From positions 84,750 to 148,749 of the forward strand of contig JAQULB010000002.1 in the NCBI GenBank assembly GCA_028718785.1: a DNA stretch of 64,000 bases. Direction: 5' to 3'. Of the stretch, positions 1-64,000 are shown piece after piece (within the stretch, counting starts at the first letter, position 1; each line of letters begins with the position of its first letter). The notes under the pieces are model-generated. The model saw only the letters and a list, made by a program, of their open reading frames with translations. It ran no database searches and was not told the DNA's origin. Position numbers and translations under genes: made by a program. The DNA is from Minisyncoccota bacterium (GTDB taxonomy: Bacteria > Patescibacteriota > Minisyncoccia > Minisyncoccales > CG1-02-41-26).

Positions 1-44
1 GGGTGGGGGATAATAACAATACAGAGTATAAATTAAAAAGTAAG

Positions 45-138
45 TAGGACACGACCTGCCTTCGCATAAAGCTTCGGCAAGGCAGGTAGGACATAGCTTC
101 GCCGTCGCTAAAGCTATGGCGGACAAGATAGGACATAG
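45..138 (+). promoter_or_regulatory. phased TAGGACA repeats and two GC-rich hairpins upstream of / overlapping the sigma gene start
   Basis: TAGGACA at 45-51, 87-93 and 129-135, exactly 42 nt apart; the last two are TAGGACATAG. Hairpins acctgcctt/aaggcaggt (54-62/79-87) and catagctt/aagctatg (92-99/111-118). Confidence 0.5.
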
Positions 139-655
139 TTTTACTATAAATATGGCAAGTCCAGAAAACAAAAAGTTTGCTAAAATTTACGATAAACATA
201 TAGATAAAATCTATAGGTTTATATTTTTAAAGACAGGAGTAAAAGAGGTGGCCGAAGACATCACTAGCCAAGTTTTTACTAAGGGCTGGAGAAAATTTAA
301 GCTACAGGGCTGTGAGGTTAAAAATATGTCCGCTTATCTTTTTCAAATTGCCCGAGCTGAGGTGGCCAATCACTATAGAGAAAAAAACAAGTTTCAAATT
401 ATATCCGCACAAGCAGTGGAAATAATTGATGACCAGCCAAACCCAGAAACAACCCAAGAAATAGTGGTCAATACTCAAGACGCCCAAAGTGCCTTAAGGG
501 AATTGGAAGATGGCCTGCAAGATATTTTAATTTGGCATTATGTGGAGGGAATGAGCTTTAAAGAGATTGGCGGTTTATTAAGCCGGCCAGAGGGCACGGT
601 GCGAGTAATGGCGCACAGGGCTTTGAAAGAATTACGTGAAAAAATGGAAGAATAA
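116..655 (+). CDS. ECF-type sigma-70 family RNA polymerase sigma factor
   Basis: 179-aa ORF. Region-2-like IYRFIFLKTGVKEVAEDITSQVFTKGWRKF and region-4 HTH ILIWHYVEGMSFKEIGGLLSRPEGTVRVMAHRALKELREKM. Alternative start is the ATG at 152 (MASPENKK). Confidence 0.85.
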   Translation: MADKIGHSFTINMASPENKKFAKIYDKHIDKIYRFIFLKTGVKEVAEDITSQVFTKGWRKFKLQGCEVKNMSAYLFQIARAEVANHYREKNKFQIISAQAVEIIDDQPNPETTQEIVVNTQDAQSALRELEDGLQDILIWHYVEGMSFKEIGGLLSRPEGTVRVMAHRALKELREKMEE

Positions 656-808
656 AAATGTATCAATCTGCGCCGACTCGCCTTGCTGGAGCCTTCGGCG
701 TAGCGCAGGTCGGCCAACTTTGATACGCTTTTTTGAGAGACGAAGGTTGGCCTTGTCTATTTTTGTAACGAATTGGTGATTTTTGCGTCATAATAATAAT
801 CAGGATAT

Positions 809-1525
809 ATGCAGGAAAAGCAAATCATCTCACAATTAAAAGGGCTAAAAACTATAAAACCAGCCAAGGACTGGGCTGTTTTAGTTAAAAAAGACCTGCT
901 TTTTGAGCCACTTGAATTACAAAACATTAAAGAAAAAAATAGTTTTGGAGAATCAGTATTTTCATTTTTTGCCAAACCAGCTTTTGTGGTTAGTTCTATC
1001 GTGGTGGTTGGTTTGATGATTATGGGTTCTTTGGCTTATTTTGGCTTGCAAAAACAAAATTACGATTTACAGGCCTATGTGGATAGCTTTGCTCCTCAAA
1101 CAGAAGAAAACAAACAAGCGATTGCTGGCTTGCAAGATATCCAAAACAAAATGGACGAAGTTAAAGCGGCTTTGGTGGCTTTAAAATCATCTAACAACCC
1201 AAAAGAAATTTTATCAGTGGCTGGAGTTGTAAAAAATGTGGCCAAAAATAGCCAAACAGCCATAGAACAAATTAAAAATTCCAATACTAACTTATCAAAG
1301 CAAGGACAGGCCTTGGCTAGTTTGGTAAAAGAAAGTTCTCAAGAAATAGTGAACACAACAGCCGACTTGCAAGTTGAAATGTTTAAAGCGCGATTAGCGG
1401 AGCTAAAAACAAAAACATTAACGCCAGAAGATCAGGAAAGATTAATTGCGGCGGAAAAATATTTCAATGAAGGCAATATTGACAGCGCCATTACTTTAAT
1501 TGTTAGAATTGGGGAAACAAACTAA
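809..1525 (+). CDS. single-pass membrane coiled-coil protein, putative anti-sigma partner (DUF5667-like by recollection)
   Basis: 238 aa. One TM helix (PAFVVSSIVVVGLMIMGSLAYFGL) follows a short cytoplasmic N-terminus; the C-terminal part is long and helical. Lies directly downstream of the sigma gene. No zf-HC2 motif, so the anti-sigma role is inferred from position only. Confidence 0.45.
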   Translation: MQEKQIISQLKGLKTIKPAKDWAVLVKKDLLFEPLELQNIKEKNSFGESVFSFFAKPAFVVSSIVVVGLMIMGSLAYFGLQKQNYDLQAYVDSFAPQTEENKQAIAGLQDIQNKMDEVKAALVALKSSNNPKEILSVAGVVKNVAKNSQTAIEQIKNSNTNLSKQGQALASLVKESSQEIVNTTADLQVEMFKARLAELKTKTLTPEDQERLIAAEKYFNEGNIDSAITLIVRIGETN

Positions 1526-1535
1526 TAGAACTGTT

Positions 1536-1648
1536 CTAATTATTCTAATTGCTCTAATTATTCTAAATAAGCACCAAGCTCCAATTGGGAATTGGTTATT
1601 GGGATTTATTTAGGTTAATTAATATAATTAGGTCAATTAGGTTAATTT
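1536..1648 (+). repeat. ~110-bp intergenic repeat, copy 1 (forward)
   Basis: ctaattattctaaataa...aattgggaattggttattgggatttatttaggttaattaatataattaggtcaattaggttaattt. The reverse complement of 9090-9204 aligns along nearly its whole length. Confidence 0.85.
1599..1628 (+). promoter_or_regulatory. promoter-like element inside repeat copy 1
   Basis: TTGGGA (1599-1604), 18-nt spacer, TATAAT (1623-1628), pointing at the giant surface-protein gene. Confidence 0.45.
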
Positions 1649-1768
1649 TAAAGTTTAGGGCAGTCAATAGTAATAATTGATAATTATTGTTGTTGTTTGC
1701 CCTGAAATGTCGTTTGGGGCAATTTATTTAGTAATCCAAGCCAGGCATTAGTTTAAGGAAATTTTTCT

Positions 1769-1786
1769 TCGCTAAAGCTATGGCGG
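1769..1786 (+). promoter_or_regulatory. 18-nt motif shared with the sigma-factor gene start region
   Basis: tcgctaaagctatggcgg occurs at 105-122 and 1769-1786, and both copies include an ATG. At 1780 it opens a 9-codon uORF (MAGNKGRKK) 23 nt before the surface-protein ATG. Confidence 0.5.
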
Positions 1787-1831
1787 GTAATAAAGGTCGA
1801 AAAAAATAAAATAGATTATAAAATTAAAAAA

Positions 1832-4800
1832 ATGAGTAAATTAGCAAAGAAATTCGCAACAATTGCAACAATCATCACGGTTGTGGCAATGGTTGTGGGT
1901 CCTGTTGCTCCAGCTCAAGCGCAAACCACAGCTGAGCTTCAGGCCCAAGTAGCCGCTTTGCAAGCTCAATTAACTGCTCTACTTGCCCAGCTTAACGCAA
2001 CAACTGGTGGCACCACCGGCACAACCGGAACATTGCCATCTGGCTGTTCTTTTGACAGAAATTTAAAGCAAGGCATGTCTGGAGCGGATGTAAAATGCTT
2101 GCAACAGGTTTTAAACTCTGACGCTGACACGCGAGTGGCAGTTTCTGGAGTGGGATCTGCTGGTAATGAAACAACGTATTTTGGCTCCTTAACCACAGCC
2201 GCTGTTAACAAATACCAAGTAAAACAAGGTATCGTGGCAGTGGGAACGGGTTTTGTGGGTCCTCTTACCAGAGCTAAATTGAACGCAGGTACTACAGGAG
2301 GCGCCACAGGCACAACATTGCCTGCAGGATGCACCACAAATTCGGGCTATAGCCCAACAACAGGCCAGCCATGTGGAAGCGGAACAGCTGTGGTTATTCC
2401 AACCACTGGCGTTGTTACTGCTTCTTTAGCCAGCGACAATTCAGCTTCGGCTTCTATTGTTACTGATTCAACAGCAGGCGACGGCGCGCAGTCGTTAATT
2501 CCAATGCTTAAAGTTAATTTAAGCAATGGAACAGCTAGCCCAATAACTGTAACCTCAATGAAGTTCACTCGAAGCGGTATTTCCGATGACAGTGATATTT
2601 CACAGGCCTACCTTTACGATGGGGATACCATGTTAGCTGACTATAGTTCTTTCTCGTTGACTGTTTTAACCTTTAATTCAGCTTCGTTGATAACAATTCC
2701 AGCTAATACTGTTAAAACAATTACCTTGAAAGTTGACTTGGCTGATACAACAGACGCAGGTGGAAAAACTATCAGGTTTGGCATAAACGCCGCTTCTGAT
2801 ATTGTTTCTAATGCTTCTTCAATTGGGGGAGTATTTCCACTTACTGGCAACTATATGACAACTGCTCAAACAAGCAGTTTGGGAAAGTTGACTGTGGCTG
2901 TTCAAGCAACAAATCCAGCCGCTCCTGATCCAGGCGCTGGCGTTGAAGTGATGAAATTCACTTTAGCTGCTGCTGATCAAAATATTCAGGTTAAAAAATT
3001 AGTGTTCACTGATGTTGGAACTGTGGCTTACACTGACTTAACCAACTTCACTTTGTTTGATGCCGCTACCCCGATTGGTTCGGTTGTGGCTTCAGCCAAT
3101 TCTGATAAAACAGTTGTAATGGATTTGTCAGCAAGTCCTATCTTGATTGAAAAAGGCAACACCAAGAATATGACCTTGAAGGCCGATATTGTCGGGGGCA
3201 CAAGCCGAGATTACACATTCAAGTTCCAGAATATGTATGACATTGTGGCCTATGACACTCAATACGGCATTTATGTTAAGCCAAATCAGTCAGATACTTG
3301 GACAATTTTAAGCGGCGCGAAAGGAACCATTAATAATGGTACCGTAACCGCCACTAGAGCAACCGATTCTCCAAGTGGCAATATTTCGGCCTCTTCAACC
3401 AATCAGGTTTTGGCTAAGTTTGTCTTAAAAGCCAGTGGCGAAGATGTCAAAATTTCTGATTTAACTTTAAAGATTTATGGTTCTATTGGCGTTGTCGGTA
3501 TGTATCAAACCAGTGTTTATTATAATGGCGCCCAAGTGGGGCAAACAACCACTACAATGGATACTCAGGCAACCGCAGGAGCTACTGAGGGTGTAATTTT
3601 TAGCTTTGGCAATACCTTAATTCTTCCAGCTGGAAGTGAGAAGGTTTTGGAAATTAGGTCTGATGTTAAAAACGCTTCAGGAGGTTCAATTGCGGCTGGT
3701 TCAACTTTAACCGCCCAGGTTTCTTCCTTTACGGCAACTGGAAAAACATCAGGAGCAAGCGTTACAATCGGCTCGGTGACTGGTTATCAATTAACCGTGT
3801 CAGCAGGCACGCTTGTTGTAACGGAAAATCAAGCTGTTCCTGATTGGTCTTCTTCAACTCCAACAGGAGTGGCAGGAGCCACCAATGCTTTGATTGGTTC
3901 GTTTATTCTTACAGCTGGTTCTGGAGAAGGAGCTAGTGTAACCGCGCTTACAGCGCAGATTATTGGCACAGCTAACACAGAATACCAAAATGTTCGAATC
4001 TACAAAGGAACATTAGCAAGCGGTGTCCAACTTGGCGCTGCTTTGAATAATGGGGGAACTCCAACTGTGGCAACTGACTATACCGTATATCCAAGCCCAT
4101 ATCTTAGTTTGAACGCTGGAGAGCAAGTTGTGTTAAATGTTTATGCTGATATTTTAACCGGCGCTTCCACAGCCACAATTAAGAATGTTAAAATGGGCGT
4201 TGTTTATGGAACAGGCAAAGTAACCAACACCTCAGTTAACAGTTCTGGAACAGTAACCGGCCAAAACTTAGTTGTTTCTTCTGGCGGTTATGTGGGCGTG
4301 TTTGCTGATACAAACACCCCATCGGCTGGATTAGTGGTGATGGGAACAACTGGCGTTGAGTTTGCTAAATTTAAATTATCAGCAAGCTCTTCACCAGAAG
4401 CAATGACAATTTCTGGCCTTGTGGCAACAACCACTCTTAATGCAGGAACTGCTTTGGCCCCAACAAGTTCTGTAAGTAGCATTACATTGACTTCAGCTCT
4501 TAATCCTTCTTGGAGTGTAATACTACCAAGTTTGAGTTCTGCTGGTGTTGCTGACTTCACTGGTTTGATGACAGCAAATCCATTAGTTATCCCAGCGGGC
4601 GAAGAAGATGTTATCACCTTGAAAGCCAATATAGGTGTTTATGGAGCTGCTGATTCTAATTCATATATTGTTTTTGGATTGGCAACTACAACCTATAGAG
4701 GAGAATCAGGCAGTCCAACTACCATAGCTCCAGCTTACAGGGTGGCGGGCACCGCTCAATATATCTACAAGAGCAAGCCAACCGTTACTTTAATTGCTCA

Positions 4801-5365
4801 GCCAACTGCTGGATCTACATTCTCTGATGGCACGCAAACCTTGATTAAATTCAGGGTGGCCGCTGATTCCAAGGGCGCTATTGACCTTAACAGGGTTAAT
4901 ATTAAGGTGGCAATTAATGATATTGCCACTTCAACAAGCAACTTGTATCTTTCGGGAATTAGTTTGTATCAAATTGGCAATAGCACTGTTTTAAATAGCG
5001 CTGTGAGCATCAACGCAACAAGCTCAACAAGCTATATTGATTACTCAGCAAGTTCAACTGTGTCCGCTTCTAAGTTTGGAGGCGCTTTAACTGGCGATCC
5101 TTTATCAAAGACAGGTAACATTTTGTTGTCAAATACAGATGGAACTGCTTTGAAACAAATTGGAGCTGGCAACTACGTTGACTTTGAAGTAAAAGCAACT
5201 GTTACGGGTTCGGCTCAATACGATACAATGACCTTTAGCTTGGACAACCTTGGCTCGTCTTCAACAGACACTAATGCCATTAAGTGGGGTGATACCATTA
5301 CCAATGTTATTCCTGCCACCTATGTGACCGGTTTGCCAACTGACACTTGGTCATATACTAGATAG
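1832..5365 (+). CDS. giant secreted cell-surface protein (candidate S-layer/surface-array protein) with N-terminal coiled-coil + peptidoglycan-binding anchor
   Basis: 1177 aa. Signal peptide MSKLAKKFATIATIITVVAMVVGPVAPAQA; coiled coil AELQAQVAALQAQLTALLAQL; PG_binding_1-like LKQGMSGADVKCLQQVLN...YFGSLTTAAVNKYQVKQG...GPLTRAKLN. Then ~1000 aa rich in T/S/A/V with about six diverged ~150-aa beta-type modules. Confidence 0.8.
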   Translation: MSKLAKKFATIATIITVVAMVVGPVAPAQAQTTAELQAQVAALQAQLTALLAQLNATTGGTTGTTGTLPSGCSFDRNLKQGMSGADVKCLQQVLNSDADTRVAVSGVGSAGNETTYFGSLTTAAVNKYQVKQGIVAVGTGFVGPLTRAKLNAGTTGGATGTTLPAGCTTNSGYSPTTGQPCGSGTAVVIPTTGVVTASLASDNSASASIVTDSTAGDGAQSLIPMLKVNLSNGTASPITVTSMKFTRSGISDDSDISQAYLYDGDTMLADYSSFSLTVLTFNSASLITIPANTVKTITLKVDLADTTDAGGKTIRFGINAASDIVSNASSIGGVFPLTGNYMTTAQTSSLGKLTVAVQATNPAAPDPGAGVEVMKFTLAAADQNIQVKKLVFTDVGTVAYTDLTNFTLFDAATPIGSVVASANSDKTVVMDLSASPILIEKGNTKNMTLKADIVGGTSRDYTFKFQNMYDIVAYDTQYGIYVKPNQSDTWTILSGAKGTINNGTVTATRATDSPSGNISASSTNQVLAKFVLKASGEDVKISDLTLKIYGSIGVVGMYQTSVYYNGAQVGQTTTTMDTQATAGATEGVIFSFGNTLILPAGSEKVLEIRSDVKNASGGSIAAGSTLTAQVSSFTATGKTSGASVTIGSVTGYQLTVSAGTLVVTENQAVPDWSSSTPTGVAGATNALIGSFILTAGSGEGASVTALTAQIIGTANTEYQNVRIYKGTLASGVQLGAALNNGGTPTVATDYTVYPSPYLSLNAGEQVVLNVYADILTGASTATIKNVKMGVVYGTGKVTNTSVNSSGTVTGQNLVVSSGGYVGVFADTNTPSAGLVVMGTTGVEFAKFKLSASSSPEAMTISGLVATTTLNAGTALAPTSSVSSITLTSALNPSWSVILPSLSSAGVADFTGLMTANPLVIPAGEEDVITLKANIGVYGAADSNSYIVFGLATTTYRGESGSPTTIAPAYRVAGTAQYIYKSKPTVTLIAQPTAGSTFSDGTQTLIKFRVAADSKGAIDLNRVNIKVAINDIATSTSNLYLSGISLYQIGNSTVLNSAVSINATSSTSYIDYSASSTVSASKFGGALTGDPLSKTGNILLSNTDGTALKQIGAGNYVDFEVKATVTGSAQYDTMTFSLDNLGSSSTDTNAIKWGDTITNVIPATYVTGLPTDTWSYTR

Positions 5366-5414
5366 AAAAGGAATAGCTAATAGTAAGTAGCAGACAGTTA
5401 GATAGAACGAACAA

Positions 5415-5450
5415 ACCCCTTCCGTCTTTGGCGGGGGGGGTTTTGGTTTT
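5415..5450 (+). terminator. possible intrinsic terminator
   Basis: cccc...gggggggg followed by ttttggtttt, just after the stop of the giant gene. The stem is short. Confidence 0.45.
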
Positions 5451-5509
5451 GGCCTGCCGTTCGGCTGAGCTCACGATGAAGCCCTGAGCGAGCGAAGCGA
5501 GTCGAAGGG

Positions 5510-5547
5510 TTATCCACAGGGGTTGACAAGAAATTATGTTGTATAAT
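5510..5547 (+). promoter_or_regulatory. DnaA-box 9-mer + TTGACA + TATAAT (non-canonical spacing)
   Basis: TTATCCACA (5510-5518), gggg, TTGACA (5523-5528), only a 13-nt spacer, TATAAT (5542-5547). Promoter function is uncertain because of the short spacer. Confidence 0.35.
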
Positions 5548-5601
5548 AAATAAATCTTAAAAATTATAAAAAGGTCGGAAAATTATTGTTTTTGATTTTC
5601 A

Positions 5602-5674
5602 CCCCCACACCAATCTTTTTTAAGTTTAAGTTGTATCAAGTAAGTAAAAGATCTTGATCGGATTGGCGTGGGGG
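5602..5674 (+). promoter_or_regulatory. long stem-loop in the leader of the small repeat-protein gene
   Basis: cccccacaccaatc (5602-5615) pairs with gattggcgtggggg (5661-5674) at 13 of 14 positions. Inner stem atcaag/cttgat. Ends 25 nt before the ATG at 5700. No T-run, so not a terminator. Confidence 0.55.
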
Positions 5675-5699
5675 TTAATAAAAAATTTTAAATTAAATT

Positions 5700-6254
5700 A
5701 TGCAAAATAAAAAACAAACTATTGCTTTAATTGTAAGCGTGGTTTTAGCGGTTGGTTTGATTGTTGTTGGGGTTAACGCTGTTACCACAGTTGGAAACAA
5801 TGTTTCGGTTGGAGGCACTTTGGCTGTTGGTGGCACAGTAGCTTCTGTTGGGAATCTCAGCGTTGGCTCAAAAGCCACCACAACCGCAGCTTCTGGTAAT
5901 TTTGCCACATTGGGAACCATAACAAGCACAGGCGATTTATATGTTGGCGCCAAAGCCACTACCACAGCCGCAAGCGGAAATTTTGCCACTCTTGGGAGTA
6001 TAACTGGCAATGGAGATTTGTATGTAGGTGCTAAAGCCACCACTACCGCTGCTTCTGGAAATATTGCCACCCAAGGAACAATTACCTCAGCAAGAGCCAC
6101 TGATATTGGCTGGGCCGTGGCGTCATCAACAAATGCGGCTTGCAATACCACTTGCACAAGCGCTTGTGTTTTTGGTTGGGATGAAACTGATGCTGTTATC
6201 ACGAATTGCACTGAAGCTACAGCCGATGTTTGTGTGTGCGCTGGATCTAATTAA
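5700..6254 (+). CDS. small secreted repeat protein with Cys-rich C-terminal domain
   Basis: 184 aa. Signal/TM MQNKKQTIALIVSVVLAVGLIVVGVNA; three 27-aa repeats VGAKATTTAASGNFATLG.IT..GDLY; C-terminus has 7 Cys (ACNTTCTSACVFGWDETDAVITNCTEATADVCVCAG). Confidence 0.7.
   Translation: MQNKKQTIALIVSVVLAVGLIVVGVNAVTTVGNNVSVGGTLAVGGTVASVGNLSVGSKATTTAASGNFATLGTITSTGDLYVGAKATTTAASGNFATLGSITGNGDLYVGAKATTTAASGNIATQGTITSARATDIGWAVASSTNAACNTTCTSACVFGWDETDAVITNCTEATADVCVCAGSN
5862..6092 (+). repeat. three tandem 81-nt (27-codon) coding repeats
   Basis: Units at 5862-5942, 5943-6023 and 6024-~6092. The amino-acid sequence is nearly identical between units while many synonymous positions differ (e.g. gcagcttctggt vs gccgcaagcgga). 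Confidence 0.85.
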
Positions 6255-6268
6255 CGATTATTATTTAT

Positions 6269-7204
6269 ATGGCAAAACTTTTAGTTAAGAAAATTGTAGT
6301 TTTGCTCTTGTTTGTTGTTTTGGGTTTTTCAGCAAGCTCTGCATTGGCTGTTTACAATGATGTGCAGTACACTGCTGGAGATAATGTAATTATTTACTTA
6401 AGTGGCGAAGCGCTTAACTTAACAGTAATAAGCGGGAATGTTGCTTCAACAACTGTTAACGCTAGCAATGTTGTGTTTAGAATGGTTCCCAGCTCCACAA
6501 TCTCGCTTACTTCAAGCAACAGAAAAATAATGTCCAATTCTTTGGGCATTAATACAGTTTGCACCAATTCTGAATCGCAGATTTATTTGCAAGCAACGAG
6601 CACCACATTAGCTGATATTACAGTAACTATTGGAGGAGATTGTCCAGCGGTTAATACGGGAGGAGAAACGCAATCACCTGTTGTGACTATTACAACGCCA
6701 GTCACCTCAACAACTTCATCGCAGGAAGCTACAACAACCACAACAACCGAAACAGTCACCCCAACAACCACAGCGCAAGCAACCACAACTATAACAGTTC
6801 CAGCTGTTACCTCTTCGACAAGTTCAGGGCAAGCAAAGCCGATTTCAGAAATGACTGTTTCTGAATTGCAGGCAGAAATTACCAGAATTACCGCTTTGAT
6901 TAGTCAATTAACCGCCAGTATTGGAGGAGGAACAACAGAAACAGCCAGCAAAATTACCAAGGTTTTAAAAATGGGGATGAAAGACACTGAAGTTACATTA
7001 TTACAAACATGGTTGGCAAAAGATGCGACCGTTTATCCTGAGGCAAAAATAACTGGTTATTTTGGACCCTTAACCTTTGGAGCGGTTGTTAAATTTCAAG
7101 AAAAATACGCCAGCGACATCCTAACTCCATTGGGATTGTCAAGCGGGACGGGTTTGGTGGGAGCTTCAACAAGAGCAAAGCTAAATAGCTTATTTGCCCC
7201 GTAG
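6269..7204 (+). CDS. secreted Thr-rich protein with C-terminal coiled-coil + peptidoglycan-binding domain
   Basis: 311 aa. Signal peptide ...GFSASSALA; Thr/Ser linker TTPVTSTTSSQEATTTTTTETVTPTTTAQATTT; coiled coil VSELQAEITRITALISQL; PG_binding_1-like LKMGMKDTEVTLLQTWLAKD...GYFGPLTFGAVVKFQEKY...STRAKLN. Confidence 0.75.
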   Translation: MAKLLVKKIVVLLLFVVLGFSASSALAVYNDVQYTAGDNVIIYLSGEALNLTVISGNVASTTVNASNVVFRMVPSSTISLTSSNRKIMSNSLGINTVCTNSESQIYLQATSTTLADITVTIGGDCPAVNTGGETQSPVVTITTPVTSTTSSQEATTTTTTETVTPTTTAQATTTITVPAVTSSTSSGQAKPISEMTVSELQAEITRITALISQLTASIGGGTTETASKITKVLKMGMKDTEVTLLQTWLAKDATVYPEAKITGYFGPLTFGAVVKFQEKYASDILTPLGLSSGTGLVGASTRAKLNSLFAP

Positions 7205-7250
7205 TGAGCTATGCTCTATTACTGGGGTTTGGAAATTAAGTTAGTTAAAA

Positions 7251-7295
7251 CAAAAACGCTTTTGTAATTTTATTTGCTAAGCGTTTTTGTTTTTG
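7251..7295 (+). terminator. intrinsic terminator
   Basis: Perfect 11-bp stem caaaaacgctt / aagcgtttttg followed by tttttg. Confidence 0.8.
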
Positions 7296-7380
7296 CTAAA
7301 ATAATAATATTAAATCTCGAATTGCAAATTTTCTAAACCATGGATTTAAATAAAGGTAAAAGGAATATTTGATATTTAAT

Positions 7381-9081
7381 ATGCATATAAAACAAAAATT
7401 AATTTTGGCAGTTTTTATTTTTGGTTTAGTTTTTTCTTTTGCGCCGAGATTTTTTGTGTTAGCGAAAAGCGAAGGAGACAGGGAAATCTTTTTTGTTGAA
7501 AAATTATACGACCAAAACCAAAGAAGCCAAGTTGAGTTCCGCTTGGTGAAAATTTCCAACAATGCCTACTTTTATGTTGAAAGCAATTGGTATTTAACCA
7601 TAACTGATCAAGAAAGAGGGTTAATAAATCAAAATTTAGCTATTTTAGCAAGTAGTTTTGATAAGGAAATTTATCCAAAATTAACAAATTTTTGGGGAAG
7701 CGAGTGGAATCCGGGGATTGATAGTGACTCAAAAATAACAGTTGTTTTTGAACAGTTAAACAAAGGAGTGGCTGGTTATTTTAATGATGCTAATGAATAC
7801 CTAAAACAACAGTCGCCTTTTTCTAACCAAAGAGAGATGGTTTTTTTATCAACAGATGTTCTAAAAAGCAGTTTAGCAGAAAGTTATTTAGCTCATGAAT
7901 TTACCCACTTAATTACTTTTAATCAAAAAGACCGGCTTACTGGAACAAGCGAAGATGTTTGGCTTAATGAAGCCCGGGCTGAGTACTCTCCTTTTTATTT
8001 GGGTTATGATGGTCAGCAGAATCAATACAGTAATTTGCAACAAAGAGTAAATGATTTTAGCAACAAGCCATCTGACTCTTTGGTTATTTGGAATGGAGAA
8101 GAAAGCGATTATGGAGTAGTGGATATTTTTATCCAATATTTAGTTGAAAAATATGGCCAAAATATTTTGGTTTCTTCGTTGCATTCAAAAAAAACAGGCG
8201 TTGACTCAATTGACGAAGCATTGTTAAGCAGGGGAGAGGGTAAAAGTTTTTTGCAGATTTTTAACGACTGGGCAACAGCTGTTTTTTTAAATGATTGCTC
8301 TTTGGGGGATGTTTATTATTATAAAAGCAAAGAGTTGATGAATTTACGTTTGCCAGCTAATTTAATTGTTTTGCCTTCAATTGGAAAAACAAATTTATCG
8401 CTTAATTATTCTTTAATGCCATGGTCAAGCAACTGGTATAAGTTTATTGGCTCTGAAGGGGATTTAAAGCTTACTTTCAATTTTGATTCCAAAGCGCTTT
8501 TTGCTTTAAAGTATGTTTTATGCGAAATAAAAGACGGGTGTTCGGTTTTTGGTTTTGATGTTTCTGACTCAAAAAAAGAGTTGGTAATTAATAACTTTAG
8601 CCAGCATTATTTAAGCTTAACCTTAATACCATCAGTTAAACCAAGATTTTCAAATGCAGCTGGACTGGGAGATGTTTATTCTTTTTCAGTTGTGGCTCAA
8701 ACCAGCAACGAGCCATCAAAGTTTCAAGAAGAAGAGTTAATTAAATCGCTTTTAGCGCAGATCGAGCAATTAAAAATTCAAATAGCCAAAGTTCAGGCCC
8801 AGCTTTTAGCAATGGGAAAAACAAACCTTGTGTGTTCTGGCTTTCAAACAAACCTTTATTTTGGCTTGAGTTCAAGCCAAGTTAGTTGTTTGCAAGAATT
8901 TTTAAAAAATCAGGGCCCCGATATTTATCCACAAGGCATTGTTTCTGGATATTTTGGAAATTTAACTAAAACGGCTGTTATTAATTTTCAAGAAAAATAC
9001 GGGATTGCAAGCACTGGGTATGTGGGAGTGTTGACAAGAGCGAAAATTAATCAAATGCTATTGCCAACGCAGCAAAAATAG
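7381..9081 (+). CDS. secreted HExxH metallopeptidase-like protein with C-terminal coiled-coil + peptidoglycan-binding domain
   Basis: The ORF track starts at a TTG (7369); the ATG at 7381 gives MHIKQKLILAVFIFGLVFSFAPRFFVLA (signal). HExxH in YLAHEFTHLITF; coiled coil LLAQIEQLKIQIAKVQAQLLA; PG_binding_1-like LSSSQVSCLQEFLKNQG...GYFGNLTKTAVINFQEKY...LTRAKIN. Confidence 0.7.
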   Translation: MHIKQKLILAVFIFGLVFSFAPRFFVLAKSEGDREIFFVEKLYDQNQRSQVEFRLVKISNNAYFYVESNWYLTITDQERGLINQNLAILASSFDKEIYPKLTNFWGSEWNPGIDSDSKITVVFEQLNKGVAGYFNDANEYLKQQSPFSNQREMVFLSTDVLKSSLAESYLAHEFTHLITFNQKDRLTGTSEDVWLNEARAEYSPFYLGYDGQQNQYSNLQQRVNDFSNKPSDSLVIWNGEESDYGVVDIFIQYLVEKYGQNILVSSLHSKKTGVDSIDEALLSRGEGKSFLQIFNDWATAVFLNDCSLGDVYYYKSKELMNLRLPANLIVLPSIGKTNLSLNYSLMPWSSNWYKFIGSEGDLKLTFNFDSKALFALKYVLCEIKDGCSVFGFDVSDSKKELVINNFSQHYLSLTLIPSVKPRFSNAAGLGDVYSFSVVAQTSNEPSKFQEEELIKSLLAQIEQLKIQIAKVQAQLLAMGKTNLVCSGFQTNLYFGLSSSQVSCLQEFLKNQGPDIYPQGIVSGYFGNLTKTAVINFQEKYGIASTGYVGVLTRAKINQMLLPTQQK

Positions 9082-9089
9082 GGCAGAAT

Positions 9090-9204
9090 ATTATTAAATT
9101 AACCTAATTAACCTAATTATACTAATTAACCTAAATAAATCCCAATGACTAATTCTCAATTGGGATTTGGGGTTTGGTTATTATTTAGAATAATTAGAAT
9201 AATT
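9090..9204 (-). repeat. ~110-bp intergenic repeat, copy 2 (inverted)
   Basis: Its reverse complement reads ...ctaattattctaaataataaccaaaccccaaatcccaattgagaattagtcattgggatttatttaggttaattagtataattaggttaattaggttaattt. The same TTGGGA-N18-TATAAT is present on the minus strand (9145-9116). Confidence 0.85.
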
Positions 9205-9206
9205 TT

Positions 9207-10127
9207 ATGAAAGTTTTAGTAACTGGCGGAGCTGGGTTTATCGGCTCTCATTTAGTGGATAAATTAGTGGAGTTGGGCCACTCTGTTTTGGTTTTGGATA
9301 ATTTAAGCAATGGCAAAAAAGAAAATATCAATCCCAAAGCCGAGTTTCACCAAGTTGATATTTGCGACTTTGAAATAATGTGTTTGTATTTTAAAGATAT
9401 TGATTATGTTTTTCATTTAGCGGCTTTACCAAGAATTCCTTTTTCCATTCAAAATCCAATAGGCACTTCTAATGTTAATATAATGGGAACTATCAATGTT
9501 TTTGAAGCGGCAAAACAAAACAAAGTTAAAAGGGTAATTAGCACCTCATCTTCTTCGGTTTATGGCAATCAAGATAAACTGCCCCTAAAAGAGGATATGG
9601 CGCTTAACCCAATAAGTCCCTATGGATTGCAGAAATGGGTTGGAGAGCAATTTGCTAAACTTTATACTGAAATATACAATTTGCCAGTTGTTTCTATAAG
9701 ACCCTTTAATGTTTACGGGCCTCGTCTTGATGTTGAATCAGATTATTCTTTGGCCTTGGGAAGATTTTTAAAATTAAAATCTCTCAACAAGCCCTTAACT
9801 ATAAATGGGGATGGAGAACAAACAAGAGGGTATTGTTATGTTGAAGATTTAGTTGAGGCGTTTATTTTGGCAATGCAAAGTCAAAAAGTAAAAGGCGGAG
9901 AAGTTATAAACGCGGGAAGCAACAAGGCCTACTCCATTAATTTTTTAGCTGATTTAATCGGGGGAGAAAAAGTTTATGGTCCAGAAAGGCAGGGAGATAT
10001 AAGACACACTCAAGCGGATGTTTCTTTGGCAAAAGAGCTGTTGGACTGGGAACCGAAGATGGATTTTACAGAAGGAGTAAAGAAAACAATTGAATGGTTC
10101 AACGAACAAACGAAAAACGAAAAATGA
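9207..10127 (+). CDS. NAD-dependent epimerase/dehydratase (extended SDR, UDP-sugar epimerase/decarboxylase-like)
   Basis: 306 aa. VLVTGGAGFIGSHLV Rossmann motif; YGLQK-type YxxxK (SPYGLQKWVGE). Confidence 0.85.
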   Translation: MKVLVTGGAGFIGSHLVDKLVELGHSVLVLDNLSNGKKENINPKAEFHQVDICDFEIMCLYFKDIDYVFHLAALPRIPFSIQNPIGTSNVNIMGTINVFEAAKQNKVKRVISTSSSSVYGNQDKLPLKEDMALNPISPYGLQKWVGEQFAKLYTEIYNLPVVSIRPFNVYGPRLDVESDYSLALGRFLKLKSLNKPLTINGDGEQTRGYCYVEDLVEAFILAMQSQKVKGGEVINAGSNKAYSINFLADLIGGEKVYGPERQGDIRHTQADVSLAKELLDWEPKMDFTEGVKKTIEWFNEQTKNEK

Positions 10128-10191
10128 AAAACCACAAGTAAAAATCAAAAATGAGCGAACTTTTTCACTTTTAATTTTTAATTTTATTTAT

Positions 10192-11040
10192 ATGTTAAAC
10201 AAAAAAATTAACGAAATTACAATTGGGATAATGGGCGTTGGCATGGTGGGAGGAGCTTTAAGGGATTATTTTGAAAAAAAAGGCAAGGCGGTTGGGAAAG
10301 ATTTATTTTTATATGACCCGTTTAAGGGTTTTGATTCTGTTGATGAAATCAACAAAGCGGATGCTATTTTTATTTGTGTACCCACTCCTTATTTGAAAGA
10401 TGGCAAGGGATTTGATTTATCTTATGTTGAAGACGCTTTTTCTAAAATAAAAGGAGAAAAAATAATAGTTATAAAATCAACTGCCCTGCCCGGAACAACG
10501 CAAAAGTTTCAAGATAAGTATCCCCAGCATAAAGTTTTGTTTAACCCAGAATTTTTAACAGAGTTAACCGCTGAGCAAGATATGAGTTATCCGGACCGTC
10601 AAATAATTGGCGCAACAGAACAAAGTTTAAATGTGGCTAAAGATATAATGATGCTTTTGCCGTTGGCGCCTTATGAAAAAATAATGCCCTCAACAGAGGC
10701 GGAAATGGTAAAATACTTTGGCAATAATTGGTTTGCTGTTAAGGTGGCTTTTGCCAATCAAATGTATGATGTTTGCTCTAAGTTGGGAATAAACTACGAT
10801 ATTGTTATGGAGGCCGCCGCCGCTGACAAACGCATTGGTCCGTCGCATTTAGTGGCTTTACATAAAGGATATCGGGGTTATGGGGGCAAGTGCCTTCCAA
10901 AAGACATTAAGGCGTTTATTCAGTTTGGGGATTCTTTGGGAGTTGATTTAAAAGTTCACAAAGCCACCGAGGCGGTTAATAATGATTTAATGAAAGCTCA
11001 AAATATTGAAGACCCAGAAAAGTATTCAAAAAGAGAATAA
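10192..11040 (+). CDS. UDP-glucose/GDP-mannose dehydrogenase family protein, short form
   Basis: The ATG at 10192 (MLNKKINEITIGIMGVGMVGGAL) is preferred over the upstream in-frame ATG at 10090 that overlaps the previous gene. Has an NAD-binding GxGxxG and the catalytic-Cys motif GGKCLPKD. Only ~45 aa follow that Cys, so the usual C-terminal UDP-binding domain appears absent. Confidence 0.65.
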   Translation: MLNKKINEITIGIMGVGMVGGALRDYFEKKGKAVGKDLFLYDPFKGFDSVDEINKADAIFICVPTPYLKDGKGFDLSYVEDAFSKIKGEKIIVIKSTALPGTTQKFQDKYPQHKVLFNPEFLTELTAEQDMSYPDRQIIGATEQSLNVAKDIMMLLPLAPYEKIMPSTEAEMVKYFGNNWFAVKVAFANQMYDVCSKLGINYDIVMEAAAADKRIGPSHLVALHKGYRGYGGKCLPKDIKAFIQFGDSLGVDLKVHKATEAVNNDLMKAQNIEDPEKYSKRE

Positions 11041-11061
11041 AATAATAAAAGAAATAAATGT

Positions 11062-11745
11062 ATGACAAAATATGACGCAATAACAAATTTTTTAACTACT
11101 CAATCAACGCAAATTTCAATTACAGGCTTTGTTGTTGGCTTGATTTTAACGGCTGTTCTTTCGTTTGCGCTTGGATTTATTTACATTAGATATGGAAGAT
11201 CTATTTCTAATAAAAGAGCGTTTGCTAAAAATTTTATTTTAGTGGCCATGACCACAATGTTTATTATTACAGTGGTTAAGGTTTCTTTGGCTTTATCTTT
11301 GGGATTGGTGGGGGCTTTGTCTATTATTAGATTTAGAACAGCCATTAAAGAACCAGAGGAATTAGCTTATCTATTTTTGGCTATTAGTATTGGTTTGGGA
11401 TTTGGGGCTGGGCAAATTTTAATTACTTTAATCGCTTTTTTAGCTATAGTTTTGGTTATTTTTATAACTGCTTTTTCTTATAAAAAAGAAAAAAATCAAA
11501 ACCTTTATCTTACAATCTCCGCTGAAAATTTAATTAATGTTTCTTTGGAAAAAATTGTGGAGATTCTTAAAAAATATTGTTCGGGCGTTGTTTTAAAAAG
11601 ATTTGATGAAACAAAAGAAATTTTAGAGGCCTCTTTTTTGGTTGAGTTTGCCAATTTTGAACAACTAAATAAAAGCAAGGCGGAATTGAGGGGGCTTGAC
11701 GATTCTTTAAAGATTAATTTTTTGGATAATAAGGGCGTTCAATAA
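11062..11745 (+). CDS. DUF4956-like integral membrane protein
   Basis: 227 aa with several TM helices. The motif LSIIRFRTAIKEPEELAYLFLAISIGLGFGAGQ matches my recollection of DUF4956. Sits directly upstream of the CotH and VTC genes. Confidence 0.65.
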   Translation: MTKYDAITNFLTTQSTQISITGFVVGLILTAVLSFALGFIYIRYGRSISNKRAFAKNFILVAMTTMFIITVVKVSLALSLGLVGALSIIRFRTAIKEPEELAYLFLAISIGLGFGAGQILITLIAFLAIVLVIFITAFSYKKEKNQNLYLTISAENLINVSLEKIVEILKKYCSGVVLKRFDETKEILEASFLVEFANFEQLNKSKAELRGLDDSLKINFLDNKGVQ

Positions 11746-14420
11746 TGGAAATAAAGAGAGCAGAAAAAAGAATATTCGCGCGTTTTTTCGTTAATAATTT
11801 TAAAAAATTAGTGTTAAAGCGCAAGAGGATAAAATGGCTAATTTTGTTTGTGGTGAGCTTTTTTGTTTTATTGAGCATTGTTTTGTTAAGTATTTATTAT
11901 GGAATGATTTTGCACAGGTCGGGAACAGCTGTTAATATGAAAGAATTTATTTTGGGAGTTTATAAAGAAAATTTTAAAATTATTCCCAATTATTTAAGTG
12001 GAGTTTTTTTAGCCAAACCAGAAAAAATTTTAATTGATATATCTTTTAAAAATTATCAGAAATTAGCTTCTGCCCGTTTTATAGCTTTAGAAACCGGAAG
12101 TTTGCCAAGCTCTCCAGATTATGAGGTGCCCTGTTCCATAAGATATAAAGATAAAACTTATAAGGCCAAAATTCAAGTTAAGGGCACCAGCAATGACAAT
12201 TGGATCCAAAAAAGCAAATGGTCTTTTTCAGTGAAAATTGAAAATAATGAGGCATTGTTTGGGATGACCGAGTTTGCCTTGCAATTACCAAGAATTAGAG
12301 ATTACTTAAATTGTTGGACCTTGCATCAAATGCTTGCTGATTTTGGACTGCCTCATTTAAGATACAATTTTATTGACGCTACTATTAATGGCATTCATCT
12401 TGGCATTTATGCCATGGAGGAACATGCCACCAAGCAATTGGTTGAGAGTAGCGGTTTTTATGAGGCGCCAATTATCCGGTTTGACGAATCGCTTCTTTGG
12501 CAAAGAGAGTTGCCTTTTATTGATGATAATGAAACTTATTCACAAAGCGCGATTGATGGATTTCAAACCAACAAGCTGATAAAAAATGAAGAGCAGTCAA
12601 AAATGTTTGAAAAAGCCAGAAACCTGTTAGAGTCATTTAGAAGGGGGATTTTGCCAGTTAGCAAAGTTTTTGACACAGAAAAATTAGCCAACCTTTTTGC
12701 AGTGATTGATTTGAGCGGGCATCACCATTCAACTGGTTTTGGGGTTATAAGATTTTATTATAACCCGGTTACTTCCTTGCTTGAGCCCATTGGCTATAAT
12801 AACCAAATGATTATTCCTTTGGAGTTTCAGGGTTTGCGGAGCGAAATAAATGCCAACGAGGTTGAGCCAATAGAGCTTATCCAAAGCAAACATTTAAATT
12901 TTCAAAGCGCTTTTTTTAAAGACAAAGAATTTTTTAAACAATATGTGAGAGCTTTAAATAAAATTTCTCAAAAAGAGTTTTTAGATAATTTTTTTACCAA
13001 ACACAAAAAGGACATGCAGGATAAATTGCGAATTTTGTATCAAACTTATCCCGGTTATAAATTTGACAACAAAAAAATTCTTTATAAAAATCAGGACTAC
13101 ATAAAAGTAATTTTAAATCCCAAACAGGCCTTTCAGGCCTATTATAAAAGTTTTTCGCGGGGCTCTTTAATTCTGCAATTGGGCAATATTCAGTCCTTGC
13201 CTGTTGAAATATTGGGAGTTTCTTTTGAAGATAATGAATTTTTTAAACCAGAAAAAGAAATAATTCTTCAGCCAAAAAATACTCATCAAGTAATTGATTT
13301 TGGAGAGTTTATTTTTAAAACGCCAAACGATTTTAACTTTTCTTCTGTGGATCTTGCCAAAATGAAGGTGCAGTATAAAATTCTTGGATTAGACGATGTA
13401 AAAACAGAGTCAATTGACAACTGGCCGTATTTTGACCAAAGTTTTCTTAATGGCGATTTAATTAGACAGAATCCCAACTGGAAAATGTTTTCTTTTTTGC
13501 AAACAGACGAGCTATCAAAAGTTATTTATATAAAACCCGGTTTTTGGAATATTAAGCAAAATTTAATTTTTCCTTCAGGATACACCATAGTTGCTGATAG
13601 AGAAACAACTTTGAATTTGTCTAATAAGGCAACTATTTTATCTTTTTCTCCGTTGCGGTTTTTGGGAGAAGCAGACCATCCAATTATTATTGAATCTCAA
13701 GATAAAACTGGATTTGGCGTGATTGTTTTAAATGCTAAAGAAAAGTCATTTTTACAGAATGTTCATTTTGAAAATTTGTCTGCTCCTGCCGCCTCTTTTG
13801 ATGGCAATTGGTTAATGACGGGCGCTGTTAATTTTTACCAATCGCCGGTTGAATTTTCTTTTTGCAATTTTGGGGCTAATTTGGCCGGGGACGACAATTT
13901 ACATTTAATCCGCACTCAAGTGAATATTTTTGATTCTGTTTTTAACATGAGTTTGGCTGATTCTTTGGACGCTGATTTCACGCAGGGCAAAATAGCCAGG
14001 ACTTCTTTTTATAACTGCGGGTTAAAAGATAGTAATGGAGATTGTCTTGATTTTTCTGGAAGCAATATTGAACTTGAAGATGTTTTTATTAATAAGGTTG
14101 GGGACAAGGGCATAAGCATTGGGGAAAACACTAATATTTTTGGAGATAGAATAAAAATTCAGAATGCTTCTATTTGCGTGGCTAGCAAAGATAAGTCAGT
14201 GGCGGTTTTTAACAATATTTCAATTTTAAATAGTAAAATTGGGTTGGCTGTTTATCAAAAAAAATCAGAGTTTGGTCCAGCCCAGCTTTCGATTAAATAT
14301 TTGAATAAAATAAATATCAAAAGGCCATATTTAGTGGAAGAGGGCTCAATAATGAAAGTTGATGAAAAAAATATTAAGCCCAATGATAAAAATGTTGCTG
14401 AAGAATTATATGGAAAATAA
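11745..14420 (+). CDS. CotH kinase family protein with C-terminal right-handed beta-helix region
   Basis: 891 aa with an N-terminal TM anchor. CotH-like core KIQVKGTSNDNWIQKSKWSFSVKIE...LRYNFIDATINGIHLGIYAMEEH. C-terminal repeats (NLHLIRTQVNIFDSVF, GDCLDFSGSNIELEDVFI, GDKGISIGENTNIFG) are typical of parallel beta-helices. Overlaps the previous stop by 1 nt (TAATG). Confidence 0.75.
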   Translation: MEIKRAEKRIFARFFVNNFKKLVLKRKRIKWLILFVVSFFVLLSIVLLSIYYGMILHRSGTAVNMKEFILGVYKENFKIIPNYLSGVFLAKPEKILIDISFKNYQKLASARFIALETGSLPSSPDYEVPCSIRYKDKTYKAKIQVKGTSNDNWIQKSKWSFSVKIENNEALFGMTEFALQLPRIRDYLNCWTLHQMLADFGLPHLRYNFIDATINGIHLGIYAMEEHATKQLVESSGFYEAPIIRFDESLLWQRELPFIDDNETYSQSAIDGFQTNKLIKNEEQSKMFEKARNLLESFRRGILPVSKVFDTEKLANLFAVIDLSGHHHSTGFGVIRFYYNPVTSLLEPIGYNNQMIIPLEFQGLRSEINANEVEPIELIQSKHLNFQSAFFKDKEFFKQYVRALNKISQKEFLDNFFTKHKKDMQDKLRILYQTYPGYKFDNKKILYKNQDYIKVILNPKQAFQAYYKSFSRGSLILQLGNIQSLPVEILGVSFEDNEFFKPEKEIILQPKNTHQVIDFGEFIFKTPNDFNFSSVDLAKMKVQYKILGLDDVKTESIDNWPYFDQSFLNGDLIRQNPNWKMFSFLQTDELSKVIYIKPGFWNIKQNLIFPSGYTIVADRETTLNLSNKATILSFSPLRFLGEADHPIIIESQDKTGFGVIVLNAKEKSFLQNVHFENLSAPAASFDGNWLMTGAVNFYQSPVEFSFCNFGANLAGDDNLHLIRTQVNIFDSVFNMSLADSLDADFTQGKIARTSFYNCGLKDSNGDCLDFSGSNIELEDVFINKVGDKGISIGENTNIFGDRIKIQNASICVASKDKSVAVFNNISILNSKIGLAVYQKKSEFGPAQLSIKYLNKINIKRPYLVEEGSIMKVDEKNIKPNDKNVAEELYGK

Positions 14421-15093
14421 TTACAGGTTTGAAAAAAAGTTTTTTATTTTCCAACTAACTAAACAAGAAGTGGAAAACAATATAAAGTTTCACCCCGCTG
14501 TTTTTTCAGAGATATATTATGAACGATTTATAAACAATATTTATCTTGATTCTTTTGATTTGCGCAATTATTTTGATAACGCCAATGGCGTTAGCGAGCG
14601 ACGTAAATTAAGGATTAGGTGGTATGGAAATATGTTAGGTAGGGTGGAAAAACCTGTTTTAGAAATAAAAACCAAAATTAGTAATTTGGGATATAAAATT
14701 TCTTATCCATTAACTGAATTTTTTCTTGATAAAGATTTTACAATTAAAACATTAAAAGATATTTTTATTAAATCTCAACTTTCTCAAACATTAAAAAATG
14801 AGCTTTTTTCTTTGGAATTCACTTTACTCAACCGGTACAAGAGAAAGTATTTTCAAAGCAAGGATAAAACATTTAGAATTACCCTTGACTCTGAAATGCA
14901 ATTTTATTCTCTTTTATCTAACTGGAATAATTTTTTAAATAAAAGAACTAGTCAAGAAAATATCATTTTGGAGTTAAAGTGTAATAGTAAGCAGAAGCAA
15001 GAAACAATAAGTTTTATTACTAATTTTTTACCCCATAGAGCGACTAAAAGCTCTAAATACGCTCTTGGGGTGGAAGCATTAAATCCATGGTAA
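14410..15093 (+). CDS. VTC (polyphosphate polymerase / triphosphate-tunnel) domain protein
   Basis: The ATG at 14410 gives MENNYRFEKKFFI...; the ORF-track start at 14359 is a TTG inside cotH. VTC-like pattern RFEKKF...NNIYLDSFDL..Y......RRKLRIRWYG....PVLEIKTK. Confidence 0.75.
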   Translation: MENNYRFEKKFFIFQLTKQEVENNIKFHPAVFSEIYYERFINNIYLDSFDLRNYFDNANGVSERRKLRIRWYGNMLGRVEKPVLEIKTKISNLGYKISYPLTEFFLDKDFTIKTLKDIFIKSQLSQTLKNELFSLEFTLLNRYKRKYFQSKDKTFRITLDSEMQFYSLLSNWNNFLNKRTSQENIILELKCNSKQKQETISFITNFLPHRATKSSKYALGVEALNPW

Positions 15094-17279
15094 ATTTTAA
15101 TCAAAAAAAATTGGGTTTGTTTTTTTCTCATGGCATTTCATTAAAAAATTGGGAAGACATTGGCCATTTAAACCGCGAGATTGCGTTTTATAAAAGAATA
15201 GCCGATAATTTTGAAGAAATTATTTTTTTTACTTATGGCGGGAAAAATGATTTAAGGTATCAAGAAAATTTGGGACCCAAATCTAATATTAAAATTATTC
15301 CCAAACCCTGGGGGCTGCCAAAAATATTATATGGTTTTTTATTGCCTCTTATCCATTGGGTTAAATTAAAAGATATTAGTGTTTTAAAAACCAATCAAAT
15401 GTCTTCTGCTATTCCAGCGGTTATTGCCAAATTATGCTGGAGGAAGAAAAAATTGATTATTAGAAACGGCTACGAATGGCTGAAAATTTTAGAAAATGAA
15501 AAAAAGCCGTTTTGGAAAAAAATTGTTGTTTATTTATGGGAGAAAATTGCCTATAAGGTTGGGGATATTGTTGTTTTTACTTCCCAAAAAGATAAGGATT
15601 TTGCTCAGAAAAAATTTAAAATACCAGAAAGAAAGATTAGGTTTGTGCCAAATTATATTGACACAGAGCTTTTTGGGCCCTTGAACATTCCAAAAGAAAA
15701 AAATTCTGTGATTTATGTTGGCAGGTTGTCTAAAGAAAAAAACCTTTTCAATTTAATATCTGCCATGACTGGATTAAACGCAAAGTTGGCTGTGGTGGGG
15801 CAGGGGGATTTGCAAGGCGAGTTAGAAAAGCTGGCTAAAGAAAAAGAAGTTTTAGTGGAGTTTAAAGGAAAAATAGACAACAAGGATTTACCCAAGGAGC
15901 TTTCAAAAGCTGAGGTTTTTGTTTTACCAAGCTTGTACGAGGGCTGCCCTAAGGCGTTATTGGAAGCAATGAGTTGTGGTTTGGCTTGCATTGGAACAGA
16001 TGTTGAAGGCATTAAAGAGGTGATAATTCATAAAGAAAATGGATATTTATGCCAAACCGACAGCCAGTCAATTCACCAGGCGTTGAAAGATGTTTTGAAT
16101 GATAAAGAATTAAGAGAAAAAATTGGCGAAAAAGCTAGGAAAAGCATTTTAGAAAATTTTTCTTTTGAAAAAATAATCCAAAAGGAAAGCTCTTTTTTTT
16201 CAAATCTGAAAGTCTTGATTTTAGCTGGGGGTAGGGGAGCTCGGCTTTGGCCATTGAGTCGAACAGGCAGGCCAAAGCAGTTTCAAAGATTAACCAGCGC
16301 CAAAACAATGCTCCAAGAAACTGTTTGGCGGTTGTCTCCAGATATTGCTTGGGGAGACATTTTTATTTCAACAAATAACCTTTACGAAAAAGAGATTGCA
16401 AAAGAGCTGCCAAAATTACCAAAAGAAAATATTATAGTGGAATTATTTAATAAAGAAAGATTGGCTGCTTTGTTGCTTTTTTTAGTTCATTTGCCAGAAA
16501 GATTTTATAATGAGCCACTTTTGATTTTACCATCTGATTACAATATTCCCAATGCGGATTTGTTTAAAAAGGTTGTCTTAACGGGTGAGAATTTTATTAA
16601 AAGAAATCCTGATTACATTTTTATGATTGGTTCAAAACCGGATTTTCCAAATACCGGGCTTGGCTATATTAAAAAAGGCCAAGTAAAAGAACAGGAGGGC
16701 TTTAATATATTTGAGGTTGATAATTTTATTGAAAAACCAAGCATTGAGAGGGCCGTTTCGTTTGTGGAGCAGGGGAACTATTTTTTTAATATTCCTGTTT
16801 ATGTTTTTTTGCCTCAGTTGATTTTAACCCTAATTAAGCAGTACTTGCCAAACAGCTTTGCGAAATTCCAAGAAATTAAAAAAGCGATTGGGAGATCGGA
16901 TTTTAAAAATATTTTAGCAAAAGAATATCCAGAAATTGAAGAAACCTCTTTAGAAAATAGTATTTTTGCAAAATATAAAAAAATTGTTGTTTTGGAAATT
17001 AAAGATAATTGGAGCGATTTAGGCTCATGGGATTCTTTGAGGGATTTTTTATCAAATAAAGATGAAAATTTTACCATAGGAAATCATATTGATTTGGATT
17101 CAAAAAACATATTAGTTTTCAGTCAAAATAACGAACAGTTAGTGGCAACAATTGGAGTGAGTAATTTAGTTATTGCTGTTAGCAAGGATGTTATTTTGGT
17201 TTGTAACAAAAACGATTCCCAAAAAGTTAAACAAATAGTTGAAATTTTAAAAAAAGAAAATAAATCTAAATACTTATGA
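15087..17279 (+). CDS. fusion protein: GT4-type glycosyltransferase (N) + sugar-1-phosphate nucleotidyltransferase, ManC-like (C)
   Basis: 730 aa. GT-B C-terminal signature PSLYEGCPKALLEAMSCGLACIGTDVEGIKEVIIHKENGYL. From ~16200 an NTP-transferase signature VLILAGGRGARLWPLSRTGRPKQF. No cupin/PMI domain at the end. Confidence 0.8.
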   Translation: MVNFNQKKLGLFFSHGISLKNWEDIGHLNREIAFYKRIADNFEEIIFFTYGGKNDLRYQENLGPKSNIKIIPKPWGLPKILYGFLLPLIHWVKLKDISVLKTNQMSSAIPAVIAKLCWRKKKLIIRNGYEWLKILENEKKPFWKKIVVYLWEKIAYKVGDIVVFTSQKDKDFAQKKFKIPERKIRFVPNYIDTELFGPLNIPKEKNSVIYVGRLSKEKNLFNLISAMTGLNAKLAVVGQGDLQGELEKLAKEKEVLVEFKGKIDNKDLPKELSKAEVFVLPSLYEGCPKALLEAMSCGLACIGTDVEGIKEVIIHKENGYLCQTDSQSIHQALKDVLNDKELREKIGEKARKSILENFSFEKIIQKESSFFSNLKVLILAGGRGARLWPLSRTGRPKQFQRLTSAKTMLQETVWRLSPDIAWGDIFISTNNLYEKEIAKELPKLPKENIIVELFNKERLAALLLFLVHLPERFYNEPLLILPSDYNIPNADLFKKVVLTGENFIKRNPDYIFMIGSKPDFPNTGLGYIKKGQVKEQEGFNIFEVDNFIEKPSIERAVSFVEQGNYFFNIPVYVFLPQLILTLIKQYLPNSFAKFQEIKKAIGRSDFKNILAKEYPEIEETSLENSIFAKYKKIVVLEIKDNWSDLGSWDSLRDFLSNKDENFTIGNHIDLDSKNILVFSQNNEQLVATIGVSNLVIAVSKDVILVCNKNDSQKVKQIVEILKKENKSKYL

Positions 17280-18193
17280 AATATTTATTAACAGGGGGAG
17301 CGGGGTTTATTGGTTCAAATTTAGTTGAGTATTTGCTTGAAAAGGAAAGCGATGTTTTGGTTATTGACAATCTCACAACAGGCAATAAAGAAAATTTAAA
17401 AGGATTTGAAGACAAAATTGAATTTATTCAGGCCTCTTCTGGGGAATGCTTAAACATACCTCAAATTAAAGACATTGATGGCATTTTTCATTTGGGAATG
17501 CCTTCATCTTCGCCTTTATATCATAATGACCATAATATTTTTGGTCAAGCTATAAATGATTTTATTGCTATTTTGGATTTAGCAAAAAGAGAAAACTGCA
17601 AGGTGGTTTTTGCTTCAACTTCTTCAATTTATAACGGCAATCCCTTGCCATGGAAAGAAGATATGCCCGTTTTTGTAAAAGATTTTTATTCAGAGGCAAG
17701 GTATTTTATGGAAAGATTGGCTTTTATGTATAATAATCATTGGGAAGTTGATTTTGTGGGGTTGAGGTTGGCCAGTGTTTTTGGTCCTAAAGAACGCAAC
17801 AAAAAAAGATTGGCTAATATGGTTTCTCAAATTTTATGGTGGATTTTAGATGATAAAAGCCCAATTCTTTATGGTGACGGAACGCAAACTCGGGATTCAA
17901 TTTATGTTAAAGATGTTGTGAGAGCTTTTTTAATAGCTATGGAATCAAATGTTGAAGCGGATATTTTTAATGTTGGTTGCGGAGAGAATAAAACTTTGAA
18001 TGAAATAACCCAAATAATCTGCCAAATTCTTGGTAAAAATATAAAACCCGAATATCAAAAAGTGCCCATAAAAAACTATATTGCCAACCAGTTGGCTGAT
18101 ACCACAAAGGCAAAAAATATTTTAGGTTTTATTGCCCAGTATTCGTTAGATCAAGGAATAAAAGAACTTATTGCTTATGAAAAACAAAAGTAA
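17276..18193 (+). CDS. NAD-dependent epimerase/dehydratase (extended SDR)
   Basis: 305 aa. YLLTGGAGFIGSNLV; ATGA-type overlap with the upstream gene. Confidence 0.85.
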   Translation: MKYLLTGGAGFIGSNLVEYLLEKESDVLVIDNLTTGNKENLKGFEDKIEFIQASSGECLNIPQIKDIDGIFHLGMPSSSPLYHNDHNIFGQAINDFIAILDLAKRENCKVVFASTSSIYNGNPLPWKEDMPVFVKDFYSEARYFMERLAFMYNNHWEVDFVGLRLASVFGPKERNKKRLANMVSQILWWILDDKSPILYGDGTQTRDSIYVKDVVRAFLIAMESNVEADIFNVGCGENKTLNEITQIICQILGKNIKPEYQKVPIKNYIANQLADTTKAKNILGFIAQYSLDQGIKELIAYEKQK

Positions 18194-18830
18194 CCCGCTA
18201 TTTGATTTTTTGTTAAAAATTACTCTGGCTGTTCACAGTTATTTATACAAAGCTATTTCTTTTTTGGCTATAAGGAAAGAAGGTGGAAAACATCCAAAAC
18301 ATCGAATTTTAAATTACCATCAGTTTTTCTTGGAAAATATATTATCCCAAAGCAGGGTTTTGGATGTTGGCTGTTCAAGCGGAGAACTAACTTTTGATTT
18401 AGCAAAAAAAGCGAGAAAAGTAGTTGGTATTGATCTAAATGAAAAATATCTCCAAAAAGCCAAACAAAAAAATAATGCCCACAACATAGAATATATTTTG
18501 GGAGATGGGGCAAGCTATGATTTTAAAGAAAAATTTAATTTTGCGGTTTTATCCAATGTTTTAGAGCATATTGAAAAAAGAGAAGATTTTTTAAAGAAAA
18601 TAAGCTCAATTGCTGATAAAATATTAATAAGAGCGCCGCTTTTAACAAGAGATTGGCTTTCTGTTTATAAAAAGGAAACGGGCGTTTGGTACAAATTAGA
18701 CAAAACACATTTTATTGAATACACGAAAGAACAATTTATTTGGGAAATTGAAAAGGCCGGGCTTAAAATAGAAAAAATGGAAATAAATTTTGGAGAAATT
18801 TATGCAATTATCAGTAAAAAAAATAATTAG
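18177..18830 (+). CDS. class I SAM-dependent methyltransferase
   Basis: Motif I VLDVGCSSGELTFDLA; VVGIDLN; LSNVLEHI. The ATG at 18177 is preferred to the TTG at 18171. Confidence 0.8.
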   Translation: MKNKSNPLFDFLLKITLAVHSYLYKAISFLAIRKEGGKHPKHRILNYHQFFLENILSQSRVLDVGCSSGELTFDLAKKARKVVGIDLNEKYLQKAKQKNNAHNIEYILGDGASYDFKEKFNFAVLSNVLEHIEKREDFLKKISSIADKILIRAPLLTRDWLSVYKKETGVWYKLDKTHFIEYTKEQFIWEIEKAGLKIEKMEINFGEIYAIISKKNN

Positions 18831-19881
18831 CAAGGGACTTGCTGTAAAAGACAATATTTTTTCTAATAAAAAATACAAGCTTTCTTATATTGTTGAAAAT
18901 AAAGATTGGATTGTGAGCCGGATTGGAGAAAAATTGGTTGAATGTTTGAGTAATTTAGGATTTAAACAAGCCAAAACAACTATAACTTCTTTGGGCTTGC
19001 GAAATCAAATAATTCATTTTGGCTCAGTGCACACTTTTTTAAAAGAAAAAGGATTTAAAAAATTTCATATTTCAAATCAAGCTGTTTTAACTTGGTTTCA
19101 TTTTGTTGCTGAAGATAAAAGAATTAAGCATCTTTTGGAAGCTCAAAAATATTTAAAAATAATCCACACATCTTGTAGTATTACAAAGCGCAATTTGATT
19201 GATTTTGGCGTAGATAAAAATAAAGTTTTGGTCATTCCTTTGGGGGTTGATTTAAATTTATTTAAAATAGTTAATGAGCAAAAAAAACAAGAAATAAAAG
19301 AGGCCCTATCTATTCCCAAAAATGTTTTTGTGATTGGTTCTTTCCAAAAAGATGGAGTTGGCTGGGGGGATGGCGGGGAGCCAAAATTAATAAAAGGGCC
19401 GGATATTTTTGTTAAAGCGGTTGAAAAGATATCAAAAAATTTTCCAGTTTTTGTTTTGTTGACAGGACCATCAAGGGGGTATATAAAAAAAGAGCTTGAA
19501 AAAAGAAATATTCCCTATAAAAGCGCGGGTTTTTTAGATGACTATAAAGAAGTTGCTTATTATTACAATGCTTTAGATTTATATATTGTGGCCTCTAGAA
19601 TCGAGGGGGGGCCTGAGGCGATCGTGGAGTCGATGGCTTGTGGAGTTCCGTTAATTTCAACAAATATGGGAATGGCCCCTGATATTATTATTGATGGAGA
19701 AAATGGATTTTTAGCTGAAGTGGAAAATGCCAGTGAAATTGCCCAAAAAGCTATGCTGGTTTTTACCCAAACAGAGCTCAAAGAAAAAATAATTAAAAGT
19801 AGCCAAGAAACAATTCAAGAATATTCTTGGGAAAAAATAGCTAAACGCTATTTTGATGAAATATATGCAAAACTCTTATAA
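18802..19881 (+). CDS. glycosyltransferase, GT-B fold (GT1/GT4-like)
   Basis: C-terminal signature ASRIEGGPEAIVESMACGVPLISTNMGMAPDIIIDGENGFL. The ATG at 18802 is preferred to the TTG at 18790. Confidence 0.8.
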   Translation: MQLSVKKIISKGLAVKDNIFSNKKYKLSYIVENKDWIVSRIGEKLVECLSNLGFKQAKTTITSLGLRNQIIHFGSVHTFLKEKGFKKFHISNQAVLTWFHFVAEDKRIKHLLEAQKYLKIIHTSCSITKRNLIDFGVDKNKVLVIPLGVDLNLFKIVNEQKKQEIKEALSIPKNVFVIGSFQKDGVGWGDGGEPKLIKGPDIFVKAVEKISKNFPVFVLLTGPSRGYIKKELEKRNIPYKSAGFLDDYKEVAYYYNALDLYIVASRIEGGPEAIVESMACGVPLISTNMGMAPDIIIDGENGFLAEVENASEIAQKAMLVFTQTELKEKIIKSSQETIQEYSWEKIAKRYFDEIYAKLL

Positions 19882-20815
19882 TAAATTTGATAATGTTTTT
19901 TTAAATATAAAGGAAGAATTTGAAAAGCAAAATCAACTTCTTTCTAAAAAACCAAAAAATGGGAAAGAAAGTAATTTTTTGTTTAATATTTTATCAGTTA
20001 TGTTTGGTCTATTTTTGGCTTTGCTTTATAAATGTGGCATTTTACAAAAGCTTTTTTATTCCAATATGCGCTTGAAATGGTTCTTTGATTTTAAAAAATT
20101 TTGGGTGGATTATTTGGGAAATCGCAATATTGATGTTATTGATTTTCATTTTTTAAGAGATTCTTACAGGGCAAAATTTCAAGATGTTTCTTTAGAGCAT
20201 ACAGACGAAAAAAATCCAGAAAAATTTTTAGCTTCTTGGCAAGGCCAAGGAAATATATTTTATCTTTTTCAATCAGTTTGGAATTATAGCAAAAAAGCCT
20301 ATTTGGACTGTTGGCTTTTTGTTAAGTTTATTAAAAAGAACAGTCATGTTTTAGAATACGGGTGTTCAGTGGCTCCCATAACTCAAGGGCTTATAAAATA
20401 TTTTGGCTATAAAAATTTAAAGTTTACCATTGCCGATATTCCCCAAATTGCTTTTTTGTATGCAAGGTGGAAACTAATGACCAATAAAAGGGTTGGGTCA
20501 ATTGTGCTGAATCCAAGCCAAAAGAATAATTTGCCCCAAAATGTAAAGTATAACACTATTGTTTGTTTAACGGTTTTTGAACATTTACCAAACCCCATAG
20601 AAGTTGTTGAGGGCTTTTTGAGCCATTTAGAGAAAGGCGGGGTTTTAATTTTTGATTACATAAAAGGAGAGGCTGGGGGACTCAACAGCATTGCTGGAGA
20701 AAAAGAAAGAATAGAGGTTTTAAAAATAATTGAAAGAAATTTTAAAGTTTTAAAAGGCAAAATTGATTTTGAAAATTCAATGGGCCTGACCATAGCGCAA
20801 ATAAAGAATGACTAA
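19856..20815 (+). CDS. putative SAM-dependent methyltransferase
   Basis: Weak motif I VLEYGCSVAPITQGL; VFEHLPNP; LEKGGVLIFDY. Start is ambiguous (ATGs at 19856 and 19865). Confidence 0.5.
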   Translation: MKYMQNSYNKFDNVFLNIKEEFEKQNQLLSKKPKNGKESNFLFNILSVMFGLFLALLYKCGILQKLFYSNMRLKWFFDFKKFWVDYLGNRNIDVIDFHFLRDSYRAKFQDVSLEHTDEKNPEKFLASWQGQGNIFYLFQSVWNYSKKAYLDCWLFVKFIKKNSHVLEYGCSVAPITQGLIKYFGYKNLKFTIADIPQIAFLYARWKLMTNKRVGSIVLNPSQKNNLPQNVKYNTIVCLTVFEHLPNPIEVVEGFLSHLEKGGVLIFDYIKGEAGGLNSIAGEKERIEVLKIIERNFKVLKGKIDFENSMGLTIAQIKND

Positions 20816-20818
20816 CCA

Positions 20819-21844
20819 ATGAGGATACACATTTTATTTTCATTTAAAGATAGTCCATCAGGAGGAGGAAACCAGTTTTTAAAGGCCATGAGAGATAGCT
20901 TGCGAAATTTTGGGGTATATGAAGAACGAGCAGAAAACGCTGATGTTATTTTATTTAACAGCCACCACGAATTAAAAAAAGTTTTTTGGCTAAAGAAAAA
21001 GTTTCCTGAAAAAGTTTTTGTCCACCGATTAGATGGCCCCATTCAATTATACAGGGGAAAAGATAAATCAATTGATAATTTAATATTTAAAATCAACAAG
21101 CTTTTAGCTGATGGGGTAATATTTCAATCAAATTGGTCAAGAGAACAAAACCGCAAAATACATCAAAATTTTCCCAAGTACCAAACTGTTATTTACAACG
21201 CCCCTGATTTAAGTATTTTTAACAAAATCGCAAAAAAAGAGTTTAGCGCTTTTAGAAAAATTAAATTAGTGGCTGTGAGCTGGTCTAATAACCTCAAAAA
21301 AGGTTTTGATGTTTATAAATATTTAGATGAACATTTAGATTTTAAAAAATACGAGATGGTTTTTATTGGTAATTCGCCTGTTGATTTTAAAAATATTAAA
21401 ACAATAAAGCCAGTTGGTTCAAAAGAATTAGCTGTTATTTTAAAACAAAATGATATTTACATAACTTCCAGCCAAAAAGATCCTTGTTCTAACGCTTTGA
21501 TTGAAGCGTTATCATGCGGTTTGCCTGCGGTGGGTTTAAATGATGGGGGGCACCCAGAATTAATAAAAAAAGGGGGAGAGTTGTTTTGGGGAACAGGAGA
21601 TATTATTTCAAAAATTGAAAAAGTGGCCAATAACTATTTATATTATCAAAATAAATTGTCAGAGTTTTCTTTAAAAAAGGCAAGCGAGCAATATTTTTAT
21701 TTTTGCTTGAAAATTTTTGAAGACGCTAAAAACGGATATTATTTTCCCCGTCAGGTGGGTGTTGTGTCAAAAATTTCTTTTTATTTTAGCGTTATTGGTA
21801 ATTTGTTAGACAGAGCAAGTAAAAGATTTTTCAAAAAAGTATGA
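20819..21844 (+). CDS. glycosyltransferase, GT-B fold (GT1/GT4-like)
   Basis: 341 aa. SSQKDPCSNALIEALSCGLPAVGLNDGGHPELIKKGGELF resembles the E-x7-E region of GT4 enzymes. Confidence 0.6.
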   Translation: MRIHILFSFKDSPSGGGNQFLKAMRDSLRNFGVYEERAENADVILFNSHHELKKVFWLKKKFPEKVFVHRLDGPIQLYRGKDKSIDNLIFKINKLLADGVIFQSNWSREQNRKIHQNFPKYQTVIYNAPDLSIFNKIAKKEFSAFRKIKLVAVSWSNNLKKGFDVYKYLDEHLDFKKYEMVFIGNSPVDFKNIKTIKPVGSKELAVILKQNDIYITSSQKDPCSNALIEALSCGLPAVGLNDGGHPELIKKGGELFWGTGDIISKIEKVANNYLYYQNKLSEFSLKKASEQYFYFCLKIFEDAKNGYYFPRQVGVVSKISFYFSVIGNLLDRASKRFFKKV

Positions 21845-22512
21845 TTAAAAAAGGCATTTTTAAAAATTATTTTTCTTTTTCTTATAGAAGAAAAGCTTTG
21901 GATAAGTTATTGGAAAAAAATAAAAATTATTACAAAGGAATTGTTTTGGATGTTGGGGGAAGAGACAGGGGAAATTTTGAAAAGCCAAAAACCAAAGTGG
22001 AAAAATGGATTTTTGCTGATATTATCTCAGAGCACAACCCAGATGTTGTTTTGGATGTTGCTAATATGCAAGGAATTGAGTCAGAAACAATTGATGTTGT
22101 TAATGCCATTGAGCTTTTTGAGCATGTGGAGCAAATTGAAAGTGGATTAAAAGAATGTTATCGGGTTTTAAAAAAAGGCGGGGTAATGATTTTGTCTTGT
22201 CCGTTTTTAACTCCTTTGCATGGCGACCCTTTTGATTTTCAAAGATGGACTGAAACTAAATGGAAAAATAAATTAAAAGAAAATGGTTTTGTTGTTGAAA
22301 AATTTGAAATAACCGGGTTTTATTTTACAATTTTGGCTGATTTTAAAAAAGCGCTTATTAGAAGCTTGCCAAAAGTTGTTTCTTATTTTTGCAAATTATT
22401 TTACCCTTTGTTGGATTTGGTTATTTCGCTTGATAAAACCAGATGGGTTTTAAAAAATCCCAAATTAAACAAATTCCATAACGGGTATTTTATTGTTGTT
22501 AGAAAATTATAA
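21841..22512 (+). CDS. class I SAM-dependent methyltransferase
   Basis: VLDVGGRDRG; NAIELFEHV; LKKGGVMILSCPF. ATGA overlap with the upstream gene. Confidence 0.7.
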   Translation: MIKKGIFKNYFSFSYRRKALDKLLEKNKNYYKGIVLDVGGRDRGNFEKPKTKVEKWIFADIISEHNPDVVLDVANMQGIESETIDVVNAIELFEHVEQIESGLKECYRVLKKGGVMILSCPFLTPLHGDPFDFQRWTETKWKNKLKENGFVVEKFEITGFYFTILADFKKALIRSLPKVVSYFCKLFYPLLDLVISLDKTRWVLKNPKLNKFHNGYFIVVRKL

Positions 22513-22516
22513 AAAA

Positions 22517-22549
22517 AATTCTCTGGCAAGTTTGGGTTGCCAGAGAATT
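22517..22549. terminator. bidirectional intrinsic terminator between convergent genes
   Basis: Perfect 13-bp stem aattctctggcaa / ttgccagagaatt with a 7-nt loop, flanked by an A-run and a T-run. Confidence 0.8.
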
Positions 22550-22552
22550 TTA

Positions 22553-23239
22553 TTATGAAGGGAAAAAAAGAGTGGCTATCAACATTCCTGTTGCATTGGT
22601 TGTTGGCATGTCTGCAAGTTTCATGGCTTCACGCCATGGAATAAACTTACAGCCCATTATTTTTTCTGCAACAGAAGAAATGGGTTTGAGAACTTCAGGT
22701 TTAAACTGATAGATTGTCCCCGAGCACCAGTTTAAATCTGTTGTTTGTTCTAATTCTGTGGGAGAAATTAGGAGAGAGAAAGTTTGGATTCCTTTTCCAT
22801 CAACCGTGTTAAAGTAACCACTGTCTTGGTTTTGGGGGGCGTGAGAGAGTTGTTTGATTCGTTTTAAGTTTGTAAAATTAAAACGAGTTTCCTCCTGGTT
22901 TTCTCGAACAGCCGCTTGGAAGTGGTTTTCATTTAAGTTCATAAATCCTCGGGGGATATTAAGAACCCATCCTCCCATATTGTATCGAAGCTGTCTTAAA
23001 ACTCCGATATGGAGGGTTTCTTCCATAATACAATAAGGGGCTATATTTGCTCCTCCAATTTCGGTTACAACAATACTGTCATAACCGTGGGTAAGCATTC
23101 CATAGTCCACAGCGATACCTATATTTCTATTTTCCATGTGAACGCTTTTAACATTTTGGATTGGTTCTTGATTTATACTTACATCCCAATCCTGTTTTTC
23201 TCCATCCCTTATTTCTCTTATGATATTTGGATTTAGCAT
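22553..23239 (-). CDS. NUDIX-family hydrolase (possible nucleotide-sugar hydrolase)
   Basis: 228 aa. Near-complete Nudix box GFMNLNENHFQAAVRENQEETRF (GX5EX7REUXEEXGU with the last G replaced by R). Preceded by a strong SD (AAAGGAGGT, 5 nt before the ATG), unlike most neighbours I inspected. Confidence 0.65.
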   Translation of the reverse strand: MLNPNIIREIRDGEKQDWDVSINQEPIQNVKSVHMENRNIGIAVDYGMLTHGYDSIVVTEIGGANIAPYCIMEETLHIGVLRQLRYNMGGWVLNIPRGFMNLNENHFQAAVRENQEETRFNFTNLKRIKQLSHAPQNQDSGYFNTVDGKGIQTFSLLISPTELEQTTDLNWCSGTIYQFKPEVLKPISSVAEKIMGCKFIPWREAMKLADMPTTNATGMLIATLFFPS

Positions 23240-23325
23240 TGCGACCTCCTTTTCAGGGCTAAAGGTGAAGGTTTAAATTTTTAATGAATGTATTACAATA
23301 CGATATAAACTAATCTATGTCAAGG

Positions 23326-23353
23326 TTGGCAAAAGATTAAAAATTGGTATAAT
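23326..23353 (+). promoter_or_regulatory. sigma-70-type promoter
   Basis: TTGGCA (23326-23331), 16-nt spacer, TGgTATAAT (extended -10; TATAAT at 23348-23353). Lies 25 nt upstream of the ATG at 23378. Confidence 0.6.
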
Positions 23354-23377
23354 AACTCATTATAAAAACTAAAAGAT

Positions 23378-24409
23378 ATGGACGACAAAAAAACAATTTT
23401 AATAACCGGTGGGGCTGGTTATGTTGGCTCAAAATTAGTGGAAGCTCTTTTAGAAAGGGGCTATAATATAAGAATCCTTGATAAAGGATATTTTGGTTTT
23501 GATTCTTTGCCAAAAGGAGTTGAAGTTTTGCGGGGGGATTGCAGAAGGCCATTTGAAGGTTTAATGCAGGGAGTATGGGCGGTTATTCATTTGGCGGCTT
23601 TTTCCAACGACCCAACCGCCGACTACGACCCAGAAGCCAATTGGCAGATAAACTTTGAAGGCACAAAGGCCTTAGCTGATTTGGCTAAAAGATCGGGTGT
23701 TAAAAGGTTTATCTACGCTTCTACTTGTTCCACTTATTATCAAACAGGCAAACTATTGCAGGAGATATTTGATGAAAATTCCGAGTTGGTTTGCGAAGCA
23801 CCATACCCAAAATCTAAATTAGCCGCAGAGAAATACTTGTTTTTAATAGCTAATGAAGATTTTCAACCAACCATTTTAAGAAAAGGCACAATTTATGGCA
23901 AGTCCCCCAGAATGAGATACGACTTGATTTTAAATACCTTTGTTAAAGACGCTTTTTTAAAAGGTGAAATTAAAGTTCACGCTGAGGGCAAGCTGTCTCG
24001 GCCAATGCTTTCTTTAACTGAAGCTGTTGATGTTTATTGCCAAATGATTGAAGCTCCTTTAGAAGAAATTGGCAAACAGATAATTAATGTTCCTGGAGCA
24101 AATTATCAAATTATGGAAGTGGCTTTTGAGGTTTACCAAACGCTTTTAGAAAAAAGAGGGGTGAGGATTAAGTTGGATATTTGGAGGCATAATGAGGGGG
24201 TAATTAGAAGTTATCAGGCTAGCGATGTAAAGCTAAAAGACATTTTACCCAATAGGAAAAAGCAAAGTTTGTCAGAGGCAGTCCTTGAAATATGGGATGA
24301 CATTGTGCGCAAGTATGACCCAAACGACCCAATTTACTACAACATTCGCAACTTAGAAGAACTTAAAAGATACGAACAGCGTTTAAAAGATTTGGGTGGT
24401 GTTTTGTAA
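23378..24409 (+). CDS. NAD-dependent epimerase/dehydratase family protein
   Basis: 343 aa. ILITGGAGYVGSKLV; YPKSK YxxxK motif. Confidence 0.8.
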   Translation: MDDKKTILITGGAGYVGSKLVEALLERGYNIRILDKGYFGFDSLPKGVEVLRGDCRRPFEGLMQGVWAVIHLAAFSNDPTADYDPEANWQINFEGTKALADLAKRSGVKRFIYASTCSTYYQTGKLLQEIFDENSELVCEAPYPKSKLAAEKYLFLIANEDFQPTILRKGTIYGKSPRMRYDLILNTFVKDAFLKGEIKVHAEGKLSRPMLSLTEAVDVYCQMIEAPLEEIGKQIINVPGANYQIMEVAFEVYQTLLEKRGVRIKLDIWRHNEGVIRSYQASDVKLKDILPNRKKQSLSEAVLEIWDDIVRKYDPNDPIYYNIRNLEELKRYEQRLKDLGGVL

Positions 24410-24436
24410 AAAATAAAAATAAAATTTATAAAATTT

Positions 24437-25612
24437 ATGGCAAACTCAAAAATGCAGATAGTAAAAGAAAAGCCCTATAAAATTCCGCTTTTTTATCCAT
24501 ATATTTCTCCCAATGCTGTTGGGGAAGCGGTGAAGGTTCTTTTAAGCAAATTTGTGGGCCAGGGTCCGCTTATCCCAGAATTTGAAATGGAGTTTGCCAA
24601 AAAATTTAAAGTTGATTATGCTGTGGCTTTAAACTCTTGCACTTCAGCTTTGCATTTAGCTTATATTTTAGCTGGCGTTAAGCAAGGAGATGAAGTAGTG
24701 GGGCCGTTGATGACATGTTCGGCCACATGGCATCCTGTTTTACAGCTTGGGGGAGTGCCGGTTTTTGTGGATATAAAAGATGATTTTACTTTAGATGTTG
24801 ATGACTTGGAAAAGAAAATTACCAAAAAAACAAAAGCTATTGTGGTGATGCATTATGGAGGGTGTTTGTGCGATATGGACAGGGTGATGGCAATAGCTAA
24901 AAAATATAAACTGATTGTTATTGAAGACACAGCTCAGGCCTTGGGAGCTTATTATAATGGCAAAACAATAAAAGGATATGCTGGAACCATTGGGGATTAT
25001 GGCTGTTTTTCTTTTCAGGCCATTAAATATTTAACCACTATTGACGGGGGAATGTTAACAATGAAAAATCAGGATAAGTTTGAAAAAGCTAAAAGAATAA
25101 GATGGTTTGGGATTGACAGAGATTTAAAAATTAAAAAGGGTTGGGCGCAGTTTAAGGACTGGGAAAAAAGAGAAATGACTTATGATGTGTGGGAGGTGGG
25201 GTATAAATACCATATGAATAATTTTAACGCAGCTATTGGGTTGGTTCATATAAAGGAAATAAACGACATCCTTGGCCACTGCAAGCAGTTAAACGACCTT
25301 TATCGCAAACTTCTTTCTAATGTGAATGGGGTTAAACTTTTACCTCAAAAAAGGGGAGACACCAGCTGGTTGATGACGGTTTTATTAGATAAGCGGGACA
25401 GGGTTGCCCAAAAATTAAAAGAAGCCGGGGTGGAAACAAACAGCGTGCATATTAGAAGCGATGTTTATACAATTTTTAAGCCGTTTGCTAAAAATCAAAA
25501 ATTTTCCAATATGGATAAAGTGGAGCTAAAATATTTATGTTTGCCCATCCATTATAAAATTACCACAGAAAATGTTGAAAAAATTTGCCAGATTATAAAA
25601 GAAAATGCCTAA
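24437..25612 (+). CDS. DegT/DnrJ/EryC1/StrS-family PLP-dependent sugar aminotransferase
   Basis: 391 aa. NSCTSALHLAY; EDTAQALGA; SFQAIKYLT (PLP lysine context). Confidence 0.85.
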   Translation: MANSKMQIVKEKPYKIPLFYPYISPNAVGEAVKVLLSKFVGQGPLIPEFEMEFAKKFKVDYAVALNSCTSALHLAYILAGVKQGDEVVGPLMTCSATWHPVLQLGGVPVFVDIKDDFTLDVDDLEKKITKKTKAIVVMHYGGCLCDMDRVMAIAKKYKLIVIEDTAQALGAYYNGKTIKGYAGTIGDYGCFSFQAIKYLTTIDGGMLTMKNQDKFEKAKRIRWFGIDRDLKIKKGWAQFKDWEKREMTYDVWEVGYKYHMNNFNAAIGLVHIKEINDILGHCKQLNDLYRKLLSNVNGVKLLPQKRGDTSWLMTVLLDKRDRVAQKLKEAGVETNSVHIRSDVYTIFKPFAKNQKFSNMDKVELKYLCLPIHYKITTENVEKICQIIKENA

Positions 25613-26411
25613 TGAAAAAATAACAATTTGCGTGGTGAGTTTCAACGATTATGGGTTTATTGAAAACACTTTATATTGTTTAAGAAAAATTACAAAAAAT
25701 CCCTATAAGGTTGTTATTTTAGATAATGGCTCAAGATTAAAAAATTATAAAAAGCTTGTTTCTTGCGTTAAAAAATATCCAGAAGCAACTTTATTTAGAA
25801 AAACAACAAATTTACGAGGTAGTGCGGCTCATGGAACAGCTATGAATGATTTGACAATGATGGTTGACACTCCGTATTTTGGTATTTTGGACGCTGATGC
25901 TGTTTGGCTTATTAAAAATTGGGATGAAATTTTGCTGGCGCGTTTTACAGAAAAATTAAAAGTTATAGGCACTCAAGATGTGGTGGGGGGAAATCGTTTT
26001 TTAGATTTTCCAACAACCTTTGCAATTTTGTTTGAAAGTGAAACTTTTAAAAAATTGAAAATTGATTTAAGAGCAAGAGATATTGCCAAAGGAGAAGACA
26101 CTGGCTATGAGATGAAGGGGAAATATTTAAGCGCTGGTTTTTTGGGAGAAATTATTGAAATGAAAAACACAAGGAATTACAAAGAAGGGCCTTTTGGGGA
26201 TTTAGTTGGCGTTGGGGAATATTATCTTTTTGGATATAATCATATTTTTGCTTCTCATTTTGGCCGGGGTTCAAGTTTGGGAGCGGCAAAATACACCAAG
26301 GGAAATTTTATTTTTAAACTGCCCGTGATTGGAAAGTTTTTTCGCCAAATAAAAGGCGCAAAAGAAAAAAAGAAGTGGATTGAAACATGCCACAACATTG
26401 TTAATAGTTAA
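25605..26411 (+). CDS. glycosyltransferase family 2-like protein
   Basis: ITICVVSFNDYGFIENTLYCL...VVILDNGS and a DxD-like GILDADAVW. Confidence 0.6.
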   Translation: MPNEKITICVVSFNDYGFIENTLYCLRKITKNPYKVVILDNGSRLKNYKKLVSCVKKYPEATLFRKTTNLRGSAAHGTAMNDLTMMVDTPYFGILDADAVWLIKNWDEILLARFTEKLKVIGTQDVVGGNRFLDFPTTFAILFESETFKKLKIDLRARDIAKGEDTGYEMKGKYLSAGFLGEIIEMKNTRNYKEGPFGDLVGVGEYYLFGYNHIFASHFGRGSSLGAAKYTKGNFIFKLPVIGKFFRQIKGAKEKKKWIETCHNIVNS

Positions 26412-26429
26412 TATTTTAAATTGTAAAAT

Positions 26430-27461
26430 ATGATAGAAATAAACGCGGATGAATTCAATAAGTTGAAAATCTGCCCAAACCCTGAATGTTGCTCATCGGG
26501 GATATTTTTTTTATTTTCTTGTCCGGACCGATTAACTAATTCACCGGGTGAGTTTTCAGTGTATAAATGCAAAAATTGCGGATTTGTTTTTCAAAATCCT
26601 AGAATTAATTTAGAATGCCAAGAAACTTATCATCCCAAAAAAATTTGGCACAGCATATCTAATATTGAAAGTTTGCTCAAAACAAATCAAAATAATTCTC
26701 TAAAAGATTTTTTTAAAAAGCAGGCCTTGATCAATCATTTCAATTATTCTTTTGCTAAGAAAAACATCTTTTACTTTTTTTTATCCTGGCCATTTAGGAG
26801 GATTTTAAAAACTTTTTGCTTTCCCAATTTCCAGCAAGGTGGAAAATTGCTGGAGATTGGCTGTTCAAACGGATATTTTTTAAAAGAAATGCAAAATCTT
26901 GGCTGGGAAACAAAAGGAGTTGAGCCAGATCAAGAAAGTTCTTTTGTAGCGAGCAATAGTTGTGGATTATGTGTTGAAAATAAAAAAATAGAGAATTGCA
27001 ATTTTAAAGAAAGTGAATTTGACGCAATTGTGGCCAGAATGGTTTTGGCCCATCTATACAATCCTTTTGAAACATTGCAAACAATCACCTCTTGGCTCAA
27101 GAAAGACGGACAACTAATATTTTCTATTCCTTATTTTTTTGGTGTGGAGTTTAAGTGGTTTAAAAATTTTTGTTATGGCTTGCAACTGCCAACAATGATT
27201 TCTTTTTTTTCAAAAAAGATGTTAAGGGATAATTTAAAAAAAATAGGTTATGACCAGATAAAGTTTTATCATCATTATTTTGATAGAGACATTGTGGCTT
27301 CAGCAAACTATAAATATCAGGCCACAGGCAAGCTGTTTTATAAACTATTGTCTGAAAATAAGTCGGTTCGTTTGTTGATAATTAGGCCATTATCGGTAAT
27401 ACTTGGTGTAATGGGTTTAACAAGCCGGGTGAGCGTTTACGCTACATTATTAAAAAAATAA
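26430..27461 (+). CDS. SAM-dependent methyltransferase with N-terminal zinc-ribbon
   Basis: CPNPEC...YKCKNCGF (4-Cys ribbon), then motif I LLEIGCSNGYFLKEM...GVEPD. Confidence 0.72.
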   Translation: MIEINADEFNKLKICPNPECCSSGIFFLFSCPDRLTNSPGEFSVYKCKNCGFVFQNPRINLECQETYHPKKIWHSISNIESLLKTNQNNSLKDFFKKQALINHFNYSFAKKNIFYFFLSWPFRRILKTFCFPNFQQGGKLLEIGCSNGYFLKEMQNLGWETKGVEPDQESSFVASNSCGLCVENKKIENCNFKESEFDAIVARMVLAHLYNPFETLQTITSWLKKDGQLIFSIPYFFGVEFKWFKNFCYGLQLPTMISFFSKKMLRDNLKKIGYDQIKFYHHYFDRDIVASANYKYQATGKLFYKLLSENKSVRLLIIRPLSVILGVMGLTSRVSVYATLLKK

Positions 27462-27471
27462 ATTTAAAATA

Positions 27472-28263
27472 ATGAATTATTCTTTGACCTTGCAAAATAA
27501 AATAATTTCTTATTATGAAAGATATTACAAAATATGCGGGCTTTTGGATTTTAAAGAAAGAGCAAAGAATCGCCTTAATGAAGAAGAAAGAGACGCTAAT
27601 CAATTAAGAGACCTAAAGAATATTTTTAATTTTGATTTTAATAATAAAAAACATTTAGTTGTGGGAGCAGGAACAGGGGGATTGGGGGTTGTTTTGAAAA
27701 GAGAATACAACGGAGAAGTTTTTGGCATTGAGCCCAATGAACAAGAACTTGAAATTATAAAAGAAAAGTGCAGTGAAATGGGGCTTGATTTTTCAAATTT
27801 TAAAAAAGAAGTTGCTGAAAATATTTCTTTTAGCGATAATTTTTTTGATTTTGTTTTTTGTATTACGGTTTTAGAGCATGTCCAAAATGTGGAACAATCT
27901 ATTAAAGAAATGGTCAGAGTTTTAAGGCCTGGCGGTTTTTTGTATATTAATACTCCCAATAGCTTGTTTCCAGTTGAAAAGCATTATAAAGTTATTTTTC
28001 CCACCTTTTTACCAAAAATTTTTGGGAAAATTTATTTGTTTTTTCGGGGAAAACCGACTGCGTTTATTGGCTCAATTAATTTTTTCACAGAGAGAAAGAT
28101 TAATAAAATTTTGTCAAAACAAGGCGATATAGTTTGGACAAGAATTTATCAATCAGGGTATATGAGCGATAAGAGCGGTTTAAAGGGATTTATGTTGAGG
28201 TTTATAATTAAAAAATTATTTATCTACCCTGACCAAGAAATTGTAATTAAAAAGAATAGTTAA
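27472..28263 (+). CDS. class I SAM-dependent methyltransferase
   Basis: HLVVGAGTGGLGVVL; FGIEPN; TVLEHV; LRPGGFLYINTPN. Confidence 0.75.
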   Translation: MNYSLTLQNKIISYYERYYKICGLLDFKERAKNRLNEEERDANQLRDLKNIFNFDFNNKKHLVVGAGTGGLGVVLKREYNGEVFGIEPNEQELEIIKEKCSEMGLDFSNFKKEVAENISFSDNFFDFVFCITVLEHVQNVEQSIKEMVRVLRPGGFLYINTPNSLFPVEKHYKVIFPTFLPKIFGKIYLFFRGKPTAFIGSINFFTERKINKILSKQGDIVWTRIYQSGYMSDKSGLKGFMLRFIIKKLFIYPDQEIVIKKNS

Positions 28264-28265
28264 AA

Positions 28266-29519
28266 ATGAAAATTGCGTTTTTAATTGAACGGAATACCTA
28301 TTTTCGGTTTTTGGGGGTAATTATTGATGAGGCGTTGAGAAGAGGCCATGAGGTTTTTTGTTTACATGATTATAGCCAGCCAAAAGTTGGCTCAAAAGGT
28401 TATCAATTTCCCGATATAGCCCAAACTCCCCATTTTAAGAACGGCAAGTTGGTTTCTTTATCTTATCAAAACCAAAGCGAGTTAAAAGAAAAAATTTTAC
28501 AAAAAGAAATTAAGGCAGTAGTCTCTTTGGAAGTTCCGGCTATTATTTTAAATTTACAAAAAGAGCTAAAAGAAAAAGGCGTTTATTGGGTTTGTTTGCA
28601 GAATAGTTTTGACATTGCTTTCTCTGGAATTAATATGGACAAGCCCGATAGGTTTTTTGCTTATACTTTAACTTGGACAGATTGGCTTTTTGAATATTTT
28701 AAAAAAACAGGCAAGGCCTCAAGGGAAAAAATTGATGAGCTAAAAAAGATTGTCGGCGCAAAGGTTAAATTTGTTGGTTTTTGGGGTTTTGGTCAAAGCA
28801 ATGCAATTGACAAAAATGAGATAAGAAGAAAGTGGGGGATACCTCAAAGCAAAAAAGTTTTTTTATTGGTGCCTTTTCCTTTCGATTCCAGCTTAAAGCA
28901 TTTTTGGGCAAGGTTTGTTTATGGCATGGATAATAAGTTTTTACAGCTTTTTTTAAATTTGTTTAATAAAACAAATAAAAATAGGTTTGTTTTGCAAATA
29001 AAAAATAGAGAAAACGATAGGCAGCTGGTTGGGTCAATAAGGGAGTTTTGTGATAAAAATAACGCTTTTTTACTTGTTAAATCAAGAGTAAAAGATCCTG
29101 TAAGAAAGTATTTAGCAAAAATGGCTGATAAAGTTTTATATGATGAAAGTTTTTATCCAACAACTATAATGGAGTGTTTAGCTGTTTCGGATATTTGTTT
29201 AAGTTTTTATTCAACCGTGGCAATGGAGTCAGCTTGTTCTGGGGTGCCTCATATTTGTGTGGCTCCCGCAAAAGAGGATTGGAGGGATTTGCAAAGTCCT
29301 TATTTTGAAACAATTTTTGAAAAAATGGGCGATTTTTTTAACTTTCCAGGTGTTTCTTGGAAGTTGTCTATTCCCCAAGCAATAAAAAAATTAGAAGGAG
29401 CAAGCTTTTTAGATTTCATTTTAAATGAAAACCAACTTGAGAAGTATCATCAAAAGTTTATTGGAGATTTGTCTGGGAATTATGCGGCCAATGTTGTTGA
29501 TGAAATTGAATCTCTTTAG
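28266..29519 (+). CDS. hypothetical protein, possibly GT-B-fold sugar-processing enzyme
   Basis: 417-aa ORF. The only weak cue is LAVSDICLSFYSTVAMESACSGVPHICV, which resembles the C-terminal half of GT-B enzymes (MurG/PseG-like). Function not supported further. Confidence 0.3.
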   Translation: MKIAFLIERNTYFRFLGVIIDEALRRGHEVFCLHDYSQPKVGSKGYQFPDIAQTPHFKNGKLVSLSYQNQSELKEKILQKEIKAVVSLEVPAIILNLQKELKEKGVYWVCLQNSFDIAFSGINMDKPDRFFAYTLTWTDWLFEYFKKTGKASREKIDELKKIVGAKVKFVGFWGFGQSNAIDKNEIRRKWGIPQSKKVFLLVPFPFDSSLKHFWARFVYGMDNKFLQLFLNLFNKTNKNRFVLQIKNRENDRQLVGSIREFCDKNNAFLLVKSRVKDPVRKYLAKMADKVLYDESFYPTTIMECLAVSDICLSFYSTVAMESACSGVPHICVAPAKEDWRDLQSPYFETIFEKMGDFFNFPGVSWKLSIPQAIKKLEGASFLDFILNENQLEKYHQKFIGDLSGNYAANVVDEIESL

Positions 29520-29542
29520 TAATTTTGTTAAAATCCATATAT

Positions 29543-30508
29543 ATGTCTAATCAATCATTACCATTAACAGATCGAATTGAGAAAAAAAATATTGACGAAG
29601 TATTTTTTAAAGAATTTGGCCAGGAGTATTTGGATTATCGGGAAAATTGGAAAAAATCTGGGAAAGATTATATTCCAGATTTTCCTGTTAATTTGGATAT
29701 TGAGTGCGCTGACGATTGTAACTATAGGTGCAATTTTTGCTATAGAAACGCTAACTCAAAAATTACCGAGGATATTAATACTGGGGTGAGGTTTAATATG
29801 GATTTATATGAAAAGATTTTAAAAGAGGGTCAAGAAAACAACTTAAAAGCTATAAATTTTGGTTTTTCAGGAGAGCCCTTAATAAATCCCAACTTGGCGG
29901 AAATGGTTAAAATGGCCAGAAAGTATGGCATTATTGATGTTAGGATAATTAGCAACGGGGGCTTGTTGACCCAAGAAAAAATTGAAAAGCTTTTAATAGC
30001 AGGAGTTACATTTTTTTCTCTTTCAATTGACGCTATTAACGAGGAAACATATTTTAAAGTTAAGGGTTCAAAACTTTTTTATAAAGTGATAGAAAATTTA
30101 AAATTTTTATATGAAACAAGAGAAAAAATGGGGAAGTCATTGCCCGTAATAAGGGCAAGCTTTTATTCAAATCCAGAAAATAAGGGCCAAGAGGAGCAGT
30201 TTATAAAAATGGTTTCACCCTTTACTGATTTTGTTGATATTCAGGCGTTTTCTGATATAAAAGATAAAAGCCGGAAATTAAAAAGAGTGTATGATTGCGA
30301 CATGCCATTTAGAAGAATGGGCATATTTGCCAACGGAAAGGTTTGTCCCTGTTGTTCTTTTTACAGCAAGCTTTTGATAGTGGGGGACGCAAACAAAAAC
30401 ACAATAAAAGAAATTTGGAATTCTCAAGCTGTTAAAGGGGTTAGGGACTCATTTATTAACCAAAAACCAAATGAAGTTTGTCTTAGGTGCTTGTCGGCTG
30501 TTTGTTAA
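29543..30508 (+). CDS. radical SAM protein with SPASM-like C-terminal Cys cluster
   Basis: CNYRCNFC (CX3CX2C) near the N-terminus; GFSGEPLINP; C-terminal CDMPF...GKVCPCC...CLRC. The ATG at 29543 is preferred to the TTG at 29525. Confidence 0.8.
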   Translation: MSNQSLPLTDRIEKKNIDEVFFKEFGQEYLDYRENWKKSGKDYIPDFPVNLDIECADDCNYRCNFCYRNANSKITEDINTGVRFNMDLYEKILKEGQENNLKAINFGFSGEPLINPNLAEMVKMARKYGIIDVRIISNGGLLTQEKIEKLLIAGVTFFSLSIDAINEETYFKVKGSKLFYKVIENLKFLYETREKMGKSLPVIRASFYSNPENKGQEEQFIKMVSPFTDFVDIQAFSDIKDKSRKLKRVYDCDMPFRRMGIFANGKVCPCCSFYSKLLIVGDANKNTIKEIWNSQAVKGVRDSFINQKPNEVCLRCLSAVC

Positions 30509-30521
30509 AAAAATAAAAATT

Positions 30522-31490
30522 ATGCTAAACAATAAAAAAATTTTATTAACTGGCGGAGTGGGTTCTTTTGGCTCAAAGTTTGTCGAAATAGTTTTAAAAA
30601 ATTACAACCCTGCTGTTTTAAGGGTTTTTGATAATAACGAATACAAGGAAGTGGAAATGGAAAGGAAATTTAAAGACGAAAGATTAAGGTTTTTTATTGG
30701 GGATATAAGAGATTTTGACCGCTTAAAAATGGCAATGAGGGGTGTTGATATTGTGGTTCACGCGGCCGCTTTAAAGCACATTACGGTTTGTGAATATAAC
30801 CCAATAGAGGCCATAAAAACAAATATTGATGGGGCTATTAATATTGTAAAAGCCGCTTTAAGTGAAGGGGTGGAAAGGGTTATTGCCTTGAGCACTGATA
30901 AAGCTGCCTACCCGGTAAATCTTTACGGGGCAAGTAAAATGGTAATGGAAAAAATATTTATTCAGGGGAATACTTATTCAGCTAAACAAAACATTCGTTT
31001 TTCTTGCACTCGGTATGGAAATGTAGTTGGTTCGTCTGGTTCGGTTGTTCCTTTATTTAAAGAGCAGGCCAAGACCGGAAAAATCACCATAACTGATGAA
31101 AATATGACAAGGTTTTGGATAACATTGGAGCAGGGAGTAGAGTTTGTTATTAAATCTATTGAAAGAATGGAGGGAGGGGAGATATTTGTTCCCAAGATTC
31201 CTTCAATGAAAATTATGGATTTAGCCAATCTTATAGCTCCAAAAGCAAAAAAAGAAATTATTGGAAAGCGACCAGGTGAAAAGTTGCATGAAGTTTTAAT
31301 TACCAAAGAAGAATCCACTCACGCAAAAGAACACGATAATTATTATACTATTGAGCCAGATTTTCCATTCTGGCCTTATAATGAAGATAGGGGCGGAAGG
31401 GAATTGTCAGAGGGGTTTTTTTATTCAAGCGATACGAATACCCAGTGGTTAAAAGAAGAAGACCTGGGGGAGATAATTACTAATTCCTAA
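30522..31490 (+). CDS. pseB: UDP-N-acetylglucosamine 4,6-dehydratase (inverting), PseB/FlaA1 type
   Basis: Collinear with my recollection of Campylobacter PseB: KKILLTGGVGSFGS, HAAALKHI..CEYNP.EAIKTNI.GA.N, LSTDKAAYPVNLYGASK, TRYGNVVGSSGSVVP, MTRFWITLEQGV, GGEIFVPKIPSMKI.DLA, GEKLHE. Confidence 0.9.
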   Translation: MLNNKKILLTGGVGSFGSKFVEIVLKNYNPAVLRVFDNNEYKEVEMERKFKDERLRFFIGDIRDFDRLKMAMRGVDIVVHAAALKHITVCEYNPIEAIKTNIDGAINIVKAALSEGVERVIALSTDKAAYPVNLYGASKMVMEKIFIQGNTYSAKQNIRFSCTRYGNVVGSSGSVVPLFKEQAKTGKITITDENMTRFWITLEQGVEFVIKSIERMEGGEIFVPKIPSMKIMDLANLIAPKAKKEIIGKRPGEKLHEVLITKEESTHAKEHDNYYTIEPDFPFWPYNEDRGGRELSEGFFYSSDTNTQWLKEEDLGEIITNS

Positions 31491-31537
31491 TTTCTAATAA
31501 CTAAAATGGGAACAGGGATTTTTATTCATTGAGGTCT

Positions 31538-31575
31538 GGTTATTGGGATTTATTTAGGTTAATTAGGTTAATTTA
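31538..31575 (+). repeat. third (partial) copy of the intergenic repeat family seen at 1536-1648 and 9090-9204
   Basis: ggttattgggatttatttaggttaattaggttaattt shares the 27-nt core ttattgggatttatttaggttaatta with the other two copies. Confidence 0.85.
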
Positions 31576-31582
31576 TTTTTTT

Positions 31583-32752
31583 ATGTTTGATAAAAAATTT
31601 ATAATTCCATATGGAAAACAATGGATTGACCAAAGCGATATTGAGGCGGTGGTTGAGGCGCTAAAAAGCGATTGGCTCACTTGCGGGCCCAAAGTGGATG
31701 AGTTTGAAAAATCTATTGCCAATTACTGCAATGTAAAGTATGCGGTGGCTTTTTCTTCTGGCACAGCGGCTTTGCATGGGGCATATAATGCTTTGGGCAT
31801 AAAACAGGGCGATGAAGTTATCACCACGCCCTTGACTTTTTCTGCCACTTCAAATGGAGTGGTTTACTGTGGGGGAAAACCAGTTTTTGTGGAGATAAAG
31901 CCAGAAACATTAAATATTGACCCAGAAAAAATTGAAGAAAAAATAAATTCAAAAACAAAAGCTATTGCCATTGTAGATTTTGCTGGTCAACCCTGTGATT
32001 TCAATGCCATTGAGGCAATTGCCAAAAAACACAATTTACCAATTGTGGAAGATGGGGCGCATGCTTTGGGTTCTGAGTATAATGGTTCGGAAGGCTCACC
32101 ACAAAAAGTTGGCTCTTTGGCTGATCTAACAATTTTAAGTTTTCATCCCGTGAAAACAATTTGTTCTGGGGAGGGGGGAATGGTTTTAACCAACAATCAA
32201 GATTTTTACGAGAAAATGAAAATTTTTAGGCATCATGGCATTGTAAAAAAACCAGAGGGCGGGCCTTGGTATTATGAAATAGAAGAATTGGGATATAATT
32301 ATCGCTTAACAGATATTCATTGCGCTTTGGGGATTTCCCAGTTAAAAAAATTAGATAAGTTTGTGGATAAACGACGCGAAATTGTGGCAAAATACCAAAT
32401 TGCTTTTAAAAACATACCAGAGATTATTTTGATAAAAGAGGAAAGTTTTGCTAAAAGCGCTTGGCATATTTATCCTGTTCAGTTTAATTTATTAAAATTA
32501 AAAATTAACAAAAAAGAAATTTTTGAAAAATTATCAGAAAAAGGAATAAAGTGCCAGGTGCATTATGTGCCTGTTCATTATATGCCTTTTTATCAAAAAA
32601 CATTTGGCTATAAAAAGGGGGATTTTCCAATTACCGAGCAGTATTATGAAAGAGCCATTACCTTGCCCTTATTTCCAAAATTAACTGATGAAGAACTTGA
32701 CTATGTAATTGAATCTGTAAAGGAAATTGTGAATTATGCAAAAAAGCAGTAA
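31583..32752 (+). CDS. pseC: UDP-4-amino-4,6-dideoxy-N-acetyl-beta-L-altrosamine transaminase, PseC type
   Basis: IPYGKQWIDQSDIEAV, SGTAALH, TPLTFSATSN, DGAHALGS, LSFHPVKTI..GEGG, HGIVKK, LGYNYRLTDIHCALGISQLKKLD. These match my recollection of PseC. The ATG at 31583 is preferred to the TTG at 31529. Confidence 0.9.
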   Translation: MFDKKFIIPYGKQWIDQSDIEAVVEALKSDWLTCGPKVDEFEKSIANYCNVKYAVAFSSGTAALHGAYNALGIKQGDEVITTPLTFSATSNGVVYCGGKPVFVEIKPETLNIDPEKIEEKINSKTKAIAIVDFAGQPCDFNAIEAIAKKHNLPIVEDGAHALGSEYNGSEGSPQKVGSLADLTILSFHPVKTICSGEGGMVLTNNQDFYEKMKIFRHHGIVKKPEGGPWYYEIEELGYNYRLTDIHCALGISQLKKLDKFVDKRREIVAKYQIAFKNIPEIILIKEESFAKSAWHIYPVQFNLLKLKINKKEIFEKLSEKGIKCQVHYVPVHYMPFYQKTFGYKKGDFPITEQYYERAITLPLFPKLTDEELDYVIESVKEIVNYAKKQ

Positions 32753-33743
32753 CAAGATTTTAGTGGTGGGAGTTGGATCAATTGGCCAAAGGCATTTAAA
32801 AAATTTAAAAACATTGGGTGTTGATAATTTAGGTATAGTTGAGCCAAACAGCAAAGGCCTAATTTCTGCTCAATTAGCAGAAGTTAAACCTTTGTTAATT
32901 TTCAGTGATTTAAAAACAGCGTTAAAAGAAAAATGGAATGCGGTTTTTGTTTGCTCTCCAAGCTCAACGCATTTAAAGATTGCTTTGGAAGTGGCAAAAA
33001 TAAAAACTCCGATGTTTATTGAAAAGCCATTAAGCCATAATTTGCAAAATTTATTGCAATTGCAAAAAGCAATTAAAAATATTAAGCCAGTAATGGTTGG
33101 CTATAATATTGATTTTCATCCTCAATTTAAAAAAGTTCAAAAAATTATCAAAAGAAAAATTTTAGGAAAGATTTTGGGAGTTAAAGCGGAATTTGGCTAT
33201 TATTTGCCTGATTGGCGAGAGAAAACAGATTACTCAAAAACATATTCTGCTAAAAGAGAGTTGGGCGGGGGAATTTTGCTTGACGATATTCACGAAATAA
33301 ATTCGGTTTATAATTTGTTTGGCCCTATAAAAAAAGTTTTTGGAGTAACAGCCAGAGTAAGCAATTTAAAAATTAACACTGAGGATTATGTGGAAGCAAT
33401 AGTGTGGTTTGAAAATGGAATGATTGGGCAAATTCATATGGATTATTTGCAAAGAAATTATTCTAGAAGTTTAAAAATTATTGGAGAAAAAGGTTCGTTA
33501 ATTTGGGATTTAAATGAATCAAAGATAAGTTTATATACAGCTTTTAGCAAAGAGTGGAAAGTAACTGATAAAATTGCCAAATTTGATTGGAACGAAACTT
33601 ATTTAGAGGAAGTAAAAGAGTTTTTGCAATGTTTACAAAAAAAGAAAAATCCAGAAAGCGATTTTCAAAGGGGTTTTGAAACTTTAAAAATCGCTCTTGC
33701 CATTAAGCAATCTTCTGTTTTAAATAAAACTGTAAATTTATAA
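32736..33743 (+). CDS. Gfo/Idh/MocA-family NAD(P)-dependent oxidoreductase
   Basis: ILVVGVGSIGQRHLKNL Rossmann start; VFVCSPSSTHLKIALEVAK...MFIEKPL (EKP motif). Confidence 0.8.
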   Translation: MQKSSNKILVVGVGSIGQRHLKNLKTLGVDNLGIVEPNSKGLISAQLAEVKPLLIFSDLKTALKEKWNAVFVCSPSSTHLKIALEVAKIKTPMFIEKPLSHNLQNLLQLQKAIKNIKPVMVGYNIDFHPQFKKVQKIIKRKILGKILGVKAEFGYYLPDWREKTDYSKTYSAKRELGGGILLDDIHEINSVYNLFGPIKKVFGVTARVSNLKINTEDYVEAIVWFENGMIGQIHMDYLQRNYSRSLKIIGEKGSLIWDLNESKISLYTAFSKEWKVTDKIAKFDWNETYLEEVKEFLQCLQKKKNPESDFQRGFETLKIALAIKQSSVLNKTVNL

Positions 33744-33787
33744 CAAATCTTAATTCCTGATTCTTAATTCACAATTCTTTTTTCACT

Positions 33788-34543
33788 ATGATAGGCGCCA
33801 TTATTCAAGCAAGGGTTGGGTCAAGCCGATTATCTAAAAAAGTTCTCAAGCCAATTTTGGGGAAAACAGCCATTGAAAGAGAAATAGAAAGAGTAAAAAA
33901 ATCGGTCTTATGCCAAAAAATTATTTTGGCAATTCCCCAAAGCAAAGAAAACAATGTTTTAGAAAAAATTGGCCAAAAAGCCGGGGTTTTGGTTTTTCGG
34001 GGAGCAGAGGAAGATGTTTTGAGCAGGTTTTATGAGGCAGCCAAAACTTTTGAATTAAAAGATATTATTCGTCTTACCGGGGATTGTCCTTTGTTTGATT
34101 GGCAGGTTTGCGATGAAGTGATTAGTTTCTATTTAGACAATAAATTTGATTATGTGAGCAATGTGAGGCCCCCAACCTTTCCTGACGGAATGGATGTTGA
34201 AATGTTTAGTTTTAAAGCATTGGAAGAATCGCATCAAAACGCTAAGTTAAAATCAGAAAGAGAGCATGTTAGTTTATATATTGCTAATCATCCAGAAATT
34301 TTTAAAATTGGAAACTTAATAAGAAATGGGAATGATTTGTCTGAGTTAAGGTTAACTTTAGACGAACAAAAGGATTTGGTTTCAATAAGAAAGATCTATG
34401 GAGCTTTATACAAAAAAAAGAGATATTTTACTTTGGCTGATATTTTGAAAGTTTTTCAAGAAAATCCTGAGTTTGTAAAAATAAATAAAAAAATTAAGCG
34501 CAACGAGGGCCTAATTAAATCATTGCGTGAGGATAATTTATGA
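33788..34543 (+). CDS. cytidylyltransferase, SpsF/CTP_transf_3-like (candidate CMP-nonulosonate synthetase)
   Basis: MIGAIIQARVGSSRLSKKVLKPILGK...FRGAEEDVLSRFYEAA...IIRLTGDCPLFD matches the SpsF-type acylneuraminate cytidylyltransferase pattern. Confidence 0.78.
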   Translation: MIGAIIQARVGSSRLSKKVLKPILGKTAIEREIERVKKSVLCQKIILAIPQSKENNVLEKIGQKAGVLVFRGAEEDVLSRFYEAAKTFELKDIIRLTGDCPLFDWQVCDEVISFYLDNKFDYVSNVRPPTFPDGMDVEMFSFKALEESHQNAKLKSEREHVSLYIANHPEIFKIGNLIRNGNDLSELRLTLDEQKDLVSIRKIYGALYKKKRYFTLADILKVFQENPEFVKINKKIKRNEGLIKSLREDNL

Positions 34544-35865
34544 ACCTTCAAGAAAAAAATAAAAAAGGTGTTGCTCTTTATAAAAGAGCCAAAGAGATAA
34601 TTCCCGGAGGAACACAGCTGTTAAGCAAAAGGCCAGAGATGTTTTTGCCAAATTTATGGCCAAGTTATTATCAAAAAGCCAAGGGCTGTTATGTTTGGGA
34701 CTTAGATGGCAATAAATACCTTGATTTTTCTTATATGGGCATTGGCGCTTGCATTTTGGGTTATAGCGACGATGATGTTAATGGGGCGGTAAAAAAAGCG
34801 ATAGATAACGGCTCAATGAACACCTTAAATTGTCCAGAAGAAGTGGAATTAGCCGAACTATTGTTAAAGATTCATCCTTGGGCTGGTATGGTTCGTTACG
34901 CTCGAACTGGCGGGGAATCAATGGCAGTGGCAATGAGAATTGCTCGGGCTTATTCTGGTAAAGATAAGGTGGCATTTTGCGGGTATCACGGATGGAGCGA
35001 CTGGTATTTGTCAGCCAACTTGGCGGATGATAAAAATTTAGACGGTCATTTATTGGCTGGATTGGAACCAAACGGGGTGCCTCGAGGATTGGTGGGAACA
35101 ATGTTGCCTTTTCATTACAATAAAATTGAGGAATTAGAAAAAATTGTGGCAGAAAATAGCGATATTGGCGTTATTGTGATGGAGCCGATGAAATTTCAAG
35201 AAGGTCAAGACAATTTTGTAAAAAAAGTTCGGGAGGTTGCTGACAAAATAAATGCTGTTTTAATTTTTGATGAAATAACAGTGGGCTTTAGGTTTAATAT
35301 TGGGGGGGCGCATTTGAAATTAGGCGTTAATCCCGATATAGCGGTTTTTGCTAAAGGCATTTCTAATGGATTTCCAATGGGGGCTATTATTGGCAAAAAA
35401 GAAATTATGCAATCAGCTCAAACAAGTTTTATATCAAGCACTTATTGGACAGAACGAATTGGCCCAACTGCCGCTATTGCCACAATTGCTAAAATGCAAA
35501 AAGAAAATGCGCCAGCATATTTAGAAAAAACTGGGCTGGAAATTAAAAGAGGGTTGTTTGAAATGGCTCAAAAGCGCAACATAAAAATTCACATTGAGGG
35601 GTTTCCAGCCATGTTGCATATTTCATTTGATTATCCTAATTCACAGGCCATTAGAACTTTATACACTCAAGAAATGTTGAAAAAAGGAGTGTTGGCTTCT
35701 GGGGGAATATATGTTTCTTTGGCTTTCAAAGAAGGGCATATAAAAGAGTTTTTAAAAGCAGTTGATGATGTTTTTTTAACTTTAAATAAAGCCATAACAG
35801 AAAACAAAGTGGAGCAAATGCTGGAAGGTCCAATAGCTCACGCCAGTTTTCAACGGCTAAATTAA
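34540..35865 (+). CDS. class-III PLP aminotransferase, glutamate-1-semialdehyde aminomutase-like
   Basis: 441 aa. RYARTGGESMAVAMRIARAY, IFDEITVGFR, AVFAKGISNGFPMGAIIG (PLP lysine context). ATGA overlap with the upstream gene. Confidence 0.82.
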   Translation: MNLQEKNKKGVALYKRAKEIIPGGTQLLSKRPEMFLPNLWPSYYQKAKGCYVWDLDGNKYLDFSYMGIGACILGYSDDDVNGAVKKAIDNGSMNTLNCPEEVELAELLLKIHPWAGMVRYARTGGESMAVAMRIARAYSGKDKVAFCGYHGWSDWYLSANLADDKNLDGHLLAGLEPNGVPRGLVGTMLPFHYNKIEELEKIVAENSDIGVIVMEPMKFQEGQDNFVKKVREVADKINAVLIFDEITVGFRFNIGGAHLKLGVNPDIAVFAKGISNGFPMGAIIGKKEIMQSAQTSFISSTYWTERIGPTAAIATIAKMQKENAPAYLEKTGLEIKRGLFEMAQKRNIKIHIEGFPAMLHISFDYPNSQAIRTLYTQEMLKKGVLASGGIYVSLAFKEGHIKEFLKAVDDVFLTLNKAITENKVEQMLEGPIAHASFQRLN

Positions 35866-35875
35866 TTTTAATACC

Positions 35876-36328
35876 ATGAAAATCATTCTTAAAAAAGCGG
35901 ATTTTACTGATATTGAGTTTTTGTTTTATTTGCGCAATATCCCCCAGTATTATAAATATTACACCCATCCAAGGCCTGTTGAATGGGAAGAGCATATTAA
36001 TTGGATAATGCCAATTTTGCTTGAAGTGGACAAAAGGGACTTATATATAATAATGGCTGATGATATAAAAGCTGGGCAAATTAGAATTGACTACACAGCT
36101 GATATGGCTGAGATAAGTGTTGCTTTAGTGGAGCACTTTAGGGGTAAAAACATTGCTTCTATGGCTTTAGAAAAAGCCATAGAAAAAGCTAAAAAAGAAA
36201 ATAAAGTAAAAACTTTTAGAGCTCATGTGCACCAAAATAATATTGCTTCTCAGAAATTATTTGAAAAACTTGGCTATCAAATTGAAATGCAAGATGGCGC
36301 TTGGATAAAATACGTTAAAAATGTTTAA
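35876..36328 (+). CDS. pseH: GNAT N-acetyltransferase, PseH-like
   Basis: 150 aa. N-terminal FLFYLRNIPQ..KY resembles the PseH W/YRN motif. GNAT core FRGKNIASMALEKAIEKAKKE..VKTFRAHVHQNNIASQKLFEKLGY. Sits immediately upstream of pseI. The symbol is assigned from context. Confidence 0.55.
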   Translation: MKIILKKADFTDIEFLFYLRNIPQYYKYYTHPRPVEWEEHINWIMPILLEVDKRDLYIIMADDIKAGQIRIDYTADMAEISVALVEHFRGKNIASMALEKAIEKAKKENKVKTFRAHVHQNNIASQKLFEKLGYQIEMQDGAWIKYVKNV

Positions 36329-37352
36329 ACAACTTAAAAAAACTTTAATTATTGCTGAAATTTCCGCTAATCATAATGGCGATTTTCAAAAAGCCAAAGA
36401 GCTTGTAAATCAGGCCTGTTTAGCTGGAGCTGATGTGGTAAAAATTCAAACTTACACGCCAGACACAATGACATTGGATTCAGAAAAAGATTATTTCCAA
36501 GTAAAAGTCAACGATGCTTGGAAGGGCCAAACTTTGCATAGTTTGTATCAAAAAGCTTGCACTCCTTGGGAGTGGTATGATGAGTTAGAAAAAATAGCCA
36601 AAGAAAATGGCTGTCTTTTTATTGGCACACCCTATGATTTAACTTCGCTTAGTTTTTTGGAAAACAAAAACTGTCCATTTTATAAAATTGCTTCTTTTGA
36701 GGCCACAGACATTGAGCTTTTAAGGGCGGTGGCTAAAACCAAAAAACCAGTGGTAATATCCAGAGGAATGGCAAGTTTTGAAGAATTGTCTTGGGCCATA
36801 AAAATTTTGAAAGAGAATGGCGCGATAGATATTGCTATTTTGCATTGTGTGAGCGCTTATCCAACAAAAATTGAGGATTTGAATTTATTGACTATCCCAG
36901 AAGTTCAAAAAGGATTTCCTGATGTGGTTGTGGGGCTTTCTGATCATAGTTTGAGTATTGTTTCTGGAGCGGTGGGGGTTAGTTTGGGAGCTAAAATAAT
37001 TGAACGACATTTTATTTTAAAAAGAATCGACGGAGGGCCAGACGCGGCTTTTTCTTTAGAGCCAAACGAGTTTTTTTTAATGGCTAAACAAATCAGAGAA
37101 ACAGAAAAAATGCTGGGTGAGCCGTTCTTAAAAACAGCAGAAAGCGAAAAAGAAAACAAGCAATTTAGAAGGTCGTTGTGGGTTGTAAAAAATATAAAAA
37201 AAGGCGAGGTTTTCACCAAAGAAAATATTGGCAGTTTTCGCCCGGCTGTTGGGCTGGAGCCAAAATATTTAGATGAGGTTTTAGGCAAACAAGCTTTAGA
37301 GGATATTGAGTTTGGAACACCTTTAACGAAAGAATTAGCTGGTGGTTTGTAA
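36321..37352 (+). CDS. pseI: pseudaminic acid synthase (NeuB family with SAF domain)
   Basis: IIAEISANHNGDFQKAKELVNQA..AGADVVKIQTYTPDTMTLDS, YKIASFEATD, KPVVISRGMA, ILHCVSAYPT..EDLNL, VGLSDHS, IIERHF, C-terminal SAF-like RRSLWVVKNIKKGEVFTKENIGSFRP. Collinear with my recollection of PseI. Confidence 0.9.
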   Translation: MFKQLKKTLIIAEISANHNGDFQKAKELVNQACLAGADVVKIQTYTPDTMTLDSEKDYFQVKVNDAWKGQTLHSLYQKACTPWEWYDELEKIAKENGCLFIGTPYDLTSLSFLENKNCPFYKIASFEATDIELLRAVAKTKKPVVISRGMASFEELSWAIKILKENGAIDIAILHCVSAYPTKIEDLNLLTIPEVQKGFPDVVVGLSDHSLSIVSGAVGVSLGAKIIERHFILKRIDGGPDAAFSLEPNEFFLMAKQIRETEKMLGEPFLKTAESEKENKQFRRSLWVVKNIKKGEVFTKENIGSFRPAVGLEPKYLDEVLGKQALEDIEFGTPLTKELAGGL

Positions 37353-37428
37353 AATTTTGGCTTTTGCATTTTAATTCTTGGTAGCAACGCTTTATGGGGC
37401 AATGGGAGCTGGTTCGATTTTTTATATT

Positions 37429-38208
37429 ATGTTTAAATACGGAATTAAAATTTGGAGCGTCAATAAGGATTGGTTTAGTGAGGTTGTTGAATTAATCAAG
37501 CAAGGCAAAGCTGATTTTGTGGAAATATATTTAGTTCCAAGTTCTTTTAAATTGAGCGATTTTGATATTTTTAAGCAAAATAATATCCAAGTTTCCTTGC
37601 ATTGTCCTCACACTTCCCATAATTTTGATGTTTTTAACTTAACAAAAAAAAGTTTGGATATTTGGAATAATCAAGTTGTAAAAACTGCTGACTATTTGAA
37701 TAGCCAATTTATTATTCTTCATCCCGGAATTGGAGAAAACAAAGAAACTTTTAAAAGGGAATCTCTTAAAATAAAAGATTCGCGAGTTTTAATGGAAAGT
37801 ATGGTTAAAGTTGGCTTTGTGGGCGTGGAAGAGGGTGGGGTTATGTGTTTTGGTTATTCTAAAGAGGAATTAGAATTTATTCACAAAGATTGTGGCTTTG
37901 ATATTTGTTTTGATGTTTGTCACTCTTTGGCTTCGGCTGCTTGGCAAAAGATTGATTCTTATGATTTTATTAGCGAGTGCATTGATTTGTTAAAGCCGAG
38001 ATATTTTCACTTAGCTGGGGGTAATATTGAAGACGAGACAGATAGGCATTTGGATTTATGGGAGGGTAATTTTGATTATAAATTTATAAAAGAAAAGCTT
38101 GCGAAAGCGCAGCAAGCAGAGGATATATATTTATCTTTTGAGGTTCCCAAAAAAGGCGATGGCTTGGAGAACGATTTAAAAAACATAGAGTATTTTAAGA
38201 ATCTTTAA
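37429..38208 (+). CDS. putative sugar-phosphate isomerase/epimerase (xylose-isomerase-like TIM barrel)
   Basis: The ORF track starts at a TTG (37378); ATGs at 37402 and 37429 are possible. Only weak family cues (FIILHPG, HLAGGN...DRHLDLWEG). Function is tentative. Confidence 0.4.
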   Translation: MFKYGIKIWSVNKDWFSEVVELIKQGKADFVEIYLVPSSFKLSDFDIFKQNNIQVSLHCPHTSHNFDVFNLTKKSLDIWNNQVVKTADYLNSQFIILHPGIGENKETFKRESLKIKDSRVLMESMVKVGFVGVEEGGVMCFGYSKEELEFIHKDCGFDICFDVCHSLASAAWQKIDSYDFISECIDLLKPRYFHLAGGNIEDETDRHLDLWEGNFDYKFIKEKLAKAQQAEDIYLSFEVPKKGDGLENDLKNIEYFKNL

Positions 38209-38210
38209 AA

Positions 38211-38235
38211 ATACAAGGCACTCAGTGCCTTGTAT
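38211..38235. terminator. bidirectional intrinsic terminator between convergent genes
   Basis: Perfect 11-bp stem atacaaggcac / gtgccttgtat, 3-nt loop, A-run before and T-run after. Confidence 0.8.
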
Positions 38236-38236
38236 T

Positions 38237-39484
38237 TTAAGTAATTCTTTTAAACTGCCAATATTGCAAAATAAAAGTTATAAATTCCAATAATAAGAAA
38301 GAAGCAATAGCCCCCCAAATGCCTAAAGTTGGGGTTAAAACTAAAAGTAAAACCCAATAAACAGGAGACAAAACCAAAGCGCCGATGTAAAGTTCTTTGG
38401 TTTTTTGTTTGGCGGTTAAAACAGAACCAGATAAAATTCTGGGATAGGTTAAAAGAATTAAAGCGTAAAATTGGGAATACATTACATACTGGACATATTG
38501 GGGGAAAAACCACTTAAAGACCAAAGGAACTATTAGAATATATAAAATCATTATTGGGAAAGATAAAGCAAAAAGTTGAAGGGTTTTTTGGGGGATTGTT
38601 TTTTTTAGCTCTAAAATTGGCCTTACCACTAATTTTGGCATTGCCAAAGAGCCAATTATTTTTAAAATTTCTTTTATTTTATCAGGCATCATCATCACCA
38701 CAGAATAAATTGCCAAAGGAGCTGGTCCCAAAAAGTGCCACAAGATTATTTTGTCAACTTGGCTGTTTAAATTAGCAAGTCCGCCCAATAAGCTTAAATG
38801 TTTGCCAAAAGCAAGCGTTTCTTTGCTGGCTTGATTATTGAATTGGAATTTCTTTTTAACTAAAATAAAAAAAATAATATAGCATAAAGTTAAAGGTAAA
38901 AAGTAGGCCAGTAAAATTAAAAAAATATTATTAGTAAAAAATAAAGTAAAAGCCATTGCTGATAGCGAAACAATCTGAACCAATATGTTGAGCTTATTTT
39001 GCAAATCAAATTTTTTTTTGCCAGCTAAAAAGCTGTCATACAAAGAAAAGCTATTGAAAAATGGCAAAAAACAAGCCACAATTAAAAAGCAAATAGACAG
39101 GGCATTGTTCCCTTGGAAAAAGTAATATCCAGCCACAATTAAAGAAGCTAATGTTCCCCAAAGTCCCCATTTTAATTTTAACTGGAAAGCTCTCAAAAAA
39201 GAGCCATCTTCGTTTTTTGAAGCGGCATTCAGAACAGCTGAGTTTAGTCCAGACAGAGAGGGTATTGATAAAATTCCCAAAAGCGATAGAACATACTTAT
39301 ATGTGCCAAAAGTTTCTTTGGATAACCAATTAGTAAAAATTATTATCAGCAGAAAATTGGCCAAAAATCCAACTGCTTGGCCAATAAAAAGCCAAAAGCC
39401 CCCTTTGGCCACATAGAGCATATCAGTTTGGGTGTATTTTTGGCTCCACAAAAGCCAATCCTTAATTTTGTTTTTTATTTCCAT
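38237..39484 (-). CDS. oligosaccharide/polysaccharide flippase (Wzx, MOP superfamily)
   Basis: 415 aa with ~12 predicted TM helices. Size and composition are typical of Wzx, and it lies inside the glycan cluster. Confidence 0.75.
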   Translation of the reverse strand: MEIKNKIKDWLLWSQKYTQTDMLYVAKGGFWLFIGQAVGFLANFLLIIIFTNWLSKETFGTYKYVLSLLGILSIPSLSGLNSAVLNAASKNEDGSFLRAFQLKLKWGLWGTLASLIVAGYYFFQGNNALSICFLIVACFLPFFNSFSLYDSFLAGKKKFDLQNKLNILVQIVSLSAMAFTLFFTNNIFLILLAYFLPLTLCYIIFFILVKKKFQFNNQASKETLAFGKHLSLLGGLANLNSQVDKIILWHFLGPAPLAIYSVVMMMPDKIKEILKIIGSLAMPKLVVRPILELKKTIPQKTLQLFALSFPIMILYILIVPLVFKWFFPQYVQYVMYSQFYALILLTYPRILSGSVLTAKQKTKELYIGALVLSPVYWVLLLVLTPTLGIWGAIASFLLLEFITFILQYWQFKRIT

Positions 39485-39505
39485 TTCTTTATCATATTGT
39501 AAATT

Positions 39506-40303
39506 ATGGCAAATTTCAATCCAAAAATCTCAGTGATTATGGCAACCCATAATGGGGAGCGATTTATTGAAGAGGCGATAGATAGTATTTTGGGACAGAC
39601 CTATGGGGATTTTGAATTTTTGATTATTAACGATGGTTCAACTGACTTAACTGCGGTTATGCTGGACGAGTATGCTCAAAAAGATAAGCGGGTAAAAATA
39701 ATTACAAATCCCCAATGTTTTGGCTTAACCAAGTCCCTAAATATTGCCCTTAAAAAAGCAAGAGGCGAATATATTGCTCGCCAAGATGACGATGATATCT
39801 CATCAAAGAATCGCTTTGCTTTACAGGTTGAATTTTTAGATAAAAATCAAGAAGTTTCTTTATGTGGGGCTTTGGGAGATGTTATTAATGAAAAGGGTGA
39901 AGTAATAAGGGAGAAGAATTTGGCTTTAAGTTATCGCGATATTAAAGAAAAGCTTTTGTTCAATAATCAATTCATACACTCATCTTTGATGATGCGAAAA
40001 ATAATTTTAGACAAAGAAGGTTTTTATGATGAGAAATTTAAAAAAGCTCAGGATTATGAATTAGTTTTACGATTAGGGAGAAAATACCAAATGGTTAATT
40101 TGCCAGATCGGCTGATAAAATGGAGGTTTTTGCCAAGCTCAATTTCTAACAAGAACAAAGAACAGCAAAAATTTGCTATTAAAGCAAGATGGTTGGCTAT
40201 TACAAAGTATGGATACCCAAAGATACGGGGGCTACTTCAAATTATCTTAAGGGTTGCGTGGTTATATGTACCCAAGAAAATAAAGATGGCACGATATCAT
40301 TAA
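39506..40303 (+). CDS. glycosyltransferase family 2
   Basis: ISVIMATHNGERFIEEAIDSILGQTYGDFEFLIINDGSTD and RQDDDDIS (DxD). Confidence 0.85.
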   Translation: MANFNPKISVIMATHNGERFIEEAIDSILGQTYGDFEFLIINDGSTDLTAVMLDEYAQKDKRVKIITNPQCFGLTKSLNIALKKARGEYIARQDDDDISSKNRFALQVEFLDKNQEVSLCGALGDVINEKGEVIREKNLALSYRDIKEKLLFNNQFIHSSLMMRKIILDKEGFYDEKFKKAQDYELVLRLGRKYQMVNLPDRLIKWRFLPSSISNKNKEQQKFAIKARWLAITKYGYPKIRGLLQIILRVAWLYVPKKIKMARYH

Positions 40304-40418
40304 TTTTTAATTTCCAATTTTTAATTTTTAAATAATTTTTAATGTCTTAATGTTTAAAAATTTAGATTTGAGATTTATTTAAAAATTACAAAATTAAAAA
40401 TTCAAAAATTGTTTTACT

Positions 40419-41552
40419 ATGAGGCAGAAGATTTTACAGATAATAACACTTTCAAATTGGGGGGGAGCTCAAAGGGTGGTTTTTGATTTGGCGGATAATT
40501 TAGATAAAGAAAAATTTGAAGTGGAGGTGGCCTGTTCTCCAAATGGTTTATTGGTTGAAAAGTTAAGGGCTCGGAATATAAAAGTTTATGAAATAAAAAA
40601 TCTTGTCCGCCATCTTTCACCCATTGATGATACAAAGGCCTTTTTTACTTTAAAAAAAATAATAAAAAAAGGAAAATATGATATTGTTCACTGCCATTCA
40701 GCTAAAGCTGGGTTTTTGGGTAGAATGGCTGGAAAGTTAGCTGGGGTAAAAAAAATTTATTACACTGTTCATTCCTGGAGTTTTTACAACAAAGGAGAAT
40801 ATGGCTTTGCGGAAAAGGTCTTTTTGTTAATGGAAAAAATCGGTTCTTTGGGAGTTTCAAAAATTATTTGCGTTTCCAATAGGGTGATGGCTGATGGAGT
40901 GAGAAATAAAATCGCCAAGCCCAAAAAGTTTTTGTTAATTAAAAACGGAATTGATTTTAATGTGGAAAACAAGCGAGATGAAATTAGGGTAAGTTATGGC
41001 ATTAAATCAAAAGAAATTGTTGTTGCTATGGTTTCAAGATTAGCTTATCCAAAAGACCCGTTTTTATTTTTACAAATTGCTTGTGAAATTTTAAAACAGG
41101 AAAAAAATATTAGGTTTATTTTGGTGGGTGATGGCTCTTTGTCTAATAAATGCCATGATTTTGTTGCTAAAGAAAAATTAGAGGAAAAGATTTTGCTTGT
41201 GGGTGAAAAGTCCCCCATTGAAGCTAGAGAGTTGTTTTTGGCCTTTGATATTTTTGTTTTACTTTCTCAATTTGAAGGCCTGCCCATTACAATTTTGGAA
41301 GCAATGTTTGCTGGCTTGCCAGTTATAGCAAGCAATGTTGGGGGTATTTCTGAATTGATTGACAGCGAAAAAGGAGGCTTTTTGGTGAGAAATAATTACT
41401 TTAAAGAAATAAAAGAATCTATTTATTATTTAATAAAAAATCCCCGAATTAGAAAACAAATGGGGGATTATAACTCCCAGAAAGCTAAAGCCAGTTTTAC
41501 CTTAGAAAAAATGATCAGAGCGTACACAACCCTGTATTTGGAAGGAGTTTAA
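40419..41552 (+). CDS. glycosyltransferase family 4 (GT-B)
   Basis: LLSQFEGLPITILEAMFAGLPVIASNVGGISELIDSEKGGFLV. Confidence 0.85.
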   Translation: MRQKILQIITLSNWGGAQRVVFDLADNLDKEKFEVEVACSPNGLLVEKLRARNIKVYEIKNLVRHLSPIDDTKAFFTLKKIIKKGKYDIVHCHSAKAGFLGRMAGKLAGVKKIYYTVHSWSFYNKGEYGFAEKVFLLMEKIGSLGVSKIICVSNRVMADGVRNKIAKPKKFLLIKNGIDFNVENKRDEIRVSYGIKSKEIVVAMVSRLAYPKDPFLFLQIACEILKQEKNIRFILVGDGSLSNKCHDFVAKEKLEEKILLVGEKSPIEARELFLAFDIFVLLSQFEGLPITILEAMFAGLPVIASNVGGISELIDSEKGGFLVRNNYFKEIKESIYYLIKNPRIRKQMGDYNSQKAKASFTLEKMIRAYTTLYLEGV

Positions 41553-41562
41553 CTCCTTCCCT

Positions 41563-42873
41563 CTATTCGGTTTTGAAGAATAACAAAAAGGTTTTAAGCA
41601 AAATGCCCAGATCCAGTAAAAAGGATCTATTTTTTATATAGTATAAATCGTATTGAAATTTCTCATGGCTTTCCTCTTTGCTTCTGGCGTATTGGATAAA
41701 TCGCGTTTGCGCCCAGCCCGTAAACCCTGGTTTTATTATATGGCGTAGATGATAATGGGGAATTTCTTTTTCTAATTGTTTTACAAATTCTGGGCGTTCG
41801 GGTCGGGGGCCGGTTAAAGAAAGCTCGCCCTTTAAAACATTAAGCATTTGAGGAAATTCATCAATGTGGAACTTTTTTAAAACTGCGCCAACTGCTGTAA
41901 CTCGAGGGTCTTTTTTTTCAGCCCACACCGCTCCTTTTTTTTCAGCGTTCACAACCATTGACCTAAATTTAAAAATTAAAAAGTTTTTTCTGTTTTTTCC
42001 AACTCTTTCTTGTTTATAAAAAATTGGACCCCTGTCATCAAGCTTTATGGCAATTGCTGATATAAGCCAAATAGGGGAGGTTATAATAATTAAAACAACA
42101 GCTATAATAAAATCAGTTAGGCGTTTAATTTTGTCGTAGGTGGACTTTTCGTTTTCTGACAGGTTTTTTAAAAACCAGGCCTGGTTCACAAAGTCAATAG
42201 GTATTTTACCCAAAATTTCTTCATAAGCTTTATCTAAAGATAAAAAAGTGGTTTTTAGCCCCAAGCATCCATAAAGCTGTCCTGCTAAAGCGGAATTTTT
42301 TTCAATATTTTCACTAATAACCAAAACGCTAATTTTATATTTTTTAATTTGGGCTGAGAGAGCGATTTTTTCACTTAAAAAACCAATTAATTTATAACCA
42401 AGCTGGGGCTGGCTTTTTATTTCATTTAACAAACTTAAAGCTAACGGCGCTTTGCCCAAAAAAGCTATGTTAGCTCGATATACTGATGAAAAAAGAGCGT
42501 AAAAGAGTTTGCGCCATAAGAATATAAAAGTAGCGAAAATCCCAATATCTAAAAGCAGATTTGTTTTTGGAGTAATGCCGAAAAAAGGTATTAAGTAAAA
42601 GAAAGCTAAAGCAACAATCAAGCAAACTGAAAAGCATTGGAGCATTCTTTTTGGCAATTCTCCTTTTGGGCCAATTATCTTTAAATCGTAAAGTCCAAAA
42701 ATATAAAAGAATATAATCCAAACAAAATAAATAATGCCAAAAGGTATTAAGTGTTGATTTAAAATATTGGAATTAAAGTTGTTCAAATAGCGGATATTTA
42801 AAGCTGAAAGCAAAGCTAAAAAGGCCAATACAATATCGCCAATAGTTAAAATAAATTGTCGTAGTTTAATCAT
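41563..42873 (-). CDS. polyprenyl-phosphate glycosyl-1-phosphate transferase (bacterial sugar transferase, WbaP/WcaJ-like priming enzyme)
   Basis: 436 aa. N-terminal TM helices and a C-terminal catalytic domain PIFYKQERVGKNRKNFLIFKFRSMVVNAEK...DPRVTAVGAVLKKFHIDEFPQMLNVLKGELSLTGPRPERPEF. Confidence 0.85.
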   Translation of the reverse strand: MIKLRQFILTIGDIVLAFLALLSALNIRYLNNFNSNILNQHLIPFGIIYFVWIIFFYIFGLYDLKIIGPKGELPKRMLQCFSVCLIVALAFFYLIPFFGITPKTNLLLDIGIFATFIFLWRKLFYALFSSVYRANIAFLGKAPLALSLLNEIKSQPQLGYKLIGFLSEKIALSAQIKKYKISVLVISENIEKNSALAGQLYGCLGLKTTFLSLDKAYEEILGKIPIDFVNQAWFLKNLSENEKSTYDKIKRLTDFIIAVVLIIITSPIWLISAIAIKLDDRGPIFYKQERVGKNRKNFLIFKFRSMVVNAEKKGAVWAEKKDPRVTAVGAVLKKFHIDEFPQMLNVLKGELSLTGPRPERPEFVKQLEKEIPHYHLRHIIKPGFTGWAQTRFIQYARSKEESHEKFQYDLYYIKNRSFLLDLGILLKTFLLFFKTE

Positions 42874-42880
42874 GTCTTAG

Positions 42881-43138
42881 AAGTCGTTAATAAGCGAAGC
42901 GAATTTACGAATTCTTAGATCCTGTTAAACGCTCCTCTCAGAGAGCGTTTAATCGGGATATTCCTTAAGTCGTTAATAAGCGAAGCGAATTTACGAATTC
43001 TTAGATCCTGTTAAACGCTCCTCTCAAAGAGCGTTTAATCGGGATATTCCTTAAGTCGTTAATAAGCGAAGCGAATTTACGAGTTCTTACACCCCGTTAA
43101 ACGCAACCTCAAGGAGCTGTTTAGCTGGGGTATTATTT
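42881..43138. repeat. three tandem 86-bp repeats, each with an internal hairpin
   Basis: Units at 42881-42966 and 42967-43052 differ at 1 of 86 positions. The third (43053-~43138) is diverged in its distal half. Each contains ttaaacgctc-N8-gagcgtttaa (e.g. 42925-42952) extended by atcc/ggat. Confidence 0.9.
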
Positions 43139-43156
43139 ATACTACAACAAAAAAAG

Positions 43157-43185
43157 TTGAAATTAAATAATAAAACGAGTAATAT
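43157..43185 (+). promoter_or_regulatory. sigma-70-type promoter
   Basis: TTGAAA (43157-43162), 17-nt spacer, TAATAT (43180-43185). Lies 28 nt upstream of the ATG at 43214. Confidence 0.45.
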
Positions 43186-43213
43186 GGGGATTAATAACTA
43201 ATAATAAATAAAT

Positions 43214-45295
43214 ATGGGAAAACAATCGCGAATTAAAAAAGAAAGGAAAACGCAAATTCAAGAGGGAGAAAAAAGCCCAAAAGAGGAAAAGCAAATTTCT
43301 TTTGGCTGGGAAAAGTTTTTAAAAACAATAATTTTTTGGGGCGCTTCTATCGCGCTTTTAACCCCCTTAATTTACAGCTCTAAATATTATTTTCCATTTG
43401 TGGGTCCCAAAAGTTTATATTTTATGTTTTTTTGCCAAGTAATATTTTTTGCTTGGCTAATTTTGGCTCTTTATGATAAAAAATATCGACCCAAAATGAA
43501 TACTGTAATTTTAGCTTTTGGCTTGTTTTTATTTTTTATGACTGTGTCAAGCGTTTTCGGCGTTGATCCCTCTAGATCTTTTTGGTCTAAGTTTGAAAGA
43601 ATGTCAGGGCTTTTGATGTGGCTTAATATGGCTGGGTTTATTTTGGCTGTTTCTTCAACTTTAAAAAATGTTGATGAGTGGAAAAAAATATTTTTTGTTT
43701 CTTTGGGCGTGGCTTTTTTTGTTTCTTTGTTTGGCATATTGGAAAGATTGGGGGTAAAAGCAGTAACATTTTCTGATAGAATGGGGGTTACTTTGGGGAA
43801 TACTTCTTTTTTAGGGTCTTATTTAGTTTTTAATTTTTTTATTGCTGTTTATTTATTTTTTCAGGAAAAGAAAAATTTAATTTTGAAAATTTCTTTAGGG
43901 TTTGTTGCGGTTTTGGCGGTGGTGGCTATCTTTCTTCAAGAAGCTAGGGCGGCTTTGGGGGTTTGTTTTGGAGGTGTTTTATTGATCGGTGTTTTATACT
44001 TAGCTTTTAAGGTAAAAAACAAGGGGGTTAGATTAGGCGGTAAAGTGGCTCTTGTTTTGGGGTCGTTGGCGGTTGTTGTTTCGGTTATTTTGGTATATTT
44101 GCCCAATAATCCTGTCCATAACTTATTTGGCAAAATGGCCACTGAAGGAAGGTTTGCTAATTGGGAAATTGCCCAAAAAGGATTTTTGGAAAGGCCATTT
44201 TTTGGCTGGGGACCTGAAACATACGATATTTTATTTCCAAAATATTTTAACCCTTGCTTGTTTACACAAAAATGCGGAGGAGAGTTTTGGTTTGACAGAA
44301 CCCATAATATTATTTTAGACACATTAGTTGGGACAGGAGCTTTTGGTTTTTTAGCGTATTTGGGAATATTTTTTGCTTTAATATGGGTTTTGCGAAAAAA
44401 ATATTTTAAAGACAAAACAATTGATTTTTGGACATTTGCTGTTTTTATTGCTTTGCCCGTGGCTTATTTTATCCAAAACCTAACTGTTTTTGATATGGTG
44501 GGCAGTTTAATGATGTTTTCTTTAGTTCTGGCTTTTGTTGCCTTTTTAGCTGTTTGGGGTAGCCAGAAAAAAAATGAAAATCGTTATATTCCAAAAAGCA
44601 AATGGCCCATGGTTATGGCTTTGATTTTTGGATTTTTAGTTATTTATTATTTTTCGTATAAACCTTGGCAATTGGACAAGGGCGTTATTTTGGCAGTTCA
44701 AAACCAATATCAAAACGACAGATTACAGGCCTATCAAAAGTGTTTAATGACTTCTTCTTTGGGAAAATATCAAATAACGGATTTTTTCTCTGATTTTTCT
44801 CAGAACATTGTTCAAAACAACCTTGAAAAAGCCCCAAAAGAAGATTTAATTAGAGAAATTGAGGCAGTGGCGAAACTTTCCGAGGAAAGAAAGAAGGACT
44901 CTCCGCTTGATTATCGCATTACTTTAAAATTAGCTCAGATTTACAATACATATGTTTTATTAGACCCTTCAAAAATTGATTTAGCTGAGCAATATGGCAA
45001 AGAAGCAATGAGTCAGTCCCCAAATAATCAGCAGTCATATTGGGTTTTGGCGCAAACAGAGCTTTATAAACAAAACATTGAAGAGGCCAATAAATTGGCT
45101 CAACAGGCAATTGATTTGGAGCCGGGTGTTTTAAAGTCATACCAAATAGCGTCTCAAGTGGCAGCAATTTCTGGCAATCAAGAAAAGGCCATAGAGATTG
45201 CGAAAAAAGCGGTTGAGATAAATCCGGACTGGTTGAAAGATTTTAGCATATTGCCTCAATCACAAGCCACAAGCGCAGAGTCATTGACAAAATAA
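43214..45295 (+). CDS. O-antigen ligase/Wzy_C-domain membrane protein with C-terminal TPR repeats
   Basis: 693 aa with ~12 TM helices. A periplasmic-type loop (RFANWEIAQKGFLERPFFGWGPETYD) is typical of WaaL/PglL/PilO-family proteins. C-terminal ~170 aa are TPR-like (YWVLAQTELYKQNIEEANKLAQQAIDLEP...). Confidence 0.78.
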   Translation: MGKQSRIKKERKTQIQEGEKSPKEEKQISFGWEKFLKTIIFWGASIALLTPLIYSSKYYFPFVGPKSLYFMFFCQVIFFAWLILALYDKKYRPKMNTVILAFGLFLFFMTVSSVFGVDPSRSFWSKFERMSGLLMWLNMAGFILAVSSTLKNVDEWKKIFFVSLGVAFFVSLFGILERLGVKAVTFSDRMGVTLGNTSFLGSYLVFNFFIAVYLFFQEKKNLILKISLGFVAVLAVVAIFLQEARAALGVCFGGVLLIGVLYLAFKVKNKGVRLGGKVALVLGSLAVVVSVILVYLPNNPVHNLFGKMATEGRFANWEIAQKGFLERPFFGWGPETYDILFPKYFNPCLFTQKCGGEFWFDRTHNIILDTLVGTGAFGFLAYLGIFFALIWVLRKKYFKDKTIDFWTFAVFIALPVAYFIQNLTVFDMVGSLMMFSLVLAFVAFLAVWGSQKKNENRYIPKSKWPMVMALIFGFLVIYYFSYKPWQLDKGVILAVQNQYQNDRLQAYQKCLMTSSLGKYQITDFFSDFSQNIVQNNLEKAPKEDLIREIEAVAKLSEERKKDSPLDYRITLKLAQIYNTYVLLDPSKIDLAEQYGKEAMSQSPNNQQSYWVLAQTELYKQNIEEANKLAQQAIDLEPGVLKSYQIASQVAAISGNQEKAIEIAKKAVEINPDWLKDFSILPQSQATSAESLTK

Positions 45296-45347
45296 CATTT
45301 ATTTGCTATCATACAAGCATAAAGTGAGCGAACTTCAAATGTGGCTG

Positions 45348-45372
45348 AAACCCCCTTTCGGGGGTTTTTGCT
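45348..45372 (+). terminator. intrinsic terminator
   Basis: aaaccccc-tttc-gggggttt followed by ttgctttc. Confidence 0.8.
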
Positions 45373-45436
45373 TTCTTATGGTAGAATTTTGACAAATTAT
45401 TTATTCGCTAAAGGCGTTTGAAATTTTACAACGGGG

Positions 45437-45466
45437 TTGCTCCACTCTATTTATTAGTGTTATACT
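45437..45466 (+). promoter_or_regulatory. sigma-70-type promoter with extended -10
   Basis: TTGCTC (45437-45442), 18-nt spacer ending in TGt, TATACT (45461-45466). Confidence 0.5.
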
Positions 45467-45558
45467 AAAATTGGATGGGAGCTGGCACTCACTTTATAAC
45501 ATTTGGAGTATAACCCTCCCGTCCATTGGCAAAAAACTATTTTTATAGTTTTTTGCCA

Positions 45559-46458
45559 ATGGACAATAAAACGAACAAAATGCAAAAGAATATTTTGTTA
45601 AAGGATTTAACCACTTTTAAGATTGGAGGTGTGGCAAAATATTATTGCCAGGCCAGTAGCCAAGAAGAAATTATTGAGGCCGTAAAATGGGTGCAAGAAA
45701 AAGGCGCGCCGTTTTTTGTTTTAGGCGGGGGAAGCAATGTGTTGATAGGCGATAAAAAATATAAAGGATTAGTGATACAAATAAAAAATCAAATCTTAAA
45801 AATCAAAAACACAGATCAAAACTCAAAAATTATAGAAGTGGGGGCAGGGGTTCCTTTGGGAAAGTTGGTTGGAGTTGCTTTGCAAGAGGGATTAACTGGA
45901 ATGGAGTGGGCAATGGGAATTCCCGGCACAGCGGGAGGGGCTGTTTATGGGAACACGGGAGCGTTTGGCCAGTCAATGGGAGATATAGTAGAAGAGGTGG
46001 AAGCAATAGATATATCAAATATCAAATATCAAATATCAAATATCAAAAAGGAAGGTTGCAAGTTTGGATATAGAGATTCTATTTTTAAAAGAAGTAAAAA
46101 CTTAATAATTTTGTCAGTTAAAATAAAATTGCAAAACGGAGAAAAAGCAGAAATTGAAAACAAAATGAAAGAATTTTTTCAAAAGAAAAAACAAACTCAG
46201 CCCTTAGAGTTTTTTTCTGCTGGATCAATTTTTAAAAATGGCGAAAATTATAAAGCCGCGGACTTGATTGAAAAAGTTGGGCTAAAAGGCAAACGTATTG
46301 GAGGGGTGGAAGTTTCTCAAAAACACAGCAATTTTATTGTTAATAACGGCCGGGGCAAAGCCAGAGATGTAAAAAAATTGATTGATTTAATTAAAAAACA
46401 AGTCAAGAAAAAATTTAATATGGAACTTCAAGAGGAGATCCAATATCTTGGGTTTTAA
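45559..46458 (+). CDS. murB: UDP-N-acetylenolpyruvoylglucosamine reductase
   Basis: LKDLTTFKIGGVAKYY, FVLGGGSNVLI, GIPGTAGGAVYGNTGAFG, FGYRDSIF, SAGSIFKN, GGVEVSQKHSNFIVN. Start is the ATG at 45559 or 45580; the ORF-track start at 45526 is a TTG inside a hairpin. Confidence 0.85.
   Translation: MDNKTNKMQKNILLKDLTTFKIGGVAKYYCQASSQEEIIEAVKWVQEKGAPFFVLGGGSNVLIGDKKYKGLVIQIKNQILKIKNTDQNSKIIEVGAGVPLGKLVGVALQEGLTGMEWAMGIPGTAGGAVYGNTGAFGQSMGDIVEEVEAIDISNIKYQISNIKKEGCKFGYRDSIFKRSKNLIILSVKIKLQNGEKAEIENKMKEFFQKKKQTQPLEFFSAGSIFKNGENYKAADLIEKVGLKGKRIGGVEVSQKHSNFIVNNGRGKARDVKKLIDLIKKQVKKKFNMELQEEIQYLGF
46022..46056 (+). repeat. five perfect tandem copies of the heptamer ATATCAA inside murB
   Basis: 46022-46056 reads (atatcaa)x5. 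It is translated as ISNIKYQISNIK. Confidence 0.95.
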
Positions 46459-46484
46459 AAATTATAAAATTAAAAATTTTATAC

Positions 46485-46523
46485 TTATCCACATGTTGAC
46501 ACATTGCGTTAAAGTGCGAAAAT
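46485..46523 (+). promoter_or_regulatory. promoter with abutting perfect DnaA-box 9-mer
   Basis: TTATCCACA (46485-46493), tg, TTGACA (46496-46501), 16-nt spacer ending in TGc, GAAAAT (46518-46523). Confidence 0.5.
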
Positions 46524-46572
46524 AAATAAAGGATGGCAGCATAGTCGACTGTCAAAAAAAGATACTAAAACG

Positions 46573-46617
46573 ATGCCAGCAAAAAAAAAGAAGAAAGCAA
46601 CAAAAAAGAAGAAATAG
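46573..46617 (+). CDS. possible 14-aa lysine-rich micropeptide (MPAKKKKKATKKKK)
   Basis: ATG...TAG lies between the promoter at 46485-46523 and the terminator at 46638-46696. No clear SD. It could equally be a non-coding RNA. Confidence 0.3.
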   Translation: MPAKKKKKATKKKK

Positions 46618-46637
46618 TTTTTCTTTTGTTGAAACAG

Positions 46638-46696
46638 ATCCCCGCCACGCCAGAGCTTAAAATTTTTTGAGCTTTCGTGTGGCGGGGATTTTCGTT
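46638..46696 (+). terminator. intrinsic terminator (long-loop hairpin)
   Basis: 11-bp GC-rich stem atccccgccac (46638-46648) / gtggcggggat (46679-46689), followed by tttcgttt. Confidence 0.6.
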
Positions 46697-46784
46697 TGAC
46701 TGGCAGTTGTTTTTTAAGTTTTAGTATGCTAACAATAAAGCAGGTTTTGATTATTAAGTTTTAATCTTAAAAAGGAGAAATAAG

Positions 46785-47195
46785 ATGCAACCAGATATAG
46801 CGATTGCTTTGAAAGGGCTAATGTTTATAGTAATTCCATTTGTTCTATTTTTTGTTTTTATAGCAAAGGTTTATCCTAGGATAGTTGACAGGAGAGAGTT
46901 CAAAGATTTCTTTGGGTTTACTTATAATTGTTTTAATGTTGAACAATTATTAAAGGAAAGAACCCTGTTTCTTGAAGGAGAATTTCGCACCCTGTTGATG
47001 AGCACAATTGAAATTTTTAAACCCTTAGCTGATATGGATATTTCTAGTAGCGATACAGATTTTTTGCTGGCTATGTGGAATGAGCAAACAAAAATAGTTC
47101 AAAGAAAAGCAAGAGAACTTGAGAGAGCCAGGACCCTTGCTGAAAAATTTGGTTTCAAAAATGAAAAATTCTTAGTAAGCACATCGTTGGATTAA
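46785..47195 (+). CDS. hypothetical membrane-anchored protein
   Basis: 136 aa. One N-terminal TM helix (IALKGLMFIVIPFVLFFVFIA). Preceded by an AAAGGAG SD. No recognisable family. Confidence 0.55.
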   Translation: MQPDIAIALKGLMFIVIPFVLFFVFIAKVYPRIVDRREFKDFFGFTYNCFNVEQLLKERTLFLEGEFRTLLMSTIEIFKPLADMDISSSDTDFLLAMWNEQTKIVQRKARELERARTLAEKFGFKNEKFLVSTSLD

Positions 47196-47207
47196 AAATA
47201 AAATAAT

Positions 47208-47246
47208 AAAAAGCGCGCAAGGAGGTGAAACCAGCGCGCTTTTTTA
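47208..47246 (+). terminator. intrinsic terminator
   Basis: aaaaagcgcgc ... gcgcgcttttt with a T-run. Confidence 0.8.
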
Positions 47247-47277
47247 ATGGTTTTATGGTAAAATGTTATTAAAATAA

Positions 47278-47345
47278 ACAAAAACTCCGCCTTTCGGCGG
47301 GTTCCTGCGAGTTTAACTCGAAACAAAATCTGGATTGTCACCCAT
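47278..47345 (-). ncRNA. predicted ~68-nt small RNA, antisense-complementary to the adjacent tRNA-like gene
   Basis: Delimited by a near-consensus promoter (47350-47377) and a CCGCC-GAAA-GGCGG + U-run terminator (47300-47271, minus strand). Nucleotides 47342-47329 (GGUGACAAUCCAGA) are complementary to the RNA encoded at 47453-47440. Contains an inner hairpin CGAGU-UAA-ACUCG. Confidence 0.5.
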
Positions 47346-47349
47346 ATTT

Positions 47350-47396
47350 AGTATATCATTAAGTATCTTTTTGTCAATGTAGAAAATTGTGGATAA
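47350..47396 (-). promoter_or_regulatory. near-consensus sigma-70 promoter with upstream DnaA-box 9-mer (minus strand)
   Basis: Minus strand reads TTATCCACA (47396-47388), 10 nt, TTGACA (47377-47372), 16-nt spacer ending in TGa, TATACT (47355-47350). Confidence 0.65.
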
Positions 47397-47406
47397 AGAA
47401 ATATGT

Positions 47407-47474
47407 TGGAGGTACGGGGAGTTGAACCCCGAAACTCTAGGTGACAATCCAGAGTTTGCTACCGAGCTACCCCC
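47407..47474 (-). tRNA. atypical 68-nt tRNA-like gene (anticodon region contains GUC/UGU; identity unresolved)
   Basis: Minus strand reads GGGGGTA GCTCGGTAGC AAACTCTGGATTGTCACCTAGAGTTT CGGGG-TTCAACT-CCCCG TACCTCC A. It has a 7-bp acceptor stem and a canonical T arm. The D arm is truncated to 3 bp with a 4-nt loop, there is no U8, and the anticodon arm has an 8-nt loop or a bulged U. A possible TGaTATAAT -10 lies at 47494-47486 (minus). Confidence 0.55.
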
Positions 47475-47501
47475 AACACAATCGAATTATATCATAAACA
47501 T

Positions 47502-50090
47502 ATGGGATTATTAAGTAAAATTTTAGGGGATCCAACAGAAAAGTTTTTAAAAAAGGCCTGGGTGGATGTTGAAAAAATAAATTTTTTTGAAGAAAATTTT
47601 TCAAAATTTTCCGCTGAAGAATTAAAGCAAAAAACTTTTCAATTTAAAGAACGATTAAGCAAAGGGGAAACATTAGATGATATTTTGCCCGAGGCCTTTG
47701 CTTTGGTTAGAGAAGGAGCAAAAAGAACTCTTAATCAAAGGCATTTTGATGTTCAGCTTATTGGGGCTATGGTTTTGCATCAAGGGAAAATTGCGGAAAT
47801 GAAAACCGGAGAAGGAAAAACCTTAACTTCAACTTTGGCTGTTTATTTAAACGCATTAGGGGATGAGGGAGTTCATGTGGTGACAGTTAATGATTATTTA
47901 GCTAAAAGGGATTCGGTTTGGATGGGGCAGATATATAATATACTTGGTTTAAGTGTGGGGTGTATCGTTAATGACGCTTCGTTTTTATACGATGAGGAAT
48001 ACGAGCAAAAAATTTCTAATAACGAATTTCTAATTTCTAAACAAATTCAAAAATCAAATGTCAAAAATCAAAAAGATGAGGAAAGGGACATAAAGGGCAG
48101 TTTTAAAGTGGAGCAAAGTTTTTTAAAACCATGTCAAAGAAAAGAGGCCTACACAGCTGACATTACCTATGGCACAAACAATGAATTTGGCTTTGATTAT
48201 TTAAGAGATAATTTAGTTTTTAATTTAGAGGATAAAGTTCAGAGGGATTTTAATTTTGCTATAGTAGATGAAATTGACTCAATTTTAATTGATGAGGCCA
48301 GAACACCTCTTATTATTTCTCAGCCCGACCTTGAATCATCGGTTTTGTATAAAGATTTTTCAAAAATTGTTCCCAAATTAAAAGAGCCAGTTGATTACAA
48401 TTTAGATGAAAAATTAAAAACTGCCTCATTAACCGAAGAAGGCATAAATAAGATTGAAAATATTTTAGGCGTGGAAAATATATATGAAAGCAAGGGCATA
48501 AAATATTTGCATTTTTTGGAGCAGTCCTTGAGAGCAATGGTTTTTTTTCAAAAAGACAAGGATTATATTGTTAAAGACGGGCAAATTATTATTATTGATG
48601 AATTTACAGGCAGAATGTTGCCTGGTCGACGATACTCTGGGGGCTTACACCAAGCCATTGAGGCCAAAGAAAAAGTGGAGGTTCAGCCAGAATCAAAAAT
48701 TTTAGCCACCATTACTTTTCAAAATTATTTTCGGTTTTATAAAAAACTATCCGGAATGACAGGCACGGCTTTAAGTTCAGCAGAGGAATTTGACAAGGTT
48801 TATAAGTTAATGGTTGTGGCTGTGCCCACAAACAAAAAAATGATAAGACGGGACTTGCCTGATTTAATTTACAAAACCGAAAAAGCCAAGTTTAAGGCCG
48901 TGGTGGAAATAATAAAAGCCAAGCAAAAAATTGGCCAGCCCGTATTGGTGGGCACAAAATCAGTTGAAAAAAATGAGTATTTGAAACGGCTTTTGGAGCG
49001 AGAGGGAGTAAGGCATGAAATTTTAAACGCTAAAAACCACGAACGAGAAGGAGAAATCATTGCTCAAGCTGGTAAAAAGGGTGCGGTAACTGTGGCCACA
49101 AATATGGCTGGAAGAGGAGTGGATATTATGCTTGGCGGAGTGCCCCCAAGCAGAATTAAATATCAAGTATCAAATATTAAAAACAACGAAGAAGAGATTA
49201 TAAGCGAACAGTACAAACAATGGGAAAAACAAAGAGATGAAATTTTAGCTTTGGGCGGGCTTTGCGTTGTTGGCACAGAAAGGCATGAAGCCAGAAGAAT
49301 TGACGACCAGTTAAGGGGCAGGGCAGGCAGGCAGGGAGATCCGGGCTCGTCTCAATTTTTTGTTTCTTTGGAAGATGATTTAATGAGGATTTTTGGAGGA
49401 GATAGATTAAAAGCGGTTATGAACACCTTAAAAGTAGATGAAAATCAACCCATTCAAGCGGGGATAATCTCTAGGGCTATTGAAAAAGCTCAAATTAGGG
49501 TTGAGGGATTTAATTTTGACGGAAGAAAGCATGTTTTAGAGTATGATGATGTTATTTCAAAGCACAGAAACGCTATTTATTCAAAAAGAGAAGACATTTT
49601 GAAGCAAAACTATGACGAGTTAAAAGAAAATGTTTTATTAATCTTAAAAAAAGAGCTTGAAAAAATTACAAGCATTTACTCAAATAGCGACACCTCTCAA
49701 ACAGAAGCTATTATTGAAGAAATTAAAACTATTTTTCCCTTAAGCGTTCAAGACATTGAAAGAGTTAAAGTTTTAAAAGATGGAGAGGAGATATTGAAAT
49801 TTTTAAGCGAAGCGTTAGAGAGGTTTTATTTGGCCAAAGAAGCCCAAGACGGGAAAGAAAGCTTTCAAAAACTTTTAAAATTTATTTGTTTGAGAACAAT
49901 TGATTTTTTCTGGACAGAACATTTGGTTTCTTTGGATTACTTAAAAGAGTCGGTTGGGTTAAGGGCCTATGGGGGAAGAGATCCGTTAGTTGAATATAAA
50001 TCCGAAAGCCACAAGCTTTTTAGAGAATTGCAAGATTCTATCAATGCTCAAATTTCAAGAACCGCTTTAAAGGTTTCAATGAACAAGTAA
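47502..50090 (+). CDS. secA: preprotein translocase ATPase SecA
   Basis: 862 aa. MKTGEGKTLT Walker A, ITYGTNNEFGFDYLRDN, VDEIDSILIDEARTPLIIS, TGMTGTA, TNMAGRGVDI, GTERHEARRIDDQLRGRAGRQGDPGSS. Confidence 0.95.
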   Translation: MGLLSKILGDPTEKFLKKAWVDVEKINFFEENFSKFSAEELKQKTFQFKERLSKGETLDDILPEAFALVREGAKRTLNQRHFDVQLIGAMVLHQGKIAEMKTGEGKTLTSTLAVYLNALGDEGVHVVTVNDYLAKRDSVWMGQIYNILGLSVGCIVNDASFLYDEEYEQKISNNEFLISKQIQKSNVKNQKDEERDIKGSFKVEQSFLKPCQRKEAYTADITYGTNNEFGFDYLRDNLVFNLEDKVQRDFNFAIVDEIDSILIDEARTPLIISQPDLESSVLYKDFSKIVPKLKEPVDYNLDEKLKTASLTEEGINKIENILGVENIYESKGIKYLHFLEQSLRAMVFFQKDKDYIVKDGQIIIIDEFTGRMLPGRRYSGGLHQAIEAKEKVEVQPESKILATITFQNYFRFYKKLSGMTGTALSSAEEFDKVYKLMVVAVPTNKKMIRRDLPDLIYKTEKAKFKAVVEIIKAKQKIGQPVLVGTKSVEKNEYLKRLLEREGVRHEILNAKNHEREGEIIAQAGKKGAVTVATNMAGRGVDIMLGGVPPSRIKYQVSNIKNNEEEIISEQYKQWEKQRDEILALGGLCVVGTERHEARRIDDQLRGRAGRQGDPGSSQFFVSLEDDLMRIFGGDRLKAVMNTLKVDENQPIQAGIISRAIEKAQIRVEGFNFDGRKHVLEYDDVISKHRNAIYSKREDILKQNYDELKENVLLILKKELEKITSIYSNSDTSQTEAIIEEIKTIFPLSVQDIERVKVLKDGEEILKFLSEALERFYLAKEAQDGKESFQKLLKFICLRTIDFFWTEHLVSLDYLKESVGLRAYGGRDPLVEYKSESHKLFRELQDSINAQISRTALKVSMNK

Positions 50091-50184
50091 TGGGGCTTGA
50101 AATAAGAAGGGTTTTTTGGTATGTTAAAAAATATATTTATGCTTGAATAGCGTTAATTCAATTTAGGAAAATTTTAGCAATCTC

Positions 50185-51501
50185 ATGGATAGTAGAGTTA
50201 AAAATAATTTAATATTTGTTGGAATTTTAACCATAGTTGTTTTTTGTTTGGTTTTTCCCAATATTCCTGACAGGGGCATTTCTTTTTTAAAAGAAAAACA
50301 GATTCCTGTGTTGGAAAAAATTCCTTTGATAAAAAATATTCCTTTTAAATTGGGGCTTGATTTGGTTGGGGGGAGTCATTTGGTTTATCAAGCGGACTTC
50401 GCCAGCACCACTCAAGATCAAAAAGAGGCCATGGCGGGCTTGCGAGATGTTATTGAAAGAAGGGTTAACTTGTTTGGCGTGTCAGAGCCTCAGGTGGCCA
50501 CGCAGGAAGTGGGGGGCAATCAAAGGTTGGTGGTTGATTTATCTGGGGTTAAAGATGTTAATCAGGCCATTGAAATGATTGGCAAAACGCCTTATTTGGA
50601 CTTTAGAACCCAAACCGCTGACTTCAACCCAGAAAACCCCACATTTGAGCCAACCCAGCTAAATGGAAAGTATTTGAAAAAGGCGGATTTGGGGTTTAAT
50701 CAGCAAACAATGGCTCCTGAAATTTTGTTAGAATTTAACCAAGAGGGGGCTGATTTGTTTGGGGAGATAACAGCTCAAAATATTGGCAAAAGATTGGCTA
50801 TTTTTATTGACAATGTTCTAATTTCCGCTCCAAATGTTAACGAAGCCATTACTGGGGGAAAAGCTCAAATAACGGGCCAGTTTTCAGTCCAGGAGGCCAG
50901 GGATATGGTTCGCAATTTTAATTCTGGCGCTTTGCCTGTGCCCATAACCTTAATATCTCAAAATACAATTGGCCCAAGCTTGGGAATGGTATCTTTAAAC
51001 ACATCGTTGAAAGCTGGAATTTTTGGATTTTTGGCTGTGTGTATTTTTATGATTGGGTTTTATAGGTTTTCGGGTTTGTTGGCCTCTGTGGCTTTGGCTA
51101 TTTATGGGTTAATTTTGTTGTCTTTATTTAAAATGATTCCAGTTACTTTAACTTTGGCGGGAGTGGGGGCGGCTATATTGTCAGTGGGTATGGCGGTTGA
51201 CGCTAATGTTTTAATTTTTGAACGGTGCAAAGAGGAAAGAAGAAAGGGAGAAAGCTTTAAAATTGCTTTAGAAAACGGATTTACAAGAGCTTGGCCTTCC
51301 ATTAGAGACAGCAATTTAACCACCTTGCTTATTGCTTTGGTAATGTTTATTTTTGGGTCAAGTTTTGTAAAGGGGTTCGCTGTGGCTTTGAGTTTGGGTG
51401 TTTTGGTGAGTATGTTTTCTGCCATTATTATTACTAAAAATTTAATGAGAGCTTTTATTGGCACAAGATTAGAAAAAATTAAGTGGCTGTGGAGACAGTA
51501 G
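50185..51501 (+). CDS. secD: protein translocase subunit SecD
   Basis: 438 aa. LGLDLVGGSHLVYQAD, a periplasmic domain, then six C-terminal TM helices with the VDANVLIFER motif. Confidence 0.9.
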   Translation: MDSRVKNNLIFVGILTIVVFCLVFPNIPDRGISFLKEKQIPVLEKIPLIKNIPFKLGLDLVGGSHLVYQADFASTTQDQKEAMAGLRDVIERRVNLFGVSEPQVATQEVGGNQRLVVDLSGVKDVNQAIEMIGKTPYLDFRTQTADFNPENPTFEPTQLNGKYLKKADLGFNQQTMAPEILLEFNQEGADLFGEITAQNIGKRLAIFIDNVLISAPNVNEAITGGKAQITGQFSVQEARDMVRNFNSGALPVPITLISQNTIGPSLGMVSLNTSLKAGIFGFLAVCIFMIGFYRFSGLLASVALAIYGLILLSLFKMIPVTLTLAGVGAAILSVGMAVDANVLIFERCKEERRKGESFKIALENGFTRAWPSIRDSNLTTLLIALVMFIFGSSFVKGFAVALSLGVLVSMFSAIIITKNLMRAFIGTRLEKIKWLWRQ

Positions 51502-51528
51502 AACAAAATGAAGAATTTAATTTGAAAT

Positions 51529-52431
51529 ATGAATTTTGATTTTATAAAATACAGACGAATATTTTATGGGTTTTCAATAATCTTAACTGTTTTAACTGTT
51601 ATTGTAGTTGCTTTGTTTGGGGTGAAGTGGGGGATTGATTTTACCGGGGGAACAGTTTTATCTATTTCTTATCAAGATAGTTTGCCAACAGCTCAGCAGG
51701 TTAACGACGGACTTTTAAGTTTGGGATTAAAAGAAGCAGTTGTTCAGCAACAAGGCGAAAAAACTCTTATTATAAAAATGCAGGACATTGATGAGCCAAC
51801 CCACCAAATGGTTATTGAAAAACTAAAAACCCTTGGGAACATTGTTGAGGGGTCAGAGGGTTTTGAGTCAATTGGCCCGGTTATTGGCAATGAATTAAAA
51901 AGCAAAATTAAAACAGTGGTTGTTTTAGCTTTGCTTTCCATATTAATTTACATTGCCATTGCTTTTAGAAAAATTTCCTATCCTGTGAAATCATACATAT
52001 ATGGTTTAACTGGCATTGTTGCTTTGTTTCACGATGTTATGATACCAGTTGGGGTTTGGGCGGTTTTGGGAAAATACTATGGCTATGAAATAACTATTCC
52101 CATTATCACAGCCCTATTAACCGTGTTTGGTTATTCCATTAATGATTCCGTGGTGGTTTTTGACAGAATTAGAGAGAATTTATCCAAAGAAAGAGCTACT
52201 GATTTTAAAGATATAGTCAATAAAAGTTTAAATCAAACGTTTGCTCGTTCGGTTAACACTTCAGCGACAGTGTTGATTGTTTTGTTGGCTTTGTTTATAT
52301 TTGGAGGGATAACCTTAAAGCCGTTTGCTTTGGTTTTATTAATTGGCATTTCTTTGGGAACATATTCTTCGGTTTTTTTGGCTTCTCTTTTGGTGTATTC
52401 TTTCTATCAAATTAGACGAAGAAAAAGTTAA
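51529..52431 (+). CDS. secF: protein translocase subunit SecF
   Basis: 300 aa. GIDFTGGT, ALFHDVMI, GYSINDSVVVFDRIREN. Confidence 0.9.
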   Translation: MNFDFIKYRRIFYGFSIILTVLTVIVVALFGVKWGIDFTGGTVLSISYQDSLPTAQQVNDGLLSLGLKEAVVQQQGEKTLIIKMQDIDEPTHQMVIEKLKTLGNIVEGSEGFESIGPVIGNELKSKIKTVVVLALLSILIYIAIAFRKISYPVKSYIYGLTGIVALFHDVMIPVGVWAVLGKYYGYEITIPIITALLTVFGYSINDSVVVFDRIRENLSKERATDFKDIVNKSLNQTFARSVNTSATVLIVLLALFIFGGITLKPFALVLLIGISLGTYSSVFLASLLVYSFYQIRRRKS

Positions 52432-52444
52432 TTTTTTATTATTA

Positions 52445-52490
52445 AAAACAAAACTCCTGATTGTGGCAAACAGACAGGAGTTTTGTTTTA
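52445..52490 (+). terminator. intrinsic terminator
   Basis: Perfect 15-bp stem aaaacaaaactcctg / caggagttttgtttt with a 15-nt loop and trailing T-rich tract. Confidence 0.85.
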
Positions 52491-52516
52491 TGTTAAAATA
52501 GTTAAACTCATTTTAT

Positions 52517-52534
52517 TTATTAACGACTTCTAAG
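52517..52534 (+). promoter_or_regulatory. 18-nt leader element shared with the priming glycosyltransferase gene
   Basis: ttattaacgacttctaag ends 2 nt before the ATG at 52537. The identical 18-mer (minus strand, 42893-42876) ends 2 nt before the ATG at 42873. Confidence 0.6.
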
Positions 52535-52536
52535 GT

Positions 52537-55212
52537 ATGCAGAAAAATTGGCACGAAATTTCATTGACGAAAATTTACTCAATATTGAAAACCCATCCCA
52601 ATGGGTTAAGCATAGAGGAGGCGAATTTTCGGTTACAAAAAAATGGCAAAAATGTTTTGCCTTCAACAAAACCGCTTTCTAAAAAAAAGCTTTTTTTTAG
52701 CCAGTTTAACAGCCCTTTAATGTATATTCTTTTAACAGCGGTTGTTGTTTCTTCTTTTTTAAAGCATCTTTCTGACACTATTTTTATTGTTGTGGTTTTG
52801 TTTATTAACACCACTGTGGGATTTTATCAAGAAAACAAAGCCAACAAATCTTTGGTTGCTTTAAAAAATATGATAAAGATAAAAGCCAAAGTTTTGCGCG
52901 ATAGCAATGAAAAAGAAATCGACAGCGAGGATGTGGTTGTGGGGGATGTGGTTATATTAAAAACGGGAGATAAAGTTCCTTGCGATGGCCGAATTATTGA
53001 ATCAAAAAATTTAAAAGTTGATGAAGCCAGTTTAACTGGGGAATTTATGGCGGTGAAAAAGGATATAGCGCAAAAAATACCAGAAAAAGCGTCTCTTGCT
53101 GAGCAGCTTAATATGGTTTTTATGGGCACAATTGTTGAGGAAGGAGAGGCCAAGTTAATAACCACAGGAATTGGCCTTAACACAGAAATTGGCAAAGTTG
53201 TTAAGTTGTTGAAAGAAACTAAAGAAAGAAGAACACCTCTTCAAAAGAAAATCCTCACGCTTTCAAAGCAAACCGCTGCTTTTATTTTAGCTATTATTTT
53301 GGTTATTATTTTAATTGGGCATTTTACAGAAAAATCTTTTAATGACATATTAGTGGCTTCGTTGGCTTTGGCTGTTTCAGCCATTCCTGAAGGTCTCTTG
53401 CCAGCTATTACTGTTATATTAACTTTGGGAATGCGTCGGATTTTTAAACAAAAAGGATTGGTGAGAAAATTAATTGCCACTGAAACTTTGGGGAGCGTAA
53501 CTGTTATTTGCGCTGATAAAACAGGCACTTTAACTGAGGGCAAAATGCAAGTGAGCGATATTTTAACAAGCACGACAGAATTGTTGAACGGCAATTTTAA
53601 GGGAATTTTACAAAACAAAAATTCAAACGGGGTTGAGTCGCATATTCTTGCTTTAAAAATTGCCACTTTGGTTAATGAAGCGTTTGTGGAAAATCCCGAT
53701 CAAGAATTAGAGAAATGGGTAATAAGGGGAAGGCCAACCGACCAGGCCTTGTTGATAGCTGGAATGCAAGCTGGTTTATATAAAAAAGAGCTGGAGGTTC
53801 AGTATCCTTTAATTGACAGAATTAATTTTGAATCTGGCGCAAAATATGCCACCACTTATCGTAAACTTAACAATAAGAAAAATATTTTATACGCTTTGGG
53901 CGCCCCGGAAATAATTATTGAAAAGTCAACTCATTTGGATATTGATGGCAAAAAGAAAAAGTTAAGTTCTGTTGCTTTAAACAAACTCCTTCTTAGGGTT
54001 GATAATTTAACTAAAAAGGGCTTAAGGGTATTGGCTTGTAGCTACAAAGAATACCCTTTATCCACAAAGTATAAAAATTTAAATGAGTTAAGAGAAAAAA
54101 CAATATTGGTTGGTTTTATTGCCATTAAAGACCCCTTAAGACCTGATGCCTCAGAATCTATTGAAATTACTAAAAAAGCTGGCATCCGCGCAGTTATTAT
54201 CACAGGGGACCACAAATTAACAGCCCAAACAATTGCTTTGGAGGTTGGGCTTGAAGCAGAAAAAGAAAATATTTTAGAAGGAAAAGAAATTGATGACTTG
54301 AGCGATGCGGACTTAAAAGAAAAAGTTAAATTTGTTTCAGTTTATGCGCGGGTTTCTCCCAGCCATAAGCTTCGTATTGTAAAAGCTCTTCAAGATAACA
54401 ACGAGGTTGTGGCTATGGTGGGAGATGGAGTCAATGATGCTCCAGCTTTAAAAATTGCTGATATTGGCATTTCTTTGGGCTCTGGAACGGATGTGGCAAA
54501 AGAATCTGCGGATTTGGTTTTACTTGATAATAATTTTAAAACCATTATTAAGGCCATTGAACAAGGGAGGGTTGTGTTTGGAAATATAAGAAAGGTTTTT
54601 ACCTATTTAGTGGCTGATGACTTTTCGGAGCTGTTTTTATTTTTGGGTTGTATGATAATGGGATTTCCCTTACCGCTCCTACCAGCTCAGATTCTTTGGA
54701 TAAATTTAGTGGAAGATGGATTCCCTGATATTGCCTTAACAACTGAGCAGGAAACAAAAGGCATAATGGACGAGCCCCCCAGAGACCCCAAAGAGCCAAT
54801 TTTAAACAAACCCTTAAAAAAATGGATGGCTTTTATTTTTTTAATCTCTGGATTGGCGGCTTTTCTTGCGTTTTTGCTTTTTTGGAAAATTTTTGGGCAA
54901 TTAGAAAAAGCCAGAACAATGACTTTTGCTTTAATGTGTTTTGACTCTTTAGCGTTTGCTTTTTCTGTGAGGTCGTTTAAAAGAACGATTTTTAGAAAAG
55001 ATATTTTCTCTAACAGGTATTTGGTTTTTGGCGTTGCGTTGGGGCTTGTTTTGTTGTTTGGAGCTATTTACTTTCCACCCTTACAAAAACTTTTAGCCAC
55101 TCAACCTTTAGGCAGTATTGATTGGCTGATGATTTTTGGCATTAGCTTAACAGAAATTATTTTAATAGAAACTGCCAAGAAACTGGTTTTTGGCTTTAAA
55201 AAAATAAAATAA
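52537..55212 (+). CDS. P-type cation-transporting ATPase (P2, Ca2+/Mg2+-type)
   Basis: 891 aa. TGE region, phosphorylation site CADKTGTLTEG, ITGDHKLTA, VGDGVNDAPALKIADIGISLG, about 10 TM helices. Confidence 0.9.
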   Translation: MQKNWHEISLTKIYSILKTHPNGLSIEEANFRLQKNGKNVLPSTKPLSKKKLFFSQFNSPLMYILLTAVVVSSFLKHLSDTIFIVVVLFINTTVGFYQENKANKSLVALKNMIKIKAKVLRDSNEKEIDSEDVVVGDVVILKTGDKVPCDGRIIESKNLKVDEASLTGEFMAVKKDIAQKIPEKASLAEQLNMVFMGTIVEEGEAKLITTGIGLNTEIGKVVKLLKETKERRTPLQKKILTLSKQTAAFILAIILVIILIGHFTEKSFNDILVASLALAVSAIPEGLLPAITVILTLGMRRIFKQKGLVRKLIATETLGSVTVICADKTGTLTEGKMQVSDILTSTTELLNGNFKGILQNKNSNGVESHILALKIATLVNEAFVENPDQELEKWVIRGRPTDQALLIAGMQAGLYKKELEVQYPLIDRINFESGAKYATTYRKLNNKKNILYALGAPEIIIEKSTHLDIDGKKKKLSSVALNKLLLRVDNLTKKGLRVLACSYKEYPLSTKYKNLNELREKTILVGFIAIKDPLRPDASESIEITKKAGIRAVIITGDHKLTAQTIALEVGLEAEKENILEGKEIDDLSDADLKEKVKFVSVYARVSPSHKLRIVKALQDNNEVVAMVGDGVNDAPALKIADIGISLGSGTDVAKESADLVLLDNNFKTIIKAIEQGRVVFGNIRKVFTYLVADDFSELFLFLGCMIMGFPLPLLPAQILWINLVEDGFPDIALTTEQETKGIMDEPPRDPKEPILNKPLKKWMAFIFLISGLAAFLAFLLFWKIFGQLEKARTMTFALMCFDSLAFAFSVRSFKRTIFRKDIFSNRYLVFGVALGLVLLFGAIYFPPLQKLLATQPLGSIDWLMIFGISLTEIILIETAKKLVFGFKKIK

Positions 55213-55237
55213 TTTGCTATAATGCAATTAAATAATC

Positions 55238-55260
55238 AAGCGCCAAAAAAGCGCTTTTTA
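55238..55260 (+). terminator. short intrinsic terminator
   Basis: aagcgc-caaaaaa-gcgctt followed by a T-run. Confidence 0.55.
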
Positions 55261-55281
55261 TTATATTTATAAATTCTATTT

Positions 55282-56451
55282 ATGAAAATTCTTTATATTC
55301 ATCAAGATAGAAAACTAAAAACAGGCGCTCACTATATAAATGATATTCTTATGAAAGGCCTAAAAAGAGCCGGGGTGGAGGTGGAAAATGTTTACCCTGA
55401 AGAAGATTTGGGATATTTTCACCCGCTTTTAAAGGGCATTAGAAATATTCTTTTCTTTTTTTCTTTAATTGAACGAAAAAAAGACATTGCCTCTTATGAT
55501 ATTATTCAGGGGACAACCTATACTCCTTTAGCTTTTTTGCATAGCAACATTCCAGTTTTTTCAATTTTTGGCTCAACCTCTTATGGTTTTTTAAAAGCTG
55601 TTCCCAATTCAAAGGCTTTGAATAAAGAACATTCAGAGCTTTTTAAAATATTAAGTGAGTTAAAAGAAAGAGGCGTTTTAAGTTGCGTTGGATCTTTTAG
55701 TCAGCCAGTTAAGGATGTGAGCCGAATTGAATTTCATACAGCAAAAAATAGTCGCAGGGTGGTAGCCACCTCCCAAGGCGTAAAGTCAGAACTTGTTAAA
55801 AATGGAGTGCCCCAAGAAAAAGTAGCGGTTGTTTGGAATGGCATAGAAAATTTTTGGTTTAAAACAAAACCAAAAAAACGGCTTAAAAAAACCGCTGGTC
55901 TTGTTTATTTGGGCAGAATGGGAGAGGATAGCTTTACCGTTAAATTAAAGGGAATAAATAGAATGATTTATATTTTAAGGTCTTTTCCCAACTTAGAAAA
56001 AGTTATTATTGGCTTAACCGAAAAAAAAGATATTTACAGTCAGGTTTTTCATGCCGTTCCCAAGACCACATTTTATCCCAATTTAAAAAGAAGGGCAATG
56101 CCAAAAATATTAAAGAAAAGTTATGGAGATATCTTTATAAACCCCAGTCGCTATGAAGGATTTTGTTTATCTTTAGTGGAGGCAATGTCTCAAGGATTAA
56201 TTCCCATTAGTTTTTCAGTGGGAGTGGCTCCTGAAATTATTAAAAATGGCCAAAATGGATTTTTAGTAAATAGTGTTCGCCAGATGATTTTTAAGATAAA
56301 CAAATTATCTCAAGACAAGGAAAAAAGAGCTCAAATGGCAAAAGCGGCTTTTGAAACAGCTAAAATGTTTAAAGCTGAAATAATGGTTAAAAAGTATATT
56401 GAACTTTATGAATCTGAATTGCCCCCTAAAGCTCCCTGTTGTGAAGTATAA
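55282..56451 (+). CDS. glycosyltransferase family 4 (GT-B)
   Basis: NPSRYEGFCLSLVEAMSQGLIPISFSVGVAPEIIKNGQNGFLV. Confidence 0.8.
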   Translation: MKILYIHQDRKLKTGAHYINDILMKGLKRAGVEVENVYPEEDLGYFHPLLKGIRNILFFFSLIERKKDIASYDIIQGTTYTPLAFLHSNIPVFSIFGSTSYGFLKAVPNSKALNKEHSELFKILSELKERGVLSCVGSFSQPVKDVSRIEFHTAKNSRRVVATSQGVKSELVKNGVPQEKVAVVWNGIENFWFKTKPKKRLKKTAGLVYLGRMGEDSFTVKLKGINRMIYILRSFPNLEKVIIGLTEKKDIYSQVFHAVPKTTFYPNLKRRAMPKILKKSYGDIFINPSRYEGFCLSLVEAMSQGLIPISFSVGVAPEIIKNGQNGFLVNSVRQMIFKINKLSQDKEKRAQMAKAAFETAKMFKAEIMVKKYIELYESELPPKAPCCEV

Positions 56452-56505
56452 TGGGAAAAGCGTTATAATTTTCTTGTTTTTTTTTGTTGGGTACAGGGCT
56501 TTGTA

Positions 56506-56534
56506 TTGACAATAATTGGCTTTTATGATTTAAT
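56506..56534 (+). promoter_or_regulatory. sigma-70-type promoter giving a near-leaderless transcript
   Basis: TTGACA (56506-56511), 17-nt spacer, TTTAAT (56529-56534). The ATG at 56544 is only 9 nt after the -10. Confidence 0.5.
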
Positions 56535-56543
56535 ACGGATTGT

Positions 56544-57563
56544 ATGGTGGAAATAGATTATCAAACAATTTGTAAGGATCTCTTGGAGAATTTGCCTCAA
56601 AGACAAAAACAGGTTTTATTAAGAAGGTTTGGTTTGGGTCAAGGTGAATCTGAAACATTACAGAGAATTGGCAATGATTTGGAGATAACAAGAGAAAGGG
56701 TGAGACAGCTTGAAAAGAGCGGTTTTTTGCGTTTAAAAGATTTTCAAAATGATAAAAATTTGAAAAAGATCTTTGATTATTTTGAAGAATTCTTAAATAA
56801 AAACGGCGGCTTAAAAAGAGAGGACATTTTGTTAAATGAATTATCTAAAAAAGATGAGAAAAATTTTATTTATTTTTTGTTAGTTTTGGGAGATAATTTT
56901 TACAGAATGGGCGACAATGAAATTTTATTGCCTTTTTGGTCAAATCAAAAAGAAAAAGCAGGAATTGTGGAAGAAACTGTTAAAAGGGTAAAGGAATTTT
57001 TCCATCAAGAAAAGAAGCCAGCAACATTTGATAATTTGTCAAAAAGTTTGAAAATAGAAGACAAGAATTTTTTAAGCGCTTGTTTGGAGATTGCCCGCGA
57101 TATTGAAGCGGGTCCATTGCAAAATTATGGTTTATCAATTTGGCCCGAAATAAAACCAAGAGGGGTGAGAGATGCTGCTTATTTAGTTTTAAAAAAAGCA
57201 GAAGAGCCCTTGCACTTTAGGGTCATTGCCACAAAAGCCGGAGAGCTTTCTGGGGACTTGTTTTCCAAAAGAAAAATGCTCCCCCAAACAATTCATAATG
57301 AACTGATAAGAGACAAAAGATTTATTTTGGTTGGCAGGGGAATTTATGGTTTAAGCGATTGGGGATATTCCACAGGCACTGTAAAAGATGTAATCTGCAA
57401 AGTGCTTCAAGCTAACGCTCCAATGGGAAAAGAAGAAATATTAACAGCTGTTCAAAAACAACGCCTTGTTAAACCAAACACGGTTTTTCTTAATTTGTCT
57501 GATAAGACCCTTTTTTCAAGGAATCAAGATGGAAAATATATTTTAAAAATTAAAACCGCTTGA
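56544..57563 (+). CDS. DNA-binding protein: sigma-70 region-4 HTH (N) + HARE-HTH-like domain (C)
   Basis: N-terminal LPQRQKQVLLRRFGLGQGESETLQRIGNDLEITRERVRQLEKSGFLRLK (region 4.2-like). C-terminal AYLVLKKAEEPLHFRVIA...IHNELIRDKRFILVGRGIYGLSDWGY resembles the RpoE-delta/HARE-HTH fold. No sigma region 2. Confidence 0.6.
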   Translation: MVEIDYQTICKDLLENLPQRQKQVLLRRFGLGQGESETLQRIGNDLEITRERVRQLEKSGFLRLKDFQNDKNLKKIFDYFEEFLNKNGGLKREDILLNELSKKDEKNFIYFLLVLGDNFYRMGDNEILLPFWSNQKEKAGIVEETVKRVKEFFHQEKKPATFDNLSKSLKIEDKNFLSACLEIARDIEAGPLQNYGLSIWPEIKPRGVRDAAYLVLKKAEEPLHFRVIATKAGELSGDLFSKRKMLPQTIHNELIRDKRFILVGRGIYGLSDWGYSTGTVKDVICKVLQANAPMGKEEILTAVQKQRLVKPNTVFLNLSDKTLFSRNQDGKYILKIKTA

Positions 57564-57676
57564 AATATCTAATAACATAAAACTAATAATAAATAACATT
57601 AAAAATTTATCCCCTTGAAAGGGGGTATTTTTTTTAGTATTGTAGAAGAATAGCTTTTAAATAAAACTTTATTTCA

Positions 57677-58984
57677 ATGGATCCCGTTTATTTTGCTCAA
57701 ATTACAAAAGGAATATTAGGAATTTTGTGGTCAGTTTTTAAAGTTTGGTGGTGGCTTCCTTTGCCTTTTATTATTTTTCCAAAGTTAAAGTTTATATACG
57801 AATGGTATATGAACGATGTGTATTGGGGAAAAGCTAATTGGATGGTTTTGGAGGTTAAAATACCCAAAGAAATTGACAGACCATTAAAAGCAATGGAGCA
57901 GGTTATCTCTAACTTTTGGACTTTGTATGATCCTCCTGATTTTAAGGAAAGATGGTTTGAGGGAAAGTATTTGTTAAATTTTTCTTTGGAAATTGCTTCA
58001 ATTGATGGAAAAATTCATTTTTATATTTATTTACCCGGAGCTATGAGAAAAGCGTTTGAGTCAGCTATTTATTCTCAGTACCCAGAAGTGGAAATTGAGC
58101 AAGTAATGGATTATACTCGCATGGTTCCCCAAGACATTCCTAATAAGGACTGGGATATGTGGGCTTGCAACTTTAAGATGATGAAAAAAAGGTGCTATCC
58201 CATTAAAACTTATCTTAGTTTTTTTGAACCAACTCAAGAAATTGAAGAAGAAAGAAGAGTTGACCCACTAGCTGTTCTTTTAGAAGGAATGTCGCGTTTA
58301 AGACCCGGGGAGCAATTATGGTTTCAAGTTATATTAAAGCCAATTTTGTTAGATAGTGAAAACGATTGGAAGGTGGAAGGCCGGGAGGAATTATCCAAAC
58401 TTTTAAAAAGGCCTTTGCCAGTAAAAGACAATAAAACAATTGTGGGAGAGGCGTATAATCTTTTGGTTCATGACAAAGAGCCATTTAAAGGTGAAGAAAA
58501 AGTTGAGCCCTTATTGCCCCCTGAACTGCATTTAAGCCCGGGTGAAAGAGAAATAGTGCAAGGCATTGAAAATAAAATGTCAAAACATGGTTTTGAAACA
58601 ATAATAAGAATGATTCTTTTGGGGAAAAAGGATGTTTTTTTCAAGCCCAATTTGCGCTTGGTTTTAAATTTATCAAGCGGTGTTTCCACTATAAATTTAA
58701 ACGGCTTAAAGCCATTTATGACAACCAAGGTGGTTGCTCCAGCTTTTTACAGGGATAAAAGGCTTTATATTAAAAAGAGAAAACTTTTTAGAAGATATTT
58801 AAGCAGGTGGGCTTATTTTTTCCCAAAAACTGTGCCCGGACAAAGTCATGGCCACTTAGTTTTAAATCCAGAGGAAATAGCCACTTTGTGGCATTTTCCA
58901 GGCAAAGCAGCCATGCCAGCGGCCGGATTGGAAACAATTGAATCAAAGAAAGCTGGCCCACCAGCCAATCTACCCATTGGGTAA
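57677..58984 (+). CDS. hypothetical membrane protein (partner of the downstream VirD4/TraD-like ATPase)
   Basis: 435 aa. An N-terminal Trp-rich hydrophobic segment, one or two TM helices (ILGILWSVFKVWWWLPLPFIIFP), then a large soluble domain. No family recognised. Confidence 0.5.
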   Translation: MDPVYFAQITKGILGILWSVFKVWWWLPLPFIIFPKLKFIYEWYMNDVYWGKANWMVLEVKIPKEIDRPLKAMEQVISNFWTLYDPPDFKERWFEGKYLLNFSLEIASIDGKIHFYIYLPGAMRKAFESAIYSQYPEVEIEQVMDYTRMVPQDIPNKDWDMWACNFKMMKKRCYPIKTYLSFFEPTQEIEEERRVDPLAVLLEGMSRLRPGEQLWFQVILKPILLDSENDWKVEGREELSKLLKRPLPVKDNKTIVGEAYNLLVHDKEPFKGEEKVEPLLPPELHLSPGEREIVQGIENKMSKHGFETIIRMILLGKKDVFFKPNLRLVLNLSSGVSTINLNGLKPFMTTKVVAPAFYRDKRLYIKKRKLFRRYLSRWAYFFPKTVPGQSHGHLVLNPEEIATLWHFPGKAAMPAAGLETIESKKAGPPANLPIG

Positions 58985-59118
58985 ATCTTAATATCTAAAT
59001 CCTAAATCCTAAACAAATCCAAATGACCAAAACCCAAAATCCAAAACAAAAAAGACAAACTGAGCCATTTTGGATTTAAAACATTTTGGCTTTGAGTTTA
59101 TTTAGAGTTTAAACATCT

Positions 59119-60912
59119 ATGGAGGAAATTACATTTTTTGGCGAGACCTCATTTCGCAACGAGCGTAAAAGATTTGGTATTAAGCTTGATGACAGGCGTA
59201 AGCATGTTTATGTTATTGGAAAAACTGGAATGGGAAAGACCCAACTTTTAAAAAATATGGCCATTCAGGATATTCAAAATGGCCATGGCCTTGGGTTTGT
59301 TGACCCACACGGAGAAGCAGCCAGCGAGCTTTTGGACTATATTCCCAAAGAAAGAATTAAAGATGTTATTTATTTTAATCCTGCTGATTTAGATTATCCA
59401 ATTAGTTTTAATGTAATGGAAAAAGTGGATGTTGAGTTTAGACATCTTGTGGCTTCTGGTTTAATGGGTGTTTTCAAAAAAATATGGCCTGATGTTTGGT
59501 CAGCTCGAATGGAGTATATCTTAAATAATTGCATTTTATCTTTGTTAGAATATCCCAATTCAACTCTGCTTGGCGTTAACAGGATTTTAGCTGATGAAGA
59601 ATATCGGGCCAAAGTGGTTGAGGTAATAAAAGACCCAATTGTTAAATCATTTTGGCTTAATGAGTTTGCGAGATATTCTCAAAAATATGAAACTGAAGCA
59701 ACTGCTGCCATTCAAAATAAAATAGGCCAGTTTATTTCTTCCCCGCTTATTCGCAATATTATTGGCCAAACAAAATCGTCTCTTGATATGAGAAAAATAA
59801 TGGATGAAGAAAAGATTTTAATTATGGACCTTTCAAAGGGCAGGATAGGGGAGGACTCTTCAAAATTATTGGGCGGACTTTTAATCACCAAACTGCAGTT
59901 AGCGGCTATGTCGAGAGTGGATATTCCAGAAGACGATAGAAAGGACTTCTTTTTGTATGTTGACGAATTTCAAAATTTTGCCACAGAATCATTTGCTAAT
60001 ATTTTATCAGAAGCAAGAAAATATCGATTGGGCTTAACTTTGGGGCATCAATATATAACCCAAATGGATGAAACCGTTAGAGATGCTGTTTTTGGCAATG
60101 TGGGCACAATGATTGTTTTTAGGGTGGGAGCAGAAGACGCTGAGTTTTTAGAAAAAGAGTTTGCGCCTAATTTAACAGCAAATGATATTGTAAATTTGGG
60201 GAAGTATAATATTTACACAAAATTAATGGTTAATGGCATTGCCTCAGATCCTTTTTCAGCTGATACTCTTCCCCCCCTAGATATGCCAGCAAAATCGTTT
60301 AAAGAAGAAATAATTGAGTCCTCAAGAAAAGCGTATGCGGGCATTCGTGAAAAAATAGAGGGAGATATCTCTAAATGGACTGGGGATTTTGTATTGCAAA
60401 AAGATTTTAAAAAGCCAATCGAGCTTTATGATGCGGTGTGCGAGGGTTGTAAAAAAAATACCAAAGTGCCGTTTAAGCCAGACAATAAAAGGCCGGTTTA
60501 TTGCAAGGCCTGTTTAAAAAAAATGGAAACTGAATCTTCCCCAGAAGAAAAAAGTGATAATTTAAAAGAGCGCGCTTCTGTTGTTTCAAATTTATCCGCA
60601 GAAAAACTAAGCGTTCCGCCCGTTGTTAAAAAAGAAATTCCCCGAAAAGAAGTTGAGCCAAAAGAGGAATATAGCGAGGAAAAGGGAACTGTTTCTTTAG
60701 AAGAGCTTTTATTGAGAAATACTGTTCCTTTTGGGAAAAAACAAAAAGAGGAACAGAAAAAAGCCAAACAAGAAATTAACAAAGAGAAGCTAAAAGAGGC
60801 CATTAAAGAATCATTAAAAGATATTGAAATATCAAAAAAAGAAGAGGAAAAGAAAAAACAAGATAATTTGCCAAAAGAAATAAGCCCGGGGGAAGTTATA
60901 AAATTTGAATAA
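59119..60912 (+). CDS. VirD4/TraD/TrwB-like (type IV coupling protein-like) P-loop ATPase with C-terminal zinc ribbon and K/E-rich tail
   Basis: 597 aa. Walker A VIGKTGMGKTQL, Walker B FFLYVDEFQNFAT, GHQYITQ. Zn ribbon CEGCKKNTKVPFKPDNKRPVYCKACLKK, then ~110 aa of K/E-rich low complexity. Confidence 0.7.
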   Translation: MEEITFFGETSFRNERKRFGIKLDDRRKHVYVIGKTGMGKTQLLKNMAIQDIQNGHGLGFVDPHGEAASELLDYIPKERIKDVIYFNPADLDYPISFNVMEKVDVEFRHLVASGLMGVFKKIWPDVWSARMEYILNNCILSLLEYPNSTLLGVNRILADEEYRAKVVEVIKDPIVKSFWLNEFARYSQKYETEATAAIQNKIGQFISSPLIRNIIGQTKSSLDMRKIMDEEKILIMDLSKGRIGEDSSKLLGGLLITKLQLAAMSRVDIPEDDRKDFFLYVDEFQNFATESFANILSEARKYRLGLTLGHQYITQMDETVRDAVFGNVGTMIVFRVGAEDAEFLEKEFAPNLTANDIVNLGKYNIYTKLMVNGIASDPFSADTLPPLDMPAKSFKEEIIESSRKAYAGIREKIEGDISKWTGDFVLQKDFKKPIELYDAVCEGCKKNTKVPFKPDNKRPVYCKACLKKMETESSPEEKSDNLKERASVVSNLSAEKLSVPPVVKKEIPRKEVEPKEEYSEEKGTVSLEELLLRNTVPFGKKQKEEQKKAKQEINKEKLKEAIKESLKDIEISKKEEEKKKQDNLPKEISPGEVIKFE

Positions 60913-60913
60913 T

Positions 60914-62071
60914 ATGTTTAGAAGTTTAAATGATTACAATTTTTTTAATAAAAAGGTTTTAGTGAGGTGCGATTTTAATGTGGCAATTGAAAGGGGCAAG
61001 GTTGTTGATGATTTTAAAATAAAAAGAGCCCAAAAAACCATAGAGTATTTAAAAGAAAGCGGGGCAAAAATAATTTTGGCCAGTCACTTAGAAAAAGACA
61101 ATTTTTTTGATAGAGCGAGTTTGAGGCCAGTTTCTGTGGTTTTAGAAAAGTTATTTAGTGAGAAAACACTATTTTCTCCAAAATGTATTGGGAAAAAAGC
61201 TAAAAGAATGGCTGAAAATCTAAAACCTGGCCAGATTTTACTTTTAGAAAATTTACGCTTCAATAAGGGTGAAAAGAAAAATAGCGAAAAGTTTGCCAAA
61301 GAGCTTGCGGGATTGGCTGAAATTTATGTTGGGGAGGCCTTTAGTTGTTGTCATAGAGACCATGCTTCTATTGTTTCTTGTCCAAAACTTTTACCTCATT
61401 TTATTGGGCTCGAATGTGAGAGGGAAATAAGCGTTTTAAGTTCTTTGATGGAAAAACCAGAAAGACCGTTAGTTGTTTTAGTTGGGGGGGCCAAGGTGGA
61501 GGCAAAATTAAAAATGATTAAAAAGTTTTTGCCATTGGCTGATCATTTGCTTTTTGGGGGGAAGATTGCTAATGTTTTGCTTTCAGTGAAGGGTATTGTG
61601 GTTGAAAATTCAGAGATTAGCTCTCAAACAAAAAGAATTTTATCTCAAATTAACTTAACTGATCCTAAAATCCATTTACCTTTAGATGTTTTAGCATCTT
61701 TGGGCGGTAAAAACGATAATGTAAGGCAAGTGGCTTTGGGAGGTATAAGAAAAGAAGAAGAAATTTTTGACATTGGAGAGGCAACCCAAGAAAAATTTTC
61801 AGAAATTTTGAAAACAGCTAAAACTATTTTTTGGTCTGGAGATTTAGGGCTTGTTGAGAATCCAAAATTTAGAAATGGCACATCGGAAATTGTTAAAGCA
61901 ATAGGGAAGAACAAGAGCGCTTTAAGGGTGGCTGGGGGAGGAGATACGGTGGCCTTTATAAGGAGCGAGGGTATGGAAGGCGATTTTTCTTTTCTGTCGA
62001 TTGGAGGAAGCGCTTTATTGGAGTTTATAGCCAACGGAACCCTGCCTGGCGTTGAAGCGCTGAAAATATAA
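60914..62071 (+). CDS. pgk: phosphoglycerate kinase
   Basis: KKVLVRCDFNV, ILASHL, LLENLRFNKGEKKN, GEAFSCCHRDHAS, GGAKVEAKL, GGGDT. The ATG at 60914 is preferred to the TTG at 60905. Confidence 0.9.
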   Translation: MFRSLNDYNFFNKKVLVRCDFNVAIERGKVVDDFKIKRAQKTIEYLKESGAKIILASHLEKDNFFDRASLRPVSVVLEKLFSEKTLFSPKCIGKKAKRMAENLKPGQILLLENLRFNKGEKKNSEKFAKELAGLAEIYVGEAFSCCHRDHASIVSCPKLLPHFIGLECEREISVLSSLMEKPERPLVVLVGGAKVEAKLKMIKKFLPLADHLLFGGKIANVLLSVKGIVVENSEISSQTKRILSQINLTDPKIHLPLDVLASLGGKNDNVRQVALGGIRKEEEIFDIGEATQEKFSEILKTAKTIFWSGDLGLVENPKFRNGTSEIVKAIGKNKSALRVAGGGDTVAFIRSEGMEGDFSFLSIGGSALLEFIANGTLPGVEALKI

Positions 62072-62269
62072 AAAGATATAGAATGGTAGCGCTTCCGCAA
62101 GGAGGGGTCGGGAGGAATGCAATTCCTCCCGTGTAGGAAAACAGGCCACCTTTGGTGGCCGTTAGAAACCAAGGGTTTCTAAAGAGCGAGAGAAGCGAGC
62201 GATGGAAGCGCTTTATTGGAGTTTATAGCCAACGGAACCCTGCCTGGCGTTGAAGCGCTGAAAATATAA
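62006..62269 (+). repeat. perfect 66-bp direct repeat (62006-62071 and 62204-62269) flanking a 132-bp GC-rich palindromic insert
   Basis: Both copies read ggaagcgctttattggagtttatagccaacggaaccctgcctggcgttgaagcgctgaaaatataa (the last 21 pgk codons plus stop, with 2 nt of the preceding codon). The insert carries three perfect hairpins (62109-62131, 62144-62160, 62162-62182). Confidence 0.95.
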
Positions 62270-62405
62270 CAGCCTTAAACCCAAAATCCAAATAACAAAT
62301 GTCAAATCAAACCAAAAATCCAAATAACCAAAAAGGTTTTTTCTTGGGTTTTGAATTTTGAATTTGAATTGAAATTTGGATCTTGAAATTTGGATTTTTT
62401 TATTT

Positions 62406-63563
62406 ATGTTTCACGAAATAAAAAATTTAAAAAAAGCGGCTAAAAGAATCAAGCAGGCCGTTAAAAATAGCGAAAGAATAGTTATTTTTGCCGATGCTGA
62501 TTTAGATGGCACAACTTCCGCTATTATATTAGAGGAAACAATCAGTAATTTATCAGGAAAGGTTGACTTAGTTTTTTTCCCCGATAGAGGAGAATGCGGG
62601 TATGGTTTAAGCGAAAAAGCGGTTGATAGTTTTTCAAATATAGCGCCTGGTTTATTAATAATTTTGGATTGTGGTATTGGCAGTTTTGAGGGAATAAAAA
62701 AGGCCTCAGAGCTTGGTTTTGATGTTATTGTTATTGACCACCATGAGATTTTAGGAGAATTACCCAAACCAGCTTTAATTGTTGACCCAAAACAATCAAA
62801 AGACAAGTATCCTTTTAAGAAATTAGCTAATGTAAGCTTAACTTATAAATTAAGCGAGGAAATTTTTGGTAAAAAAATGCCCAACATTGTTCAAAAAGGA
62901 TTTTTTGAGTTAGCAGCTTTAGGAGCGATTGCTGATATGATGCCAGAGGAAGATTATAATAAAAAAGTCATTGAAGAAGGACAAAAGTGCTTAAAAGAAA
63001 CATTTAGGCCTGGCTTTATAGCTCTTATTGATTATTTTAAAGAGCAAAAAGAAGGCGAAGAAAGCCAAAGGGCTATTTTTTCAAAAATTGTCACAATTTT
63101 AAATATAACTAACTTAAAAAACAATTTAACTGAAAGCTATCTTTTTTTTAAAGAAAATAACCTCTCAAAAGCCAGGGAAATGATAAGAATGCTGTCAGAG
63201 GAGGCAACAAAAAGACAAATGCGAATTCAGGAAATAACCGAACAAATTGTTGCTAATGATAATTCAAGCGAAAGCATAGTTTTTCAAGGCAATGAAATGT
63301 GGGAACAAGTTTTAACAGGACCTGTTGCTTCAAGGGTTTGCAATAAAACGAAAAAACCAACATTTGTATATAAGGTAGGTAAAGAAAAGTGCAGGGGCTC
63401 TGTAAGAATGCCCGACAAAAGAGATGGGGTTATGGCTATGAAGGCCTGCGAGAGCTTTTTAGAGGTTTATGGGGGCCATCCCCCAGCAGCTGGATTTACC
63501 TGCGATAAATCGCAAGTGGAGGGACTGAAGAAGTGTCTTGAGGAATACTTCGAGACAATTTGA
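62406..63563 (+). CDS. DHH/DHHA1-family phosphoesterase, short RecJ-like exonuclease
   Basis: IVIFADADLDGTTS, VIVIDHHE (DHH motif), GGHPPAAGF (DHHA1 GGH motif). The ATG at 62406 is preferred to the TTG at 62376. Confidence 0.75.
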   Translation: MFHEIKNLKKAAKRIKQAVKNSERIVIFADADLDGTTSAIILEETISNLSGKVDLVFFPDRGECGYGLSEKAVDSFSNIAPGLLIILDCGIGSFEGIKKASELGFDVIVIDHHEILGELPKPALIVDPKQSKDKYPFKKLANVSLTYKLSEEIFGKKMPNIVQKGFFELAALGAIADMMPEEDYNKKVIEEGQKCLKETFRPGFIALIDYFKEQKEGEESQRAIFSKIVTILNITNLKNNLTESYLFFKENNLSKAREMIRMLSEEATKRQMRIQEITEQIVANDNSSESIVFQGNEMWEQVLTGPVASRVCNKTKKPTFVYKVGKEKCRGSVRMPDKRDGVMAMKACESFLEVYGGHPPAAGFTCDKSQVEGLKKCLEEYFETI

Positions 63564-63673
63564 AATATTAAATATAAAATTGCAAATGTCTGTGTTTAAA
63601 ACAAAATTTAAAATATATTTAAAATTTAAGATGTAAATTTTAGATTTGCAATTTAAGATTTGAGATTAATTTT

Positions 63674-64000
63674 ATGCCTAAAATTATTATTAATACTGAC
63701 GGAGGTTCGCGTGGTAATCCCGGAGAAGGGGCAATTGGCGTTGTTTTAAACGATGAAAGAGGAACTGTTATTAAAAGGTATGGTGAAAGGATTGGTTTTT
63801 GCACCAATAATGAAGCAGAATACAAGGCCTTAATTTTTGGTTTAAAAAAGGCTAAGCAGATTGTTGGCAAAGATAAAATAAAGGGTTATGAAATAGAGGT
63901 TAGGTCTGATTCTGAGCTTTTAGTTAATCAAATGAATGGGAAATATAAAATTCAAGACGAAAAAATAGGCAAGCTTTTTTTAGAAGTTTGGAACTTAAGA
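63674..64000 (+). CDS. rnhA: ribonuclease HI (partial, runs off the window end)
   Basis: Not in the ORF track because it has no stop. The ATG at 63674 gives MPKIIINTDGGSRGNPGEGAIGVVL...CTNNEAEYKALIFGLKKA...VRSDSELLVNQMNGKYK, a type-1 RNase H pattern (D..E..D). Confidence 0.8.
   Translation, partial: MPKIIINTDGGSRGNPGEGAIGVVLNDERGTVIKRYGERIGFCTNNEAEYKALIFGLKKAKQIVGKDKIKGYEIEVRSDSELLVNQMNGKYKIQDEKIGKLFLEVWNLR

Follow-up and report, generated by a model that had tools for sequence, protein, structure and literature searches.

The 64,000-nt stretch of a Minisyncoccota bacterium genome analyzed here (the window) raises the question of what a coupling-type ATPase that has no membrane segment does among housekeeping genes, and whether the gene directly upstream belongs with it. 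The sequence-only reading had placed a 435-aa protein and a 597-aa ATPase on the + strand, and both ORFs (here P1 and P2) were found at exactly those positions (Table 1). They are real genes of a Paceibacterota genome, from an ultra-small bacterium of the Patescibacteria/CPR, and neither is a chance ORF. For P1, a word-indexed search gave 1,369 homologues and an exhaustive search 1,623 clusters at 50% identity; the homologues of P2 exceed 8,000.

Table 1 The P1-P2 locus and its features (window positions)
Feature	Position	Strand	Description
Sigma-70 region 4 + HARE-HTH gene	56544..57563	+	339 aa; conserved upstream neighbor, putative member
Terminator-like hairpin	57608..57635	+	TATCCCCTTGAAAGGGGGTA followed by eight T; consensus scan and sequence read
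P1 gene	57677..58984	+	435-aa ORF; DUF8128 (PF26449); detached N-terminal half of the ATPase
P1 Trp-rich hydrophobic helical hairpin	57683..57832	+	aa 3-52; alignment; DSSP helices 3-24 and 28-52
P1 motif	58862..58903	+	aa 396-409, LNPEEIATLWHFPG; most conserved P1 motif (alignment)
P1-P2 spacer	58985..59118	+	134 nt; AAATCC-type direct repeats; inverted repeat AAATCCAAAA/TTTTGGATTT
P2 gene	59119..60912	+	597-aa ORF; TrwB/VirD4-type P-loop ATPase, zinc finger and tail
Walker A	59218..59241	+	GKTGMGKT, aa 34-41; G34, K35, T36, G37, M38, G39, K40 invariant
Walker B	59950..59967	+	FLYVDE, aa 278-283; inside the invariant block LYxDEFQNFAT
Predicted treble-clef zinc finger	60439..60513	+	CxxC-x17-CxxC, aa 441-465, CEGCKKNTKVPFKPDNKRPVYCKAC; PF23477, TIGR04272
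K/E-rich tail	60514..60909	+	aa 466-597; variable length, conserved short motifs

P2 had been described as a VirD4/TraD-like coupling ATPase with Walker A and Walker B motifs and without N-terminal transmembrane helices, and each part of this description holds. The ATPase domain (aa ~20-420) matches three Pfam profiles above their cut-offs: TrwB_AAD_bind (PF10412, 8e-9, 35.2 bits against a cut-off of 20.5, aligned over aa 25-339), TraG-D_C (PF12696, 24.4 bits against 22) and DUF87 (28.3 bits). TrwB is its best solved-structure relative by sequence (5e-6 in a search of PDB sequences), and the ATPase half of the model superimposes on TrwB with Foldseek TM-scores of 0.63-0.66 and an rmsd of ~4.8 Å. 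Like the type IV coupling proteins (VirD4/TrwB/TraD/DotL), P2 has a P-loop ATPase domain. Its Walker A and Walker B are ~240 residues apart, and the stretch that connects them, almost all-helical in the model (helices at residues 540-650 of the joined chain described below), may correspond to the helical insertion of those proteins. A place in the VirD4/TrwB branch of coupling proteins is supported. The NCBIfam cut-offs for conjugative coupling proteins are 10-20 times P2's scores and none of those compared is reached (CD1115, 39 against 250 bits; SXT TraD, 35 against 366; TOL TraD, 31 against 648; F TraD, 19 against 521). P2 also differs from coupling proteins in that its own chain contains no N-terminal transmembrane domain and no hydrophobic segment at all (maximum Kyte-Doolittle value over 19 residues, 1.05), the anchor coming from the separate gene P1.

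The pair belongs to the FtsK/HerA superfamily, and a housekeeping chromosome pump, working in segregation or division as a DNA translocase of the FtsK/SpoIIIE type, would suit a core-genome location, 60-76% identity of P2 across classes and a near-universal distribution. Against such a pump, neither Pfam nor NCBIfam searches matched an FtsK_SpoIIIE motor or a gamma (KOPS-reading) domain, and the best matches are TrwB, DotL and VirB4. Also against it, Saccharibacteria keep an ftsK gene, and FtsK is reportedly discussed in transcriptome papers on TM7x; the pair shows no linkage to division genes, and the homologue in Candidatus Southlakia epibionticum, in split or fused form, is reported to be non-essential (PMC12102498). 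We regard this reading as very unlikely. Structural similarity to HerA (4d2i) is confined to the ATPase core, and no NurA-like neighbor of the pair was found.

The upstream protein was said to combine a WWW-containing hydrophobic N-terminal segment with a large unrecognizable domain. The segment is present (aa ~9-38), within a modeled hairpin of consensus W...K.WWW.PLPF, in which the alignment shows little or no variation at W24, W26 and P30. The domain, on the other hand, can be recognized: an identical protein (P0001) and nearly all homologues, including those in relatives' loci, carry the precomputed tag PF26449 (DUF8128), and P1 is the split-off N-terminal half of an ATPase. P1 itself gave no match in Pfam (in a copy without the PF26449 model), NCBIfam or PDB sequence searches. 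The Trp-rich hairpin is the probable membrane anchor of P1, with a hydropathy of 1.59 against a family median of 1.67, borderline for a transmembrane helix. In single-chain relatives that carry both halves, the N-terminus is far more hydrophobic (median 2.78 versus 1.67 in the split family).

We predicted the structure of P1 alone with AlphaFold2 (AF2; pLDDT 78.7), and the top 14 Foldseek matches were all TrwK/VirB4 (8.6e-6 to 7e-3). The predicted fold of the ~350-aa alpha/beta domain thus resembles the N-terminal domain of VirB4; canonical coupling proteins do not have such a domain. The TM-scores of P1 to VirB4/TrwK are low (0.26-0.35). No sequence-level signal linked P1 to the VirB4 N-terminal domain: its alignment profile matched no PDB sequence, hhalign against TrsD of pSK41 found nothing (probability 0.1%), and the VirB4 Pfam profiles (CagE_TrbE_VirB, AAA_10, P-loop_TraG) matched neither P1 nor P2 at E<=0.1. 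The hydrophobic hairpin recalls VirB3, the anchor of VirB4; VirB3 is sometimes fused to VirB4. The staphylococcal plasmids pGO1 and pSK41 offer a precedent for the place of P1 immediately upstream of an ATPase gene, in that TrsD, a small remote homologue of the VirB4 N-terminus, is encoded directly upstream of the VirB4-type ATPase TrsE (PMC12102498). TrsD, however, has 227 aa, and TrsE is a VirB4 and not a coupling protein; between the P2 profile and pSK41 TrsE, the match is limited to the P-loop. Both the pairing with DUF8128 and the VirB4-like fold of P1 appear to be unreported, whereas "orphan" coupling-protein homologues in Patescibacteria were already noted in 2025.

P1 is the detached N-terminal half, and P2 the rest, of one protein that was separated by gene fission. 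The profile phrog_5156 spans both, with P1 at positions 49-288 and P2 at positions 407-803 (2.5e-61), and the natural fusion gp156 of Bacillus phage G (825 aa) aligns with P1 over residues 32-315 (hhalign probability 96.8%, E 2.7e-10) and with P2 at 2e-35. Hundreds of Patescibacteria proteins of 725-995 aa are natural fusions as well. Of the 92 listed matches that rank below the phage-G-like group and measure 726-1,142 aa, nearly all combine PF26449 with VirD4/HerA-type ATPase domains (PF10412, PF01935, PF02534, PF12696), and the members with a named source are Patescibacteria; in the alignment, such fused proteins show 41-56% identity to P2 and 20-29% to P1. The fused DUF8128-ATPases, for none of which a function is known, carry homologues of the two halves, joined directly and arranged as in the split pair, and they keep the LNxEE..H.PG motif of P1. 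In P1 itself N397, E399, E400, A402 and H406 of this motif are invariant; phage G gp156 retains it as LNVQEMSQFIHLPG (hhalign). Since the fusions place the motif just before the ATPase domain, it is a probable junction or docking element towards P2.

The motif served as a search pattern that recovered 565 genomes. Across loci drawn from at least 565 species genomes, P2 lies immediately 3' of P1 in 65 of the 69 informative cases, and the order is kept at P1 identities of 45-53%. Modeled as one chain, a single-chain approximation of the pair, P1+P2 gave a confident AlphaFold structure (pLDDT 89.7, pTM 0.78) in which the P1 part reached a pLDDT of about 88, higher than when modeled alone. The joined model matches the independently predicted fusion of Bacillus phage JL end to end (TM 0.61 over 915 columns) and the predicted structure of phage G gp156 at E 3e-45. 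Its best PDB matches are full-length VirB4 TrwK, aligned end to end (2.4e-14, 920-976 columns) but at low TM-scores (0.22-0.35), so that domain orientation or details differ; the joined pair may have the layout of VirB4, a membrane-proximal N-terminal domain followed by a RecA-like C-terminal ATPase. The ATPase domain of P2 is nevertheless closer to VirD4 than to VirB4, and Patescibacteria that carry a fused relative also encode a separate, bona fide VirB4 adjoining the fused gene. The suggestion that the upstream gene supplies the missing anchor is borne out to the extent that natural fusions, adjacency and the confident joined model make P1 the partner of P2 and the only one of the two with a hydrophobic segment; the two proteins very probably associate physically. 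None of the outcomes that the sequence-only reading had named as refuting it was seen, these being a loss of synteny in relatives, clustering of the ATPase with FtsK/HerA housekeeping clades that have known partners, and the lack of a predicted interaction.

The CxxC...CxxC ribbon reported near the C-terminus of P2 is a predicted zinc finger, matching zf_Tbcl_2 (PF23477; 4e-14, 52.5 bits against a cut-off of 27) and TIGR04272 (8e-14, 51.2 bits against 36), and a domain of the zf_Tbcl_2 type binds zinc in small proteins of M. mazei (PMC12704099). Coupling proteins do not share this feature. The four cysteines (C441, C444, C462, C465) are invariant in 24 of 24 P2 homologues and the finger occurs in none of 39 fused relatives, which makes it specific to the split form. 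The K/E-rich tail that follows is also real, with 42% K+E, but its proposed nucleic-acid binding is the less likely role for a net-neutral segment with conserved peptide motifs; partner docking or a spacer function is more likely. Its length varies from 45 to 156 aa across the family and it contains three conserved motifs, SLEELLLRN..VPFG, KQEINKEKLKEAIKESL and the C-terminal ISPGEVIKFE. TraD and DotL likewise have a C-terminal extension with docking-type motifs.

The scan of the 64-kb window took in ORFs with 120 aa or more, except a few short ones, and found no VirB-type, relaxase or pilin genes, as the sequence-only reading had noted; the neighbors are SecA, SecD, SecF, a P-type ATPase, a glycosyltransferase, PGK, a DHH/DHHA1 protein and MurB, and a large glycan cluster also lies in the window. 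Many species keep the order SecDF - sigma-r4/HARE-HTH - P1 - P2 - PGK - DHH - RNase H. The spacer between P1 and P2 is unusually long for the family; in relatives, the P1 match ends a median of ~32 nt before the projected start of P2. The mobile-element, phage or defense reading, with the pair as a remnant or cargo such as the mad8-like ATPase of MADS, draws on a PADLOC match to mad8 (5e-17) and on the fused homologues in Bacillus phage G and SPO1-like phages. It is largely refuted by the conserved core synteny, the uniform base composition and strand bias of this part of the window, and the absence of P1 relatives from phage records, plasmids and IMG/VR contigs; nor were integrase, methylase or nuclease partners or any other defense component found next to the pair. 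We regard it as highly improbable, and the locus is chromosomal, in keeping with the earlier view that it probably lies on neither a plasmid nor an ICE.

The conserved surroundings could instead point to a membrane-tethered ATPase that is no translocase and that regulates or assembles another machine (Sec-dependent export or a pilus) or acts with the sigma-r4/HARE-HTH protein, which NCBI names a sigma factor-like HTH DNA-binding protein. Its gene is the immediate upstream neighbor of P1 in 75 of 80 loci, among them distant ones that have lost PGK and DHH downstream, SecDF lies upstream in most loci, the tail has conserved docking-type motifs, and VirB4 itself has a part in assembling the machine and the pilus (PMC12102498). 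Gene order alone, however, is weak evidence in small genomes that rearrange slowly, and the terminator-like hairpin, a match to the consensus only, divides the upstream gene from P1 and is the likely 5' boundary of a P1-P2(-pgk) transcription unit. We consider a non-translocase role improbable.

The term "orphan" is accurate for the locus in the window but not for the family. Three of three examined fused relatives of ~728 aa, which are 48-51% identical to the P2 ATPase domain, adjoin a patescibacterial type IV secretion system (T4SS) cluster in divergent orientation, with PrgI, TraC-like, VirB4, M23 peptidase and T4SS pilin genes next to dnaN. Like coupling proteins, these close relatives of the pair are thus encoded beside a T4SS. 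Other fused proteins lie among housekeeping genes unlike those around the pair, in the order L27 - ferredoxin - 159-aa gene - fused protein - DnaX - SerRS, and the fused forms as a whole differ from the pair in being single chains with a more hydrophobic N-terminus and no zinc finger. For the pair, neither the window nor the inspected loci of relatives, covered over the ±8 kb flanks where called genes were listed, yielded relaxase or T4SS genes, which again separates it from coupling proteins. VirD4-type homologues number 5,713 in 2,918 of 3,035 Patescibacteria genomes, only 148 of them near virB4 (PMC12102498), which speaks for the interpretation favored below. VirB4 occurs in 2,417 genomes (PMC12102498), and therefore at least about 500 genomes have a coupling-protein homologue but no T4SS. 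In Southlakia the T4SS genes are essential, unlike the homologue (PMC12102498). The T4SS-free window and flanks, the genomes with a homologue and no T4SS, and the non-essential Southlakia homologue are observations that weigh against a T4SS partnership.

The wider distribution of coupling-protein homologues than of VirB4 would also fit a T4SS-independent motor that imports host or environmental DNA or RNA through ComEC or another pore, in the manner of the archaeal Ced ATPases CedB and CedD. Their layout, a transmembrane segment plus VirB4-NTD-like and HerA/VirB4-type ATPase domains, is also that of the joined pair. They are chromosomal, outside conjugative elements, and they show that such an architecture can drive import; cedD lies outside the ced cluster, and CedD is essential for DNA uptake (PMC11868833). 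Furthermore, the zinc finger is confined to the split form, which stands away from T4SS genes, and a cultivated patescibacterium takes up host RNA (bioRxiv 10.64898/2026.06.21.733656). The Ced ATPases are, however, archaeal single chains of the HerA clade by sequence and without a zinc finger, and the match of P2 to the NCBIfam CedD equivalog NF053655 (1.3e-6) is weak, confined to the P-loop region (aa 9-88) and reaching 27.4 bits where the cut-off is 600. The net-neutral tail, the T4SS linkage of the close fused relatives and the lack of competence genes adjoining the pair, in the window and the relatives' loci inspected, also count against an import motor, and we consider it unlikely, though less so than the other alternatives.

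We favor, as reasonably probable, the interpretation that the pair is a gene-fission variant of a Patescibacteria-specific coupling-protein family and forms a membrane-anchored translocation or coupling ATPase. The N-terminal module of this family is a hydrophobic anchor plus a ~350-aa DUF8128 domain in place of the usual short transmembrane domain. P1 would sit at the cytoplasmic face of the membrane via its Trp-rich hairpin, and its C-terminal LNxEELAxxxHFPG region would dock on the N-terminal beta-hairpin of P2, rebuilding the protomer that relatives make as one polypeptide. Protomers would assemble into a ring, on the model of TrwB, VirB4 and HerA; membrane anchoring and ring formation are both likely. 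ATP hydrolysis at Walker A/B would then recruit or thread a polymer, either nucleic acid or unfolded protein, towards a membrane channel, with the zinc finger of the split form and the three peptide motifs of the tail recruiting substrate or an adaptor. The location of close fused relatives next to a T4SS would make a chromosomal patescibacterial T4SS, encoded elsewhere in the genome, the likeliest channel for the pair to work with, although we put the chance that the pair works with a T4SS at somewhat below even. The pair is conserved in hundreds of CPR species, away from secretion genes. As a conserved, secretion-gene-distant pair with no assigned job, it is therefore a candidate for a part in the transfer of nucleic acid or protein across the membrane of these parasites.

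P1, the 435-aa DUF8128 protein, and P2, the 597-aa TrwB/VirD4-type ATPase encoded downstream of it, are two halves of one protein, as shown independently by a single profile that covers both, by natural fusions, by gene linkage and by a confident joined model. In phrog_5156, a profile of 824 positions, P1 corresponds to positions 49-288 and P2 to 407-803 (2.5e-61). Gp156 of Bacillus phage G (825 aa) covers residues 77-414 of P1 when aligned with the P1 family profile (hhalign probability 96.8%, E 2.7e-10), and residues 23-411 of P2 (2e-35). A search seeded with gp156 recovered many Patescibacteria proteins of ~725-995 aa, among them sequences from Berkelbacteria, Falkowbacteria, Gottesmanbacteria and Saccharibacteria. 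These fused proteins carry the tag PF26449 (DUF8128) together with TrwB_AAD_bind, DUF87 and TraG-D_C, and in a common alignment show 41-56% identity to the ATPase domain of P2 and 20-29% to the DUF8128 domain of P1.

The two open reading frames lie exactly where the sequence-only reading had placed them, and exact-sequence look-up identified them as MDD5738636.1 (P1, named "hypothetical protein") and MDD5738637.1 (P2). By scanning one genome per species with a pattern, we found a P1 relative in at least 565 genomes. Among the 80 loci fetched, 69 had enough flank, and P2 lies directly 3' of P1 in 65 of these, with a median of ~32 nt between the P1-match end and the projected start of P2; the remaining four have unrelated genes 3' of P1. 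The gene order SecD - SecF - (sigma-70 region 4 + HARE-HTH) - P1 - P2 - PGK - DHH - RNase H is found again where P1 identity is only 45-53%. We then modeled a direct fusion of P1 with residues 1-472 of P2, following the natural fusions, with AlphaFold2 and an alignment of P1 homologues, P2 homologues and fusions. The resulting model (907 residues) has a mean pLDDT of 89.7 and a pTM of 0.78, and P1 is more confidently modeled in it than alone (78.7). It matches the independently predicted single-chain phage G gp156 from end to end (E 3e-45), and likewise the 913-aa protein of Bacillus phage JL (TM 0.61, 915 columns).

The sequence-only reading had paired the ATPase with the upstream protein, and the fusions, the adjacency and the joined model bear this out. 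It had also named three outcomes that would speak against the pairing: a lack of synteny in relatives, an ATPase that belongs to a housekeeping clade of FtsK/HerA type, and the absence of a predicted interaction. Instead, the genes are syntenic, the only solved structures found with P2 by sequence are TrwB and DotL, and the two halves are predicted with confidence as a single chain. The two genes are inherited together and encode the halves of an ATPase of the coupling-protein family. Its catalytic motifs are intact, its sole membrane-anchoring element resides in P1, and physical association of P1 and P2 is very likely.

Coordinates of features at the P1-P2 locus and elsewhere in the window
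Feature	Window position	Position in P2 (aa)	Strand	Description
1,177-aa ORF	1832-5365		+	no Pfam match
Cell-surface glycan locus	~9200-45300			upstream of P1-P2; very large in view of the small genome
P-type cation ATPase (891 aa) and GT4 glycosyltransferase (389 aa)	52537-56451		+	between SecF and the sigma-70 region 4/HARE-HTH gene
Sigma-70 region 4/HARE-HTH protein	56544-57563		+	339 aa; weak match to RNA polymerase delta
P1	57677-58984		+	435 aa, ORF
P1-P2 spacer	58985-59118			134 nt, vs the ~32 nt median of relatives (P1-match end to projected P2 start)
P2	59119-60912		+	597 aa, ORF
Walker A, GKTGMGKT		34-41
Walker B, FLYVDE		278-283
Zinc finger, CEGC-x17-CKAC		441-465
pgk start	60905-60914			listed TTG overlaps the last 8 nt of P2; ATG at 60914

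The large domain of P1 had been described as unrecognisable. This holds for local sequence searches, in which P1 gave no match in Pfam (a copy without the PF26449 model), NCBIfam or PDB sequences, and neither the single sequence nor a 33-sequence profile matched any PDB chain, even at E<=10. However, the protein belongs to a Pfam family, since the precomputed PF26449 tag is present on P0001, a protein identical to P1, and on nearly all homologues. The P1 model begins with a helical hairpin (aa 3-24 and 28-52), after which come alpha/beta domains. In a Foldseek search of the PDB, the best 14 matches of P1 were all TrwK/VirB4 chains of the R388 T4SS (8.6e-6 to 7e-3), and those that followed were unrelated and not significant. 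Full-length TrwK also gave the best PDB matches of the joined model (2.4e-14, 920-976 columns). Since the TM-scores of P1 and the joined model to VirB4 are low (0.22-0.35), and we found no sequence-level signal to VirB4 for P1, the predicted VirB4-N-terminal-domain-like fold is a well-supported lead, short of proof of homology.

The ATPase half of P2 superposes on TrwB with a TM-score of 0.63-0.66 at about 4.8 Å, and the structural matches after TrwB are HerA, Cag-beta and DotL. P2 is collinear with TrsK, the coupling protein of pSK41, whereas it matches the pSK41 VirB4 homologue TrsE at the P-loop only; P1 gave nothing against pSK41 TrsD by hhalign. The assignment of the ATPase to the VirD4/TrwB coupling type is therefore upheld by structure and by sequence. 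An FtsK-like reading, to which the HerA match might lend some color, is less likely given the sequence hits to TrwB and DotL. The identities FtsK, HerA-NurA and MADS/defence were rejected on membership tests. Taken together, the structure and sequence matches of P2, P1 and the joined model indicate a motor of VirD4 type in a two-part layout of VirB4 type. On a speculative evolutionary reading, the family would be a coupling protein that still has a VirB4-type N-terminal domain, and so a living VirB4-VirD4 intermediate.

P2 contains no hydrophobic segment, in agreement with its proposed lack of transmembrane helices. The N-terminus of P1 is Trp-rich and hydrophobic, and is the only anchoring element of the pair, as the proposal of P1 as the membrane anchor had it; its hydropathy of 1.59 (family median 1.67) is nevertheless borderline for a transmembrane helix. 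The anchor of the fused relatives is unmistakable (median 2.78). In the P1 alignment, a conserved W..K.WWW.PLPF motif stands out more than overall hydrophobicity, and the anchor could be single-pass, re-entrant or interfacial.

The P2 zinc finger matches Pfam zf_Tbcl_2 (4e-14) and TIGR04272, and is invariably present in split proteins (24/24) and missing from fused ones (0/39). This domain binds zinc in small Methanosarcina proteins (PMC12704099). Beyond it lies a tail of 132 residues, 42% of them K or E, so the K/E-richness noted earlier is real. The accompanying idea of nucleic-acid binding fits less well: the tail is net-neutral in P2 (-2 to +16 among the 24 homologues examined) and retains three short motifs in the alignment, SLEELLLK..VPFS, K..RKEVN.EELK.AL.ESL and a C-terminal G.I.PGE.IKF. 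For these reasons, a spacer with partner-docking peptides suits the tail better than non-specific nucleic-acid binding. TraD and DotL have C-terminal extensions of this kind, in which a spacer carries partner-docking peptides.

We scanned ORFs of >=120 aa across the window, with a few short ones excepted, and found no VirB-type, relaxase or pilin genes. P1-P2 is flanked by SecA, SecD, SecF, a P-type ATPase, a glycosyltransferase, PGK and a DHH/DHHA1 protein, in line with the housekeeping surroundings described before. G+C (0.31-0.38 from 8 kb onwards) and positive GC skew are even across the locus region. Searches with P1 returned no relatives from phage and plasmid records (tblastn) or from IMG/VR contigs, which argues against a mobile-element origin; a defence or mobile-element reading is accordingly less likely. 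Nearly all genes of the window read in the + direction, and every 2-kb bin has a positive GC skew, consistent with one replichore whose genes are strongly co-oriented with replication.

Directly 5' of P1, in 75/80 loci, including distant ones without PGK and DHH downstream, is a gene whose product combines an N-terminal sigma-70 region 4 with a HARE-HTH domain and may be a lineage-specific RNA-polymerase-associated factor. Despite this neighbor, a regulatory reading of the pair itself is less likely. In relatives this gene directly follows SecF, so the P-type ATPase and GT4 genes that intervene here look like a local insertion. The P1-P2 spacer contains direct repeats of the AAATCC type as well as a 10-nt perfect inverted repeat (AAATCCAAAA / TTTTGGATTT), and could form a small regulatory hairpin or be a repeat remnant. 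For pgk, the ATG two bases past the stop codon of P2 is the likelier start; with either one, the two genes are closely packed and probably share a transcript. Elsewhere, the 1,177-aa ORF occupies the sole stretch of raised G+C (0.42-0.44 vs about 0.33), and Rfam found no RNA family there or in the rest of the window. The glycan locus encodes many glycosyltransferases, epimerases/dehydratases, DegT-type aminotransferases and methyltransferases. NeuB and a CMP-sugar cytidylyltransferase represent the nonulosonic-acid pathway. The locus further encodes a radical SAM/SPASM enzyme, a flippase and a Wzy-like ligase with TPR repeats, along with an 891-aa protein that matches CotH marginally (25.8 bits vs the 23.8 cut-off, E 9e-6).

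The family exists in distinct forms: T4SS-adjoining, fused in a housekeeping context, and split with a zinc finger, the last being that of the window. Because the P1 search of phage, plasmid and IMG/VR records was empty, the fused forms were reached via P2 and phrog_5156. The ~728-aa fused proteins P0485, P0490 and P0444 share 48-51% identity with the P2 ATPase domain, and 3/3 of their genes examined adjoin, in divergent orientation, PrgI, TraC-like, VirB4, M23 peptidase and T4SS pilin genes next to dnaN, a cluster that is the patescibacterial T4SS of Quinonero-Coronel et al. 2025. The label "orphan" is thus apt for this locus but not for these relatives. A ~825-aa fused form has another housekeeping order, L27 - ferredoxin - 159-aa gene - fused protein - DnaX - SerRS. 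At three loci (L091, L093, L094) it is always 3' of the small ferredoxin and 159-aa genes and 5' of DnaX; the 159-aa protein has no Pfam match and could be a further conserved partner. On a Berkelbacteria-like contig (L095, 4899-10784), tandem genes for DUF8128 proteins of 831 and 927 aa, with a 178-aa gene between them, adjoin SecDF on the opposite strand. This second link of the family to SecDF may not be mere chance.

Large Bacillus phages encode fused DUF8128-ATPases of 825-913 aa, among them phage G (L007, 87972-97183) and SPO1-like phages such as CP-51 (L008), JL, Shanette and CampHawk; some records mislabel them "lipid A export MsbA". The phage G gene comes after that for gp155, whose annotation is VirB-like and which likewise matches the joined model (2.7e-13). 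The P1 profile against CP-51 gp91 was not significant by hhalign, although the JL protein, a relative, resembles the joined model in structure. Four loci with typical Patescibacteria synteny (L068, L069, L079, L081) come from bins labeled Bathyarchaeia, Gammaproteobacteria or Bdellovibrionales, and many others labeled Saccharibacteria have a Paceibacteria-like gene order; these mismatches are probably binning or taxonomy-label errors.

A published survey found 5,713 VirD4-type homologues in 2,918 of 3,035 Patescibacteria genomes (about 96%), about two per genome and mostly far from secretion genes, with only 148 near virB4, and VirB4 in 2,417 of the genomes (PMC12102498). Multiple family forms fit these numbers. 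The survey authors state that exaptation of the coupling-protein homologue "cannot be ruled out", and they report that Ca. Southlakia epibionticum did not need its homologue for epibiotic growth (PMC12102498).

In the mechanism that we propose for the split form, the conserved C-terminal LNxEELAxxxHFPG segment of P1, which in fused forms runs directly into the ATPase domain, would dock onto the N-terminal beta-hairpin of P2. Protomers would assemble into a ring at the membrane, as in TrwB, VirB4 and HerA, and such a membrane-associated ring is likely. ATP hydrolysis would recruit or thread a polymer substrate, with the zinc finger and tail motifs holding the substrate or an adaptor. A motor for import that works independently of a T4SS appears unlikely, even with the precedent of archaeal CedD, which combines a TM segment, a VirB4-NTD-like domain and an ATPase, is encoded apart from the rest of the Ced system and is essential for DNA import (PMC11868833). 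A cultivated patescibacterium was also recently reported to take up host RNA (bioRxiv 10.64898/2026.06.21.733656). On such a nucleic-acid-import reading, the split pair would be the bacterial counterpart of the archaeal Ced import ATPases. We regard it as improbable that the pair is a cytoplasmic-membrane motor pulling host-derived RNA/DNA into Patescibacteria, whether T4SS-independent or with a T4SS run inwards. Since relatives are T4SS-linked, a T4SS is the most economical partner, and we tentatively propose that the channel served is a putative T4SS encoded elsewhere.

Already known are the annotation of the ATPase family, the "orphan" status published for it in Patescibacteria, and the Pfam entry DUF8128, a name that occurs in no paper of the library searched. 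Apparently new are the obligatory DUF8128-ATPase pairing, fused or split; the VirB4-like predicted fold of the anchor-carrying partner P1; the division into T4SS-linked, housekeeping-context fused and split zinc-finger forms; and the conserved tail motifs of the split form, a possible bait for finding partners. The pair also bears on the relationship between VirB4 and VirD4. It is no new kind of machine, but a nearly universal and experimentally approachable component. Once an annotation curiosity, it is now a defined target of two genes in the few Patescibacteria that can be cultured. These organisms make up a large share of bacterial diversity. To our knowledge, they do not synthesize nucleotides, lipids or most amino acids, and so must draw material from host cells. 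The passage of material across the cell boundary is thus a central question for the phylum, and one to which the pair is relevant.

Follow-up and report, generated by a model that had tools for sequence, protein, structure and literature searches.

The end of the phosphoglycerate kinase gene pgk occurs twice in the window (the whole 64-kb stretch of DNA analysed here): its last 66 nt are followed by a GC-rich spacer of 132 nt, named X, and then by a second copy without a single difference. The reading that we favour, with a probability of about 0.35, is a recent and one-off illegitimate duplication that took place locally across the hairpin-rich 3′ region of pgk and that involves neither a mobile element nor a dedicated RNA gene. 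There is no evidence in the duplicated region for an active mobile element or for a known RNA.

Results

Organisation of the duplicated pgk end

The two copies, R1 and R2 (Table 1), match at 66 of 66 positions with a start-to-start spacing of 198 nt, exactly as claimed by a first-pass annotation of this DNA, and the pair is the sole dispersed repeat of such kind in the 64-kb window. R1 begins on a codon boundary, and the identity stops exactly with the last base of the stop codon. The annotation was also right in placing the 3′ end of pgk and its stop in the first copy; the duplication leaves the pgk reading frame intact, and the gene product is 100% identical to NCBI MDD5738638.1, from a metagenome-assembled genome of Candidatus Paceibacterota. 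R2 is preceded by an in-frame stop (62180-62182) and is devoid of a usable start codon. Since this non-coding copy still shows 66/66 identity, we infer that it is recent. Microhomology is absent at both junctions between the repeat and X, and the length of X is exactly twice that of the repeat.

Table 1. Features of the pgk-DHH region, in window coordinates.
Feature	Coordinates	Strand	Evidence
pgk (phosphoglycerate kinase), intact, 385 aa	60914..62071	+	ORF, Pfam PF00162
Repeat copy 1 (R1), translated: final 21 pgk codons and TAA	62006..62071	+	66/66 identity to 62204-62269, in frame
Spacer X, 132 nt, non-coding, hairpin-rich	62072..62203	+	Composition, folds, stops in all frames
X 5′ segment, imperfect inverted copy of the last 8 pgk codons	62087..62108	+	Folds, reverse-complement alignment
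Hairpin 1, CGGGAGGAAT-GCA-ATTCCTCCCG, perfect 10-bp stem, 3-nt loop	62109..62131	+	In all folds
Hairpin 2, GGCCACC-TTT-GGTGGCC, perfect 7-bp stem, 3-nt loop	62144..62160	+	
Hairpin 3, TTAGAAACC-AAG-GGTTTCTAA, perfect 9-bp stem, 3-nt loop	62162..62182	+	
Purine-rich tail AGAGCGAGAGAAGCGAGCGAT, meets R2 without microhomology	62183..62203	+	
Repeat copy 2 (R2), untranslated relic of the pgk end	62204..62269	+	66/66 identity
AT-rich spacer, 26% GC: long imperfect hairpin, T-run at its end, then DHH start codon	62270..62405	+	
DHH/DHHA1 phosphoesterase gene, conserved neighbour downstream of pgk	62406..63563	+	Synteny in relatives

Composition and folding of spacer X

The description of X as a GC-rich insert with three perfect palindromes was confirmed. 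Its GC content amounts to 51.5% (54% in the 100-nt core), compared with 34.7% for the window, 36% for pgk and 26% for the spacer that follows R2. The window contains few GC-rich perfect hairpins of this type: 24 matches (nested ones included) were found versus 5.8 in shuffled sequences. X folds with a z-score of -4.6 on the plus strand and -6.4 on the minus strand, and the pgk end is the most structured among the 50 gene ends of the window (z -7.5). On the plus strand, none of hairpins 1-3 is accompanied by a U-tract, whereas the ordinary terminators of the window have one, so that they do not qualify as intrinsic terminators. Hairpin 2 is terminator-like on the minus strand only, where TGTTTTCC follows. 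The purine-rich tail had been likened to two other tracts of the window, and neither likeness was retained: the match to 5488-5506 (15/16, E 2.6) is not significant, and the tract at 42891-42901 sits in an unrelated 86-nt tandem repeat.

Besides its hairpins, X displays complementarity to the gene end that precedes it. The inverted match between AGCGCTTCC (62088-62096) and GGAAGCGCT at the repeat start is real, and the four-way fold proposed from it is a predicted minimum-energy structure. A second occurrence of GAAGCGCT lies close to the repeat end. The stronger pairing is the one predicted between the X 5′ segment and the last 8 pgk codons, either at 62039-62062 in R1 or at 62237-62260 in R2. 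In a longer folding context, the closing helix is formed with the near-end part of R2. The 5′ segment of X is predicted to form two mutually exclusive helices of equal sequence, and two G-U pairs in these predicted folds favour a plus-strand RNA. When the reverse complement of the repeat is compared with X, 20 of 25 positions match (p about 0.0015). The duplex of the 5′ segment with its own pgk end reaches -31.2 kcal/mol, versus -8.7 to -16.7 kcal/mol for the pgk ends of six relatives; in these models, the pairing is specific to the pgk codons of this lineage (p about 0.002).

We dropped the broader argument that both junctions represent native alleles. The comparison of 62270-62405 with the spacer of one relative (L003) gave a p of 0.75, and the high synonymous GC of the pgk end is shared by relatives L086 and L087 rather than peculiar to this lineage. 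Without these two points, the duplex-energy comparison is the only part of that argument that is kept.

The pgk-DHH site in relatives

The order pgk followed by the DHH gene is kept in 21/21 relatives examined, with an intergenic distance of 3-340 nt. Neither the duplication nor X is present in any of them, the nine closest showing 71-84% PGK identity. Since none of these 21 relatives has the duplication, it is lineage-specific, the closest relative compared being at 84% PGK identity. The comparison of empty and occupied sites that had been advised returned sites that are undisrupted in all relatives examined.

Near-perfect GC-rich hairpins occupy the same site in relatives L005, L086, L088, L089 and L007, in some cases with a 3-nt loop. 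Such hairpins are patchy over the PGK tree, and the pgk-DHH spacer stands out as a fast-evolving hairpin hotspot. Positions 23-44 of X align with the hairpin of L086 with a p of 0.002-0.004 uncorrected, which becomes about 0.08 once corrected for 21 tests; X weakly resembles the GC-rich hairpin that relatives have at this site. On the basis of this likeness and of the complementarity to its own pgk, part of X looks native and the spacer does not look purely foreign.

Searches for X and the repeat elsewhere

A search for the 132-bp insert in other places had also been advised, and it yielded no second copy. With blastn-short, neither X nor the repeat had a further occurrence in the 64-kb window or in 89 related loci. 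In collections scanned for exact words only, X and the repeat had no match in phages, plasmids, IMG/VR (six patterns), GTDB representatives or JGI metagenomes, apart from a chance 21-mer in a Tidjanibacter contig as the sole match among the GTDB representatives. No PGK-bearing viral contig was found either.

The outcome was similar for known RNAs: with E values up to 10 admitted locally, X matches no Rfam family apart from isrD (62138-62171, minus strand) at chance level (E = 1; 18.4 bits, the gathering score being 37), and nothing in the whole window attains a gathering score. ARAGORN reported neither a tRNA nor a tmRNA. A protein-coding X was rejected, as stops occur in all six frames and the peptide of an antisense ORF has no homologue. 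An array with a 66-nt period was discarded as well, since neither half of X shows a relationship to the repeat or to the other half (p 0.1-0.99), with the exception of the 25-nt inverted match. By eye, no attC, dif or hammerhead motif was found.

According to Pfam, the 50 largest ORFs of the window comprise no integrase/recombinase, transposase or reverse transcriptase, and none is located in or beside X. The RVT_3 match at 63674 corresponds to an RNase H domain and not to a reverse transcriptase. Tyrosine recombinases use an overlap of 6-8 bp and serine recombinases a 2-bp crossover; the odd 3-nt spacers of the palindromes fit neither, and the palindromes were rejected as recombinase core sites.

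Discussion

A proposed local rearrangement of the pgk 3′ region

In the local duplication that we favour, X would be an elaborated form of the 3′ region that pgk has in this lineage. Base pairing between the first 22 nt of X and the last 8 pgk codons would enclose the stop codon, with hairpins 1-3 immediately behind, and the pgk transcript would end in a highly stable 3′ structure formed by this helix and the hairpins. Termination proper probably takes place at the T-run that follows the AT-rich hairpin (62277-62405). R2 would have arisen when the 66-nt gene end was copied beyond X in an illegitimate, non-homologous manner, for which template switching during replication or repair and recombination with taken-up DNA are possible routes. 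It would persist as a neutral relic, too young for even one substitution, and its only likely side effect would be to compete with R1 for the 5′ segment of X. In its favour stand the exact and lineage-specific duplication, the native look of part of X, the strongly structured pgk end, the kept synteny with no mobility gene among the 50 largest ORFs, and the lack of a second X in the sequences searched. Several observations weigh against this scenario. No concrete mechanism fits, the junctions being free of microhomology. A simple tandem duplication would have doubled X too. Finally, the coincidence of the repeat edge with the stop codon and the twofold length of X relative to the repeat are left unexplained. 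The weakness of the likeness between X and the hairpins of relatives, and the lack of plus-strand U-tracts after hairpins 1-3, also count against it.

Possible integration at the pgk end

The first-pass annotation had interpreted the repeats as a possible att-type integration scar. In its developed form, this explanation supposes a Campbell-type integration at the pgk 3′ end of a circle carrying the 66-bp pgk end, through an integrase or a homologous single crossover, with R1 as attL and R2 as attR and an interior since deleted to 132 nt. The present structure would be a CIME-like remnant of extremely small size, which might still be mobilised in trans. Part of the claim stands, as the exact direct repeats include the target gene's 3′ end and rebuild it, and the site is undisrupted in all relatives examined. 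The clean junctions, the identity that ends with the coding sequence, the distinct composition of X and the resemblance of hairpin 2 to the terminator of a lost minus-strand gene point in the same direction. Precedents exist, since decayed elements that retain attL and attR constitute a described class, CIME (PMC5704250), and duplications of 109-950 bp result from single crossovers of circles that share partial homology (PMC3240628).

The other part of the claim was not supported. Neither X, nor its neighbourhood, nor any of the 50 largest ORFs of the window encodes a recombinase or another mobile-element protein, X and the repeat are unmatched in IMG/VR, phages and plasmids, no viral contig bears PGK, and synteny is kept on both sides. 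A 132-nt interior also requires a deletion that is near-total yet precise. In addition, the 5′ end of X fits host pgk codons, and the same codons are found in R2, which is the supposedly native copy, so that extra assumptions are needed. Attachment arms tend to be AT-rich and do not usually consist of clustered perfect hairpins with a high GC content, which also counts against an integration scar. We consider it as the main live rival, yet not as the best-supported reading, and the odds that it is correct are clearly unfavourable.

Possible insertion of a small non-autonomous element

A more doubtful explanation is that X itself is a small non-autonomous mobile element which entered at the pgk stop, for instance a GC-rich palindromic sequence or a structured RNA copied back into DNA. 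The duplication would then stem from fill-in of the gap between nicks set 66 nt apart, and the pgk-complementary segment may aid targeting. A target duplication does yield two identical copies in one lineage, and a GC-rich, strongly folded X within an AT-rich genome, the complementarity of its 5′ segment to the target and the patchy GC-rich hairpins at this site across the PGK tree would all be in line with such an element. However, X lacks terminal inverted repeats, it is single-copy in the 64-kb window, the 89 loci and the collections searched, and none of the window's 50 largest ORFs encodes a reverse transcriptase or transposase. Target duplications of bacterial transposons typically measure 2-15 bp, and 66 bp is far outside this range, in agreement with the earlier remark that the repeat is too long for a transposase. 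For the same reason, and as the two ends of X (AAAGATATAG... and ...GCGAGCGAT) do not form an inverted repeat, a MITE or IS footprint was rejected.

Possible assembly or population artefacts

That the arrangement reflects a wrong copy number (a (repeat + X)n tandem, or a circle plus an empty allele) or merged variants appears quite improbable, even if the sequence is a metagenome-assembled genome. In the independent k=31 assembly of SRR22315506 (Logan), contig L001 starts 30 nt (k-1) before the end of R2 and is 100% identical across 1761 nt, which argues against an artefact. Since this assembly breaks k-1 bases before the end of R2, the repeat junctions exist in the reads. The branch of the k=31 graph at the repeat end is compatible with a fixed or a polymorphic state or with tandem copies, and so fits an allele mixture or tandem copies equally well; such a path nevertheless needs both the repeat-to-X and the X-to-repeat junctions in reads. 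For the other side of the repeat, no records were retrieved from the Logan assembly via the pgk, TrwB-like and DUF8128 proteins. The 66-nt repeat is shorter than ordinary reads and large assembler k values and should normally be resolved. Moreover, 66 nt corresponds to no common value of k or k-1, which also counts against an artefact.

Functional readings of the duplicated end

A functional RNA switch is very unlikely. In such a model, the X 5′ segment would alternate between the pgk end when ribosomes are absent and an R2 decoy when they are present, and pgk translation would be reported by the 3′ fold and, through it, by how stable the transcript is or how far it reads through into DHH. The two mutually exclusive helices of equal sequence, the very strong structure (z -4.6 to -7.5) and the two G-U pairs favouring plus-strand RNA are the predictions on its side. 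Conversely, a single instance offers neither covariation nor a homologue, no downstream readout element was identified, and the identity across all 66 nt, including 33 nt outside the main helix, points to recency and not to selection.

An equally slim chance is given to a joint, more novel proposal, according to which X belongs to a miniature kind of mobile or mobilisable element and finds its target by base pairing, or the untranslated copy is a decoy in a translation-sensing 3′ UTR switch. Its pairing-guided variant supposes that the match of the first 22 nt with the last 8 pgk codons directs the element, the 66 nt being copied between staggered breaks or recombined as a core so that the gene is always rebuilt.

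Significance

Should the structure be only a recombination scar, its value would be modest: a clean, datable example of the short dispersed duplications at essential-gene ends in small CPR genomes. Integrative elements of Paceibacterota and their targets are almost undescribed, and a mobile X or an attachment site would, if true, matter more. Indeed, at 198 bp, such a unit flanked by att sites would be smaller than any other of its kind, and a target-complementary guide segment would be mechanistically new. Besides, the lineage-specific helix predicted between pgk codons and the 3′ UTR offers a testable case of RNA structure shaping synonymous sites.

Comparison with known systems

The phylum is rich in diversity-generating retroelements, and their template/variable pairs share with the present case a gene 3′-end repeat placed shortly downstream. 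This identity was rejected: there is no reverse transcriptase nearby, the copies differ at 0/66 positions and so have no adenine-specific differences, and the target is a housekeeping enzyme. As in transposon or MITE insertions, an insert is flanked by a direct target duplication, but its 66 bp contrast with 2-15 bp, and terminal inverted repeats, additional copies (64 kb and 89 loci) and a transposase are missing.

Closer at hand are the hairpins of the genome itself and of its relatives. Perfect stems with 3-nt loops are a local style among the terminators of this genome (e.g. 38197-38249 and 41540-41560), and the spacers of relatives harbour GC-rich hairpins at the same position, such as ATTCCGC-GAA-GCGGAAT in L089. 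X differs from both in that it combines three hairpins, all lacking a U-tract on the plus strand, with a helix that involves the coding end, and none of the relatives' spacers has a copy of the gene end downstream.

With attL/attR-bounded elements and CIMEs (PMC5704250), the common points are exact repeats of tens of bp that regenerate a gene 3′ end, undisrupted sites in relatives and the lack of an integrase between the repeats. The interior is 132 nt here and kilobases in CIMEs, no related ICE, IME, prophage or recombinase was found in the sequences searched, and the interior is made of GC-rich hairpins partly complementary to the target.

Finally, single crossover or illegitimate recombination during DNA uptake (PMC3240628; merodiploids, PMC3784515) likewise duplicates a homologous segment on both sides of an insert. 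The reported cases concern duplications of 109-950 bp around a plasmid-sized insert or tandem duplications of 100-900 kb (PMC3240628; PMC3784515), whereas 66 bp of homology around 132 bp would need a 198-bp circle or a later deletion. For this route, host recombination functions suffice, which makes it plausible for a lineage in which DNA uptake is presumed.

Structure of the duplicated pgk end

The exact 66-bp duplication reported by the first-pass annotation was confirmed: the final 21 codons and the TAA of the phosphoglycerate kinase (PGK) gene (copy 1) recur downstream (copy 2) without a mismatch over 66 nt, at a start-to-start distance of 198 nt and separated by a 132-nt spacer, X. An unrelated 86-nt tandem array aside, the 64-kb window contains no other repeat of this type, and dispersed repeats of at least 28 nt amount to just a handful across 448 kb (window and related loci). 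Copy 1 starts on a codon boundary and the identity runs up to the final base of the stop codon and no further, with no microhomology at either junction. The intact pgk gene ends with copy 1. Copy 2 is not translated: the frame leading into it has a stop at 62180 and offers no usable start. Since about 33 of the 66/66 identical positions are in no strong pairing, the event appears recent rather than selected. The distance from pgk to the next gene, encoding a DHH/DHHA1 phosphoesterase, is 334 nt, or 136 nt once the 198-nt unit is subtracted. The palindromic hexamer AGCGCT is clustered around the site, with 6 of its 18 window occurrences in these 350 nt (4 if the duplicate copy is uncounted): two from Ser-Ala-Leu codons, one from Glu-Ala-Leu codons and one in X.

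Coordinates of the duplicated pgk end and of other features of the window
Feature	Position	Remarks
DUF8128 and TrwB/TraG-like ATPase genes	57677-60912	
pgk	60914-62071	385 aa
AGCGCT cluster	61916-62259	
Copy 1	62006-62071	
Spacer X	62072-62203	
Segment of X complementary to pgk	62087-62108	
Hairpin 1	62109-62131	perfect palindrome, 3-nt loop
Hairpin 2	62144-62160	perfect palindrome, 3-nt loop
Hairpin 3	62162-62182	perfect palindrome, 3-nt loop
Copy 2	62204-62269	
AT-rich hairpin	62277-62398	long, imperfect, T-run at end
DHH phosphoesterase gene	62406-63563	+ strand
Hairpin between convergent genes	22512-22553	perfect stem, flanking A-runs and T-runs
Hairpin between convergent genes	38197-38249	14-bp perfect stem, 3-nt loop, flanking A-runs and T-runs
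Tandem array	42881-43138	three 86-nt units

Hairpins and pairing of the spacer

The description of X as a GC-rich insert with three perfect palindromes also held, with a GC content of 51.5% versus 34.7% in the window and 26% in the following spacer. Hairpins 1-3 are present in every predicted fold, and these folds are far more stable than those of shuffled sequences (z -4.6 to -6.5). Elsewhere in the window, perfect GC-rich hairpins are rare (24 hits when nested ones are counted, versus 5.8 in shuffles). The + strand of hairpins 1-3 carries no U-tract, and hairpin 2 alone has one on the minus strand; the ordinary terminators of this genome also have perfect stems and 3-nt loops, but with U-tracts. 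The two hairpins between convergent genes look like bidirectional terminators and show that terminators of this genome ordinarily take the form of a perfect palindrome with a 3-nt loop. The AT-rich hairpin just before the DHH start codon (fold z -1.9; Rfam matches miRNA-like and at chance level only) is, with its T-run, probably the real pgk terminator, and its 'AAATCCAAA...' sequence is resembled by 59015-59059.

The likeness of the X tail to two other GC-rich tracts was not upheld. The first comes down to 15/16 nt (E 2.6 for 5488-5506; GAGCGAG[A/C]GAAGCGAG at 5486-5501), which alone is not significant, and the second (42891-42901) belongs to the 86-nt array. This array, whose units are 100%, 99% and 76% identical, lies between divergent genes for a sugar transferase (-) and a Wzy/O-antigen-ligase-like protein (+); units 1 and 2 contain a perfect 10-bp hairpin, TTAAACGCTC...GAGCGTTTAA, which is degraded in the 76%-identical unit 3, and the array has no Rfam match. 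Other intergenic GC-rich islands (58-65% GC in a 35% GC genome) occur at 47-110, 654-734 and 5404-5529.

The motif GAAGCGCT, for which a 9-nt complementarity between X and the repeat start had been proposed from the sequence alone, also occurs near the repeat end. One segment of X reproduces the last 8 pgk codons in inverted, imperfect form (20/25 positions, p ~0.0015); of 910 other 66-nt windows, 3 form a duplex with X that is as strong or stronger. In the predicted structure this helix closes around the stop codon and is stacked immediately on hairpin 1, and the pairing makes the pgk end more structured than any other of the window's 50 gene ends (z -7.5). It is specific to the codons of this lineage, at -31.2 kcal/mol versus -8.7 to -16.7 when the orthologous ends from six relatives take their place.

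Relatives and searches

The nine relatives closest by PGK identity (71-84%) have a pgk-DHH gap of just 3-83 nt, and twelve more distant ones a gap of up to ~340 nt. None of them has a second pgk end, so that the arrangement is lineage-specific and not an ordinary conserved terminator region, which the first-pass annotation had named as grounds against its reading. A GC-rich near-perfect hairpin, several times with a 3-nt loop, lies between pgk and the DHH gene in five related loci (L005, L086, L088, L089, L007), those of L005 and L086 being mutually homologous. The similarity of positions 23-44 of X to the L086 hairpin (p 0.002-0.004) is only suggestive after correction for ~21 comparisons. 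The same-site hairpins and the complementarity to pgk argue that X is not simply foreign. Two further supports for native alleles were dropped: the high synonymous GC at the pgk end, which two relatives share, and the resemblance between 62270-62405 and the L003 spacer, which is not significant. Comparable GC-rich tracts occur downstream of pgk in L009, L011 and L016. In the more distant L009/L010 (~3160-3500) and L017 (~3220-3500), the PGK frame seems prolonged into GC-rich sequence and the spacer measures several hundred nt, indicating that spacer length varies widely across the group.

Relatives with sufficiently long contigs share the gene order DUF8128, TrwB-like ATPase, pgk, DHH, RNase H, followed by MurJ on contigs that extend so far. 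The pair immediately upstream of pgk was examined in L003, L005, L086, L088 and L089: the DUF8128 gene was confirmed in L003, and the ATPase, with its C-terminal treble-clef zinc finger, was found in every relative with sufficient upstream sequence. The pair has the appearance of a conserved module of the chromosome rather than of a mobile element. The products of the window's 50 largest ORFs are of a housekeeping kind, among them polysaccharide biosynthesis enzymes, SecA/SecD/SecF, a P-type ATPase and sigma factors, with no integrase, transposase, reverse transcriptase or phage protein; an RVT_3 match at 63674 corresponds to an RNase H domain.

Rfam gave no match for X up to E 10 (and none at gathering score window-wide), and X contains no tRNA, tmRNA or ORF, its longest antisense peptide having no homologue. 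Blastn against phages and plasmids gave no match, and exact-match searches gave none in IMG/VR and JGI metagenomes and one chance 21-mer in GTDB species representatives. The 66-nt repeat was likewise not found in IMG/VR, nor were viral contigs with a related pgk.

Origin of the arrangement

We tentatively favor, with a probability of about 0.35, the view that X is the lineage's own elaborated pgk 3' region and that a single illegitimate event copied the gene end beyond it. Copy 2 would then be a neutral relic and X would provide a very stable 3' end for the pgk mRNA, with termination probably taking place at the T-run after the AT-rich hairpin (62277-62405). Against this local duplication, no mechanism accounts for junctions without microhomology, a plain tandem duplication would have doubled X too, the repeat edge falls exactly on the stop codon, and the relation 132 = 2 x 66 is unexplained.

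The main rival is the attL/attR scar of the first-pass annotation, widened here to Campbell-type integration. Decayed att-flanked elements are a described class (CIME; PMC5704250), and single crossovers of circles with partial homology leave duplications (PMC3240628). Points in favor of such a scar are exact repeats that restore the end of pgk, junctions that are clean, sites left undisrupted in relatives, and the odd composition of X. It is nevertheless doubtful, given an interior of merely 132 nt built of GC-rich hairpins, the co-adaptation of X to the host's own codons, the lack of a recombinase among the 50 largest ORFs and the lack of a related element in any collection searched.

Insertion of a small mobile element that duplicated a 66-bp target is unlikely; further copies of X were absent from the window and the fetched related loci. 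A pure assembly or population artefact is unlikely as well. The PGK protein is 100% identical to MDD5738638.1 from a Candidatus Paceibacterota (Pacebacteria) MAG, followed on the same 162-kb contig by the DHH phosphoesterase MDD5738639.1. The latter is also encoded on a Logan k=31 contig (run SRR22315506) that matches the window at 100% identity for 1761 nt and starts 30 nt, exactly k-1, ahead of where copy 2 ends. A de Bruijn graph breaks in this way when the repeat end has two successors, X and 62270, so that both continuations are present in the reads. The 66-nt repeat is shorter than ordinary reads, and any repeat-X-repeat contig path demands the X-to-repeat junction in the reads as well. 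Finally, a translation-sensing RNA switch, with copy 2 as decoy partner for the 5' segment of X, is hardly credible: two alternative helices are predicted, but with no covariation and no identified read-out.

Comparison with known systems

The duplication is real and lineage-specific, and probably recent and neutral; this analysis gave no sign that it is active, recurrent or functional. What makes the arrangement striking, and not fully explained, is the exact 66/132/198 arithmetic together with the clean junctions and a segment complementary to the target. X has no terminal inverted repeats and its duplication is 66 bp, which sets it apart from transposons and MITEs. A diversity-generating retroelement pair is rejected by the lack of a reverse transcriptase and by 0 differences between the copies, a known RNA family by the lack of an Rfam match for X, and a canonical + strand terminator set by hairpins 1-3 being without a + strand U-tract. 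The pgk duplication is alike in form to the attL/attR repeats of integrative elements, but no recombinase turned up among the 50 largest ORFs of the window and no related element in any collection searched. We class it as a direct-repeat-flanked recombination scar at a gene 3' end, represented by a single instance in a single MAG.
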